Positions 1 through 64,000 of a DNA stretch of 64,000 bases are shown here, one piece after another. Origin of the DNA: Macrostomum hystrix (lineage: Eukaryota; Animalia; Platyhelminthes); contig CATNEN010000001.1 in assembly GCA_950097015.1 (NCBI GenBank), positions 26,722,001 to 26,786,000 of the forward strand, read 5' to 3'. The notes under the pieces are model-generated. The model saw only the letters and a program-made list of their open reading frames with translations, ran no database searches and had not been told where the DNA came from. How positions within the stretch are numbered: position 1 is the stretch's first letter; every line of letters starts with the position of its first letter. The translations under genes were made by a program, and so were the position numbers.

Positions 1-297
1 GTCAAGCCGAATCGATGGAAGTGGAGTTCAGCTCGGCCTTCTGCCAGCAGGATGAGTTCACCTATGCCAATGATACAAGTGAGAAACCCTGCTCAACAAG
101 GCCTCCCATAGGGCTGGGATACAATTTATGGGTGTGGTTGAGCTGTTCGCAATGGTGTTAATTTAGGTCATGCGACTGTTTTAGCTGCAAGTTAAACTAA
201 AATCCTCAAATTTACTGCCGGAGACATTATGAAGCTAATTCGTTAGAGACACGATAAACTGGTGCTAATACTGGGTGCTGTAAGCTTTTCTGTAAAG

Positions 298-385
298 GGA
301 AGCATTCGCAGTCTAACAGGAAGAATCCCAGTCTAACAGGAAGCATTCGCAGTCTAACAGGAAGCATTCGCAGTCTAACAGGAAG
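298..385. repeat. Short 21-bp tandem repeat (GGAAGCATTCGCAGTCTAACA) x~4
   Basis: Directly visible tandem units. Confidence 0.85.
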
Positions 386-425
386 CATCCCACAGGAGCA
401 AGTTATGCAATGAAAATAGTAATTT

Positions 426-938
426 AAGGATAGTGGGATAACAGGGAACACACTGAAGGATAGTGGGATAACAGGGAACACACTGAAGGATAGTGGGATA
501 ACAGGGAACACACTGAAGGATAGTGGGATAACAGGGAACACACTGAAGGATAGTGGGATAACAGGGAACACACTGAAGGATAGTGGGATAACAGGGAACA
601 CACTGAAGGATAGTGGGATAACAGGGAACACACTGAAGGATAGTGGGATAACAGGGAACACACTGAAGGATAGTGGGATAACGGGGAACACACTGAAGGA
701 TAGTGGGATAACAAGGAACACACAGAAGGATAGTGGGATAACGGGGAACACACTGAAGGATAGTGGGATAACAGGGAACACACTGAAGGATAGTGGGATA
801 ACGGGGAACACACTGAAGGATAGTGGGATAACGGGGAACACACTGAAGGACAGTGGGATAACGGGAAACACACAGAAGGATAGTGGGATAACAGGGAACA
901 CACAGAAGGATAGTGGGATAACAGGGAACACACTGAAG
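426..938. repeat. 30-bp minisatellite (AAGGATAGTGGGATAACAGGGAACACACTG)n, ~17 copies
   Basis: Directly visible; explains the repetitive ORFs 227-1088. Confidence 0.95.
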
Positions 939-1563
939 TATAGTGTCTATGCCCATTGCATGCCATCCCAATGTGTGTGTTGATATGTTGATAAATAACT
1001 TTGCCCGCCTGCGCCTAATTGTTGGCGGATTCTGGACTGGGATCATGCGATAGAGAAATCTACGAGTGCGCGAATTGCACTGCAGCAATTAGAATGCGGG
1101 CACCTTCGCCACGTTCCAGGCGGAGGTAGGGAACAGGGAGAAGAGACGGACTTGCCGGTCAGGGAGAAGGCGGCCCCATCCGCACAGATTTCATTGCGAC
1201 CTGCGCACAACACAATAATATTGGACTCGTTAGAGAGGCCTGTGGAGGCGGGCGCACACACACATACACAGTAACCGGGCCAGAAGCTAAATTCCATTCA
1301 CGTATAAATCCTCAAAATACGAGCTAGCTGTAAAAACGCAGTCCTGTAAGCTAAAATGCCAGGTAAAGGATAAAACCAGTGGCGGAACGGAATAAGAAGC
1401 AGCAAAAGATGAAGCAGAAAGTGCAACCGACAGATCGGAAACTGCGGAACAATTTGACCCACTCCAAGCAGCTAAAGCTTGCAGATGAGGCATGCCGTGT
1501 GACTGCACAACCTGCAGCAGCGGCCTCAGGTGATCTGAGAATAATACCGCCTTCCTGATCCCT

Positions 1564-1716
<153 letters not shown>

Positions 1717-2109
1717 GTTTTAAGCCAGGAAAGACTGTTCAGCTAACAGCCATGTGTTTGCGAAGCAAAAAAGGTCACTACGAGCAGTATTGCGTTTTTT
1801 TCAAATCCCATAGCTTTTTTGGCGAAATACCTCATTGAACGCGATTCTACTACCAAAGTTAAAAATTTTGAAAGTTTTTCGAAAATGTGACTTTTTACTG
1901 GCTTGCTATTCGAGTGCTTTGTCAGCAACAGGTGCAGCCAGGTGAAAGTAAACTGCATGGAATAAAGACGGCTTTTTGTTGCGAACAGAACGCTTTAGGC
2001 CGCAACCTCGGCTTACAAAAACTGATACTTTAATCTGTCAGTGTTAGAAATGATAGTTTTGCAGCATTTGTTTACACCAAACTGACCTGGCACTGAGACT
2101 GCTTGATAG

Positions 2110-3019
2110 CTAGATAGACAGGTGGATAGACAGGTGGATAGATCGGGAATAAACAGGTGAATAGGCAGGAGGATATAGACAGGTGGATAGATAGGTGGAT
2201 AGATCAGTGGATAGACAGGTGGATAGATGGGTAGATAGACAGGTAGATAGACAGGTGGATAGACAGGTGAATATATAGGTGGGTAGACAGGTGGATAGAT
2301 ATGTGGATAGACAGGTGGATAGATAGGTGGATAGACAGGTGGAAAGACAGGTGGAAAGACAGGTGGATAGATATGTGGATAGACAGGTGGATAGATAGGT
2401 GGATAGACAGGTGGAAAGACAGGTGGATAGACAGGTGGATAGACAGGTGGATAGACAGGTGGATAGATAGGTGGATAGACAGGTGGAAAGACAGGTGGAT
2501 AGATAGGTGGATAGATAGGTGGATAGACAGGTGGAAAGCCAGGTGGATAGATAGGTGGATAGATAGGTGGATAGACAGGTGGATAGATAGGTGGATAGAT
2601 AGGTGGATAGATAGGTGGATAGACAGGTGGAAAGACAGGTGGATAGATAGGTGGATAGACAGGTGGAAAGACAGGTGGATAGATAGGTGGATAGATAGGT
2701 GGATAGACAGGTGGATAGATAGGTGGATAGATAGGTGGATAGATAGGTGGATAGATAGGTGGAAAGACAGGTGGATAGATATGTGGATAGATATGTGGAT
2801 AGACAGGTGGAAAGACAGGTGGATAGATATGTGGATAGACAGGTGGAAAGACAGGTGGATAGATATGTGGATAGATATGTGGATAGACAGGTGGATAGAC
2901 AGGTGGATAGACAGGTGGATAGATATGTGGATAGACAGGTGGAAAGACAGGTGGAAAGACAGGTGGATAGATATGTGGATAGATATGTGGATAGACAGGT
3001 GGATAGACAGGTGGATAGA
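2110..3019. repeat. 12-bp minisatellite (GATAGACAGGTG)n with variants
   Basis: Directly visible; the PPVY/STCL ORFs are artefacts of it. Confidence 0.95.
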
Positions 3020-3619
3020 TGTCGGACAGCAGCAGGAGAAGTGATGGAGGCCCCACCCAATAAATTTTCTGCTACTTCGCAGAGTGAGCTAAAAAACCGT
3101 CGTCCTGCACTCCATGCACTGCCCCGCCTCCCCTGCTGATCTCAGTTCTCATCAGTCCGCCCTTCGCTGATGAGGTTCACCTCCAGTACCCTGGGAGCAA
3201 GTGGCGTTGCATGCGGCAGTACTGTCATGCCCCCCCCTCGAGAGAGAGAATGCAAAATTATCTACTCGACTCTGTTTAAAAATGGAAAGATTTAGACTAA
3301 TCCCATCAGGCGGCTAGCCCGTAGGGATAAACTTGACCCCGTTCAGACACAAGCCGCAGATTTTAGTAGGCTCTGGCCTAGCGAATTGTCAAAAAAATGG
3401 TTTGCATTTTTCCGAATCCCATTTCGGTGGCATATAGCGTGGCGCCACTTGTCTGACTGTCTCTCCACAAGTCCCCATCAAGCTATTGAGGGATCATTTT
3501 TCGAAGACAGTTCAATGACATGAAATAAGACATTTCTGACATTCGGTTGCCAACTGGAGACTGTCAGGTGGGCGTTAGAACTTGTATCTGACCAATGCTA
3601 TGTAGGTGCATGGTTTTCA

Positions 3620-4555
3620 GGGATTCGGGATTCGGCGATTCGGGATTCGGAGATTCGGAGATTCGGAGATTCGGGATTCGGAGATTCGGAGATTCGGAGA
3701 TTCGGAGATTCGGAGATTCGGAGATTCGGAGATTCGGAGATTCGGGGATTCGGATATTCGGGATTCGGAGATTCGGGATTCGGCGATTCGGGATTCGGAG
3801 ATTCGGAGATTCGGAGATTCGGGATTCGGAGATTCGGAGATTCGGAGATTCGGAGATTCGGAGATTCGGAGATTCGGAGATTCGGAGATTCGGAGATTCG
3901 GAGATTCGGAGATTCGGAGATTCGGAGATTCGGAGATTCGGAGATTCAAGATTGGGAGATTCGGATATTCGGAGATTCGGAGATTCGGAGATTCGGAGAT
4001 TCGGAGATTCGGAGATTCGGAGAGTCGGGATTCGGAGATTCGGAGATTCGGAGATTCGGAGATTCGGAGATTCGGAGATTCGGAGATTCGGGATTCGGAG
4101 ATTCGGCGATTCGGGATTCGGAGATTCGGAGATTCGGAGATTCGGGATTCGGAGATTCGGAGATTCGGAGATTCGGAGATTCGGAGATTCGGAGATTCGG
4201 AGATTCGGAGATTCGGAGATTCGGAGATTCGGAGATTCGGAGATTCGGAGATTCGGAGATTCGGAGATTCAAGATTGGGAGATTCGGATATTCGGAGATT
4301 CGGAGATTCGGAGATTCGGAGATTCGGAGATTCGGAGATTCGGAGAGTCGGGATTCGGAGATTCGGAGATTCGGAGATTCGGAGATTCGGAGATTCGGAG
4401 ATTCGGAGATTCGGGATTCGGAGATTCGGAGATTCGGAGATTCGGAGATTCGGATATTCGGAGATTCGGATATTCGGAGATTCGGAGATTCGGAGATTCG
4501 GAGATTCCGAGATTCGGAGATTCGGAGATTCGGAGATTCGGAGATTCGGAGATTC
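3620..4555. repeat. 8-bp satellite (GGAGATTC)n with a higher-order internal duplication
   Basis: Directly visible; the variant block AAGATTGGGAGATTCGGATA recurs at ~3948 and ~4271. Confidence 0.95.
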
Positions 4556-5530
4556 ATTATTGCCGAGATAGGTAGAAACAGTTTTTTTCTAATTTTAGGA
4601 GTCATTTTACGACAATCAAGTCACTCATTATCAGAATTAGTTCTGCGCATCGAGGTGAGAAGGCGCCAGATCCCAAGCCAATCTGCGGCCAGCCCATTTC
4701 TCCAGTTTCCTAGAATCCTGTTCCGTCTGTTTTCTCTGCCATTTCCTGAGTCAGGGCGCGGGCAAGCTCCAGTGGCTGCTGGCAGCAGAGGCAGCAATGG
4801 CTGTTTGCCAATCCCTACCCCGCTGGGAAGCAAGCCTAGAGGATCCCGTTTCATGCCGCTGCGGTGCGGGCTCAGGCCACGGGAGCAGCAGCAACCGCCC
4901 GGAGATAATCCCGATAAGCCCAGGCCCAGAACCGGTGCCCCCCGTCAATGAATGCCGAATATTGTTTCCTGCGCCTGGCAAACACGACTTTGGGAATTCA
5001 GGTGCAGCAGAATGAAGACGCTTCTATTGAGAGGCCGGCGGGTTCAGGCTGGGGATCCGCTCTCCCTATAGCGTGGGGGTAGAATTGAAGTACAACCACT
5101 TGAAGGGAATTAGATAAGCTACTTAAAACAATTATGCGCCAAAGCACAAGCAGGCAGTGCTGAAGGTACATCTGGGCTTGCACCTTTGATAAGAAAAACT
5201 CTGCACCATAATTTCTTTTCGAGAAAAAGCGAATGGAAGAACCAATGTGTTTAGAGGCATCGGGAAAAAACTTAACTTTCTGCTTGAGTGAAACTTTGGG
5301 TCTCCTTTGGGCAAACAAAACGGACCACGGGGGTCGGTAAAGGTAAAATTTGAATCGTATTTTCTTACTTTTTTTGCCGTTTTTCGGTTTTGTAGGCAAA
5401 CAGCCGAGCTTATTTGCACCCAGACAAATTAGGGAAATTTGTTGGCCTTCGTTGCGGTGTTAATCTTGTAGATTGAAATTATGATGGATATTTTTTGCTT
5501 CTAGATTTTCAGTCCATCCTTGCAAAGGGA

Positions 5531-6736
5531 TTCACATTCACATTCACATTCACATTCACATTCACATTCACATTCACATTCACATTCACATCCACATCCA
5601 CATTCACATTCACATCCACATCCACATTCACATTCACATTCACATTCACATTCACATTCACATTCACATTCACATTCACATTCACATTCACATCCACATC
5701 CACATCCACATTCACATTCACATCCACATTCACATTCACATTCACATTCACATTCACATTCACATTCACATTCACATTCACATTCACATTCACATTCACA
5801 TTCACATTCACATCCACATCCACATTCACATTCACATCCACATTCACATTCACATTCACATTCACATTCACATTCACATTCACATTCACATCCACATCCA
5901 CATTCACATTCACATTCACATTCACATCCACATCCACATTCACATTCACATTCACATCCACATTCACATTCACATTCACATCCACATTCACATTCACATT
6001 CACATTCACATTCACATTCACATTCACATCCACATCCACATCCACATTCACATTCACATCCACATTCACATTCACATTCACATTCACATTCACATTCACA
6101 TTCACATTCACATTCACATTCACATTCACATTCACATTCACATTCACATCCACATCCACATCCACATTCAAATTCACATTCACATTCACATTCACATTCA
6201 CATTCACATTCACATTCACATTCACATCCACATCCACATCCACATCCACATCCACATTCACATTCACATTCACATTCACATTCACATCCACATCCACATC
6301 CACATTCACATTCACATTCACATTCACATCCACATTCACATTCACATCCACATTCACATTCACATCCACATTCACATTCACATTCACATTCACATCCACA
6401 TTCACATTCACATCCACATCCACATTCACATTCACATTCACATTCACATTCACATTCACATTCACATTCACATCCACATTCACATTCACATTCACATTCA
6501 CATTCACATTCACATTCACATTCACATCTACATTCACATTCACATTCACATTCACATTCACATCTACATTCACATTCACATTCACATTCACATTCACATT
6601 CACATTCACATTCACATCCACATTCACATTCACATTCACATTCACATCTACATTCACATTCACATTCACATTCACATTCACATTCACATTCACATCTACA
6701 TTCACATTCACATTCACATTCACATTCACATCCACA
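5531..6736. repeat. (CACATT/CACATC)n hexamer microsatellite, ~1.2 kb
   Basis: Directly visible. Confidence 0.97.
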
Positions 6737-6930
6737 GCCGCGGAGAGAAGGCTTGTCGCGCAATTTACACCATTGAGGATCAACCTCCAAGGCACAGTGA
6801 CGATGAGTTGTACTCAGGGCAGATGTACTCACCTGTGTGTGTGTGTGCCTGGGTGAGTTTGTGCTAAGGAGTCAGCGAAGTGGCTGCGGGTCTACTGTCA
6901 CCAAGTGATGTGCCATTGCCCGTAGATTGC
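6737..6930 (+). mobile_element. SINE family A, 5'-truncated copy
   Basis: Matches body and 3' end of copies at 13240 and 56351 (gccgcggagagaaggcttg...gtcaccaa..gatgtgccattgccc). Confidence 0.75.
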
Positions 6931-7729
6931 CCGTTGCTCTTGCAAATATTGTTACTATTATTAACCATGATATTAACCCGAGGATTCACGCTTACAAGGC
7001 TCGGGTCAAATATCCGTAGACAGCCAAATAATGGGTAGACCTTACTATTCATTAAGGTCGAACGGTAGAGGACAGCAGTGACACTCTGCAGCAGCCCGCT
7101 CCAAGGTCCTCAAATTCCCCCAGGGCGCTAACTGCGTGCCACGAGCGTCACCTGTCGCAGCAGAAAGTTAGGATTCCGCATTTGGAAGGCCAATTTTCGT
7201 TAGTGTAACGCAGGACTGCAGCACCAATTGGAGGGGGCATGTTGCGTCGTCTCCTGGAAGTCGTGGAAGAAGGAAGTAGCTCCCTACACAAGCATCGCCC
7301 GCTACACTGCTAGATAAAACTATATTGAAAGGCCGAACGTTGGGTACATGCAGCCACAGCCTCGACTGCAGCATCGTCTGAGCAGCCAGTTGGAGCGTAT
7401 GCTGTTCATCAGGATTGTCTGCGGAAATTCTTTTGCGGTAATTAATCTCGAAGAACAGGCCGGCGTTGTCAGATAATTCATTTCAAGCTGTTGCACACAC
7501 AGCTCCCAGATCAATTGTTGGGCATTTCCTGACCCTCCCAAATCTACTGCTCCTAGGGGTGAGCTTGAGTTGGGTTGGTCCAGCGACAGTGGGACTAACG
7601 GCTGGAGCAGATCGACAGAAAAAAGAAATCGTTTAAGTCTATTATTAGCTTGAGTTCGATTTGAGTTGATATTGAGTTGAACCTTTGAGTTCGGCAGCTC
7701 AAACGCCGGCTGTTGTATGTGTTTTGCTA

Positions 7730-8035
<306 letters not shown>

Positions 8036-8174
8036 TCATTTGGCTCAGGTAAAAAAGGCCGCTAGAGAATAAGATTTTGTTCTCGGTAAAAGGAATTCGT
8101 TATTCGCTGCAACATGACCTTTTTGAAATCGGGAAGTTTTGTTTACCAAATAGTTCTGAATGAGCCATAACTAA

Positions 8175-8364
8175 GTGCCCCTTCGGTGGGTTCAAACACT
8201 CATTTGGATACTGTTCGCTTGTTCCACGATGCAGACCACAGGAGGGTTAGAGAGCGAATACGCAGACAAGGATCTATGCAGTTCAGCTGCTGGACAACAG
8301 AATCATTTGATTGACAGCTTCCAAAGGCTAGAGCTTGCACTGCTGGCATCTTCTTCAGTGAAAG
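8175..8364 (+). CDS. Candidate signal-peptide exon of the CUB gene (tentative)
   Basis: Hydrophobic stretch (WVQTLIWILFACST) and a phase-1 donor AAAG|gtagac at 8364 compatible with the 9425 exon; no in-frame ATG upstream of the hydrophobic stretch. Confidence 0.3.
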
Positions 8365-9424
8365 GTAGACAGTTTGTAGCAAGTGGCTTCGCTGTTTAAT
8401 CTACAAGTGTGTAATATTTTTGTGAAATTGTGTCGAACAGTCAAGATTACAGTGATGTGCCTTCCTTATTGCTAGTTCGCTCATCTGGTGACCGAATCAC
8501 AATCTCGAAAACGCTTCTTGTGCTACGGAGATCTGTACTCCACTCGTTCAAGATCTTTGCACGCTCTCCCTCAACTGGCTGTTGACACGGCTGATGAAGC
8601 GATTAAGCCGACTGTCGTTTTCACTGGTGGAGCTGCAAGCAGAAGCCAACGAAGATGGGGGGAGGGACGGTCGATACAACGTCCTGGCGCAGCATCAAAT
8701 CTGGACTCGCATCTTGTTCAGGCTCCCCCTCCTTAATCTGGCAGTAATGCGACTGGTAATGGCCTGATAGCTGCCCCTCACTGCTCCACTGCAGCAACGC
8801 GGAGAGCCGATTTCCTGATCCTCACTCTCGCAGTATCCCATGAGCTCGGGTCCTTCAAGACTGCCAGACTTGGGGAGCGAAAGCCCAGTTTTGTCTGGCG
8901 CTTTGGCTCAACAGGCAATTTGTGGAGCGGCTCCTTGCAGTCGTGACTCACCCAGTCCTGCTAGCAGTGAATGCATGCAGCGAGTTGTGAGCTGGAAGGC
9001 GTTTCCTAGCGGAACCCAAACGTTTGACCGTTAGCGAAAAGTACAAATTCGAATGCATTGTTGACTCCGGGAACCCAATAAAGTGTTGGCTAGCATCTTC
9101 AGCCTTCATTGCTTATTTGCTCAAGTGCAATTTGTATTTCTCTATCGCCTCCACCATGAACTCATTCCTGCTCAGTGGTATCAAAAGCAATGCTCCTGTA
9201 AGACTGGGCTTACTTCAAAGTTTCCTCTTAATTCGCATAGATCATTGTAGATCATTCATATCGTTATTAAAGTACATCGATCTAGTATTCGGTTGTTTCA
9301 TGGGAAGCTTGATAAACAGGGACCCAACTAATGGGAAATAATCCCTCTGAGTAGCGCAGGATTTGGTGCGTCTGCAATGAGTTCTATCAAACATTCGCTC
9401 CTTCAACCGCCCGCCCGCCCGCAG

Positions 9425-12400
9425 ACTGCAAGTGCTACCAGTTCCAAAGCTCCAGCGCGAAGAAGTTCGGCCAGTTCAAGTCGCCGCTGTTTCCCAGAGC
9501 CTACCCGCTGGCCATCTCCTGCATGCTGTACGTTTTCGTCGCCGACCAGGGAGAGATTGTCCGCCTGCAGTTCGACCACTTCGAGCTCAAGCCCCGCATT
9601 GACGGACGGTGAGTTTCTCCATGCGTCCCTTGGTTGGATTTCGTGGTTGCCAGCACGGGAACACGGGCCCTCCATACTTCAGCCCGAAAACTGTCTTTAT
9701 CCTGCGTCTAAACCATTTATCATTCGATTCAAGGAGTCACGCAAAGTCATCGCAGAAGCCTTGTAATCTAGTCAAATATCCTTTCGCCGCGGGCAGTCGA
9801 GTCACCAGGCAGACATGGAAAATTCTCTTTACACAACTATTTCTCTGAAGGCTTAATCGGATAATTTTTTATTCAAAGAAAAAACTGTTTTGCCCAAACA
9901 AATTAGAAAGCGTTCAGTTTCCCAGGAAGTGTCAACTAACGCATGTCTAGATGTGCTGAAGCCTTTTCATATGACCCAGATAGGGCAGCTCCGCTTTGAC
10001 CCGCCAGCTCAAACGAGGGCTTAAAAACCTCAGCTCACTGACTGATTGCCTGGAACAGTTTTACGACTTCCTGAGTCGGGAAGATCAAAGTGTGCCCGAG
10101 TGACTTGAGTTTTGGGATCAACAAAGTTTGCTTCCCACCCGCGAGTTCGCCGTCCCTGTCTGGCGGCCTGGTCGGATCTGGACCTCTAAACAGAGGCGAT
10201 TGCGTGTAAATACCCACGAAGGCAAACGCAATCAAGACTGCATGCCGGGGCTGTCTGGGGACCCGCAGCCGAACTTGTAGGCGGCAATTTGAAATCTCAA
10301 TCTCTATTTCTCTCTGCCAGCGCCGCCGCCCCCACTCCAGCAAACTCTGCCGAACTCATCTATCGGTCCTTGGAACTCACAGCCGGCCCCAGAGCAGCTA
10401 GTGTAGTGGCCCCGTGCTTGAGCAAACTAAATTACATGTTTCAGTCGCATACCTCGCGGGACAGCATAGTGACCGACGGACCTCGGAGACTGGGAGAGTG
10501 AATGAGTTCGGCTGTGAGCACAGAGTGCTAGGCAGATAGGCGCTACAGGACAAGCCACCAAATTGAGCTGATCTTTATTCTGCATATCGAAAGCATAGTA
10601 TGTCAAGTTATGGAACTGCTGGGACTGACCCACTAGTCACAATAATTGGATGAGGCGTGACAGCTGGTCAGGCAGGTAGATCCAGTCGGCACTGCGGGAT
10701 TGCCACGATTATCAAGGGGCCCTTGATTTCATCTAGATGTCTGCCTGATTCTAGTTCTGAATAAATATAGTTATATAGATGCTAACGAAAAAATGTTGCC
10801 TGTTAATTACATCTCAGCTGCATCATGTCGACTTAAGTATGAATGCGATTCTGTTCATTTTTAACTGCAACCTGATAAAAATCCAGATCATTTTTACGAA
10901 CCGTTTTTAAAAACCTTCTCTAAATTTAGAATCGAACTCGATGAAAAATCTCACGTGGAAAAATCTGCCAATACGAAGGCCAAACGTGCTGCAAAGTTAA
11001 ATTTAAATCGAATCGAACTTTAAATTGGATTTTAATTTCTTCTGACCAAAGCTATTACACAACTGAAGACTCAGCAACCGATTTGTATCAGTAAACTATA
11101 AAATTATATCTAGTTTCTTAGTAGGACATGCAATTGGTGGTTTTTTGTAACAGTTCATTTAATCACAGCATCAAAGCAGGGATACGCAATCAAAGTTTAA
11201 CTCAGTGCTGCTCAAACCTTGTCGGCTAGCGTTAGAGTTTGTTTGAAATGGACTTTCGATCCACCAGTTGGTCATTGGCGGCCGTGGTCTCAAGAGTGTC
11301 TTTAAAATCCAGAGGAGAACGTTGTTGAGAACAAGAGAAAGAGAGTCTGATCCACTTTGAATTTTTTTTTCTCTACAGCAAAATACTTTTTACAGTTTTG
11401 TTCGGAAAAGCTTCTGGTCCCGAGCAAGTTTAGAGCCCAGATGAGAGTCAGCTTTGCTTGAGAAAGTTAGAATGCACTCAAATTCCTGATGATGAAATTG
11501 GGCATGCCAATGTCGAGGTCACGAATTGAGACACTCCCAGGGGAGCCGGGCTCTGCTCAGAACAGATTCTGTGCGAGATGAATCTGAGACTGGAAGCTTC
11601 TGCTTGCAGTCAATGTACTTCAGAAAAGAGGTAATGTCAGTCACTCCATTATGAGGATTAGGGTTACATCACGCTGATTTCATGAGAATCACCTCAAAGT
11701 CTGATAAACTTTAGACTCTAACGAGCCGTATGTCTCTGTGTCTCAGGAAGCTACATCTCCTAATCCCTCCTAACCTCGATTCGAGTATTGGACTCTCGAT
11801 GCAAACATTAGGGGTTAAGAAGTTGACAGGTAAAAAAATTTAAAAGGCCGGATTCAAGTTGATTTTAATCAAGTCGGTGTTCAAATTAGCTGCTTATGAG
11901 TTTGCCAATCAGTTATCGCCACTTCCTCTGCCGCCCTCCGCAGCTGCCGAGACTTTGTCCGCCTGTTCCTGGACAGCCCGCGGGCGGAGCTGAGCCCCGA
12001 CGACCGGCCCAACCACGAGCTGTGCGGTCCGCAGCTGTCCCAGAAGCTGTTCTACTCGTCCGGTCGGGTGCTGCTGATGGAGTTCCACTCCGAGATTACG
12101 CGACCGTTTCAGAATGCCAATCACGTGCTGGTCTACGCCGGCTTCAAAGGCGGCTTCCACTTTGAAAGGGCCGGTGAGAATTACTGACGACTTTCTTTTA
12201 GGAGTTGACAGACTTCAGCCTGACTTCAAGGATACTTGCAGACAGAAATAAAAAAAATTAGATTTTCAGAATTCGGTGACAACCACAGCCAGCGAGAGGC
12301 AACTCTGCCCATTCCGCTGACTCCAGAACACAGATTCGTGTGCACACACCAATTGTTCGTCTAGCCCCCAGGCCTTTCTCGCCAAGCCTCGCCGCGGATT

Positions 12401-15400
12401 CGAGCTTAGGACCTTGGTGCAAAAGGCAAACGTGTTAGACCTATCCGTCACATACCCGCATTCACGGATATCAGATTTGAAGGTATTTTAGAGTAGATTT
12501 AAAATGCATAGGTACTAAAAATTTCATCATTTTAGCGGCTATTAGTAATCGATTGGCAAAGGTGCGCGTTAACTGCATCCAACAGTGCTGTCCATTTTTA
12601 TTCATGGCTCATCATTCTCGTCGTGAAGTCGCAGTCGATGACAAATTCAAAGATAAACAAACTTTTAATTTTAACTTGCGAGCAAAGCCTACAAATCGGC
12701 AGCATCGAACGCAATTTCCTGGAAAGCAAGTTAAACCAGCTAAAACCCGCCCTAATCCTCAAACAGAAACTAATAAGCATGCAGTTGTTCCCGTGATCTG
12801 AGCAGTCGCAGACTGTGCAGCCAAGCGATAAAATTGGCGCGGATTAACAAAGCGGCCAGCAGGTGTGTCCGGATCTACTCAAAGCAGATATTTTAGGGAG
12901 ACACCAGGCGGACTCGGAAAAGACGGTCTCTTCTTTGCCTTCTCTCTCTCGAATTGAGCAGTGAGAACGGCTGTGCAATTTTACTAATTGAGGCCATACG
13001 GAAAAAGCTGGACAAGGCAGCGGGGCTAAACAACGGGATTAAAGACCTGATTATCCCGTGCGTAGCAAGCTGGGCAGGTGCGAAGAAATTTTAAGCAGGT
13101 TGAAAACGTCTGTTTGAATATTCCACTAACAGGACCCTGAGTTGAGTAGAATCATCAGAAGTAATTGTGAGCACCTGATGGCAACAAGCTACCGTTGAGC
13201 TCTTGAGAATTGTGCATGACAAGCTTAGCAATGAATTGAGGGAGATGAGTGGCAGAGCGGTTAACGCTTCTGCCTATCGCACCAAGGTAGCTGAGCTCGA
13301 CTCCGCGGCAAAGCCACATTTATTTCGGGCGCAGCCGCGGAGAGAAAGCTTGGTGGCTTTTCGTACAATTCACGCAGTGCACAGTGAGAGTGTACACTGT
13401 TTGACGATGAGAAAGTCAGGGCAGATGTACACACCTGTGTGAGTGCGTATCTGTGTATCAGTGTGTGTGTGTGTTCAGGAGTCAGTGAAATGGGCAGAAT
13501 CGCCATCCTCGCTGGTTGCGGTTCTATCGTCACCAAATGATGTGCCATTGCCCGCAGTCCTACTGCAAATTAATACTATTTGTCATCAATTTTGCTTTGT
13601 TTTAAAGTCGCAACAGCAACTCCTTTCCTTATGAAATTCATTAATAAAACAGTTTTTTAATCTTCTAAGTGCAGATAAAGCTAGTCCTATACATAATCTG
13701 ACCTTTCTTCATATTTTGGTCTGTATACCCATACCATGAGAAATCATTACTAAAGTAGCCCTTTGACAACAACATCCGGTTTTTCAAGCAGATGACTGTC
13801 TGCCTAGTTCGTGCTTATGTCGAAGAGAAAGTTCTTTCTCCTTGCCCTTTGCCAAACCGAGCCAGACGTTCTTCTTTGCCATCGATTTCTTTAGACTTGC
13901 AAGGTGACTGCGTCTCAAATGCTGAGCTGCTCAAATCACTGTTCTAGTGACTTGAGTTGAGTCAGTGCCTTTTTAAACTGGTCACTTGTGCGTGACATTT
14001 TGAGCGACTTAAAAATTTACCTCATTTGTCCTAGATACGTTTGTCTGTTTTCGTCTTCCACGAAAACGTCTTTGTCTCTTTCATCGGTTCTTCGTCCCTT
14101 GGTCCTTCGTCCCTTGGTCCTTCGTCCCTTGGTCCTTCGTCCCTTGGTCCTTCGTCCCTTGGTCCTTCGTCCCTTGGTCCTTCGTCCCTTGGTCCTTCGT
14201 CCCTTGGTCCTTCGTCCCTTGGTCCTTCGTCCCTTGGTCCTTCGTCCCTTGGTCCTTCGTCCCTTGGTCCTAGCACAAAAGTTCAACAAATTTTTTCAGA
14301 TCAGTACCACACCACGGGAAATCTATTACAAGGCACCGCCTGCGATTATGAGTTCGTGAGCAGTCGTGAGCATAAAAACGGGCAGTTTTTCTCGCCGGCC
14401 TATCCACAAAACTACCGACCGGGTGTCTCCTGCAACTATCATTTCCGAGCCATGGCTGGTGAGCGGGTTCGTCTCGACTTTGAAGCCGTTGACCTCGGTG
14501 GCGCGGACAACCGCACCGCCTGTCTTGACGGCGACAGTTCATCAACAACGGACCGCGATCGTCTAACCGTCACCGACTCTGAGCGAGACGAGCCTTCGCG
14601 TAGTTTGTACTTTAGCTTCTCAACCTACTGCAAGCTCGACTCCAAGGTGCAGACCGTGAGCCAGGAGACATACTACAGGGTCAAGTTCGTCGCGAATGCC
14701 GACTCCATCGTTGGTCAGGGCTTCTCAGCCAAATATGGCTTTGTTGCTAGGCACAAGCTGCAGGCAACAAGACCGCTGGAAAGAGACGCAATGGGCGGTG
14801 CGGGTGAGTGATTTTCATATTTTCGTGAATTTAGCAAGAATTTACCTGCCAGGTTACTGTTGAGCAGTAGCAGGTTGGAAACATTTTTCATATTATTTTC
14901 AATGAGTTTATTCATTAGCAAGTAGAGTTTGTAGCATTTTGCTTAGAGCTTAGGACTTCTGACTCAGAGTTTACTTATGAGCACTAAAGGAGTTGTAGCA
15001 CAATAATTGGGACATCGAATTAAAGGTCGGGGGTTCGTTTCCTGACTCCACTGGAAAAATGGTGTCCTTTGCCATAACGTGACACTTAACTCTGCACTGC
15101 TTCAGTTCACCCAGTTGTTAGATTGGCCTACCAGCATTCCCCAGTCCATGGACTGAACAGCTGTACGCAGCCTTTCGAAGCGCCTCAAAATATTTGCGGC
15201 TGGACAATGGTCTTTGCATATGGCTTGGTGTAAATTTATTGACTGAAAAATCCCTTGGTAACCTCACGCAGGCATTGTTCCTAACAAGCTGCTTGAGCAC
15301 ACCATTGAGTACCGGAGCAGTCAGGGCAGGCAGGGCGTGTTCAGCAGCGTCAACTATCCGGAGGGCAAGGGCTATCCGCGGCTCGCCAAGTTCACATACA

Positions 15401-18363
15401 GCTTTATAGGCAGGCCAGGCGAAATGGTGCACATTCGCTTCATCGACTTCCGGTTGGACGGTCCGGTAACTGGCAGGTGCGCTGCTTACCTTTTCAATTA
15501 TCGGTGGGATTTAGGATAGGGAAGAGATCGCTCCAGGGCAAGGGTCGGCACACTTATTAGCTAGCTTGCCAAAGAGAGAACCTAACAGATGACAGCGGGC
15601 TGCATTGACTGTAGAAATATGAGATAGGGGAGAGATGAGACAGAGAAGAGATGAGACAGGGGAGAGACGAGACAGGGGAGAGATGAGACGCAGGAGAGAC
15701 GAGGCCGAGGAGAGGTAAGATGGGAGAAAGATGAAACAGTATACTGTAAGGTTTCGGAAGCAGATACAGGCTGGCGGCTTCTTGATTCTTGAAAAATGTG
15801 CCATAAATGTATAAATAAAAGAATCATAACCAGTTGCACCTACACTACCTATTTCAGCTGCAGCTCAGAGCAAGGCGATAGGGTGCTTGTGTACTACAGC
15901 AGCAGCGCTATTGGCAGCCCGAATTCTGTATTCTGTGGCACGCATTTCAGCGAATACGTCTACTCCACAGGCCCCCATATGACCCTGGTGTTCCTGACGG
16001 ACGATCGTCTCACTCTAGGGGAGCGAGGTTTCAACGGTAACTATTACTTCACCAAGCTGCCAGAGAAGAACTCGCTGGATGCGCCGAAGGATCAAGGAGT
16101 AGCTGCAGCCGACAGCAAGCAGGCCACAATGGGCTGCTCGTCGAACCGGGAGATCCGCAGTGAAGAATCATCGAGTGGCGTCCTGCAATCTCCCAATTAT
16201 CCGGATGGCTACCTGCAGTCTCATTGCTCCTGGACTTTCATTGGGCGAAGCAACAAGACCGAGCGAGTGGTCATCGAAATCCAGGAGCTCGACGTGGAAT
16301 CGCGGACAACGGATATTAGTACATCGCTGGAGTGCACCTCCAAGGATCAGGTGACTGTCACAAAGTACATCGAGATGCAGATGTCAGGCGGTAAAGTGGA
16401 CGCTGTAGACAAGCCGTTCTGCGAAGTCCAAAACTCGAGACCTGTACGCATCATGAGCACGAGGATCCCCAAACTTAAACTCAGCTTCTACACCGAGAAG
16501 GCCTCCAGCATGCGCAGGGGACTCAAGTTCAAGTACAGCTTCGTTCAAGGTGAGAATTCTCTATCTATTTGCAGGGGGGCCCGGGGCACTTGTCGCACAG
16601 CAGCAGTGTCCCCCACCCCAGCCCCACACGCACAGAGCAGACCAAGCCGGGGCGGAAGGCTGATAAGAAATCAGTCCTCAGGGGGGGGCCAGGTGATGAG
16701 TGTACACTTATCCAATCGCGCTGACGGAAGTCCAGAAAGCGCGCGGCGGTGTACACCCGCCCTCCAGCCACCCCCGCAAGGTCTCACGCCGCAGCGCCAA
16801 CGCACACAACTCACACAACGCAGAACAGGCACACAGAAAGGTAGGAGCGAAGCTATTATGTCAAGCTTTGATTGCACGAAATATGGTGCACCTCCGCTGG
16901 TCGCTACTGTCCAAAGCCCCCAACAAGTCCCGAAATTAATCGTGACTTGAAGGGTGAATCGAACTAGCGTCCTTTGGAGTGCGAGGCAGCGACGTTAGCC
17001 GCTGACCCACTCGCCCCCTCCAAGGTGAGAATTGCTGTCAGTTTTAAACGGGGCTAATAGTGAAATGCTTATCTAAAGCTATGGATGCCAGCTACCAGTC
17101 CTCAATTCCTTTCGCTTCTGCAGACTTTGGAGTACTGGGCGAGCACAAGACTCAAAACCAGTCTCTGGGTTGCCACTTCGAATTCCGCAGCGACAAGGGC
17201 CACAGCGGCAACTTCTCGAGTCCTAATTATCCCCACGCCTATCCCGAGCAGCTCACCTGCACCTACGTGTTCCGAGCTAGGCCTCACGAGACCACTCGCA
17301 TTGAGTTCGCCAACTTTGACACCGAGACTTCTAGGAAAACGTGAGCAGTCTGAATTTTTTCCAGTGGAGTCAGGAATCATACCCCGGACCTTCAAGCCGC
17401 GAGTCCAACACACTAACCACTAGGCTACAATGCCCCTTCGAGTGGCAACTAATATGAGAGTAAAGTAGTCCAGAAGATACCATTGATATTGTTATTCTTT
17501 GTCTTTCATTTGGTCTTTCCTTCAGCTGCAATCCGGACGAAAGCGACTACGTGACAGCTGACGACTGCGCGCGTCCCCGCGGTCTCTCTGGAGGTCGCCA
17601 TGTGCTCTGCGGTCGGCCAGAACGGGGCAAGGCATTCTCCTACAAATTCCAGACCACGTGTTTGCGCGTGATCTTCGTGAGCAACGATCGCTACAACTCG
17701 CCTGGCTTTCTCGGCGTCTACTATTTCGACAGACTCTCCAGTGAGTGCCGGATTAGGAATGCACTTTTCAGCGTCTGACTCGAGACACTTGTATAAATAA
17801 TCATAATAATTGCTAGAGGGCTGCGGGCGATCACACATTCTTTGACACTATAGACCCGGAGCGCGCGACGAGGCAATTCTACCTATTTCGCTGACTCCTG
17901 AGCACACGTGCACACAGGCACACGCTCACATAGGTGTGTACATCTGCCCTGACTTTCTCATCGTCAGGCAGTGTACACTCTCACTGTGTCTTGCAGGTTC
18001 TCCCACTCGCGACACTTCACGATGCTAGGAAAGAGAACAAAAGTTTAGGGACCCAACCACCGCATATTTATATAAATTGTAGCGAACACGAACTGGGGGT
18101 AGTTGCACACTAGGTGGCCAGACAGGAAGGTGTGAGAATGCGAGGCTTTGAGAGAGATACAGTGACGTGGCGACCGAATTAGAACAACAAGGTTAGCCGA
18201 ATGATTTTCTCTGCAATCGACTCCGAGCTATCACATTTCAGACGATCTGCTCAGCCAGTACGGAAAGTACTCCCAGGCCTGCCTGCCCGGCTACTGTCTA
18301 TGGGCCGGCCTGCTCTGCTCTCTCGTCCTGAGCCAGCTTCTGACTGCAGTGCACCTGGTCTGA
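9425..18363 (+). CDS. sol-1: Multi-CUB-domain cell-surface protein, suppressor-of-lurcher-1 (SOL-1)-like; 5 CUB domains plus hydrophobic C-terminus
   Basis: Phase-consistent GT-AG exons 9425-9608, 11944-12173, 14300-14803, 15272-15476, 15858-16549, 17124-17340, 17526-17740, 18242-18363 (TGA). CUB motifs: CKCYQF..GQFKSPLFPRAYPLAISCMLYVF, GQFFSPAYPQNY, GVLQSPNYPDGY, GNFSSPNYPHAY. SOL-1 assignment is from recalled similarity of CUB1. Confidence 0.85.
10190..10345 (-). mobile_element. Decayed non-LTR retrotransposon APE-endonuclease fragment (intronic)
   Basis: ORF 10035-10343 segment IEISNCRLQVRLRV...AFVGIYTQSP resembles the I..R..(strand)..Y-x-P segment of LINE endonucleases; weak. Confidence 0.35.
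13240..13570 (+). mobile_element. SINE family A, full length (tRNA-derived head)
   Basis: A-box-like GTGGCAGAGCGG and B-box-like GAGCTCGACTCC, then a body shared with ~10 other copies in the window. Confidence 0.85.
14090..14271. repeat. 15-bp minisatellite (CCTTCGTCCCTTGGT)n just upstream of a CUB exon acceptor
   Basis: Directly visible. Confidence 0.95.
14990..15190 (+). mobile_element. SINE family B (CORE-like), degenerate copy
   Basis: gttgtagc..ggtcggggttcg..gacacttaactctgcactgcttcagttcacccag..ccagtccatggactgaacagctgtacgcagcc. Confidence 0.75.
15540..15730 (+). mobile_element. Dispersed repeat carrying the 18-bp GAGATGAGAC minisatellite (second copy ~34180-34490, minus)
   Basis: Shared unique flank GGGTCGGCA..ATTAGCTAGC..CAAAGAGAGAACCTAA..GACAGCGG..ATTGACTGTAGAAATATGA precedes the satellite at both loci. 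Confidence 0.7.
16559..17020 (-). mobile_element. tRNA-derived SINE (family D) with 13-bp TSD
   Basis: tRNA-like head on minus strand (GGGGGCGAGTGGGTCAGCGG...GTTCGATTC); CAAGGTGAGAATT at 16546-16558 and 17021-17033. Confidence 0.8.
17355..17432 (-). mobile_element. SINE family B, head-only fragment
   Basis: Reverse complement matches TTGTAGCCTAGTGGTTAG..GGACTC..TTGAAGGTC head. Confidence 0.65.
17817..18000 (-). mobile_element. SINE family A, 3' part
   Basis: atttcgctgactcctgagcac...catctgccctgactttctcatcgtcaggcagtgtacac. Confidence 0.8.
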
Positions 18364-18514
18364 GTGCTGCCAGCCATTCTACTCCACCTAAATTCATTCC
18401 CGCAAGATGTGAACAACTTTTCAAATTATCGCTGGTATAACTAACAATTCACTATTAATTGGCTTCAACTTCGTGATTGGGTGGCAGTTTATGTAATAAT
18501 TAAAAATAACTGAA

Positions 18515-18805
18515 AGAGGGCTGCGGGCAATGGCACATAATTTGGTGACACTGGACCCGCAGCCAGCGACGAGCCTATTCTGCTCGTTTCGCTGACTCCT
18601 GAGCACACACGCACACAGCTACAGTACGCAGGCACACAGGTGTGTACATTTGCCCTGACTCTCTCATGTAGTGTACACCTTACTGCGTCTTGGAGGCTGG
18701 CTGTCTTGGAGGAGGGCGAATATTACATGACAAACCCCCATGCCTTCTCTCCGCGGCTGCGCCCCAAATATAAGGACTCGCCGCGGAATCGAGCTCAGGG
18801 ATCTT
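18515..18805 (-). mobile_element. SINE family A copy
   Basis: Shared family sequence; head-to-head with the adjacent family B copy. Confidence 0.8.
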
Positions 18806-18824
18806 TGTTCGAGAGTAAAACGCG

Positions 18825-19075
18825 TCGAGGCGTCGGATTCACGAATTGAAGGTCGGGGGTTCGATTCCAGACTCCCCTGGAACAATTTATGTCCTTTAGC
18901 AAGACACTTAACTCTGCATTGCTTCAGGTCACCCAACATCAGCTGGGATAGTTAAAGGTTGGTGTGGCGTCCCTCCAGTCCATGGACTGAACAGCTGTAC
19001 GCAGCCTTCAGATGCGCCGCGCAATAGCTGCGGCTGTGCTGTCGGCTGCACATCTGGCCCAATTGGCTATTGCCT
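18825..19075 (+). mobile_element. SINE family B copy
   Basis: Matches 34996-35300. Confidence 0.8.
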
Positions 19076-20045
19076 ATTGGTAATTAAATGATTATTTAAC
19101 TATTAATAATTTTTTATTATTGTACTCAATAGTTCCTATTCTTAATCCACCCAAGATGAAGAATGTGAAGTTATTAAAGTTATAGAGTAAAGCAACTCTA
19201 AACTCTCTCGCCAGAGCAAAGCATTTATGTAATTTGCTTAAGAAACAATTTTGTCTGATGTAACTACATTACATTAACAATGTCTGATGTAATGACGCCC
19301 TTATTTCTTACTCGATTCCAAGAAGCAGGATTTTTATTACGATGTGAGAGCATTGCTATTGTGCTACCTGTTGTCTCTATCCTTTAATCCAGTTCGTATT
19401 TTATAGTTTCTTGTCTGTTTTTGTTATCTGAATTATAATTGTTTAAAGTCTCATGTCAACATTAATTCATAAATGCTTACTCGACTAGATGAAATTTAAA
19501 AGGCCTGCTTTTATCCATACCTGAGTGTCAATCAGCACAACAGTATACTCACTGCTCCTTACTGGTAAAGCCTATAAACCAAATTCGTGTTGCAACTTTC
19601 CAAACATTCTAACCCCGAGTTTCATTGCTTATTCTGACGACAATTACAATCAAACCTTAATTAAAATACCATTCGTATGATCAACTGTGTTTGATGAACC
19701 GCAATGATGAGCTACTTGAGGTTACTTAATCCAGTTGAACTTTACGGGAAGGCAGTTTCGTTTTGATTTTAATCGGTTTTGTGTCTATGTGTCGATTTGA
19801 ATCGATTCAGTAAAATTCTAGCTCCATAGTGACAGTTGTGACGAATGATGGGATTCTAAACAAGAACAAATGATAGGTATTCAGGTGTGTAAATTCATGG
19901 ATGCTAGCTTCGACTTAGCAGCTTTTTTGCAGACAATTCACTGTCATGAAAAGCTAAGTCGCGAGATACAGGAAAATTGTAGGATACTAACTTCACGTCT
20001 TTAAAAAATACTTCTGATAAGTTATTCTAACTTAGAAAAGTCAAA

Positions 20046-21174
20046 TCAGCCTCGAACATAGAACACCGCGTTGAAGGTCGCGAGTTGACTGGGCACAGCC
20101 GCGAGCGTCAGCAGCTGGCACAGGTTCTGCTGCCAGGAGTAGAGCACCGCCAGACATCCACTGCGGCATAGACTGACGCACACGACAGCACTGCTGGCAG
20201 GCTGCGTTCGGAATGTCGGCTGCGGGTACAGGCTACTCAGCGCGACATACACACGTTTTGTCGAGATAAAGAGGCCGCTGTCTGCAATTTTTGTGAAGGC
20301 ACACACTCCCAGACACTTGGAAGATACGACTGTACACATGGTATGACCAAAGGTGCAAGGTGGGGTTAGTGGCAGAAGTGGTCTTATGCGTTTGACTCTC
20401 GCACAAAGGTCCCTGAGCTCGATTCCGCGGCAAAGTCACATTCATTTGGGGCGCATCCGCGGAGAGAAGGCTTGGGGGCTTGTCGTGCAATTTACACCCT
20501 TGAAGTCCGACCTCCAAGGCACAGTGAGAGTGTACATTACCTAATGATGAGAAAGAAAGTCACGGAATGTGTGCGTGTGCGCTCGTAAGTCAGCGAAATG
20601 AGCAGAACTGCACCCTCGCTGGCTGCGTGTCTAGTGTCACCAAATAATGTGCCATTGCCCGCAGCTCTCCTGCCATTATTATTATAAAAAGTCCAAGGCC
20701 CTGACTTTTCAATGCAACAAAAATTAAAAAGGCCGCGCAGTCCTCCACAAATACAAACATCTCAGGCTCAGGAAACTTACTTTTGTAGTTCAGAGCGAAC
20801 ACAGAGTTCCTCGCCAAGCCGCCGCACGTCTGTGACGCATTGCCGTAGCAACTCAAGTTGCAGTCGCTTTCCTCAGCCGTGCCCTGAGAGCCGTACGAGT
20901 TGCCGCAGTAGCATTCCTGATAGCATTGAACTCCGAAGTAAGAGAAGCCACCAAGTGAGCAGAAGCCGCTGCAGAACTCGCGGCTCATCTGAGTTGATAT
21001 GATGATGCCAGACGTAACAGTCTGGCCAGCAAGCGTTTGAACTCCGCTGAGACCCCAGAGATCTCTAGCGCCACCTGTGTAGTCCACAAAGCAGCCGACG
21101 TACGAGATGCCTGCGAGGTTGGCAGAGCCAAAGACCCCAGGCAGAAGAATTATCAGTAGGCTGCTCAAGGTCAT
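20046..21174 (-). CDS. Secreted WSC-domain + C-terminal PAN/Apple-like protein (paralog 1)
   Basis: Exon 1 21174-20781: signal peptide and WSC (YVGCFVD...CSGFC..YFGVQ..ECYCGN..C...C.G...TCGG). Donor gtaagt, phase 1. Exon 2 20281-20046: CVSLC..GCLAVLY...LCQLL Apple-like pattern. Confidence 0.85.
20361..20675 (+). mobile_element. SINE family A copy inside the WSC gene intron
   Basis: Shared family sequence. Confidence 0.8.
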
Positions 21175-22591
21175 GCTTTTGAACAGGCGACGGAATGCTG
21201 CAATTTGGGTAGCTCTAGCGACGTTACAGTGATCACTCGTCCATTTATTGCACATTCTACTATTTGCGTTTAGCATTTTCTGTTGTTGAATCTTCTTTGT
21301 ACCATTTTATTTGAAGTTTGCTTTAGGTTGAATATTTGATTGCCGCTTTCCGAACAATTTATTTCGTTTGGTCCTTGGTTTTTTCAGCAGCGAAGAATTT
21401 TCTGCTGAGCAAAGAAAGAAAAGTGGATACAAGGTTGCGCATAGCAGATTTTTTTAATAAAATGATAAAATGAATTTTCTTTATTCTCGAGCCTAAACCG
21501 ATCAAGGTAAAAATTTTATTTGCCATATTGATATTCATTCTATAATAGTACGATTACTTACTTAGACTAATTGGCGCAACAACGACTACTACTCCATACT
21601 TTTTAAGCTTCGGTAATCACTAGCCATTTAGTCTCCCCTCCGGGTGGCCCAAACACTGTTTATTTCATTGGTAGCACGCAGGCGAGCAACCATGAGCAGA
21701 CGAAAATTATCCCCCCCCCCAGAAAAAGAAGCCAATGTCCATGCAACGCAGCAGAGAACCAATGTCTCCCTTTAGCAGAGAACAATTTATGTAATCATTT
21801 CAAGAAATTTAAATTAATAAATGGTATTATTACCTTAACGTTGGCGTTGACAAAATCATCTTAAAAGTTTGTTGTGGCTGTGGCGCTTATACCATCGTTC
21901 CTTTTTGACAAGTGAGTCATTAACGCGGCACTTTATCTCCGCACTGGCCTGACCCGTCCAAGTGAATTGCTGCGTCGTCGGCCGCGCCGAGTCCTGCTGC
22001 CCACAGCCGGTGCAGGAGGTTCAACCCTACCTGTGCGGCCAGGCCCGAACTCGGCTCTTCATCGACTGCCTGTGTTTTTGTTGTTGTTGTGAAATATTTT
22101 CCCTTTTTCTGAGCGATTTCCAATCGCCTCAAAAGTGAAACACAAAGAATTTGTCCTTCACAACAAGTGTAGACTGTGTTCCTAACAGACAGTGACCGCC
22201 ACATGTAATCAATTCAAGTTAGTATGTGCTTTCTAAAGACAGTCCAGAATTCTTAGTACGCAGTAGAGGCTGATAATGACCGATAAAAACTGACCATGCA
22301 CGCGCTGTCACAACTCTTTATTTTTTCACCCTGGACTAAATTTTGCCCTTTAATTGACCCCAAAATGTTCATTAATGGCAAACAGGAAACTGGAAATCGA
22401 AATTTAATGCTTTTTGGAGTCGCCCACGTAAGTTGAGGGGCATAAATAAGGCTTGTCTGGCAGCAGTGATGGTCAGACCACCAGCCTCCAACAACAGACC
22501 AGCAGCAGATCAAACCAACAACAGACCAAACCAACAACAGACCTCCAAAAACAGAAGAAACATTCTGAAGACATTCTAACAACATTTTTCA

Positions 22592-23878
22592 ATGAGGCTC
22601 CTGCCGTTGCTCCTCAGCAGCATCATCGGCTGCTGCCTTTATCTCTACACAGCCAACGCTGCTTCGGTGATGAGGCTCGGCTCTCTAAGTCAAGTGGCCG
22701 AGTCAGATCTAGCTAGCAGCCTCGGTGGCCAGCTGCGCGCCCTGTCACTGCCTTTGCCACGCGGAGTCTTGTGTGACTCTTGCCTGATCGTGTCTCCACG
22801 GGCCCACAGCCGGCTTCTGCGCGGCTCCCTGCCCCGCTCCCAGTTGCAGCCGGGTCTCAGGTCTCGCGGACTTCCTCAGCCGGTCATTGACAGGTTGGCG
22901 GCTCTGGCTTTTGCTCAGTCGGTCGTATTCCAGACTTTCAAGTTCGATGTGAGCGAACAGGTCGGTCAAGGCCGCTATGAGACCTACTATGGTGCTGGGC
23001 GTCGGGTGGACAATGAGAATGTTGAGTTCGGCGTGATCCACAGCATGTCCAGCGCACAGTTGGTTGCCAAGACGACACCTGTCACGAGAAAGCGTTGCAA
23101 GACGCGCTTTTTCCTCCGAAGGTGCAAGACATGGGTTGAGAACGTGTCACGCGGACTCACACCTGACGAACTGCTGATTATACAAGCCACTCTCATTCAC
23201 TTTGCGGTGACATCGGCCACTGTCCAACTGGCTGGCATCCAACGAACTCGTCGCTCTGTTGGGGAATCTGGAGAGTATACCTCAGCTCCACAGATTCAGC
23301 AGCCGTCGGTGATTCTGCCGAGAAATTCAGGAGAAGGAAACGCGAGCCTCACCGAACTGGTCCGGCAAGGGCTCGATCAACTGGCCCTGACAACGTCCTC
23401 ACAGACGCTGCGGCGCATACTGTTATCCAGAGCTGCAGTCTTTGCCGCCATGTACACGCGCTCGCTTCGACTACCAGCGCCACTCACTGATCGTCTGCGT
23501 GATGCCCTCCTGAGTACCTTGGCTGCCTCGAACAACAGTGATGAGAGCCACTGGAGGCAGCTAAGTGTGCTGTTCAATACCGACGACGATCCGGCGGCGA
23601 TCCGTTTCATCCGGGTGGCTGTACGACGGCGCAGCGACTCGTTCGACTTCACTTATGCATCCGCGCGACTCTCTGTCAGGCTTTTTGACCGGATTCAGGT
23701 GCTGCTGGTTGGAGGCTTCGGCGACGGCGTTGGATTCCATCTGGTCCACAGGAGCTCAACCAATTTCAGTCGGACCGACCTTCGGCAGGCGCTGCAGCTG
23801 CTGTGGAATGCCTCAGGACGGGCTATAGGGGGCCGCCTGTCTAAGATTCTGCAGTCAAGCAATCATCTAAGAAACTAG
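22592..23878 (+). CDS. Uncharacterised secreted protein, 428 aa, intronless, internal furin-like site RTRR|S
   Basis: Long GC-rich non-repetitive ORF in AT-rich flanks; N-terminal signal peptide MRLLPLLLSSIIGCCLYLYTANA. Confidence 0.8.
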   Translation: MRLLPLLLSSIIGCCLYLYTANAASVMRLGSLSQVAESDLASSLGGQLRALSLPLPRGVLCDSCLIVSPRAHSRLLRGSLPRSQLQPGLRSRGLPQPVIDRLAALAFAQSVVFQTFKFDVSEQVGQGRYETYYGAGRRVDNENVEFGVIHSMSSAQLVAKTTPVTRKRCKTRFFLRRCKTWVENVSRGLTPDELLIIQATLIHFAVTSATVQLAGIQRTRRSVGESGEYTSAPQIQQPSVILPRNSGEGNASLTELVRQGLDQLALTTSSQTLRRILLSRAAVFAAMYTRSLRLPAPLTDRLRDALLSTLAASNNSDESHWRQLSVLFNTDDDPAAIRFIRVAVRRRSDSFDFTYASARLSVRLFDRIQVLLVGGFGDGVGFHLVHRSSTNFSRTDLRQALQLLWNASGRAIGGRLSKILQSSNHLRN

Positions 23879-24444
23879 AGGACGAGTAGAAACTAGACTT
23901 GAACTAGAGACCTGAAGTAGCATTGCAGTGCTTCAAGCTGTTTTTCTGGCTATCTTGACATCAGCGAATTTTCTTTCCTATGAAACCATTATTTTTCGTT
24001 CAACAAATATGGCTTTTTTTGGCAAATGAAATACTTTTTTATTTCCTAGCTCTATTATTTCTCAATGATAACTGTTTCTTTCTTAGAAATGAGTCAATAA
24101 ACTACGAATATTAACGGGCAAATTTACTTTAAGGCTGATAATAAGCTCAAAGGTATGAAAAATGACGATTCCTTGAAGCTAAGTACTCACAATTTTAAGA
24201 AGTTTTCTTTCAGAAATATGAAACTTGCGCATAAATGCCTTCACCATAAGCGGGGTCATCCGGCAGGTTAGAAGAGATAGGGAGATCGAACCACAAACTA
24301 AGGGAAGCAAATTGTGCCCTTTGGCTTCGGATTAATAAAGTAAGAAAGATTTAAATTAATTTAAAATATGAAATATTACAGTGTAAAGGTTTTCGTCCGT
24401 GGTTCCTCGTCATGAGCTACTGCGAGTCGTGTTCTACTGTTCTG

Positions 24445-24655
24445 CAGGCAGCGTACGACTGTTCAGTCCCTGGACTGGGGGACGCCAACCCACCCTAAAT
24501 TACCATAGACAATGCTAGTACTCATTTCACAGCTGGGCGAACTCGAGGTTCAGTGTCTTGCTAAAGGACACAAATTGATCCGATAGAGTCTGGAATCGAA
24601 CCCGAGACCTTCAAGCCGTGAGTCCCACTCTCTAACTAACCGCTTGGCTACAACG
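24445..24655 (-). mobile_element. SINE family B copy
   Basis: Shared family sequence. Confidence 0.75.
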
Positions 24656-24949
24656 CCATCAAGTTTGATAACAAGATTAGGTTTATTAATTACGAGTCCC
24701 GGGCCTGAATTCAGCTTTCTTGCCTCTAGAACTACCCCAAGGAGAAAGAGCAGAATCGAAAACTTTTATGACAGACTTTTCTCGAAGGTGGGAAAGCAAG
24801 GTTGAATCGCTAGAGTACTTATTCATTTATTATAGCTGTTTTCGGATGTTGTTTTTCTTTCCATTCCATTAGAAATGAAACAAAAGAACTTTAACAAGTA
24901 AAAATGTGTACTAACGGCTTTAGGACCCAATAAAATAATAATAATAACT

Positions 24950-25265
24950 GCGAGAGGGCTGTGAGCAATGACACATCATTTGGTGACACTAGACCCGCAA
25001 CCAGCGAGGTAATTCTGCCCATTTCGCTGACTCCTGAGCACACACGCACACTGATACACAGATACGCACTCACACAGGTGTGTACATCTGTACTGGCTTT
25101 GTCATCGTCAGGATGTGTACACTGAGGGCGTAAATTGCACGACAAGCCACCAAGCCTTCTCTCCGTGGCTGCACCTGAAATCAATGTGGCCTCGCCGTAG
25201 AATCGAAATTAGTAACATTGTTGCGAGAGGCAAACGCGTTAGACCACTCTGCCACCGACCCCCCA
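24950..25265 (-). mobile_element. SINE family A copy
   Basis: Shared family sequence. Confidence 0.8.
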
Positions 25266-25414
25266 GTTAGGTCCCAAGCAAGTTTCTTGCGCTAGCAAAT
25301 GTTTTTGAAAGCTAATGTTCCGTTTTTTCACCTGTTGCACTCGCTGTGAATGTCAGAGCGATCGTCCGGACGAAAGTCGTTTCCATTCTGGAATTCTCAT
25401 CAAAGCTAAAATAT

Positions 25415-26200
25415 TCAGAAGAATGGGGACAGACACTCGCAAAAGGTCCCAGCTGCGTAAAGATAATTATCAGCAGGCAAATCTATGAGACGCTTTCCAT
25501 AATCGATTGCAAGTCGATCCTCGGCGCCTGCGCCATTGTTGGGCTCTCCGATTTTCCAGAGTCCGGTCGGGATGCTCAGACCGCAGCTGACCCACTGCCA
25601 GCCTCCCGATGGCTCCTGACTGCCCGGAAGCTGCCAGCCGCCCAGATAGATGGAATAAAAACCAGAGACTGGCCCTGAAGATGTACGAATGCCTACATCG
25701 TTGATAGCCATCAGCCCAAGCCTCTCCATCTCACTGCCATCCGTCACATCCGCCATGATGACGAGTCCAGGCTCCGCATCGCACATGGCCTTGCAGCTTG
25801 TCCAGTTACCAACGCAGCTCATGAACTTGTACTTGACGCCGCAAGAGTCGTTCGCGTATCCGGCAGGACACAGAGCTCCGGGCGGCAGTCCTGACTGCTG
25901 CTTCACAAACAGCTGTCCTGTGCGGCTGCAGCCGCAGTCTCTCACGCTCTTGCTGCACCTGTCGAACACAAACAGCTGACACGGACCGTCGGCCATGGAG
26001 AAGGCCTGACATTGCTGTCTGCTGCTGCACAGACTCGAGCACTTCATGCTGGACTTGGCCTCGGCGTGGGTCTCGATGAACTGAGCGTTGATGCACAGCA
26101 GCCCGTTGATTCTGTAGTAGAAGCTGGCAGAGCTCGCCAGAGACAGCGCCAGCGACACCAACACCAAGAGAAGTCGCAGGCTATCCAGAATATTCATCAT
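25415..26200 (-). CDS. Secreted PAN/Apple-C-type lectin, copy 1
   Basis: Signal peptide LRLLLVLVSLALSLA; Apple-like CSSLC..QCQAF..CQLF; CTLD (CPAGY..NW..C..C..YLGG..W.W..W..GEPNN..ED..D..FCE). Likely ATG at 26200. Confidence 0.88.
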   Translation of the reverse strand: MMNILDSLRLLLVLVSLALSLASSASFYYRINGLLCINAQFIETHAEAKSSMKCSSLCSSRQQCQAFSMADGPCQLFVFDRCSKSVRDCGCSRTGQLFVKQQSGLPPGALCPAGYANDSCGVKYKFMSCVGNWTSCKAMCDAEPGLVIMADVTDGSEMERLGLMAINDVGIRTSSGPVSGFYSIYLGGWQLPGSQEPSGGWQWVSCGLSIPTGLWKIGEPNNGAGAEDRLAIDYGKRLIDLPADNYLYAAGTFCECLSPFF

Positions 26201-27898
26201 GGCTGGTATAATGTTTTCCTGTTCAGCAGTATAGTTTCTTACGAGCCCTTTTAGATAAATCTTGCTGGAATCTTGCCATATTTGATTGGCTGGGCCTAAC
26301 CGTAGCAATCCAATTGTCTTTCTGATTCCGCTGAATTTATTGAATGATTTCATTATCATTTACAATTTCATCCGCTTGTGCTCAAGTCGGAGTAACGGCG
26401 TTATGATTTTTAAATAACATATAATAATTTATCATGCATTCCTTAATCTCGTCAGATGTGCAGCCTACAGCACAGCCGCAGCTATTGTGCGGAGGTTCTG
26501 AAGGCTGCGCACGGCTGTTCAGTCCATGGACTGGGGCGCAACACAACCAAAGGCGAACTATTGGCGCACCAAAGATCATAGAGGGGGAGATGAGATACGG
26601 GAGAGATGAGACAGGGAGAGATGAGGCATGGTGGGGATGAGACGGGGGAGAGATAAACTCAGCAATGGCAAACAATACTAAATTTCATGATTGTCATTAA
26701 GTAAAAAAATTGGAATCAAATGCAGGGACGTTCACTTTAGCATCCTTCGACTTTTTTGTTCGCAAGTTCAAGCACACTTGTTAAATAAACACTCAAAATA
26801 TTTACCTGACAGTTTTAACTGAACGAAGCCATAAGAAGCAGAGGTGAGGATAGATAGAGGATAGGATAGATTAGGTGGGGATAGGTAGAGAGAGAGACTG
26901 CTAGCAACTGAAGGCCACCTGTAAATTTTTTTTCGCTTGTATGGTTTTTTCCCACATAAAAAGTTCGTAAATAGTACTGCAGTAAGTAGCGATTGGAAAA
27001 TGTGTAGCGAATTCTCTATTTCTAACACAACTTTCCTTTCCTGACAAGTTTTTGTGCTGTACCCGAAAGGAGCAACGCCAGCACACGAAATTCAGGAACA
27101 CGGGCCAACTTTTTGTTGCGCATCTTCAGACCGTCGAGATATTCAATGGTTCTGCCCGAAGGTCCAATTTTTCCCATAAGCGCTAGTGTATTTCATACAC
27201 CCTATACACAACTTAGCACTGCGCCTCAGTGCGGCCTTGGCAGGCCTTCAAAATTTACCAGCATGTCACCCGAATGTGCTTGCATCATTTCCGTCCTCAG
27301 TGGTCACCTACCTTTATCTAGACGGACTGTCGGACCTTCAAGGGCTACAACCGGTGGAAATAGGCCACTATGGACACCCTGATGCGAATTTCTCCAATTT
27401 CACAGATCAAGCCAAAATATTAGGCGCAGCTCAACCACGGTACACCATCGTCTAGTCTGTCAACCAATCAGTCACCACCCAAGGCTGTTAGCATTCAGGC
27501 GCTGCCAAGAAAATTAAAAACGACTAAAAACGGGCGGCGAAATGGCTTGGTAGTCCTACTGTTAAGGGCTGAAGTTCAGCGAGTCAACTGCCTCTGCATT
27601 GCAGAAGGAACAGGTTTCAAAGACTTACTGCACTGGAAAGACAAGTGTCATTTTCGCATTGGATTACAACTGGCTGCCTGATGATAGAAGCTAGCTATTG
27701 GTTGGCTTCTCAAACTTTCGTAGGAATTTCTATGACGACGGGTTCGTTTAGTTTCAATAAACACAAATGAATATAAAGCACAGTACAAAAACAATATTCA
27801 CTTTCAGAAAGTACAAAGTCGCTAACGTCTTTATTATCTGAACTCAAACTCAGGATTGAACACCAATACACCCAGAGGCAAAATCGTCTGTGAAAAGT

Positions 27899-28681
27899 AT
27901 GCCTTACCGACAGGACAGTCTGACAGCAGTCAGGAGCCTGCGACTTCTCTTGGTGTTCGTGTCGCTGGCGCTGTCTCTGGCGAGCTCTGCCAGCTTCTAC
28001 TACAGAATCAGCGGGCTGCTGTGCATCAACGCTCAGTTCGTCGAGACCCACGCCGAGGCTACCTCGAACATTGAGTGCTCGAGTCTGTGCAGCAGCAGAC
28101 AGCAATGTCAGGCCTTCTCCATGGCCGATGGTCCGTGCCAGCTGTTCGTGTTCGACAAGTGCAGCAAGAGCGTGAGAGACTGCGGCTGCAGCCGCACAGG
28201 ACAGCTGTTTGTGAAGCAGCAGTCAGGACTGCCGCCCGGAGCTCTGTGTCCTGCCGGATACGCGAACGACTCTTGCGGTGTCAAGTACAAGTTCATGAGC
28301 TGCGTTGGTAACTGGACAAGCTGCAAGGCCATGTGCGATGCGGAGCCTGGACTCGTCATCATGGCGGATGTGACGGATGGCAGTGAGATGCAGAATGTGG
28401 GCCTGATGTCTGTTAGCAAGCTATCTAGCACACCTGGCCTGTTCGCTATATTTTTTGGCGGCTGGCAGCTTCCGGGCAGTCAGGAGCCATTCGGAGGCTG
28501 GCAGTGGGTCAGCTGCGGCCTGAACATCTCATCCGTGATGTGGAGCGGCGGAGAGCCCAACAATGGCGGGGGCGTTGAGGATCGAACTGTTGTGGACAAC
28601 CAGGGAAGGCTAATCGATGTGTCAGAGATCTACAACTACTCCCCCGGAGCCTTCTGTGAGTGCCTGTCGCCCTTCGTCTGA
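27899..28681 (+). CDS. Secreted PAN/Apple-C-type lectin, copy 2
   Basis: Intact intronless paralog, EPN motif. Confidence 0.88.
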   Translation: MPYRQDSLTAVRSLRLLLVFVSLALSLASSASFYYRISGLLCINAQFVETHAEATSNIECSSLCSSRQQCQAFSMADGPCQLFVFDKCSKSVRDCGCSRTGQLFVKQQSGLPPGALCPAGYANDSCGVKYKFMSCVGNWTSCKAMCDAEPGLVIMADVTDGSEMQNVGLMSVSKLSSTPGLFAIFFGGWQLPGSQEPFGGWQWVSCGLNISSVMWSGGEPNNGGGVEDRTVVDNQGRLIDVSEIYNYSPGAFCECLSPFV

Positions 28682-29019
28682 TGTACAGGATTGTGAAAGA
28701 AATCGAAATACTTGCGCTTGTTCGAGGAATTGGAAAGGACGGATTGTGGAAGTCTACAAAGATGATTTTACTTCTTGTCGTTTGACCCTTGAATTGGGAG
28801 TTAAGCTTGATGTAAATGGATTGATCTGCGCGTTTTTCACTATGAGGCTTGAAGTGTTCCTGGATTTTTATTTACAGGTACTGCGGTCGCAATTAACGAA
28901 AGACTTCAAAGTTTGACCATTTTAACTTGACATGAACATATGAATTCTGGCCTATACTTCAGCTTTGATCCGGCTTTGACTTCTAATTGACGCACCGGAT
29001 CTGGAGGTTTTGAAGGTTC

Positions 29020-29272
29020 AGCAGCCAGTGAAGAGGCAGTTCTGCCCATTTCGCTGACTCCTGAGCACACACGCACACAGATACCATACGCAGGCACACG
29101 CTCACACAGGTGTGTCCATCTGTCCTGACTTTCTCGTGGTTGGTTCACTGTGCCTTGGAGGTTGGCCCTCAAGGGCGTAAATTGCACAAGAAGCACCCAA
29201 CCCCCCTGTCCGCGGATGTAGCCCAAATGAATGTGGCCTCGCCGTGGAATCGAGCTCAGGGACCTTGGTGCC
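29020..29272 (-). mobile_element. SINE family A copy whose head runs into a minisatellite
   Basis: Shared family sequence up to the B-box, then the 31-bp array. Confidence 0.8.
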
Positions 29273-30489
29273 GTCACTCACACCCACAAATTGGAAAGCA
29301 CTCGCCACTCACACCCACAAATTGGAAAGCACTCGCCACTCACACCCACAAATTGGAAAGCACTCGCCACTCACACCCACAAAGTGGAAAGCACTCGCCA
29401 CTCACACCCACAAATTGGAAAGCACTCGCCACTCACACCCACAAATGGGAAAGCACTCGCCACTCACACCCACAAATGGGAAAGCACTCGCCACTCACAC
29501 CCACAAATTGGAAAGCACTCGCCACTCACACCCACAAATTGGAAAGCACTCGCCACTCACACCCACAAATGGGAAAGCACTCGCCACTCACACCCACAAA
29601 TTGGAAAGCACTCGCCACTCACACCCACAAATTGGAAAGCACTCGCCACTCACACCCACAAATTGGAAAGCACTCGCCACTCACACCCACAAATTGGAAA
29701 GCACTCGCCACTCACACCCACAAATGGGAAAGCACTCGCCACTCACACCCACAAATTGGAAAGCACTCGCCACTCACACCCACAAATGGGAAAGCACTCG
29801 CCACTCACACCCACAAATGGGAAAGCACTCGCCACTCACACCCACAAATGGGAAAGCACTCGCCACTCACACCCACAAATGGGAAAGCACTCGCCACTCA
29901 CACCCACAAATGGGAAAGCACTCGCCACTCACACCCACAAATTGGAAAGCACTCGCCACTCACACCCACAAATTGGAAAGCACTCGCCACTCACACCCAC
30001 AAATGGGAAAGCACTCGCCACTCACACCCACAAAGTGGAAAGCACTCGCCACTCACACCCACAAATTGGAAAGCACTCGCCACTCACACCCACAAATGGG
30101 AAAGCACTCGCCACTCACACCCACAAATGGGAAAGCACTCGCCACTCACGCCCACAAATGGGAAAGCACTCGCCACTCACACCCACAAATGGGAAAGCAC
30201 TCGCCACTCACACCCACAAATGGGAAAGCACTCGCCACTCACACCCACAAATGGGAAAGCACTCGCCACTCACACCCACAAATGGGAAAGCACTCGCCAC
30301 TCACACCCACAAATGGGAAAGCACTCGCCACTCACGCCCACAAATGGGAAAGCACTCGCCACTCACACCCACAAATTGGAAAGCACTCGCCACTCACGCC
30401 CACAAATGGGAAAGCACTCGCCACTCACACCCACAAATGGGAAAGCACTCGCCACTCACACCCACAAATGGGAAAGCACTCGCCACTCA
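29272..30489. repeat. 31-bp minisatellite (CACTCGCCACTCACACCCACAAATGGGAAAG)n, ~39 copies
   Basis: Directly visible; the 31-aa periodicity in three frames equals 3 x 31 nt. Confidence 0.95.
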
Positions 30490-31156
30490 GACAGATATTT
30501 CTCTGGCTAGACAAAAGTTTGTTCTGTCATGCGGAAAATAGTTTCGATTTCTCTCATAGACTCAGTCGATACGAGTAGGAAAACAAAAGGTGAATAGTTA
30601 GCAAATTTCACGTACATGTATCATTGCATGGCGGTGGGACATTGCTTCTAAGTTGCCTCCTGAAGATGAAGACGAACCAAGTGCGTTCGATTGTCGCCTC
30701 AGTGTCGACTGTCATTGAAAGACTCAGCCGATACGCACGAGTTGTCTCACGCAGCAATGCATCCTATAATAATACAATGCAGATGGTACAAGTGAATTTG
30801 CAACTTTTGATTTCAAGCATCAGTGAGCTTCACTTTCCCCACTGGAGATTGGAGTACAAGGGAAACTAGTATAAGCACTCTTGCATGACTACTAAAGTAG
30901 CACTGTTTGATATTTAATACTATTTAATAAATACGTATCTGATGCGAGTAAAATTGTTTACTTTTGTTTTGCTACTTTATTTCATATAAATTCTGATTTA
31001 TTCTAAACACAGCATTGTCACGCGGGCCTACATACGACTGAATATGACTGAACACATTTGCATATTGTAGGATTTCAAAACGATCGACACACAAAACATG
31101 CCACTGAAAGTAGTAAGATGTGATAGAGAAAGTTTACTTACTGTAATTAATTATTA

Positions 31157-31472
31157 TAATAATTAATAATAATAATTATTGATTACACCTGCCCCAATCG
31201 GGTCAGATGTGCAGCCGACAGCACAGCCGCAGCTAATGCGCGGTGCATCTGAAGGCTGCGTACAGCTGTTCAGTCCATGGACTGGGGGGACGCCACACCC
31301 ACCTTCAATTATCCCAGCTGATGCTGGTACCCATTCAACAGCTGGGTGAACTGAAGCAATGCAGAGTTAAGTGTCTTGCTAAAGGACACAAATTGTTTCA
31401 GTGGAGTCGGGAATCGAACCCCCGACCTTCAAGTCGTGAGTCCGACGCCCTAACCACTAGGCTACAACCTCT
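31157..31472 (-). mobile_element. SINE family B, full length, probable TSD TGTAATTAATTATTA
   Basis: Near-identical reverse complement of 34996-35300; duplicated 15-mer at 31142-31156 and 31476-31490. Confidence 0.85.
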
Positions 31473-31779
31473 GTATGTAATTAATTATTAAATCCAATAA
31501 ACACATTTTTTAGTTTTAGTAAGCTATGATATCTTAAAGCCATTTGTCATATGGCTAGGTCAAACATTTTGACCGGATCACAGTAAACTATGAGACTGAT
31601 TATTTCAAAGAATTAATTGTTCAGTCTTTGTTAAAAATCAATAGTACTGGTTTCATTGCTAGGAGATTCGCCAGCGTTAACATTTGTCCAATTTGGGAGT
31701 ACGAGACATTCCCCGAATGATCTTTCCATGCAGCGAGGTTCTCCAGCAGCAAAGCTTTGACTGTATGCTGAAATCTTCG

Positions 31780-32940
31780 TGTGAGAAGCTCGGTGTGAGA
31801 AGCTCGGTGTGAGAAGCTCGGTGTGAGAAGCTCGGTGTGAGAAGCTCAGTGTGAGAAGCTCGGTGTGAGAAGCTCGGTGTGAGAAGCTCGGTGTGAGAAG
31901 CTCGGTGTGAGAAGCTCGGTGTGAGAAGCTCGGTGTGAGAAGCTCGGTGTGAGAAGCTCGGTGTGAGAAGCTCGGTGTGAGAAGCTCGGTGTGAGAAGCT
32001 CGGTGTGAGAAGCTCGGTGTGAGAAGCTCGGTGTGAGAAGCTCGGTGTGAGAAGCTCGGTGTGAGAAGCTCGGTGTGAGAAGCTCGGTGTGAGAAGCTCG
32101 GTGTGAGAAGCTCGGTGCAAGAACCTCGGTGTGAGAAGCTCGGTGTGAGAAGCTCGGTGCGAGAAGCTCGGTGTGAGAAGCTCGGTGCGAGAAGCTCGGT
32201 GTGAGAAGCTCGGTGCGAGAAGCTCGGTGTGAGAAGCTCGGTGTGAGAAGCTCGGTGCGAGAAGCTCGGTGTGAGAAGCTCGGTGCAAGAACCTCGGTGT
32301 GAGAAGCTCGGTGTGAGAAGTTCTGTGTGAGAAGCTCGGTGTGAGAAGCTCGGTGTGAGAAGCTCGGTGTGAGAAGCTCGGTGTGAGAAGCTCGGTGTGA
32401 GAAGCTCGGTGTGAGAAGCTCGGTGTGAGAAGCTCGGTGTGAGAAGCTCGGTGTGAGAAGCTCGGTGTGAGAAGCTCGGTGTGAGAAGCTCGGTGTGAGA
32501 ACCTCGGTGTGAGAAGCTCGGTGTGAGAAGTTCTGTGTGAGAAGCTCGGTGTGAGAAGCTCGGTGTGAGAAGCTCGGTGTGAGAAGCTCGGTGTGAGAAG
32601 CTCGGTGTGAGAAGCTCGGTGCGAGAAGCTCGGTGTGAGAAGCTCGGTGTGAGAAGCTCGGTGCGAGAAGCTCGGTGTGAGAAGCTCGGTGCAAGAACCT
32701 CGGTGTGAGAAGCTCGGTGTGAGAAGTTCTGTGTGAGAAGCTCGGTGTGAGAAGCTCGGTGTGAGAAGCTCGGTGTGAGAAGCTCGGTGTGAGAAGCTCG
32801 GTGTGAGAAGCTCGGTGTGAGAAGCTCGGTGTGAGAAGCTCGGTGTGAGAAGCTCGGTGTGAGAAGTTCTGTGTGAGAAGCTCGGTGTGGGAAGCTCGGT
32901 GTGAGAAGCTCGGTGAGAGAAGCTCGGTAGGAAAAGCTCG
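31780..32940. repeat. 14-bp minisatellite (GTGTGAGAAGCTCG)n
   Basis: Directly visible. Confidence 0.95.
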
Positions 32941-33021
32941 GCGGGGAGAGGTCCTGCGGGCAAAACTCGAACGGAAAATCTTATAGACCCGTCCAAGTGA
33001 GAAGCATCACGCAAACGCAAG

Positions 33022-33816
33022 TCAGTTGAATGGTGACAGACACTCGCTGTAGCTCCCAGCTGCCAAATTATAGTTCTCAGTCGGCACATCGATGAAATTC
33101 TTCAAATTGTCAAACGCTACTCGATCCTCAACTCTATTGCTGCCGCCTCCATTGTTGGGCTCTCCACTGCTCCACAGTCCGGATGAGATGTTCAGGCCGC
33201 AGCTGACCCACTGCCAGCCTCCCGATGGCTCCGGACTGCCCGGAAGCTGCCAGCCGCCCAGAAAAATAGCAGAGAAGCCAGTTCCACCAGAAACTTTGTT
33301 GGCTACCATCTGGCCCACATTCTGCATCTCACTGCCATCCGTCACATCCGCCATGATGACGAGTCCAGGCTCCGCATCGCACATGGCCTTGCAGCTTGTC
33401 CAGTTACCAACGCAGCTCATGAACTTGTACTTGACGCCGCAAGAGTCGCTCGCGTATCCGGCAGGACACAGAGCTCCGGGCGGCAGTCCTGACTGCTGCT
33501 TCACAAACAGTTGTCCTGTGCGGCTGCAGCCGCAGTCTCTCACGCTCTTGCTGCACCTGTCGAACACGAACAGCTTGCACGGACCGTCGGCCATGGAGAA
33601 GGCCTGACATTGCTGTCTGCTGCTGCACAGACTCGAGCACTCAATGTTCGAGGTAGCCTCGGCGTAGGTCTCGACGAACTGAGCGTTGATGCACAGCAGC
33701 CCGTTGATTCTGTAGTAGAAGCTGGCAGAGCTCGCCAGAGACAGTGCCAGCGACACCAACACCAAGAGAAGTCGCAGGTTCCTGACTGCTGTCAGACTGT
33801 CGTGCAGGCAAGGCAT
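33022..33816 (-). CDS. Secreted PAN/Apple-C-type lectin, copy 3
   Basis: Intact ORF; likely ATG at 33816 (MPCLHDSLTAVR, parallel to copy 2); the terminal FCEC is replaced by YSEC. Confidence 0.85.
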   Translation of the reverse strand: MPCLHDSLTAVRNLRLLLVLVSLALSLASSASFYYRINGLLCINAQFVETYAEATSNIECSSLCSSRQQCQAFSMADGPCKLFVFDRCSKSVRDCGCSRTGQLFVKQQSGLPPGALCPAGYASDSCGVKYKFMSCVGNWTSCKAMCDAEPGLVIMADVTDGSEMQNVGQMVANKVSGGTGFSAIFLGGWQLPGSPEPSGGWQWVSCGLNISSGLWSSGEPNNGGGSNRVEDRVAFDNLKNFIDVPTENYNLAAGSYSECLSPFN

Positions 33817-34179
33817 GTCCAGTTCTAGCCTTAACTGACACAATTCTTGCCAAAGCTTTGTTCTTTCTATTGATACATCATTGAAAGCTATCGTTCTCCT
33901 GATTGGCATTCACTTAGGCTCTCGTGCACGCCTAGCAAGCTTTTCACCTTTGTTCCATGTCAGCCAATCAAATTTAGTCTGTCGAAACTGCAAAGAAGAT
34001 CTGCATTTTAAATTAGTCGCAGACACTTGAAATTATATTTAAAGCCTAAAGCGCTCATTTATTGTAAGCTTTGAAGGGCCTAGGGCCCAGGATTCGGCAA
34101 TCTAGGTCCACGGTCCAGATGTGGCCCTTGAAGCTCCGAAATCCGGCCCGTTGCCACTACCGACGCCAACAGTATCCTG

Positions 34180-34490
34180 TGTGTCTCATCTCTCCCCTTC
34201 TCTCATCTCTCCCGTGTCTTATCTCTCCCGTGTCTCATCTCTCCCGTGTCTCATCTCTCCCGTGTCTCATCTCTCCCATGTCTCATCTCTCCCATGTCTC
34301 ATCTCTCCCGTGTCTCATCTCTCCCGTGTCTCATCTCTCCCGTGTCTCATCTCTCCCATGTCTCATCTCTCCTGTGTCTCATCTCTCCCGTGTCTCATCT
34401 CTCCACCATCATATTTCTACAGTCAATACGGTCCGCTGTCGTCTTTTAGGTTCTCTCTTTGTCCCGCTAGCTAATGACTTTGCCGACCCG
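34180..34490 (-). repeat. 18-bp minisatellite with conserved flank (same element as 15540-15730)
   Basis: Directly visible. Confidence 0.8.
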
Positions 34491-34995
34491 TGGTAAGAAA
34501 ATATTTTCTTTCCAAGCCAGTGAACTTAGAAATCCTGCGATTGTTTAGCGGACACTGTACTCCAGACTTGAGCACAATCAATCTCATTCTATTTTAGCTG
34601 CTTGCATTAGTCAAGCCTGATCGTGAGTAAAACAAACAATTAAGCACATGCATTAATGTCGACTCGGTTGCTAAGGATACTGAATTTAATTCTAAGCAGC
34701 GGAGAAACTGGATGTCTGTAGCGCACTGAGCAAACAGAGTTGAAAATTTAGCAAATGCAAACAGAATAGAGAAGTTTTCTGGGTAGATCCATACGAGAGG
34801 CTACTAAAGCATGAATTGCATTTTAACAGTTTCCCGATTGCAAAGAAATCGAAATTCTTTAGACAGATTCTTTTAAATTTGTTAATTTTCAGGTAACTTT
34901 AAAATACACTTCAACGCATTTTCAATGCATAAGAATTTACTATGTTTATTTGCGAGTGTGTAGAAATACATTGTGTAGAACCACTACTACCACTA

Positions 34996-35300
34996 GAGGT
35001 TGTAGCCTAGTGGTTAGGGCGTCGGACTCACGACTTGAAGGTCGGGGGTTCGATTCCCGACTCCACTGAAACAATTTGTGTCCTTTAGCAAGATACTTAA
35101 CTCTGCATTGCTTCAGTTCACCCAGCTGTTAAATGGGTCCCAGCATCAGCTGGGATAATTGAAGGTGGGTGTGGCGTCCCCCCAGTCCATGGACTGAACA
35201 GCTGTACGCAGCCTTCAGATGCGCCGCGCAATAGCTGCGGCTGTGCTGTCGGCTGCACATCTGGCCCGATTGGGGCAGGTGTAATCAATTATTATTATTA
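34996..35300 (+). mobile_element. SINE family B, full length: tRNA-derived head + CORE-like domain + structured tail + (ATT)n
   Basis: Head GGTTGTAGCCTAGTGGTTAGG...GGTTCGATTCCC; central TGTGTCCTTTAGCAAGATACTTAACTCT..CTTCAGTT..CAGCTGTTAAATGGG resembles the MIR/CORE domain. Confidence 0.85.
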
Positions 35301-35309
35301 CAATTATTA

Positions 35310-35652
35310 ATTGTGTAGGAATACATTGTGTAGGATTATATTGTGTAGGATTACATTGTGTAGGATTACATTGTGTAGGATTACATTGTGTAGGAATACA
35401 TTGTGTAGGATTACATTGTGTAGGATTACATTGTGTAGGAATACATTGTGTAGGATTACATTGTGTAGGATTACATTGTGTAGGAATACATTGTGTAGGA
35501 ATACATTGTGTAGGAATATATTGTGTAGGAATACATTGTGTAGGAATACATTGTGTAGGAATACATTGTGTAGGAATACATTGTGTAGGAATACATTGTG
35601 TAGGAATACATTGTGTAGGAATACATTGTGTAGGAATACATTGTGTAGGAAT
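35310..35652. repeat. 15-bp minisatellite (ATTGTGTAGGAATAC)n
   Basis: Directly visible. Confidence 0.95.
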
Positions 35653-35832
35653 GCCTGATGCAAATACAAATTTTATTTCTGCATCTCTCTCGACGTCGAA
35701 TGGCAACATGCCGTTCTAGCAAGCAGTTAGCAATGGGTAGCGCGAAGTTTCTATCCTCTTTCTGAGAAAAGCCTCCTGAAAGCGTTCTCTAGACATTTCC
35801 AATGTCTGAATTATTCTAGACTTAGTCCCAAG

Positions 35833-36545
35833 ACCGTCAGGAGCCTGCGACTTCTCTTGGTGTTGATGTCGGTGGCGCTGTCGCTGGCGAGCTCTGCCAG
35901 CTTCTACTACAGAATCAACGGGCTGCTGTGCATCAACGCTCAGTTCGTCGAGACCCACGCCGAGGCTACCTCTAACATTGAGTGCTCGAGTCTGTGCAGC
36001 AGCAGACAGCAATGTCAGGCCTTCTCCATGGCCGACGGTCCGTGTCAGCTGTTTGCATTCGACAGGTGCAGCAAGAGCGTGAGAGACTGCGGCTGCAGCC
36101 GCACAGGACAGCTGTTTGTGAAGCAGCAGTCAGGACTGCCGCCCGGAGCTCTGTGTCCTGCCGGATACGCGAATGACTCTTGCGGTGTCAAGTACAAGTT
36201 CATGAGCTGCGTTGGTAACTGGACAAGCTGCAAGGCCATGTGCGATGCGGAGCCTGGACTCGTCATCATGGCGGATGTGACGGATGGCAGTGAGATGGAG
36301 AGGCTTGGGCTGATGGCTGTCAACGATGTAGGCATTCGTACATCTTCAGGGCCAGTCTCTGGTTTTTATTCCATCTATCTGGGCGGCTGGCAGCTTCCGG
36401 GCAGTCCGGAGCCATCGGGAGGCTGGCAGTGGGTCAGCTGCGGCCTGAGCATCTTGACCGGACTGTGGAACATCAGAGAGTCCTCCAATGGCGCAGGCGC
36501 ATTGGATCGTATCGCAATAAATTATGGAAAGCATCTCATATATCA
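35833..36545 (+). pseudogene. PAN/Apple-C-type lectin copy 4, lacking the upstream ATG and 3'-truncated at a SINE
   Basis: Homologous to copies 1-3; EPN replaced by ESSN; the ORF reads into SINE B after ...YGKHLI. Confidence 0.75.
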
Positions 36546-36559
36546 TAAGCTGCTCAAGA

Positions 36560-36840
36560 GGGGTTGTAGCTTAGAGGTTATAGCATCGCAGTCCCGACTT
36601 GAAGGTGGGGGTTCGATTCCCGACTCCACTAGAGCAATTTGTGTCTTTAGCGAGACACCTGACTGGCTTCAGTTCAACCAGCTGTTGAACCGGCATCATC
36701 TAAGGTAATTAAGGGTGGGTGTGGCGTCCCCTAGTTTACGGGCTTGATAGTCGTACGCAGCCTTCAGATGCGCCGCGCAATAGCTACATAGCAACACATC
36801 TCGCCAAATCGGGACAGTTGTAATAAATTATTATTATTAT
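36560..36840 (+). mobile_element. SINE family B copy between lectin copies 4 and 5
   Basis: Shared family sequence with (ATT)n tail. Confidence 0.8.
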
Positions 36841-36841
36841 C

Positions 36842-37070
36842 ATGAGCGGCGTTGGTAACTGGTCAAGCTGCAAGGCCATGTGCGATGCGGTGCCTGGACT
36901 CGTCATCATGGCGGATGTGACGAATAACAGTAGGATTCAGAATGTGGGCCAGATGGTAGCCGACAAGGTGTCTGGTTCCTGGGTGGCTGGCAGCTTCCGG
37001 GCAGTCCGGAGCCATCGGGAGGCTGGCAGTGGGTCAGCTGCGGCCTGAACATCTCATCTAGACTGTGGAA
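36842..37070 (+). pseudogene. C-type lectin fragment (copy 5), frameshifted and truncated
   Basis: MSGVGNWSSCKAMCDA..VIMADVT..QNVGQMVADKVSG, then a deletion/frameshift before GGWQ; homology ends ~37070. Confidence 0.75.
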
Positions 37071-37414
37071 TATCGACGATAGAGCTGAAGGCGTTCTTGG
37101 AAATCTGGACAACAAATTGCGAACTCGCAGGCTGGGGCTACTGCCTGTTTTATTTCGTGTGACTTCTGAGAGGAATTTTCTTCCGAAGGTAAAACGGCGA
37201 ATATTTAGCTTTAATCTGATGTGAATATTAATCCACCACTTTTGCGTACCTGCAGTAGTGATGAAGGGTGTGAAGCTAATATTTGTATCAAGGAGAAAAT
37301 CCTTTGAATTAAGCAATTAAAAATGTTTAATAAACAAGCAGTGGCTATCTGTTGGCTGTTTGAATGTGTAGCAACATGATTTACAGGGTCTTAAAAGACA
37401 GTAATAATAAAATA

Positions 37415-37746
37415 GTACGGCTGTGGGCAATGGCGCATCATTTGTTGACTCTAGACCCAGCCAGCGATGAGTCAATTCTGCCCATTTCGCTGACTCCTGA
37501 GCACACACGCACACAGATACTGTAAGCAGGCACACGCTCACACAGGTGTGTACATCTGCCCTGACTTTCTCATCGTCAGGCAGTGTACACTCTCACTGTG
37601 CCTTGGAGGTTGGCCCTCAATTGCGTAAATTGCATGACAAGCCCCCAAGCCTTCTCTCCGCGCCAAATTAAAGTGGCCTCGCCGCGGAATCGAGCTCAGG
37701 GACCTTACGCGAGTGGAAACGCGTTAACCACTCTGCCACTCACCCG
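37415..37746 (-). mobile_element. SINE family A, full length
   Basis: Shared family sequence including head. Confidence 0.85.
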
Positions 37747-38334
37747 ACATCCCGGGTCTTTGTCTTCATTTGCATTTGACGAGTTCATGTGGTTTGTTGA
37801 CTTGGTCTTTTGACCTTCCTGAGGATTCTCCAGTGGCAACTGTTGGCTAATTAAGAGCAGAACATTGGAATGGGGTCCACCGATAATGGAGAATTTTTTG
37901 ACTAGTTGCGTGGATTTTATTCATACGTGTGTTTCAGGTAATACATCGTTACATCGTTAAGAATTAGCGAAAATTATTAAAACTAGTCGTAGGCAAGAGA
38001 GTCAGGGCGCGCTCTATGAAGTGTTCGTAAAATAAGTTTGACATTAGCTCCTATCTCGGCAGTGTGATTTTCAGTCCTTTAGTTTCAGCTAACGGATGCA
38101 CTAGCTTTATAGTGCGCGCCCAAGAGTGCGTTAGAAAAAGAAAAAGAGTGCGTTAAGTGATGAGCACATCGTAATAAGCAAGGTAAACATTGGGTCATGC
38201 TGGCGCACTCACAGATAATCGATAATTTTTATGTTAATAAATTGTATGTCACATAAGAAGCTTATGTTCAATGTTTATATCGTTATTGTCGTTCTGCACA
38301 AGGTCGCTTGCCACGCTAGCATTAATCTTGCCAG

Positions 38335-39113
38335 TCAGACAAAAGGTGACAGGCACTCGCAGTAGCCTCCGGCTGCGAAATTGTAGTTGTCTGTCTGCAA
38401 GTCGATGAATTTTTTGAATAGTCGACAGCAGCTCGATTCTCTTTGCCACCGCCATTGTTGGGCTCTCCGCTGCTCCACAGTTCAGATGAAATGTTCAGGC
38501 CGCAGCTGACCCACTGCCAGCCTCCCGATGGCTCCTGACTGCCCAGAAGCTGCCAGCCGCCCAGATAAACTGAATAATATCCCGTTATATGAGGATTTCC
38601 AATTTGGCTCGCAACAATTGGCCCAACAATCTGCATCTCACTGCCATCCGTCACATCCGCCATGATGACGAGTCCAGGCTCCGCATCGCACATGGCCTTG
38701 CAGCTTGTCCAGTTACCAACGCAGCTCATGAACTTGTACTTGACGCCGCAAGAGTCATTCGCGTATCCGGCAGGACACAGAGCTCCGGGCGGCAGTCCTG
38801 ACTGCTGCTTCACAAACAGCTGTCCTGTGCGGCTGCAGCCGCAGTCTCTCACGCTCTTGCTGCACCTGTCGAACACGAACAGCTTGCACGGACCGTCGGA
38901 CATGGAGAAGGCCTGACATTGCTGTCTGCTGCTGCACAGACTCGAGCACTTCATGCTGGACTTGGCCTCGGCGTGGGTCTCGACGAACTGAGCGTTGATG
39001 CACAGCAGCCCGTTGATTCTGTAGTAGAAGCTGGCAGAGCTCGCCAGAGACAGCGCCAGCGACATCAACACCAAGAGAAGTCGCAGGCTTTTGACAGCTC
39101 TGAGAGTTCTCAT
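38335..39113 (-). CDS. Secreted PAN/Apple-C-type lectin, copy 6 (1-nt frameshift in a homopolymer near the C-terminus)
   Basis: Adding one base in the T6 run at 38410-38415 restores ...FIDLQTDNYNFAAGGYCECLSPFV-stop; either a sequencing error or a young pseudogene. Confidence 0.75.
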
Positions 39114-40586
39114 CGCGCAACGATTTTTTTTCAAGATTCACAGTTTTAAAAAAACAGAACTTCTTTGCAGAAGGATTTTTCTTTTTGCTTAACGGCGCTG
39201 CATTTAAAACAGAACTCCCCGCTGTCCGTTTCTGACTGCTTGCAACTTTCCAGCCAGCCAATCAGATTTCGCTTGTTCGAAAATTTGTGGGATGAATCGA
39301 TGCGCTAGAGCTGAGTAGGATAAAACGTTGCTCGAAATTCGTTGAATTTTTGTTTTGATTGCGTCGTCACAATAAAATGTCTTGTACCTTGTTGTCAAGT
39401 TTCGGGAGTTAATATTGTACATTACTGTGACTTGCATAGCATCGTATTGAATTCTAATGGGTTTCTTCATTCTAGTCCGATAACGACCTTAAAGTGTTCT
39501 TCGAGTGATCCAGAAGTTCGCTGGATCTGGCATACGTCCTGAAAGGACCAAATGTGGCAAACGCACCGAGCTACAACCGCTACATTGTGATTTTGCATTT
39601 ACCAAAAAGTGGTATGTGTTAATTTTTCAAGATTTTCAAGTTAGTTAAGAAATGTTACAAAGGACTGGGAAAACTTTGCATAGGCATCATTGCGCCTCAC
39701 GAAATTCAGAGAGTAACAAGGAATAACATGAAACTGTAAGAGTACAATAGCGGCCAGAGCCAGTTAAGAAGACTGTTTTTGCTCTCTGCTTCCTGTGGAA
39801 TATATTTCCGCACAAAATATTTCTGTAGCTTCTAACTTTCTTTAGGGAGTGCTGGAAAACTGGCTGCGTCTGTTTCCGTGAGTTTCGCTTTGAAAAGCCG
39901 TGACTGTGGCTAGGTAGGTAGGTATTTCTGAAAAATTGAAGTTGCTTGGAATTGCGTGAAAGTATAGGACTTCCCTCAAATTTTGTCTTCCGTTGTTTAC
40001 AGCAAAGCTGAGTGCAAATTGGAAACAAGCAAACGACTTTTAAGCCATGCTTTTCCACTGAGCGAGTAGATGATGAAATATTAATGCCAGTCTGTTTTTC
40101 AGTTTTTTGGAATATTAAGATGTCATCTACGATAATATTCTAATATTCTGCATTCACCTTGGTGCCGATTGGCACTGGCCAGTCCACCAGGACCCATGGA
40201 TGTCAAAGAAGACTATGTGCATCACCTTCAAGGAGCTCTGCTTCCGTTGAACCTTCTCAGGACTCGCTGATCCCCTTGGAAGCCACTGTGCTGACTGGCG
40301 CTTGAGCTCAGAATCCCTCTCGTAGACCTGTCTCATCTCCTGTCACAATTCTGCTGAGAAAGTTGCTTCCCTCTCGATTAAACCGTCGAAGGTGCTCTTG
40401 CGCCAGGGTCACCCTCTCCTTGGTCCTCAGTCAGGAGATGAGGCACCCACTTTGCGAAGATCTTCTGCATGTTCAGCTGCTCAGTACGAATGCGATGCAC
40501 TGTGCTGTGAGGAATGTCCAGGAGGTCCTCGATCTCATTGCAAGTCAATCTGCTGTCAACAGTGACTGCAGCTTTGACACGCTCTG

Positions 40587-40830
40587 TGTGAGAGATACAA
40601 TTCAGACTACTGACAACAGTAGAAAAGCAAAGACTTAGCTGCAAAACTCTCACATAACACTAAAAAAATATCGCCATAAAAAATGGCAAGCTTAAAAGAG
40701 ACTTCTGTGCACACTGAGAGTGGTGGGAGAGGACGGCGTGTGGCTATGGCTGACTGACGAAGGCAAACAAGCCAGAAACCGGTCTCGGTCTGCCAGCGCG
40801 AGGTTCGTTCCCCACTTTTAGTGTGTTACA
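40587..40830. mobile_element. Solo-LTR-like element, 244 bp, TG...CA, 5-bp TSD CTCTG
   Basis: TSD at 40582-40586 and 40831-40835; excision restores transposase ...NAE-RVK...; second copy at 45733-45974. Confidence 0.88.
40743..40797 (+). ncRNA. Type I hammerhead-ribozyme-like motif within the solo LTR
   Basis: CUGACGA 40754-60, stem II GGC/GCC, GAAA 40775-78, stem III ACCG/CGGU, GUC cleavage triplet ending 40790; non-canonical A.A at the base of stem II and a bulged stem I. Confidence 0.5.
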
Positions 40831-41390
40831 CTCTGCGTTTGCATCAGTGGTGGCTGTTCTTGGCCTTCCAGACCGCTCTTTGTCTTCCATCGACAGTCTG
40901 CCTCCATGAACTTCACGGACCCATTTCCGAACCGTTTGAATTGATGGAGCATCTTCTTTCAGAACTTGTCCAAGCTCTTCATGAATCCCTGATGTTGATT
41001 TGCCAGCCAAAACTGAAAACTTGATGATGTTTCTGACGTCGTATCGTGTGAACGAAGCCGAAGTGGCCATCTTCGCAAACGAAGCTGTGTTTAACTTGAT
41101 GCCCTGCAGCTTGTGAGACTGCATTTGCTTTAAAACTTTTGGTGCCTTTTGCCATAGACATATAGATTCAGGAATGACTAACCGCGTTTACCAAAAATGT
41201 ACTTAAGAAAATTTATATTGCAGCGAAACTTTTTTTGGGATAGCCCTTGTAATATGAAACTACGCTCGTATCAGTACAGTAGATTTTGTGTGTGCCTTGA
41301 CATTAGAGGGTAGTGTATAAGTTTAAGTTGTAGTAGCTCCACGAGCAATGATGATTAGTTTGAGTAGCAAAAACGCCAAAAAAGCTAAAA

Positions 41391-41750
41391 GGGCGGATAG
41401 CTCAGTCAGTAAGGTGTCGGACTCTGGATCAGATGGTCCTGGGTTCGACTCCCGACCTAGTCTAGAACTATTCGTGTAGCCTTTGGCAAGCTGCTCTGCC
41501 CTGATGTGCACACAGTCTACTCAGCTGCAAATGAGTACCGACATTTCGTGGGGTAATAATGATTCCGGCTGGCGTGGAATAAAGCAGTTCTGTGCGGCAA
41601 TTCAGTGGGGTTTGGATGCTGCCGATATGTATCGAAAAAAATAAATTCCATTGCTGACAAGCGGCTGTCAGCTAGTGTCCGAGAAAGCCAAGGATTACAT
41701 TAGGTCTGCAGAACCCACCTGCTAGTTTGCTTGACACGAGAACTCTACTT
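41391..41750 (+). mobile_element. tRNA-derived SINE (family C)
   Basis: Head GGGCGGATAGCTCAGT..GGTTCGACTCCC followed by CORE-like GTAGCCTTTGGCAAG..CAGTCTACTCAGCTGCAAATGAGTACC; 3' boundary approximate. Confidence 0.65.
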
Positions 41751-41861
41751 GGCCTGAACTTGAGATTGCATACTCAGATAGAATAGCATTGAATCTCAAC
41801 ATTGAATGATGAGAAACCTTGAAGTTGATGTCGCCAGATTGTACTAAAAAATTAATTTCAG

Positions 41862-42175
41862 GAGGGCTGCGAGAATGGCACATCATTTCGTGATACTAGA
41901 CACGCAGCTAGCGAGGAGGCAATCATGTCCGTTCCGCTGACTCCTGAGCACACATGCACACGGATACTGTACACAGACATAAGTTCACACGTTTCACTAC
42001 ACTGCACTACATCTGCCATGACTTTCTCAGCATTCACTGTGCCTTGCAGGTTGGCCCCTCAAGGGCTTAAACCGCACGACAAGCCCCCAAGCCTTCTCTC
42101 CGCGGCTGCGCCCCAAATGAATGTGGCCTCGCCGCGGAATCGAACTCAGGTACCTTGGCGCGAGAGGCAAACGCC
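41862..42175 (-). mobile_element. SINE family A copy
   Basis: Shared family sequence. Confidence 0.8.
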
Positions 42176-42399
42176 TCTTTCTTTCGCCTTATGGTAAAAT
42201 CAAGTTATCGCGTGTGAATGTACTTTTATTTGCAAAAGACCAATGCACACATGGCTTTCGAGTTTTCCTCTTCGAGTTCACACTCGTTTGGTAGGAGGAA
42301 GGCAGAGAACCAGGATGTGGTTTTTTGCCTTCGATAATTGAAAATTCGCAGAAGCCCAGCTCTTGGACGCTGTCTAGCTCCCTTTCACTGCGTCGCTCG

Positions 42400-43175
42400 T
42401 CACCGACGGACCAGGAACACGCAGCCGTCAGTTGGCACTCCAGTTGGCACAGCAGCGAATCGAAGCAGTCGGCAGGTGAGCGACTGCTTAGCGAAGAGCA
42501 CAGCCTGGCAGTCGGACCCAGCGATGCACCGACTGACGCATCTCACGAGGCTGGATGCGCTGACGGTCCAGGATGTGGCGCCCAGATAGCCTTCGCCGAC
42601 GACTAAGCTAGTTTTTACAGAGGCCACGAGAGTGCGCTCGTCTGCAGTGCGCGGAGAGGGTTCAAGAGACTAGCTGGTCCTGAATGATTCTCTGGTTTGT
42701 GAGTCAATACCGATACCCCCGATTTGCATCAGGTTGAGCATGAGTTTAGAAGCAGAAGAGCCTCACCAAGGTAAGTGTTGGCAAACACTGAAATTCTGTC
42801 AGCGCCGCCGCACCTCTGAGCCGGACTGCCCGTGCAGGTGCTGTCACACTCGCTGTCGTATTTAGCCGCGCCCTGGGAGCCGTAGGAGCTGCCGCAGAAG
42901 CACTGCTTGCCGAATTCAACGCCAAAGTAGGGCCAGCCGCCCAGGGAGCAGAAGCTGCCGCACAGCTCATAGCTCATCGAACTCGACTCGAGACGTTCAG
43001 CTCCGGTCAGAGCATGGCCGGCAATGTTCTCAATGCCCTTCAGGGAGTTCATGCTTCTGACGTAGCCGAGGTTATCGCGGTAGCAGCCAACGTACAAGAA
43101 TCTCAGTGTCCTGCCGGCATGAACTGCCAGTGAAGACCACAAGAAGCTGGTCAAGATTGCCACAATCACTGCCAT
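42400..43175 (-). CDS. Secreted WSC-domain + C-terminal PAN/Apple-like protein (paralog 2)
   Basis: Exon 1 43175-42767 (signal peptide, WSC YVGCYRD..CGSFC..YFGVEFGKQCFCG..RCGG); phase-1 intron at the same position as in paralog 1; exon 2 42641-42400 (CVSRC..DCQAVLF..TCRLL). Confidence 0.85.
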
Positions 43176-43605
43176 GTCGCATTGTGTGAGTGAAGTCTGC
43201 GAGATTTCCTATGGATATCAGAGAGTTCGTTTTATCCACAATTTCCGTGGGAAACTCAGCAGATGGATGTTGACAGTTTTCAGATTTCAGAGCCGCCGTA
43301 ACTTTAGGAATCGGTTTCTAGCAAATGGTGTTGAAATGAAGGATTTAACACTATTGTTAGCAGAGAAAGCAAAAAAGATTTTGCGAATAAATAAATGCAA
43401 GCCAGCATTTAATAGGCATTTATGCCTATTAAGTCAATCCAAATTGGTACAAACTGCTCATTGAATGACGAAGAATTTCTCACGCGAAGCATTTCAAAGC
43501 AAAAAGTACTGAAATTTAACTTTGTCAACTTTCTTCCAATTTATTTCGACACTTGTGCCTGATAGGCTGTAAGTAAGTGGTAATGCTGTGATTCTATCGA
43601 GTTGT

Positions 43606-44060
43606 CTTGCTGCGATTCTAAAAAAGGTTCTTACTGCGATTCTAGTTCTTGCTGCGATTCTAAATAAGGTTCTTACTGCGATTCTAGTTCTTGCTGCGAT
43701 TCTAAATAAGGTTCTTGCTGCGATTCTTAATAAGTTTCTTGCTGCGATTCTAGTTCTTGCTGCGATTCTAGTTATTACTGCGATTCTAGTTCTTGCTGCG
43801 ATTCTAGTTCTTACTGCGATTCTAGTTCTTGCTGCGATTCTAGTTCTTGCTGCAATTTTAGTTCTTGCTGCGATTCTAGTTCTTGCTGCGATTCTAGTTA
43901 TTACTGCGATTCTAGTTCTTGCTGCGATTCTAGTTCTTGCTGCGATTCTAGTTCTTGCTGCGATTCCAGTTCTTGCTGCGATTCTAGTTCTTGCTGCGAT
44001 TCTAGTTCTTGCTGCGATTCTAGTTCTTACTGCGATTCTAGTTCTTGCTGCGATTCCAGT
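43606..44060. repeat. 18-bp minisatellite (CTTGCTGCGATTCTAGTT)n
   Basis: Directly visible. Confidence 0.93.
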
Positions 44061-44412
44061 TACGACTCGTAAGATTATTGTCGCGAAAATATATGGAGTT
44101 ACGTTGTAAATTTCAAACGCATTTATTTACAAAACAAAATATTATTTCACTTTTCAATGCAATATTTGACAGGACACGACAATCAGCGAGCTGTGTTGCG
44201 TGCAAGAATATATTTCATTTTGCACCTTTAATGCTTACACCTGTACATTAAAATATGTAAATTATTACCAAAGCATGCACATCTATTTCTGTAACAGAAA
44301 TTTAGCAAATGAGTACAATTATAATCGCATTTTTTGGCAGTTAAATAGTAAAGTTTCATTTTAATTACAACAGAAGCAGCAAAGTAGGACGCATCGGAAG
44401 GATTCTGAGCCT

Positions 44413-46982
44413 TCAAACAAAAGTTTGGCTGCTGAAAAGCTTTGGCGGCTCAGGTGAGTAGGCTGATGCTGATGCTGCTGCTGCTGCTGCTGCTGCTGCT
44501 GGCAGCATGGAGGTCAAGCTGCTGCAGCTAATAGCATTCAGTGGAGCCAATTTCATCCCACCTGCGGGTGAGATGCCATCAACACTGATGATTATAAGAC
44601 ACGGATCAGAATGCTTGCAGCACTACTTTTAGTAAAAATGTTAGGAATTGAGTGAATAATTTTTTAGTTAATCTATTATTACTTAAGCGAGTTAGCTTGT
44701 CTGTAATGTTTTTTATTTATTACATATGCGCCAATCGGGCCAGATGTGCAGCCGGCAGCACAGCCGCAGCTATTGCGCGGCGCATCTGAAGGCTGCGTAC
44801 GGCTGTTCAGTCCATGGACTGGGGGGACGCCACACCCACCCTCAATTACCCCAGCTAATGCTAAATGCTGGTACAAATTTAACAGATATGCAGAGTTAAG
44901 TGTCTTGCTAAAGGACACAAATTGCTTCAGCGAAGTCAGGAATCGAACCCCCGACCTTCAAGTTGTGAGACCGATGCTTTAACCACAAGGCTACAACCTT
45001 GTCAGTAAGGTTAACAATAAGTTAAAATTATAGACAATAGAACTCACCTGCCACAGTGCCGTTGGGCTTAACCAGCGACTTGATCCTCTTGGACTTTCGC
45101 TTCCTCGTCTGAATCACATCCTTCTTCAGCGATGCTGGTCTGGGAGTCTGGAATGATACGAACAAGAGTTGAAACCTTGTGTCTGTAGGTTTCAACCTGA
45201 AGGGTTGAACCTGAAGGGTTGAACCTGAAGGGTTGAACCTGAAGGGTTGAACCTGAAGGGTTGAACCTGAAGTGTTGAACCTGAAGGGTTGAACCTGAAG
45301 TGTTGAACCTGAAGGGTTGAACCTGAAGGGTTGAACCTGAAGGGTTGAACCTGAAGGGTTGAACCTGAAGGGTTGAACCTGAAGGGTTGAACCTGAAGGG
45401 TTGAACCTTAAGGGTTGAACCTAAAGGGTTGAACCTGAAGGGTTGAACCTGAAGGGTTGAACCTGAAGGGAGCTCAGGCCGCAGTCTCACCCCGTGCAGT
45501 TTCTCGTACAATCCGCAGGCGTTGCAGACAGTCAGGCCGTGGGGGCTCCGGCGCCACAGAGTTGACTGAGCAGTTTGGCAGTTTGAGCACACGGTGCCAG
45601 CGCGTCTGGATAGCTGGGGTTGGTCGGACGAAGGTGAAAGTTGACATTTTTCGGTGTAACTGTGGTAGTCTTGATAATGAAATTCCTCTACTCAATCGCA
45701 AGACTCAATTAATTTCTTAGAAAAAGAACTCATGTGAGAGATACAATTCAGACTACTGACAACAGTAGAAAAGCAAAGACTTGGCTGCAAAACTCTCACA
45801 TAACACTAAAAAGTATCGCCATAAAAATGGCAAGCTTAAAAGAGACTTCTGTGCACACTAAAAGTGGTGGGAGAGGACGGCGTGTGGCTATGGCTGACTG
45901 ACGAAGGCAAACAAGCCAGAAACCGGTCTCGGTCTGCCAGCGCGAGGTTCGTTCCCCACTTTTAGTGTGTTACAACTCACATGTCTCCTGGAGGTGTGAT
46001 TTCCGCAGCTGGCCTCCATTGAATGGACTGCAGAACCGTCAAGTGGGGAAAAATGCTGTTCTTGCTGCTGCTGCTGCTGCTGCTGTGGTGTCTGAGCAGA
46101 TGAGGGGAGTTGAGCTGGAGCTCCACTGTACAGAGCACAGGTGGCGCAGAGGAAATGTTCAGTAGCGGATGGGCTGCAGTCACCTTCATTGTCCAGCTGC
46201 TGCTGCTGCTGATGCTGATGATGCTCCTTGAAGCGAACTCTTTGCGAGGCCGAAGGAATCAACACGCCGCAGGCGGCGCACTCCTGCTGACTGTGCGACA
46301 GGCGCGAAGAGGCGGCTGCTGCGGTGGCGGTGACGGAAGCCGCAGAGCAGGATGAGTTGATTGACGGTACAGATGCAGGCAGGAGATCACCAAAATGACA
46401 GGCGGTGCTGTACCCTGCAGGAGTTCAGGGTTAGGGTTAGGGTTAGGACTTAGGGTTAGGGTTAGAGAGATTAGAGAGGAGATAAGATAGGTGAAACAAA
46501 ATCTAAGTAAGAACTGGTGGGTGATGCGTCTTTAACTTAAAAAAAATTATTTGCAGAAGGGCTAAAGCTGTCAATGGCACATCATTTGGTGACACTTGAC
46601 CCGCAGCGCGCGACGAGGCAATTCTACCTATTTCGCTGACTCGTGAGCACACGTGCACACAGGCACACGCTCACATAGGTGTGTACATCTGCCCTGACTT
46701 TCTCATCGTCAGGCAGTGTACTCTCTCACTGTGACTTGCAGGTTGCCCCACAATGGCGTAAATTGCACAACAAGCCCCCAAGTCTTCTCTCCGCGGCTGC
46801 GCCCCAAATGAATGTGGCCTCACCGCAGAATCGAACTCAGGGACCTTGTTGCGAGAGGCAAACGCGTTAGACCACTCTGCAACAGGCCCCCTAAGCTTCA
46901 ATTAGTGAGCGATCCACAAGATGAAACCAGCAGATCGGGTGGTCACTCACAGTCAGCTGGAAGGATCGCCCCAGCCACAGCG

Positions 46983-47038
<56 letters not shown>

Positions 47039-48193
47039 ATAGCACCAATTCTGATAGGAACCGTAGGGCAACTGATTCAATTCAGACTGGAAATGAGGTG
47101 TTGGCGTGTGGTGTTGCTGCTGATGCTGCTGCTGATGCTGCAGGTGCTGCAGGTTCTCCGTAACAATGGAGTTCTGATCCGTTGAATGGCAGTGACTGGC
47201 CCACACGTGCTGCTGCTCGCGACGACCTGAAATATGACCTGTTGATGCTGGAGATTTTAAGGAGAGTAGAGATTGGAGAGAGTAGACAGAGTAGAGAGAC
47301 CGCATATGAGACAGATATTAGAGATTCGAGATTGGAAAGAGAGTGGGAAATAGAGTAGAAATGAGAGAGAGTAGAGATTGGAGAGGGTGGAAATGAGAGT
47401 GGGTAGAAATGAGAGAGGGTGGAAATGAGAGAGGGTGGAAATGAGAGAGGGTGGAAATGAGAGAGGGTGGAAATGAGAGAGGGTGGAAATGAGAGAGGGT
47501 GGAAATGAGAGTGGGTAGAAATGAGAGAGGGTAGAAATGAGAGTGGGTAGAAATGAGAGTGGGTAGAAATGAGAGTGGGTAGAAATGAGAGAGGGTAGAA
47601 ATGAGAGAGAATAGAGATTGGAGAGATTAGAGATTGGAGAGAGTAGAGATTGGAGAGAGTAGAGATTGGAGAGAGTAGAGATTGGAGAGAGTTGAGATTG
47701 GAGAGAGTAGAGATTGGAGAGAGTAGAGATTGGAGAGAGTAGAGATTGGAGAGAGTAGAGATTGGAGAGAGTAGAGATTGGAGAGAGTAGAGATTGGAGA
47801 GAAAAAGAGTATAAATTGGAGAAAGAGAGTAGAAATTAAAGACAGTATAGATAGGAGAGTTGAGATTGGAGAAAGAGTAGAGATTGGAGTGCGGAGAGAG
47901 GTGACAATGATGCGAGGAGCTTTTCAAAGCTGTCTTAAATCTGAGGACTCACCCAGTCTATACCCAACATAGGGATAGTGGAAGTCGGCAGGGGATACGG
48001 CAGAACCAGACTGCAGTTGCTGCTCTGCATGCTCTGGCAGGCTAGCTATTGAGGGCTGAAAATGCTGCTGCTGCTGTGGCGGCAGTTGCTGCTGTGGCGG
48101 CAGTTGCTGCTGCTGCTGCTGTTGCTGTAGATAATCCCTGGGCGGATGGGCACTGATTCGAGCTGACCAAGGTGGATAATACGCAGCAGCCAT
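44413..48193 (-). CDS. GATA: GATA zinc-finger transcription factor (intact C-finger, degenerate N-finger, polyQ N-terminus)
   Basis: Phase-consistent exons 48193-47953, 47226-46951, 46414-45981, 45613-45491, 45147-45048, 44561-44413. C-finger [41 protein letters not shown]|[18 protein letters not shown] with the usual GATA intron positions. Confidence 0.88.
44715..45000 (-). mobile_element. SINE family B copy in the last GATA intron
   Basis: Shared family sequence. Confidence 0.8.
45193..45470. repeat. 14-bp minisatellite (AACCTGAAGGGTTG)n filling a GATA intron
   Basis: Directly visible. Confidence 0.95.
45733..45974. mobile_element. Solo-LTR-like element, copy 2, 242 bp, 5-bp TSD ACTCA; hammerhead-like core at 45898-45934 (+)
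   Basis: Near-identical to 40587-40830; TSD at 45728-45732 and 45975-45979. Confidence 0.88.
46427..46464. repeat. Interstitial telomeric repeat (TTAGGG) x~6
   Basis: agggttagggttagggttaggacttagggttagggttag. Confidence 0.8.
46557..46892 (-). mobile_element. SINE family A copy in a GATA intron
   Basis: Shared family sequence. Confidence 0.82.
47262..47890. repeat. Composite purine-rich 17-18-bp minisatellites filling GATA intron 1
   Basis: (GAAATGAGAGAGGGTG)n then (GAGATTGGAGAGAGTA)n. Confidence 0.9.
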
Positions 48194-48460
48194 CAAGGGA
48201 GAGAATAGATATATAATAAAGAGTGAGGGAGGGGCAGACACTGATGCCTGAGTGCTGGGATAAGGATTAAGCTGTGCAGCCCCCTGATAAAATGGGCAAC
48301 TATCCTCTACAGCGGTTTCTGTTATCGGACAGGCAGACAGACAGACAGACGGTGGCACCAATTTGTTTTTGGTCTAACGGGATCTTGATAACACAGCCGG
48401 GTCTGCAGTTGAACTGCAATCTATATTGCCGCATGGAGGGTGAGGGTCTGAACTGCCTCC

Positions 48461-48630
48461 ATTGGTCTGCCATTGGATCCATTCGTCGGCCGATTCTCAT
48501 TGGACGCGCGCGCCGAAAGCCGATGGGGAGCTGGGCTGGCCAATTAGGCAGTGCGGTGACGCAATGCTCGGCGCATTATCGAATAAACCTGTCACAAGCT
48601 GTTGCAGAACTCTATTTGATTGGACATTGG
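48461..48630 (-). promoter_or_regulatory. Cluster of six CCAAT/ATTGG boxes upstream of the GATA gene
   Basis: ATTGG at 48461, 48472, 48499, 48619, 48626; CCAAT at 48540. Confidence 0.4.
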
Positions 48631-48889
48631 ATGGGGTTTAGTGATGATCAGATGATGATCAGGTTGTTGCAAATGATTTCATATAATTAACTGAATGAAG
48701 ACAAATCTATTGCAGCATCTACAGATCATAGGATCATTGAAACTGCAATCACAGAAATGCTGATCAATTAAGCAGTTCGGGAGTTGATTCGGTAGAATAC
48801 TCATCTGATACATAGCTAGTCAAGCATGCTTTAAATTTATGTAGTTTCACAATTTATGTAAGACAAGTCATCAGTTGAAGGTCATCAGT

Positions 48890-49560
48890 ACCTGTAGATC
48901 TGTCATTACCCCATGATCTGTAGATCTGTCATTACCCCATGATTCGTAGATTGATCATTACCCAATGATCTGTAGAGATCACTCATTACCCCATGATCTG
49001 TAGAGATCACTCATTACCCCATGATCTGTAGAGATCAGTCATTACCCCATGATCCGTAGATTGATCATTACCCAATGATCTGTAGAGATTGGTCATTACC
49101 CCATGATCTGTAGATTGGTCATTACCCAATGATCTGTAGAGATTGGTCATTACCCAATGATCTGTAGATTGGTCATTACCCCCATGATCTGTAGAGATCG
49201 ATCATTACCCCATGATCTGCTGAGATCGGTCATTTCCCCATGATCTGTAGATTGGTCATTACCCCCATGATCTGTAGAGATTGGTCATTACCCCATGATC
49301 TGTAGATTGGTCATTACCCCCATGATCTGTAGAGATCGATCATTACCCCATGATCTGCTGAGATCGGTCATTTCCCCATGATCTGTAGATTGGTCATTAC
49401 CCCCCTGATCTGTAGAGATCGATCATTACCCCATGATCTGCTGAGATCGGTCATTACCCCATGATCCGTAGATTGGTCATTACCCCCCTGATCTGTAGAG
49501 ATTGGTCATTACCCCCCTGATCTGTAGAGATCGGTCATTAACCCATGATCTGTCATTACT
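48890..49560. repeat. ~24-29-bp degenerate minisatellite (TCATTACCCCATGATCTGTAGA..)
   Basis: Directly visible. Confidence 0.9.
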
Positions 49561-50240
49561 CTATGATATATAATTTGATAAGTAATAAATAGTCAGTCTA
49601 GACAGGCTCTATATTTACTTATCAACTTGCAGTTGAAGTCACAGAAAGTAAATCTTTAATTAAAAAGTTTTATTAAGTAAAAGAAGAAGCACTATAAGCG
49701 GTGAATCGCAAAGCAGGTCACACACACAATTTCCGTAAAGTGAGACTCATAATTTGAATTAGAAGACCACATCGGGCCATCATGATTCAGCACACTGTGC
49801 TGCAAATCTCACTAGAGATTACACTAATGCATTCCCGGATTCAATGGACCGAATAACGAACACATCCAATACTATTAGTGAATCATAAACTGAAAGAATT
49901 GCTTGTAAAAATAATCTCCCATAAACGAAGCGTTAATCCGGACAAGAGGCGCGGATAAACACACCAAATAGTTCCCATGAATTCTGGTTAAAATAACTTT
50001 CGTCTGTTAATGCATTATCCTTATTGTGCGAGAATATTCTTATAATTGTTTTTATTGCAGAATATTTACGAAGCAAAAGTAAAATAACCGCTGTAAATAA
50101 AAAATAGGTAAATATTGGCTTATTACAAAAACTAATAGACTTGAAGACCACCATAATGAGGAAATAAGATATGAATTGCACACATTCAGGTGTAAATGGA
50201 AACAACATATGAGATTCTGACATTCGCATTGACAAATTAT

Positions 50241-51557
50241 CCCACTCTGATCCCAATCTCACCCAGTCTGATCCCATCCCAATCTCACCCACTCTGATCC
50301 CATCCCAATCTCACCCAGTCTGATCCCATCCCAATCTCACCCACTCTGATCCCATCCCAATCTCACCCAGTCTGATCCCATCCCAATCTAACCCAGTCTG
50401 ATCCCATCCCAATCTCACCCAGTCTGATCCCATTCCAATCTAACCCAGTCTGATCCCATCCCAATCTCACCCAGTCTGATCCCATCCCAATCTAACCCAG
50501 TCTGATCCCATCCCAATCTCACCCAGTCTGATCCCATCCCAATCTCACCCAGTCTGATCCCATCTCAATCCCTTTCTGATCCCATCCCAATCTCACCCAG
50601 TCTGATCCCATCCCAATCTAACCCAGTCTGATCCCATCCCAATCTCACCCAGTCTGATCCCATCCCAATCTAACCCAGTCTGATCCCATCCCAATCTCAC
50701 CCAGTCTGATCCCATTCCAATCTAACCCAGTCTGATCCCATCCCAATCTCACCCAGTCTGATCCCATCCCAATCTAACCCAGTCTGATCCCATCCCAATC
50801 TCACCCAGTCTGATCCCATCCCAATCTCACCCAGTCTGATCCCATCTCAATCCCTTTCTGATCCCATCCCAATCTCACCCAGTCTGATCCCATCCCAATC
50901 TAACCCAGTCTGATCCCATCCCAATCTCACCCACTCTGATCCCATCCCAATCTAACCCAGTCTGATCCCATCCCAATCTCACCCAGTCTGATCCCATCCC
51001 AATCTAACCCAGTCTGATCCCATCCCAATCTCAACCAGTCTGATCCCATCTCAATCCCTTTCTGATCCCATCTCAATCTCACCCAGTCTGATCCCATCCC
51101 AATCTCACCCAGTCTGATCCCATCCCAATTTCACCCAGTCTGATCCCATCCCAATCTCACCCAGTCTGATCCCATCTCAATCTCACCCAGTCTGATCCCA
51201 TCCCAATCTCACCCAGTCTGATCCCATCCCAATCTCACCCAGTCTGATCCCATCTCAATCCCTTTCTGATCCCATCCCAATCTCACCCAGTCTGATCCCA
51301 TCTCAATCCCTTTCTGATCTTATCCCAATCTCACCCAGTCTAATCCTATCTCAATCTCACCCAGTCTGATCCCATCCCAATCTCACCTACTCTGATCCCA
51401 TCTCAATCCTACCCACTATGATCCCATCTCAATCCAACCCACTATGATCCCATCTCAATCCAACCCACTATGATCCCATCTCAATCCAACCCACTATGAT
51501 CCCATCTCAATCCTACCCACTATGATCCCATCTCAATCCAACCCACTCTGATCCCAT
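50241..51557. repeat. 26-bp minisatellite (CCAGTCTGATCCCATCCCAATCTCAC)n
   Basis: Directly visible; ends ~30 bp from the AMDHD1 stop codon. Confidence 0.95.
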
Positions 51558-51588
51558 CGCATTTTTCCCTCCCATCGCTGATCCCAGT

Positions 51589-52908
51589 CTACAGTTTGAC
51601 CAGGCGGCCGCGGCTGCACACAGTCCTGAGCAGGCTGTCCGAGTCTCCCAGCTGGTAGAAGGCGTGCTCCCATCGGGGTGCAGCCAGCACCACAAAGTCA
51701 GCCAGCTTGCCAACCTCCAGGCTGCCGGTGTCGCTGGACCGGCCGAGCGCGGCGGCGGCATTCAAAGTGCAGGCGCTGAGAGCCTCCTCCATGGTCAGGC
51801 CGAAATCCACGCAGGCCAAGTGACCGACGAGCGGCATGCTCAGGCAGTGCGCGTTCGGATTGAAGTCGCTGCCGAGGGCCAGCGCGCATCCGGCCTCGAT
51901 CATCTGGCGGGCGGGCGGGGCTGGCAGGTGCAGCAGCCGGGCGGTGGTGGGCAGGAGGACGGCCACCGTGTCGCTGGCTGCCATGGCGGTGATACCTTCA
52001 GCTGACACGAACTCCAGGTGCGAGGCGGCCGCAGCACCGACGCTGCTGGCCATGGCAGCTCCGCCCTGATCGCTGAGCTCATCAACGTGGACATTGGCCC
52101 GGAGGTCCGGCAGGGCGGCTGTCAGGATTCTAGACGATTCGAAGGCCGAAAACACGCCGCGCTCACAGAAGACGTCGATTTGGTCGGCCGAGATGCCACC
52201 GGCTTGGCGAAGGGCCAGCACGCGCGGCACGTGCTCCGCTGCGACCTCGGCGGCGAATTCCGCGGCGTCGCAGCCAGGAGGAACCGCGTGGCCGGCCAAG
52301 TAGGTCACGGACAGGCTCACCGGACAGTCGGGCCTGGAGGCCGCCTCGGACAGCAGGCGAAGCAACCGCAGCTCAGCCTCCAGCGTCAGGCCGTAGCCGG
52401 ATTTCGCTTCGGCAAGGGTGGTCCCGTGGCGGCTCATTGCTGCCAGGCGGTTGCTAAGCAACTCGGCCAGCTCAGCGTCGCTAGCCTCGGCCGTGGCGCG
52501 CACAGTGAAGTGAATGCCACCGCCAGCAGCGTGGATGTCCATGTAGGAGGCACCGGCCAGCTTCATGGCGAACTCGTGCACCCGGTCGCCAGCCCACACG
52601 GGGTGGGTGTGAGCATCCACGAAGCCGGGCATGATGACGCAGCCGCTGGCGTCAATCCGGGTCTCGATGACCGCCCTGCCGGCTAGGCGGGTCTCGACCT
52701 CCTCGGTGAGGCCCAAGTCCACGATGCGGCCCGTGGCCGGGTCGAATGCCAGGGCGAAGTTGACCGAGGCATCGCCGCTGAGGATCACCGGGTGGCGCAT
52801 GTCGGCTCCTCGCAGCCGGTCTCTGCCATCAGAGGCGATCTGAACCAGCTGCTTGGCTGAATGCACCAGCGTCAGGCGCGGCAGAGGCGGCTGCTCATCC
52901 TGAGACAT
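51589..52908 (-). CDS. AMDHD1: Imidazolonepropionase (amidohydrolase domain-containing 1, HutI), intronless
   Basis: PGFVDAHTHPVWAGDRVHEFAMKLAGASYMDIH..GGGIHFTV, EAKSGYG, DVFCE.G.F, HVDEL, SHLE, ALGSDFNP, GSLEVGK.AD; likely ATG at 52908. Confidence 0.93.
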   Translation of the reverse strand: MSQDEQPPLPRLTLVHSAKQLVQIASDGRDRLRGADMRHPVILSGDASVNFALAFDPATGRIVDLGLTEEVETRLAGRAVIETRIDASGCVIMPGFVDAHTHPVWAGDRVHEFAMKLAGASYMDIHAAGGGIHFTVRATAEASDAELAELLSNRLAAMSRHGTTLAEAKSGYGLTLEAELRLLRLLSEAASRPDCPVSLSVTYLAGHAVPPGCDAAEFAAEVAAEHVPRVLALRQAGGISADQIDVFCERGVFSAFESSRILTAALPDLRANVHVDELSDQGGAAMASSVGAAAASHLEFVSAEGITAMAASDTVAVLLPTTARLLHLPAPPARQMIEAGCALALGSDFNPNAHCLSMPLVGHLACVDFGLTMEEALSACTLNAAAALGRSSDTGSLEVGKLADFVVLAAPRWEHAFYQLGDSDSLLRTVCSRGRLVKL

Positions 52909-53909
52909 GCTTGCTGGAAGGCAACACAAGAATGGCATCATATAGCAAACAGAAGGCTTATTTAAGAAAATGTTATTCCTCCATAACTAGGCCAGAAGTC
53001 AGTCAAACTAGGCAGCCAGGCTTGTCCAATTTGTGTCAATTTCTAATAACTCTCTATTCAGCTATACAAGGCCCAACTTGGGACCCGACTAATTAAAACA
53101 GAAAATATTGCGCACCGCGCGAACTGCTTACGAGCTGGAGGTGCCAACACAACAAGCTGTGGGGAAGCAGTTTCTGTAGGGCCAATTAAGGCATAACTCG
53201 GCACTGCTCGCACAGGATCCTCAGCCCCACCCACAAGAGCCGGATGACCTGCTTTCCATTCCTCCTTTCTTACATGATTAGCTTCAAATTCCCTGGCCAG
53301 GTAGAACAAGATCTTATCCTGACTGCAGCATCCCACAGGGGTGAGGCAATACGGCGCTTTGGCTTGCCATAACAAACCGAAGCGAAATCGGAAATAGCTT
53401 GTTATCAAGCAAAATTAGTCAAAACCAATGCAATAAATTTGACATCGATTGCCCCCGAATTTCTGCACCAAGCCACTCCTCGCACTGACCCCCGGCCCTG
53501 TAGCCTTGATTTCTTTGAGAGTGCAAAGCCATCTTGATAAAGATGCGGCCGTTTCAATGTTGCGCAGAACAAGAAATTGATAGGCGCAAATGCCGAGGGA
53601 TTTTCACTGGAACCACAGCATGTAGACATTGTGCCCGCATTTATGGGGTGAGGCTGGCAAAAATAACTTGCAACTGTGCGGCCATTAATACTGCATCTTG
53701 GCTTTGTACGAAGCTATGCGTCTAAATATACATAGTCTAGCATTTGTTAACAAATACAACAGCATGTTCCTCCATTCAGAAAACATAGGAGATAACAAGA
53801 AAATTGATAGATACAGCACATCAACAGGATAGGCAAACTTGGAGACACCCGAGGAAAGCTGAAAAAATACGTTGAAGGATATGAACAGGAAAAAGGACCG
53901 ACAGTGGAT

Positions 53910-54428
53910 AGAGAAACGAGAGAGTATAGGGGAGAAACGAGAGAGTATAGGGGAGAAACGAGAGAGGGTAGGGGAGAAACGAGAGAGTATAGGGGAGAAA
54001 CGAGAGAGGGTAGAGGAGAAACGAGAGAGGGTAGGGGAGAAACGAGGAGGGTAGGGGAGAAACGAGAGAGAGGGTAGGGGAGAAACGAGGAGGGTAGGGG
54101 AGAAACGAGGAGGGTAGGGGAGAAACGAGAGAGAGGGTAGGGGAGAAACGAGAGAGAGGGTAGGGGAGAAACGAGGAGGGTAGGGGAGAAACGAGAGAGA
54201 GGGTAGGGGAGAAACGAGAGAGAGGGTAGGGGAGAAACGAGAGAGAGGGTAGGGGAGAAACGAGGAGGGTAGGGAAGAAACGAGAGAGGGTAGGGGAGAA
54301 ACGAGAGAGAGGGTAGGGGAGAAACGAGAGAGAGGGTAGGGGAGAAACGAGGAGGGTAGGGGAGAAACGAGGAGGGTAGGGAAGAAACGAGAGAGGGTAA
54401 GGGAGAAACGGAGACGGTAGGGGAGAAA
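53910..54428. repeat. Purine-rich ~21-25-bp minisatellite (GGGGAGAAACGAGAGAGGGTA)n
   Basis: Directly visible. Confidence 0.9.
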
Positions 54429-56350
54429 TGAGAGATTGTACTTGGGAATAGTTAGGAATAGATGGCGATAGATGGGGATTGTTAGTTGGCGATAAAACGT
54501 GAATGAGTAGGAAAAAACGGGAAAAATCTGCTGTTGCGGTAATAAACAAGCTCCATCATACCCACCGGTCTAACAGGCAGAGGCGGATGGACAGACAGGT
54601 GGAGAAGAGAGTGGGATGAGATAAGCAGTGAAAATAGTTCAGTTTTGATGCAACAATTTACGATCACACTGAAATGCGTACAAACAGAAAATTAAATTTC
54701 AGATTAAAATGCTGTTTAAAGAAACGATCCCAAAATCACCTGTTGCTAGGGGCTTCGGAGGCTGCACAGCAAGGACTAAATCGGCCAACTTTATAGCCAG
54801 AACCAGACAGCGTCACGATTGCGAAGAGCCAAACTTTTAGGGGCAGAAAAAACTAAAATTGTTGAACGCGACAATAATAAAACCGGACCAATAAATTGCT
54901 TATCTAATCCGTTGGAGAGGGATTATAATAAAATTGTTCCCCTCTGATTATCACACGGTTGAAGGGGGGAGAATAAACACACGATGCGAAAAAACTTGCA
55001 GCAGAGATTTCTGCCCGTGTTCGGCTGGTTTTAGAGGCACAATGAGTGAAATGTCACGCTGGCACATAAATTATTTGAATTAACCAGCGCTCTGCTAACA
55101 ATAACGGCTGGGTTAAAACCCCGTCACCCTCCATCTGATCCCCAAAATTCTAGTCTTCATCTGCCCAGGTAGGAGGGCGGAGGGGAGGTGACATTTCTAG
55201 GCAACAGAAATTCCCACCCTGAAAATTCCCCTTTAGCTGAATCCGGGAAGAGAGCGCGTATGCAGAGCATAAATATAATAAATATGCCTGGCGTAAAGTG
55301 CCAGGGGCACAACCTTGCTTTACATAAGCAATGACCAACTGCTATCTGTGAAGTCACTGTCAAAGCTGCTGTTAGTATTGAAAAAGCTGACATTTTATAG
55401 CATAGGTCGCTTCGGAAAGCTAGTTACTAGTTACTGTCAGAGTAACCACACGACCACAAGAGAAACCGAATGACAATATTGCATCTGGTAAGGACTGAAG
55501 CAAAAGTATGGAAGGCTCGCATATACGGACTAGGAGACCACTCGAGTCAGGATAATCGCTGCTGCATCGTCCTATGCGGCAATATATACACACACGACCA
55601 ACCCCAAATATATTATAGTCCTCCCCATCAAAGCTTTTCCACTTGTTGTTGCCAATTTACGGCGGGACATTGGGCCGAGTCACTGGCGGCGGGCATCAAA
55701 AAAGTAGCTAGTGGCAGGCAGGCAGGCGGCATGGGGTCGCGTACAGTCCCAGACATTGCCCTCCTATCCACTTTGTCGGGCCAAACGTTTTTACTTTATT
55801 CCTTCGGTGAAGAAGGAAAACTGACCCGGAATTACGCATGCAAAGATATTGAAACTCAGGAGAGTGCAATGGGAGCCATGGGATTTTATCCATTTTTATC
55901 CCCTGGTCAAGGGGAGACCAGTTGCTAACCTCGAATAAACTGAATTCCTGAAAGCCTCTGAAGAATTCAAGTATTTCAGTTGCCAAGCCTGCAGTAGTGT
56001 GAGAACTGTTCAATGATGAGATTAAACCATAGGCCTATACGAGCTATAACTATTGCGTTTAGCATCGAGTGTTTGAAGGTATTTTTGGTTGCTAAGTGAA
56101 GCAGATCTGCTTGAATAAGAACTTGATCGTGTTTTCTTGTAAACACATGATTATAGCAGCATGATTGACAGGTGGGTCGTCCTATCGGCCAATGTGAAAA
56201 TGGTCAAACAGGCAGATCGCACTCGAGTCTCGACATAGTTTTGCAAACACGGCGCCAAGAACCGATATGTCAATGCGAAGAATAATGGAGTCAAGAAGAG
56301 ATCATAAAAAAATTTATGAAAAGAAAAACACGTTGCTAACTTATGTTCTA

Positions 56351-56670
56351 GGGGGGGGGCGAGTGGCAGAGCGGTTAACACGTTTGCCTCCCATGCAGCA
56401 AAGTCCCTAAGCTCGATTCCGCAGCTCTTTTGGAGCGCATGCAGCCGAGGAGTGAAGGCTTGGGGGCTTGTCGTGCAATTTACGCCTTTGGGGGCAAATC
56501 TACACGGCAAAGTGAGAGTGTACACTGCCTGACGCTGAGAAAGTAAGACAGATGTACACACCTGTGTGCGTGTGTGCTCAGGAGTCTCGAAATGGGCAGA
56601 ATTGCCTCCTCGCTGGCTGCGGGTCTAGTGTCACCAAATGATGTGCCATTGCACGCAGCCGTCCTGCAAT
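56351..56670 (+). mobile_element. SINE family A, full length
   Basis: Head GGGGGCGAGTGGCAGAGCGG..GCTCGATTCC; shared body; AT-rich tail. Confidence 0.85.
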
Positions 56671-58003
56671 TAACATTATTATTATTCTTATTAATTTCTG
56701 TTCCAGGAAATGAGGTAATTAACTGGAGTAGTCTACACATATGCTACACTATGCTATACTAAATTCTAGATGTCACATCAGATCATTGACCAGTGCCTAA
56801 AAATGATTGAGAGACCCAGTCTAGAGCTGTAGAGCACACAAGTCAAGCCCCATAAAACATTGAATCCATTGTCATTTATTCATGCATTTGATTATCTTTA
56901 TCTATTTTCCAAATGCCATTTAGCCGACCACAAAGCTAAAAGCGTTTGAAAATTTTTCTTCAACCCGGCATTTGCGGTGTTTAGAGATTTTTAAAAGGAA
57001 AAATTTTTGTTCAACCGATAAAACAGCCTTTTTATCTAGGCGGTGAAAGCCTCACAAAGCCTCGGGTACAGTTGCATTGGGCTGATCTAATTGACGACTG
57101 CCAGACTGTCAAAAAAGCTCCCGAGGGATACCGAGGAGCATTGTGCGGAGTGGGAAAACAAACAACATCTGCGCCAGCTTTATCACTCTCTGCGTCTCGC
57201 CGCAACTTCGGCAGAGGATGGGATCATGATAGACTTGAGTTTTCTTTTCCCAACCGTGATTGATCGGCATTTGACCCTGCGCTGCCGCCAACCCCCCGGG
57301 GGATGTTCATAGTTTTTGTTCGCGAATTCTAGACGAACAAAACAAGGAAAACATTTATTCTAAGCGGCGGGTGGGGGGCAATTAGAGGGGCTATTGTTTT
57401 CAGATTTTTCTTTGCCAGAAAGAAGTCAAAGAAATTTAGCTTGTTCACGAAAAAATGTTTTTTGTATATTAGCAAAAAATCGACTGCTTCAGTACAGTAA
57501 CAGAGCGTTGAGAAATAAAACATAGAAAATAACGTTAACGCGCTTGATAAATCTGTGTAACAACCTGTAGGCCTGTGTTAGATTTATAACAATGTAATTT
57601 AAGAGGTCAGTTTTCTTTACACTGAAGCTACGCCAAGCATTACTGTTATTGTAACAAATCTATCACTAACATAATGAAAGTGCAATAGGAACACAAGCAC
57701 AGAAGAACAGGCCAAGTGTGGTACACGATAGGAAAAGGACAAAATGCACTCGGCGCCTTGCATGCGTAGAACGAGCAACAGATGAAAATATTGAGAAAAC
57801 TGAACGGATTCTGGATCGAATTATTCCTTTGTTCGTTTCCAATTCGCTGAAATCTAAAGTTTTCCAGTTTTACCTGTTCGACCGGCACAGCAATTTGGTA
57901 AGTGCTGTTGATTATTAAAACACGAATGAGTACGCGACAGACCTTCTATCAAACAAACAGCATGCTTAGTTGCCTAGGCCTCTATCAGCTTGGCAAAGGA
58001 TGG

Positions 58004-58648
58004 TCACTTCTTCTTCTTCTTGCCTCCCTTCTTGCCCTTCTTGCCGCTCTTCTTGCCTCCCTTCTTGCCCTTCTTCTTGGCGTCGCCGGACTTCGGCTTG
58101 GGGATAGCGTAGGCTGGCACCAGGGGCACCTCCAGTGTCTGCACCAGGTGGTCCACAGTCGGCATGGTGCCGGTGGCGGCCTGTCTCAGCACCGTCCACG
58201 TGTCCGAGTTGTAGCTGGCCAGGTCGATCGGGGCGAGGCCGGTTCGAGTCAGAGCGTCGAGCCGAGCTTCGGACATGATGAGGAACTTCACCACCTGCAG
58301 GTGATGGTACTTGGCGGCCAGGTGCAGGGCGGTGACGCCGTTCCAGTCGCGATAGTTGACATCGGCGCCGTTGGCGACCAGCAGCTTGACGGCTTCGTAG
58401 TGACCGGATTTGGCCGCGCGCATCAGAGCGGTGCGGCCCAGGGCGTCCAGACAGTTGACAGTCTCCAGCCGGGGCCATTTGATCTCAAGATTTTCAATCT
58501 CGCTGATCAGCTTGCCTAGAGTTTTGCAGTCGCCATCTTCAGCAGCCTGACATAGCAGCTCCTCTTTGGGATTGGTGACGCGCAGTTTTGGCACCGCCGT
58601 AGCTGCATCGGCGTTCGCACCGCCGGCTTCTGGCTTCTCAACTGTCAT
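58004..58648 (-). CDS. Small ankyrin-repeat protein with Lys/Gly-rich C-terminal tail
   Basis: GRTALMRAAKSGHYEAVKLLVANGADVN, GVTALHLAA..H..VVKFL, G.APIDLA; C-terminus KKKGKKGGKK... Confidence 0.88.
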   Translation of the reverse strand: MTVEKPEAGGANADAATAVPKLRVTNPKEELLCQAAEDGDCKTLGKLISEIENLEIKWPRLETVNCLDALGRTALMRAAKSGHYEAVKLLVANGADVNYRDWNGVTALHLAAKYHHLQVVKFLIMSEARLDALTRTGLAPIDLASYNSDTWTVLRQAATGTMPTVDHLVQTLEVPLVPAYAIPKPKSGDAKKKGKKGGKKSGKKGKKGGKKKKK

Positions 58649-60092
58649 TCAATCTGTCACTCGCTCAGTTTCCGCTAATAAATTTTGTTTAGCAGCCCAA
58701 GTGGAATGGTTTGTCTAGTAAAATTCTTCAAAGCAATTTGATTTAAACTCGTGCGCAAAGCTCAGATAGCATTAAAGCCATAGCCCAAAGGCAAGAGAAG
58801 GTTGTTATGACAACCCTCTCTACTCTCACTGCCATTCTCGGCCTGTCCTTCCTTACCACCCTAATAGCCTTAGATTGGCAGAGACCCTAGACAGTGAGCG
58901 CGCCAGACAGTGAGAATGCGGGTGGGTTTGGGGGTTGGAGGTGTGAAGAGCAGACGGGTCGGGCTAGGATGGGGGGAAGAAATCTAATGTACATTCACAT
59001 TCAAACCCTTCTTATCAGTGCGCGGTGCGAGAGCAGAGCAATGTACATGATGGATTAAATTTTAGAAATCGACAGCCATAAAAGCTGAACAAAATATTTT
59101 TTAATTTCGATGACGCTAACTAAACAAGTAAGAAATTTTTGTTCTAGAAATAAGCGGAAAGATAAGTCAACGATTGGTTAATAATTTAATATGACAGACG
59201 GACAAATAAAATTAATAATGAATATTGTGTGTATTTCAGAGTAAAATTACCCATGGCAGATCCAAATTTTCAATCCGAATTACACTAGACAGAAATTAAA
59301 ACGTGAAAAAGATGTGTTAGTTAGGTGGTTTATCAGGGTCCATTTGGGTAATTAAAATCGTCTGTAGTTATACAACATAGAAGAAAAAAGAGAAAAGTGG
59401 TTGTAACCTTATCGAAATTAGTTAATCGAATCTGGATTAATCACTACAAATAGTTCGTGAATTATGGAGTACTCGTAAATATCAATGAAAATATAGAACA
59501 ATATGCTCAGCGTGTACGTGAAAGAATTGTATTCGAATCGAAATGACTCAACTGAAATTAACCACAGATTAGAAAAAAATCAAACAAAAATAAAAAGAAA
59601 TGAACGAACGGTGATTTAATTCTGGCTAAATAACTGAGATTGAGAAAATAACTGGTTATCTGTATAAACGTATGAATATGAACTAACTTTATATTAAACC
59701 GATGGTTAAGGGAGTACTCGATGATTCGACACATTTGATAAAAAAGTTTTATGCTTTTTGTGCTACTGTCAGTAGGGTTAAATGTTTATTATTATTATTT
59801 AACTATAAGTCGAATCATTCTTTTCTCTTTGTTATAATGATTGAATAGGAAAATCAATGCAAACATATATTATAGATCCCAGAAACCAAATAGACTTTTG
59901 TAAGTCGATAAACAGACAAACAGGCAGAAATTGTGGATACCACGAAACAAGCACAAGGCAAACTTTTAACCCTGAAGGTATGAATAACTATTTATCATTT
60001 TCTGGATAAAATATAGTCCACATGGTGTACAAAATAGTTTTAAACAAAACGGTCAAATTTTAAGAATGGCATTGTCGACAATGTCGGCAGCT

Positions 60093-61790
60093 TCAAACAC
60101 TCGGCGAATCCAAGCCTTCTACGCTGTGGCTGCCTCTGCGATCGCTGTCTCTCATCTGCTGCTTGATTGAGCTCAGCATTTTCTGCGGGTGATGGAGAGG
60201 CAGACGGAGGCTGCTGCAGCGGACATTGTACCATGGAAACGGGCTAATGACCGACTTGAACACAGGGGAACGGGGTAATGGCCGACTTGAACACAGGGGA
60301 ACGGGGTAATGACCGACTTGAACACAGGGGAACGGGGGTAATGACCGACTTGAACACAGGGGAACAGGGTAATGACCGACTTGAACACAGGGGAACGGGG
60401 TAATGACCGACTTGAACACAGGGGAACAGGGTAATGACCGACTTGAACACAGGGGAACAGGGTAATGACCGACTCAAACACAGGGTAATAACCGACTAAA
60501 AGACAGGGAATGGGGTAATGACCGACTCAAAGACAGGGAATGGGGTAATGACCGACTCAAAGACAGGAAATGGGGTAATGACCGACTCAAACACAGGGAA
60601 TGGGGTAATGACGGACTCTAAGACAGGAATGGGGTAATGACCGACTCAAAGAAAAGGAATGGGGTTATGACCGACTCAAAGACAGGGAATGGGGTAATGA
60701 CCGACTCAAAGACAGGGAATGGGGTAATGACCGACTCAAATACAGGGTAATGACCGACTCAAAGAGAGGGAATGGGGTAATGACCGACTCAAAGAAGGCA
60801 ATGATTGACTCAAGAACAGGGTAATAACCGACTCAAATACAGGGTAATAACCGACTCAAAGACAGGGAATGGGGTAATGACCGACTCAAAGACAGGGTAA
60901 TGGGGAAATGACCGACTCAAAGACAGGGTAATGGGGTAATGACCGACTCAAAGAAAAGGAATGGGGTAATAACCGACTCAAAGACAGGGAATGGGTAATG
61001 ACCGACTCAAAGACAGGGTAATGGGGTAATGACCGACTCAAAGAAAAGGAATGGGGTAATGACCGACTCAAACAAAAGTGAATGGAGTAATGACTGACCA
61101 GAAAAAACAGAATGAGGCAATGACTGGCTAAAAGGGGAGCACATATTGTTGAGATTAATGAAGACATTTAAAAGTACTTTAAGCCAATATTTATTCCGCT
61201 GAAGGAAAGCGTCTCTGACAGGTGGTAAACGGCACACGGCCTACAAGCAAAGCAGCGGCAGCAGCCAGCACTCACCCTGGCCCAGTCTGGTGAAGTGTTG
61301 ACACTGCAGACCTCGTTAGATGGAGAGCGTAGGCTAAGTCCGCCCAGCAGAGTCTTGCGCTTCTTGGCCTTCAGCACCAGCTCGAAGCCGGTTCTGGTCT
61401 CTCTGGCGTCCTCAATTTGGTCCCAGGTGTAGTGCGAGTCGCAGGACCAGGTGGCCAAGATGTCGGCCCGGCGGGCCAGCAGGAATCGAAAGTTTGTGAC
61501 CACAGCAACCACGGGCGATTTCGATTTGATATCGTTGACGAAGCAGTGGATGCAGTAGACCTCCTTCAGTATGGGTTTGGTGGCCTGCTGCAGGATGGTG
61601 TACCCGGCAGCTTCCATGCGCCTGTAGTACACCAGCCGGCTGTTTGGCCGGATGTAGCGCGGGTCGCGCACTCGGCGCGGCACATCGGACAGGTCGGCGA
61701 CTCGCTGCACCGTGTAGAAGGTGTCGCTGGCGAAGTCGACAACTGCGCCAACTGGCCGGCTGACAACGCCGACGAGGCCTTTGCCGACGC
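60093..61790 (-). CDS. VPS13: VPS13 (A/C-type) 3'-terminal exons; the gene continues upstream
   Basis: Exon 61790-61276 (GVGKGLVGVVSRPVGAVVDFASDTF...RVRDPRYI...Y...EAAGY.IL, PH-like VVTNFRFLL) and last exon 60182-60093 (KMLSSIKQQM...stop), phase-compatible. Confidence 0.82.
60240..61100. repeat. ~30-bp minisatellite (TAATGACCGACT...GGGG)n filling the last VPS13 intron
   Basis: Directly visible. Confidence 0.9.
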
Positions 61791-61829
61791 CTGGGGGAAG
61801 AATGGTGTTGGTGAATGATGTAAAATGAT

Positions 61830-62808
61830 GGATTGGCTGGCTGGATTAGTGTTAGGATTGGCTGGCTAGATTCGTGTTAGGATTGGCTGGATGGATTCGT
61901 GTTAGGATTGGCTGGCTGGATTCGTGTTAGGATTGGATGGATTCGTGTTAGGATTGGCTGGATGGATTCGTGTTAGGATTGGCTGGATGGATTCGTATTA
62001 GGATTGGCTGGCTGGATTCGTGTTAGGATTGGATGGATTCGTGTTAGGATTGGCTGGATTCGTGTTAGAATTGGCTGGATGGATTCGTGTTAGGATTGGC
62101 TGGATGGATTCGTGTTAGAATTGGCTGGATGGATTCGTGTTAGGATTGGCTGGCTGGATTCGTGTTAGGATTGGATGGATTCGTGTTAGGATTGGCTGGA
62201 TGGATTCGTGTTAGGATTGGCTGGATGGATTCGTGTTAGGATTGGCTGGATTCGTGTTAGGATTGGATGGATTCGTGTTAGGATTGGCTGAATTCGTGTT
62301 AAGATTGGCTGGATGGATTCGTGTTAGGATTGACTGAATTCGTGTTAAGATTGGCTGGATGGATTCGTGTTAGGATTGGCTGGATGGATTCGTGTTAGGA
62401 TTGGCTGGATGGATTCGTGTTAGGATTGGCTGGATGGATTCGTGTTAGAATTGGCTGGATGGATTCGTGTTAGGATTGGCTGGCTGGATTCGTGTTAGGA
62501 TTGGATGGATTCGTGTTAGGATTGGCTGGATGGATTCGTGTTAGGATTGGCTGGATTCGTGTTAGGATTGGATGGATTCGTGTTAGGATTGGCTGGATGG
62601 ATTCGTGTTAGGATTGGCTGAATTCGTGTTAAGATTGGCTGGATGGATTCGTGTTAGGATTGGCTGAATTCGTGTTAAGATTGGCTGGATGGATTCGTGT
62701 TAGGATTGGCTGGATGGATTCGTGTTAGGATTGGCTGGATGGATTCGTGTTAGGATTGGCTGGATGGATTCGTGTTAGGATTGGCTGGATGGATCCCTGT
62801 TAGGATTG
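61830..62808. repeat. ~21-25-bp minisatellite (GGATTCGTGTTAGGATTGGCTGGAT)n
   Basis: Directly visible. Confidence 0.93.
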
Positions 62809-63284
62809 TTTTTATCGATGGAAGAAACAAACCAACATATAAAACAGCTCGTACCATAAGCAGAGTCTGGAGCAGTTTTAAAAATGTTATTATTTTCTTT
62901 ATCACCAGTCTAAAGAATACAAAATCCAAAGCTTTAATCACCAAACAGTTTTGTAAGCGTAAGCAATCAAACTAAAAAAATATATATAATTTTTTAAATC
63001 AGATGAAAATGCAGTTTTTATGCGAAGCAATATATTTCAAATGAGACTAATATGATTACTACCTTAATTTGCCAGCCGGTACCTAAGGCTACGGTCTTAT
63101 TAATTAGTATATTCTGGCTCTTAGATACAATTTATAGTGTGTTAGGCGCAAACAAATGCTGAAATCAATTCGCCAAACTAGTTTGAAAACCATTTCCTAT
63201 TGACTGCCGGCCAGGTAAAACTAGTTCAAAACAATGCCGATGCAGTTTTGACCACAATGGGTCACTATAGCAGACTCAATGCCG

Positions 63285-64000
63285 TTAGAAGCCGCGCGAA
63301 GAAGGTCGCCAGCCGCCGATGAGGCTGCGAGTTCGCCGTGGCCTGCGCGGAACCTGCAAGAAGCCGCCGCCGCCACCGCCGGATCGCCGCTGGATCGCCA
63401 AGGGCGCGGACGCGGAGTCGACCAGCTCGTCAATACGGCTAGTCGAAACGGCGGATGCTGGCGCTCCAGACGCGGCATCGTCTGGCATCGTCAAGTCGAC
63501 GGTGTCGGAGATGTTGAGGAGGCCGGCGTAGCGAGCTGCTGACAGGCACAGGCGGCCGTCGATGCGAACGGACAGCGAGGCGCGGTCGCTGCTGCCAACA
63601 ACGCCAACGGCTGGGGCAGTCAGTTCGACGGCAAGTCCGGCCGCCACGGAAAGAGAGGCTGCGTCGTCCGGAAATCGAGCAGCAACTTCCGCAGGGGAGG
63701 CGGCTAGGAGCAGAGAAGGGCAGTGCTGGAGCAGCGGCTTCGCAAGCGGGGTCAAGTCGATGGACTCGAAGTCGCTGGTGTTGACCGAGGCTTCGGCGGC
63801 TCCGGCGGCAGCCAGAGCGTCGGTCAGTGGACGCAGCTGCTTGGGCGTCAGCAGCATGTCGACGGTTTGATGTACGCAGGCTAGACAGGCGGAGGCGACG
63901 GTCAAGGCGGCCACGCAGAGACTGTCAGGGCCGCAGTTGCGGTGCCAGACAATGCACCGGTAGCGCCGCACGGGCGACAGCGATTGGTCGAGAGCGACGG
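63285..64000 (-). CDS. 3' part of an unidentified GC-rich coding exon running off the window end
   Basis: Non-repetitive open frame with exon-like GC content, ending in a stop at 63285; family not recognised. Confidence 0.6.
   Translation of the reverse strand, partial: VALDQSLSPVRRYRCIVWHRNCGPDSLCVAALTVASACLACVHQTVDMLLTPKQLRPLTDALAAAGAAEASVNTSDFESIDLTPLAKPLLQHCPSLLLAASPAEVAARFPDDAASLSVAAGLAVELTAPAVGVVGSSDRASLSVRIDGRLCLSAARYAGLLNISDTVDLTMPDDAASGAPASAVSTSRIDELVDSASAPLAIQRRSGGGGGGFLQVPRRPRRTRSLIGGWRPSSRGF

Follow-up and report, generated by a model that had tools for sequence, protein, structure and literature searches.

Solo LTRs in the window and their copies in the genome

The window analysed here, a 64,000-nucleotide stretch of the Macrostomum hystrix genome, contains two single copies of a short element, the first of which interrupts a mariner-type transposase frame (Table 1). 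The original prediction had described a 244-bp element with TG..CA ends and a different 5-bp target site duplication (TSD) at each of two insertions, and both duplications, CTCTG and ACTCA, could be read directly. TG..CA ends together with 5-bp TSDs mark a retroviral-type integrase, here supplied in trans. The boundaries of copy 1 are fixed because RNA contigs from paralogous mariner copies represent the empty site, joining 40581 to 40831 and skipping exactly 249 bases (244 + 5); a 186-codon open frame of the host mariner runs across this empty site, and the host frame matches the Pfam domain HTH_48 (Mos1 transposase HTH) with an E-value of 3.8e-6. A tandem repeat lies near copy 2, at 45302-45408 of the window.

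The genome holds ~170-260 copies of this LTR family with identities of 93-98%; a 37-mer core was matched at 199 places (≤3 mismatches), a whole-element match returned 257 candidates, and the 3' 13-mer is intact in 166 copies. Perfect 5-bp TSDs flank 34 of 49 distinct sampled copies, and most of the others are off by one base. The yardstick for divergence was the majority-rule sequence of the 244-bp LTR rather than a full-length or repaired element. A search of the genome for LTR junctions, abutted or in tandem, came up empty, an exact-pattern scan of a metagenome collection gave no matches, and Rfam at gathering score returned three weak tRNA matches only over the whole window.

Table 1. Positions of the LTR copies, their target site duplications, the two-LTR elements and the structural parts of the LTR. 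Positions are those of the window unless a locus is named.
Feature	Position	Strand	Remarks
Solo LTR, copy 1	40587-40830	+	244 bp, TGTGAGAG...GTGTTACA; miniature non-autonomous LTR retrotransposon
TSDs of copy 1, CTCTG	left 40582-40586, right 40831-40835	none	read directly
Solo LTR, copy 2, same family	45733-45974	+	242 bp, 97.5% identical to copy 1
TSDs of copy 2, ACTCA	left 45728-45732, right 45975-45979	none	read directly
Host of copy 1, mariner-type transposase frame	40381-41187	-	the insertion divides it into 40840-41187 and 40381-40575
Two-LTR element L077	LTRs 1252-1500 and 1606-1846 of locus		complete; TSD GTGTC
Two-LTR element L079	LTRs 1257-1500 and 1609-1850 of locus	reverse-complement orientation	complete; TSD ATAGG
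5' hairpin	40587-40654	+	TGTGAGAG/CTCTCACA closing CTACTG/CAGTAG; MFE and centroid folds
Small hairpin	40673-40687	+	GCCAT(aaaaa)ATGGC; MFE fold
14-bp helix closing the hammerhead-bearing hairpin	40710-40723 with 40812-40825	+	MFE fold
Type I hammerhead-like module	40742-40794	+	HH9 alignment, register energies, SINE hammerhead layout, chance estimate
Outer stem I	40742-44/40792-94	+	3 bp
Inner stem I	40748-53/40785-90	+	6 bp; internal loop between inner and outer stem
Core CUGACGA	40754-60	+	catalytic core letters
Helix II	40761-64/40771-74	+	3 bp over an A.A mismatch at 40761/40774
Loop II	40765-70	+	
GAA	40775-77	+	
Helix III	A40778-U40783	+	single pair, capped by palindrome CCGG
Predicted cut	after C40784	+	alternative register of the original prediction: after C40790
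Hammerhead-like module of copy 2	45886-45938	+	identical to the copy 1 module

Two-LTR parents with a tRNA-Glu primer-binding site

Two-LTR parents, for which the original prediction had called, do exist, and they are non-coding and carry a primer-binding site (PBS) as well as a polypurine tract (PPT). They surfaced only through a listing of the right flanks of all LTR copies; a proximity search of 49 loci found no two-LTR copy within 1.2-1.5 kb. The complete element measures ~595 bp, two 244-bp LTRs enclosing a non-coding internal part of 105 nt, and in the two complete examples, L077 and L079, the internal part has 105-108 nt and lacks coding capacity. Five LTRs have ATTGGTTCCCTG after them, and in 5-6 copies a PBS, TGGTTCCCTG, starts 2 nt past the LTR and is complementary to the 3' end of tRNA-Glu(UUC). 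At another locus, L068, an antisense and almost complete tRNA-Glu(UUC) with its CCA adjoins the LTR (Rfam tRNA, 24.3 bits, E = 0.0018), and this tRNA read-through is the footprint of tRNA-primed reverse transcription. The internal part closes with the purine run GAAGAAGGG right before the 3' LTR, and ..TTTGAAGAAGGGTGTATA directly precedes the 3' LTR in L077, L078, L079, L080 and L081; the position and composition of this run suggest that it functions as the PPT. Given these two-LTR parents with PBS and PPT, and the primer tRNA preserved at L068, copy 1 of the window is a solo LTR belonging to a non-autonomous M. hystrix element of the TRIM type (terminal-repeat retrotransposon in miniature).

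Internal parts number only four full and one partial in the genome, and the ratio of LTRs to internal parts is roughly 50 to 1. All of the two-LTR copies that were found are either old or damaged; for this reason the family seems largely to have died out, and it seems that no intact two-LTR loci are left today. The close LTR pairs on C8 and in the window are independent insertions, and the C5 and C1 clusters are segmental arrays of 4 kb and 24 kb, respectively, with hybrid flanks that arose by LTR-LTR recombination. A shallow pattern search for an autonomous partner, based on CA-NN-PBS patterns, matched only this TRIM family and one unrelated place.

Fold of the LTR and its hammerhead-like module

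The + strand of the LTR folds with a minimum free energy (MFE) of -83.7 kcal/mol (z = -5.6, none of 200 shuffles being as good), as against z = -1.9 for the - strand, and the helices that the original prediction had named recur in the + strand MFE fold. Across 37 copies, no part of the LTR varies less than the 5' hairpin. Inside the hairpin closed by the 14-bp helix lies the type I hammerhead-like module, in which all of the invariant core letters (C3 U4 G5 A6 N7 G8 A9, G12 A13 A14, the pair A15.1-U16.1, and the cleavage nucleotide H17) are present in copy 1. The core is the same in copy 2, as had been claimed, as well as in >100 further copies, and the family majority sequence retains it intact. 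Also real is the mismatch at the helix II base about which the original prediction had itself cautioned: A.A stands in place of the highly conserved G10.1-C11.1 pair.

The cleavage site had to be revised. A stem III of CCG/CGG with a cut after C40790 had been proposed; this register is the weaker one (-5.8 vs. -12.9 kcal/mol for a cut after C40784), and the Rfam HH9 model, which aligns to the whole module end to end, also picks the C40784 register. The HH9 model, whose gathering score is 52, gives the module 13.8 bits (E = 0.33, 71 nt searched), and the Rfam check for hammerheads that had been suggested gave no match at gathering score in the window and none at E ≤ 10 in a 401-nt search. As the better register leaves a 1-bp helix III with a palindromic loop, a double hammerhead is implied. 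Taken by itself, the module has an MFE fold other than the hammerhead (-17.3 vs. -12.9 kcal/mol), and a dimer of modules gains a 6-bp helix III (-43.9 vs. 2 x -17.3 kcal/mol); in these energy models helix III would be stable only as an intermolecular 6-bp helix. We infer from this layout a dimer-dependent type I hammerhead, in which a single module would have little or no activity. Cleavage as dimers is documented for natural type I hammerheads whose helix III has 1 bp and a palindromic tetraloop, and for others in which helix II has a U.U mismatch at its base, and comparable helix weaknesses are found in active amphibian motifs (PMC7229834).

In both L079 and L077 the module is borne by both LTRs, the two modules being 346-350 nt apart, and the hammerhead-to-hammerhead (HHR-to-HHR) unit of 346-350 nt, folded as a circle, has z = -2.4 and -4.8. 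Since each LTR bears a hammerhead-like module, the layout of the plant retrozymes exists in an animal. At the level of motifs the architecture is retrozyme-like, with two hammerhead-like motifs ~349 nt apart, and catalysis and circular RNA would be its putative activities. The proposal of a ribozyme-bearing LTR family in an animal thus stands as far as an LTR with a hammerhead-like module in each repeat is concerned; its cleavage site and its helix III do not.

Variation among copies and RNA evidence

Among 37 unbiased copies, all of one species, the module has 0.40 variants per site vs. 0.71 elsewhere in the LTR, and private mutations fall on the module (0.26 per site) about as often as on the rest of the LTR (0.38 per site). 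The changes shared among these copies, which are 93-98% alike, are recurrent CpG changes only, and no lineage of LTR copies with a mutated G8 has spread. Both LTRs of L077 have the core CUGAUAA, in which the G8A change is expected to kill catalysis, and the 3' module of L079 reads GAAU. Since both L077 LTRs have G8A, the core of at least one copy was dead on integration; an error in that very round of copying would look the same. The RNA evidence consists of assembled contigs, which drop rare and circular forms; in the contigs of four runs the LTR joins nothing but ordinary flanking genome sequence, backward joints are absent, and the loose ends listed include neither PPT-LTR nor LTR-PBS ends, contigs being unable to show RNA ends.

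Comparison with known elements

A close layout is that of the plant LTR retrozymes (Cervera, Urbina & de la Pena 2016, PMC4918200), which like the flatworm TRIM are non-autonomous and non-coding, bear a hammerhead or hammerhead-like module in both LTRs, with the 5' LTR immediately followed by a PBS and the 3' LTR preceded by a PPT, and show short TSDs of fixed length, many solo LTRs and an HHR-to-HHR unit predicted to be compact. The two differ in hammerhead type (type III in plants, dimer-type type I in the flatworm), LTR length (~350 vs. 244 bp), internal part (300-700 vs. 105 nt), primer tRNA (tRNA-Met vs. tRNA-Glu(UUC)), TSD (4 vs. 5 bp) and host (flowering plants vs. a flatworm); moreover, the self-cleavage, circles and partner that have all been shown for the plant retrozymes (PMC4918200) would be putative features of the flatworm TRIM. 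In the plant study, circular templates were predicted to give rise to solo-LTR cDNAs, and solo LTRs proved to be numerous (PMC4918200).

With the type I hammerheads of metazoan non-LTR retrozymes and satellites the flatworm module shares a weak helix III of one pair with a palindromic tetraloop, which implies a dimer, as well as the range of unit sizes (170-400 nt) and animal hosts, and the axolotl HHR_Amex2 tolerates a mismatch at the base of helix II that may be compared with the A.A here (PMC7229834, PMC7761336; 10.64898/2026.07.22.740005). Those retrozymes are, however, tandem, Penelope-linked and devoid of LTR, PBS and PPT, with TSDs that are longer or variable (PMC7229834, PMC7761336; 10.64898/2026.07.22.740005), whereas the flatworm TRIM copies are dispersed, have 5-bp TSDs and are tRNA-primed.

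Flatworm SINEs contain hammerheads of the same plan. Those of the Schistosoma Sm-alpha type and of a tRNA-like SINE in M. hystrix have, like the LTR module, CUGANGA, a helix II of four positions, a 6-nt A-rich loop, GAA, a palindromic helix III, GUC, a 6-bp stem I, an internal loop and a GGC/GCC outer stem; in those of M. hystrix the internal loop is the same UAN/U, their helix III palindrome being ACGCGU where that of the LTR is CCGG-capped. They differ in that their carrier is a SINE and not an LTR, and in that G10.1-C11.1 is replaced by A.A in the LTR module. The SINE hammerheads of the M. hystrix genome reach 38-42 bits with HH9 (E about 1e-7), and they too fall under the Rfam cut-offs (42 vs. 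52 bits and 31.4 vs. 34 bits).

As a TRIM, the family resembles Cassandra, Helenus and Ajax ("TRIMp3", PMC10886601), which have short LTRs, a short internal part with only PBS and PPT, 4-5-bp TSDs, many solo LTRs and a structured small-RNA-like module in the LTR that is possibly SINE-acquired. In those families, however, the LTR module is a tRNA or 5S promoter unit rather than a hammerhead-like motif, Platyhelminthes are missing from the phyla listed for Helenus or Ajax, and the LTR-to-internal ratio is 2-4:1 in the TRIMp3 families counted, against ~50:1 here (PMC10886601).

Alternative explanations

Nearly all copies are single units, and the 244-bp unit might accordingly be taken not for an LTR but for a MITE of an integrase-related DNA transposon of the Ginger/TDD type, TDD-4 and TDD-5 having 5-bp TSDs and TG..CA ends (PMC2836005), or for an introner with its own GT..AG, whose GTGAGA (position 2) and TTTTAG (ending 9 nt short of the 3' end) would leave behind an in-frame footprint of 15 nt. 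We consider either identity very improbable, as the two-LTR copies with PBS and PPT, and the copy with tRNA read-through, contradict a stand-alone element. Ginger elements have terminal inverted repeats (TIRs) of 40-270 bp (PMC2836005), whereas no terminal inverted repeats beyond TGT/ACA are present here, and integrase-type DNA transposons of the Ginger, TDD and GingerRoot kinds were rejected on this ground (PMC2836005, PMC6839031); the introner GTGAGA..TTTTAG is not supported either, since open frames have been hit in either orientation, many of them being low-complexity repeats, and the RNA contigs show no GT..AG joint at the locus of copy 1. It also seems improbable, if less extremely so, that the hammerhead resemblance is a chance look-alike within an ordinary TRIM LTR. 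The motif did come out of a genome-wide screen, its 13.8-bit Rfam score is not significant genome-wide, and a broad, permissive descriptor has two matches in 200 Mb of random sequence, which by our own calculation scales to ~4 per genome on both strands. The specific class to which the module belongs (palindromic helix III, 6-bp stem I and at most one helix II mismatch), however, had no matches in the 200 Mb of random sequence and is expected only ~0.014 times per genome by our own calculation, and the module further has its outer GGC/GCC stem, internal loop and A-rich loop II in common with the genome's own hammerheads.

A further explanation accepts the same TRIM and treats the module as a passenger, a piece of a hammerhead-bearing tRNA-derived SINE that was captured into the LTR, as proposed for the Helenus, Ajax and Cassandra TRIMs, and that has no role in the life cycle, so that the A.A mismatch marks its decay. 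We judge this unlikely, but it draws on several observations. TRIMs with small-RNA- or SINE-derived LTR modules are known in animals, fungi and plants, and their proposed origin is the insertion of a SINE into a TRIM LTR (PMC10886601). The LTR and the SINE have a common order of features (hammerhead, UGCC, a B-box-like GGTTCG..CC and a T run), the HH9 score of the LTR module is far under that of the SINE hammerheads (13.8 vs. 38-42 bits), L077 integrated with the G8A core in both LTRs, and a circle signal was not seen in the RNA contigs, from which circular forms are dropped. The local alignment of LTR and SINE, on the other hand, scores 16 where shuffles score 17.2 ± 2.2, so that the similarity is not significant and capture therefore not demonstrable. 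A family of >170 copies retains every invariant core letter and, apart from one pair, all helices, which speaks against a decaying passenger; the module sits inside a 14-bp closing helix built of LTR sequence, and ARAGORN found no tRNA-like fold in the LTR, nor in the SINE or L068.

Proposed life cycle and implications

The best explanation overall, which we hold to be probable, is that of a TRIM with double-hammerhead processing, a circular RNA and tRNA-primed copying, in a family now largely extinct. In a transcript that extends over both LTRs, the two modules ~349 nt apart would pair through ACCGGU and form a double hammerhead, which would cut after the C40784-equivalents in both LTRs and release an RNA of ~349 nt made up of LTR tail, PBS, PPT and LTR head. 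This RNA would be ligated to a circle, as has been proposed for plant retrozymes, and the circle, primed by tRNA-Glu, would be copied to cDNAs, including single-LTR ones, that would then integrate. A more specific version, in which the family is an animal LTR-type retrozyme with a dimer-dependent type I hammerhead that would assemble solely in two-LTR transcripts, whose circle is reverse-transcribed and whose mostly single-LTR cDNAs are integrated directly by an integrase that makes 5-bp TSDs, is put forward tentatively, as one that may well prove wrong. Direct insertion of single-LTR cDNAs would explain the ~50:1 excess of "solo" LTRs with no need of later recombination.

In the literature searched, flowering plants are the only source of retrozymes with LTR, PBS and PPT, and the hammerheads of these are of type III. 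Animal retrozymes, which the original prediction had characterised as non-LTR tandem repeats, appear in the same literature as tandem LTR-less repeats tied to Penelope-like elements, with neither PBS nor PPT (PMC7229834, PMC7761336). Even if the module is inactive, the family is still a clean new TRIM family in Platyhelminthes, with a structured small-RNA module riding in its LTR. If the module is active, the pairing of ribozyme and LTR would have arisen independently in animals, and the proposed life cycle, if true, would connect the LTR retrozymes of plants with the non-LTR retrozymes of animals, as convergent applications of a single trick. The element would then be a test case for the direct integration of single-LTR cDNAs and, at ~595 bp, a small and tractable system in which hammerhead processing, circularisation and tRNA-primed reverse transcription may be studied together.

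The LTR family and its two-LTR parents

As had been claimed from the sequence, the 244-bp repeat (hereafter the LTR) carries a different 5-bp target-site duplication (TSD) at each of its two insertions in the window; by direct reading, copy 1 has the ends TGTGAGAG...GTGTTACA with CTCTG on each side, and copy 2 (97.5% identity to copy 1) has ACTCA. Copy 1 interrupts a minus-strand reading frame of a mariner-type transposase (Pfam HTH_48, E = 3.8e-6), the empty site being bridged by a 186-codon frame, and in contigs from four public runs uninterrupted paralogues of this mariner skip exactly 249 bases (244 + 5) at the site, which independently confirms the boundaries and TSD of copy 1. One contig has a loose end at 41013 that matches 24 bases of the Macrostomum spliced leader in reverse complement (PMC8629364), so the four runs are RNA. 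This mariner paralogue is expressed with the spliced leader at its 5' end, and its transposase mRNA is therefore trans-spliced.

A whole-element search of the genome gave 257 candidates; the 3' terminal 13-mer is intact in 166 LTR copies, identity among copies is 93–98%, and a 37-mer over the hammerhead core was found at 199 places with three or fewer mismatches, being exact in all of the 100 places listed. Divergence was gauged against a majority-rule sequence of the 244-bp LTR. The TSD is perfect in 34 of 49 distinct sampled copies and differs by one base in most others, and the TSD sequences of these copies have no consensus; 5-bp TSDs without a target consensus are the signature of a retroviral-type integrase. 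None of the 49 sampled loci has a second LTR copy within 1.2–1.5 kb, and the few close pairs are either independent insertions (on contig C8, and the window pair) or pieces of segmental arrays on contigs C1 and C5 with hybrid flanks. Such hybrid flanks, seen in some array copies, are expected from LTR-LTR recombination within a tandem array. Identical right flanks (TGCTGGTTAGAG... and ATGAGACAGGTGAGAGATGAGA...) recur among LTR copies from different contigs; the LTR therefore lies inside other repeat units that were themselves copied after the insertion.

The original prediction had inferred an LTR integrase and pointed to two-LTR parents, which we traced from the 21 bases 3' of each of the 166 copies. 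In a handful ATTGGTTCCCTG... lies directly to the right, and loci fetched by this flank comprise two complete, non-coding elements (L077 and L079) and three damaged ones (L078, L080 and L081). The internal part begins two bases past the LTR with TGGTTCCCTG, the primer-binding site (PBS), and at its 3' end, abutting the 3' LTR, reads ..TTTGAAGAAGGGTGTATA, the polypurine tract (PPT). At another locus, L068, the complement extends across nearly the whole of a tRNA with anticodon UUC and its terminal CCA (Rfam tRNA, 24.3 bits, E = 0.0018). The CCA of tRNAs is added post-transcriptionally, so L068 records the priming of reverse transcription by mature tRNA-Glu(UUC), a genomically preserved read-through into the primer tRNA during plus-strand synthesis. 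Based on the two-LTR elements with PBS, PPT and tRNA-Glu(UUC) read-through, the family is a miniature non-coding LTR retrotransposon of TRIM type, about 595 bp long, of which the window holds two solo LTRs. Parents with PBS and PPT rule out a stand-alone element or an integrase-type DNA transposon. As their LTRs are only 92% and 93.4% identical, both complete elements are old. The genome holds only four full internal parts and one partial, making the ratio of LTRs to internal parts about 50, and has no abutted LTRs. A satellite on contig C9 matches the LTR-end/PBS pattern by chance at two mismatches (24 among the matches listed).

Features of the window (bare positions), of fetched loci (L) and of contigs of the searched M. 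hystrix genome (C)
Feature	Location	Strand	Detail
LTR copy 1	40587-40830	+	solo LTR
LTR copy 2	45733-45974	+	solo LTR
Mariner paralogue	40217-41013	-	
Dense short-unit tandem repeat	45302-45408		
Weak tRNA-model match	31402-31471	-	lectin-array region
Weak tRNA-model match	34996-35065	+	lectin-array region
Weak tRNA-model match	36560-36628	+	lectin-array region
Inner stem I (HH9 register)	40748-53 with 40785-90	+	GGCUGA with UCGGUC
Outer stem I (HH9 register)		+	GGC/GCC, past UAU/U internal loop
Core (HH9 register)	40754-60	+	CUGACGA
Helix II and loop II (HH9 register)		+	AGGC/GCCA, A.A at 10.1/11.1; loop AAACAA
GAA, then closing pair (HH9 register)	A40778-U40783	+	pair closes palindromic CCGG
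Predicted cleavage nucleotide (HH9 register)	C40784	+	
Complete element L077	LTRs 1252-1500 and 1606-1846		105-nt internal part; TSD GTGTC
Complete element L079	LTRs 1257-1500 and 1609-1850	reverse complement	108-nt internal part; TSD ATAGG
LTR + antisense near-complete tRNA-Glu(UUC) with CCA	L068:1427-1509 = C38:24385591-24385673		
LTR copies in shared-right-flank groups	C1:10240555, C3:11327916, C38:18110141		
Further copies in such groups	C1:17077354, C11:804208, C24:6708310, C38:24872824, C38:25249172		
Segmental tandem arrays (L031, L013, L009-L011, L022-L023)	C1:46-146 kb; C5:5.97-6.07 Mb		periods 24-25 kb and 3.5-4 kb; many ~60-bp satellites; two LTR sites (GGCCG; ATGAG)
Satellite	C9:630001-631790		77-bp period
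SINE hammerhead copies	L041:1480-1600, L044:1480-1600, L035:1470-1590		C25:5988282, C25:4846687, C5:543456 and >50 other places
SINE hammerheads in tandem	C25:3259671/3260007; C38:21.52 Mb		336 nt apart; array

A hammerhead-like module in the LTR

The plus strand of the LTR folds with z = -5.6 (0 of 200 shuffles equally good) against z = -1.9 for the minus strand, and the fold recovers the helices drawn in the original prediction (the 14-bp helix 40710-23/40812-25 and two hairpins, the 5' one and a small GCCAT/ATGGC one). This difference between the strands, due to G-U pairs, in these models speaks for an RNA-level structure. The hammerhead core letters listed at that time are present; the register and cleavage site did not stand, since the HH9 alignment places the cut nucleotide at C40784, not C40790, and the HH9 register has a predicted energy of -12.9 kcal/mol vs -5.8 kcal/mol for the earlier one (stem III CCG/CGG). 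Rfam models found no hammerhead at gathering score, nor one at E ≤ 10 in a 401-nt search, HH9 aligning the module end to end only when 71 nt were searched alone (13.8 bits against a gathering score of 52; E = 0.33). For the isolated module the minimum free energy (MFE) fold is a structure other than the hammerhead (-17.3 kcal/mol), and an A.A stands where hammerheads nearly always have G-C. Two modules together are predicted to form a 6-bp ACCGGU/ACCGGU helix III (-43.9 vs 2 x -17.3 kcal/mol). Amphibians have natural type I hammerheads in which helix III is a single pair with a palindromic tetraloop, and others in which helix II has a U.U mismatch at its base; both kinds need a dimer for good cleavage (PMC7229834).

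A tRNA-like SINE of M. hystrix carries a type I hammerhead (HH9 38–42 bits, E about 1e-7; Hammerhead_1 31.4 bits), which is also under the Rfam cut-offs of both models. Three weak tRNA-model matches in the window (29.5–31.8 bits) may be SINE heads instead of tRNA genes. Helix III of the SINE hammerhead is the palindrome ACGCGU, like that of Schistosoma Sm-alpha, and its plan is that of the LTR module: a GGC/GCC outer stem, an internal loop (UAG/U in the SINE), a 6-bp inner stem I, a four-position helix II with a six-nt A-rich loop, GAA, a palindromic helix III and GUC, with an identical core and paired changes in the helices.

The module could be a pure chance look-alike, which is possible but unlikely: on random sequence of window composition (200 Mb) a permissive descriptor had two matches and the palindromic class none, the analytic estimate for the latter being ~0.014 per genome. 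This rarity, the plan shared with the SINE and the amphibian precedents raise our belief in a hammerhead by descent or function, weighed against the very low Rfam score, the A.A, the MFE fold and the lack of significant primary-sequence similarity between LTR and SINE. The chief alternative is a module captured from the hammerhead-bearing SINE and carried as a passenger, with no role in the TRIM life cycle; SINE capture into LTRs has been proposed for the Helenus, Ajax and Cassandra TRIMs (PMC10886601). LTR and SINE do share the order hammerhead, UGCC, GGTTCG..CC and T run; however, sequence comparison found no significant primary-sequence similarity between them, and the helix closing the module is built from LTR sequence. 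The LTR could also be read as an introner, as it starts T|GTGAGA, has CACTTTTAG (TTTTAG) ending 9 nt short of its 3' end, and on excision of 40588-40821 or equivalents would leave a stop-free in-frame 15-nt footprint, TSD included, but the insertions showed no orientation bias and RNA contigs have no splice joint at the copy 1 locus.

Because the copies of a burst decay neutrally, how well they are conserved says little. Among 37 LTR copies picked regardless of the module, minor-allele calls per site were 0.40 in the module vs 0.71 overall, and with shared variants removed 0.26 vs 0.38, a difference that is not convincing. The high-frequency subfamily markers number four, too few for an argument; every one falls in 40655-40741, clear of the module and of both ends. 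G8 is changed in only six LTRs; apart from the LTR pair of L077, which shares CUGAUAA, each is a singleton. To judge from these sequences, no lineage with a presumably dead core has spread, and at least one element (L077) integrated with such a core or gained it in the same copying round.

Proposed life cycle and place among known elements

The modules lie 346–350 nt apart in two-LTR elements, and it is by a hammerhead in each LTR that plant retrozymes are defined (PMC4918200). A lone-LTR transcript would be expected to cleave poorly because its helix III is weak and palindrome-capped; in a two-LTR transcript the modules could pair into the double hammerhead, and two cuts would release a unit of LTR tail, PBS, PPT and LTR head, which folds as a circle with z = -2.4 (L079) and -4.8 (L077). 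In plants, reverse transcription round the circle was proposed to yield cDNAs of varied length, solo LTRs included, and Jatropha has many solo LTRs (PMC4918200). Solo-LTR cDNAs from a circular template could likewise give the extreme LTR excess in M. hystrix; deletion between two repeats only ~105 nt apart is the plainer alternative. In RNA contigs the LTR is always continuous with ordinary genomic flanks (several solo loci), and the contigs of the four runs, which are assemblies and not raw reads, have no backward joints or abutted LTR ends. From this architecture we infer that double-hammerhead cutting and a circle route may serve the flatworm TRIM.

Metazoan retrozymes are described as having no LTRs, PBS or PPT and as probably moved by Penelope-like elements (PMC7229834, PMC7761336; likewise preprint 10.64898/2026.07.22.740005), whereas the flatworm TRIM has all three. 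No title in the 'retrozyme' literature from 2021 on names an animal LTR retrozyme, and TRIMs with small-RNA modules are described from six animal phyla, flatworms not among them (PMC10886601). Given that metazoan retrozymes are described without LTRs and that flatworms are outside these phyla, the element represents a new TRIM family, from Platyhelminthes, that is laid out like a retrozyme and has a putative ribozyme activity.
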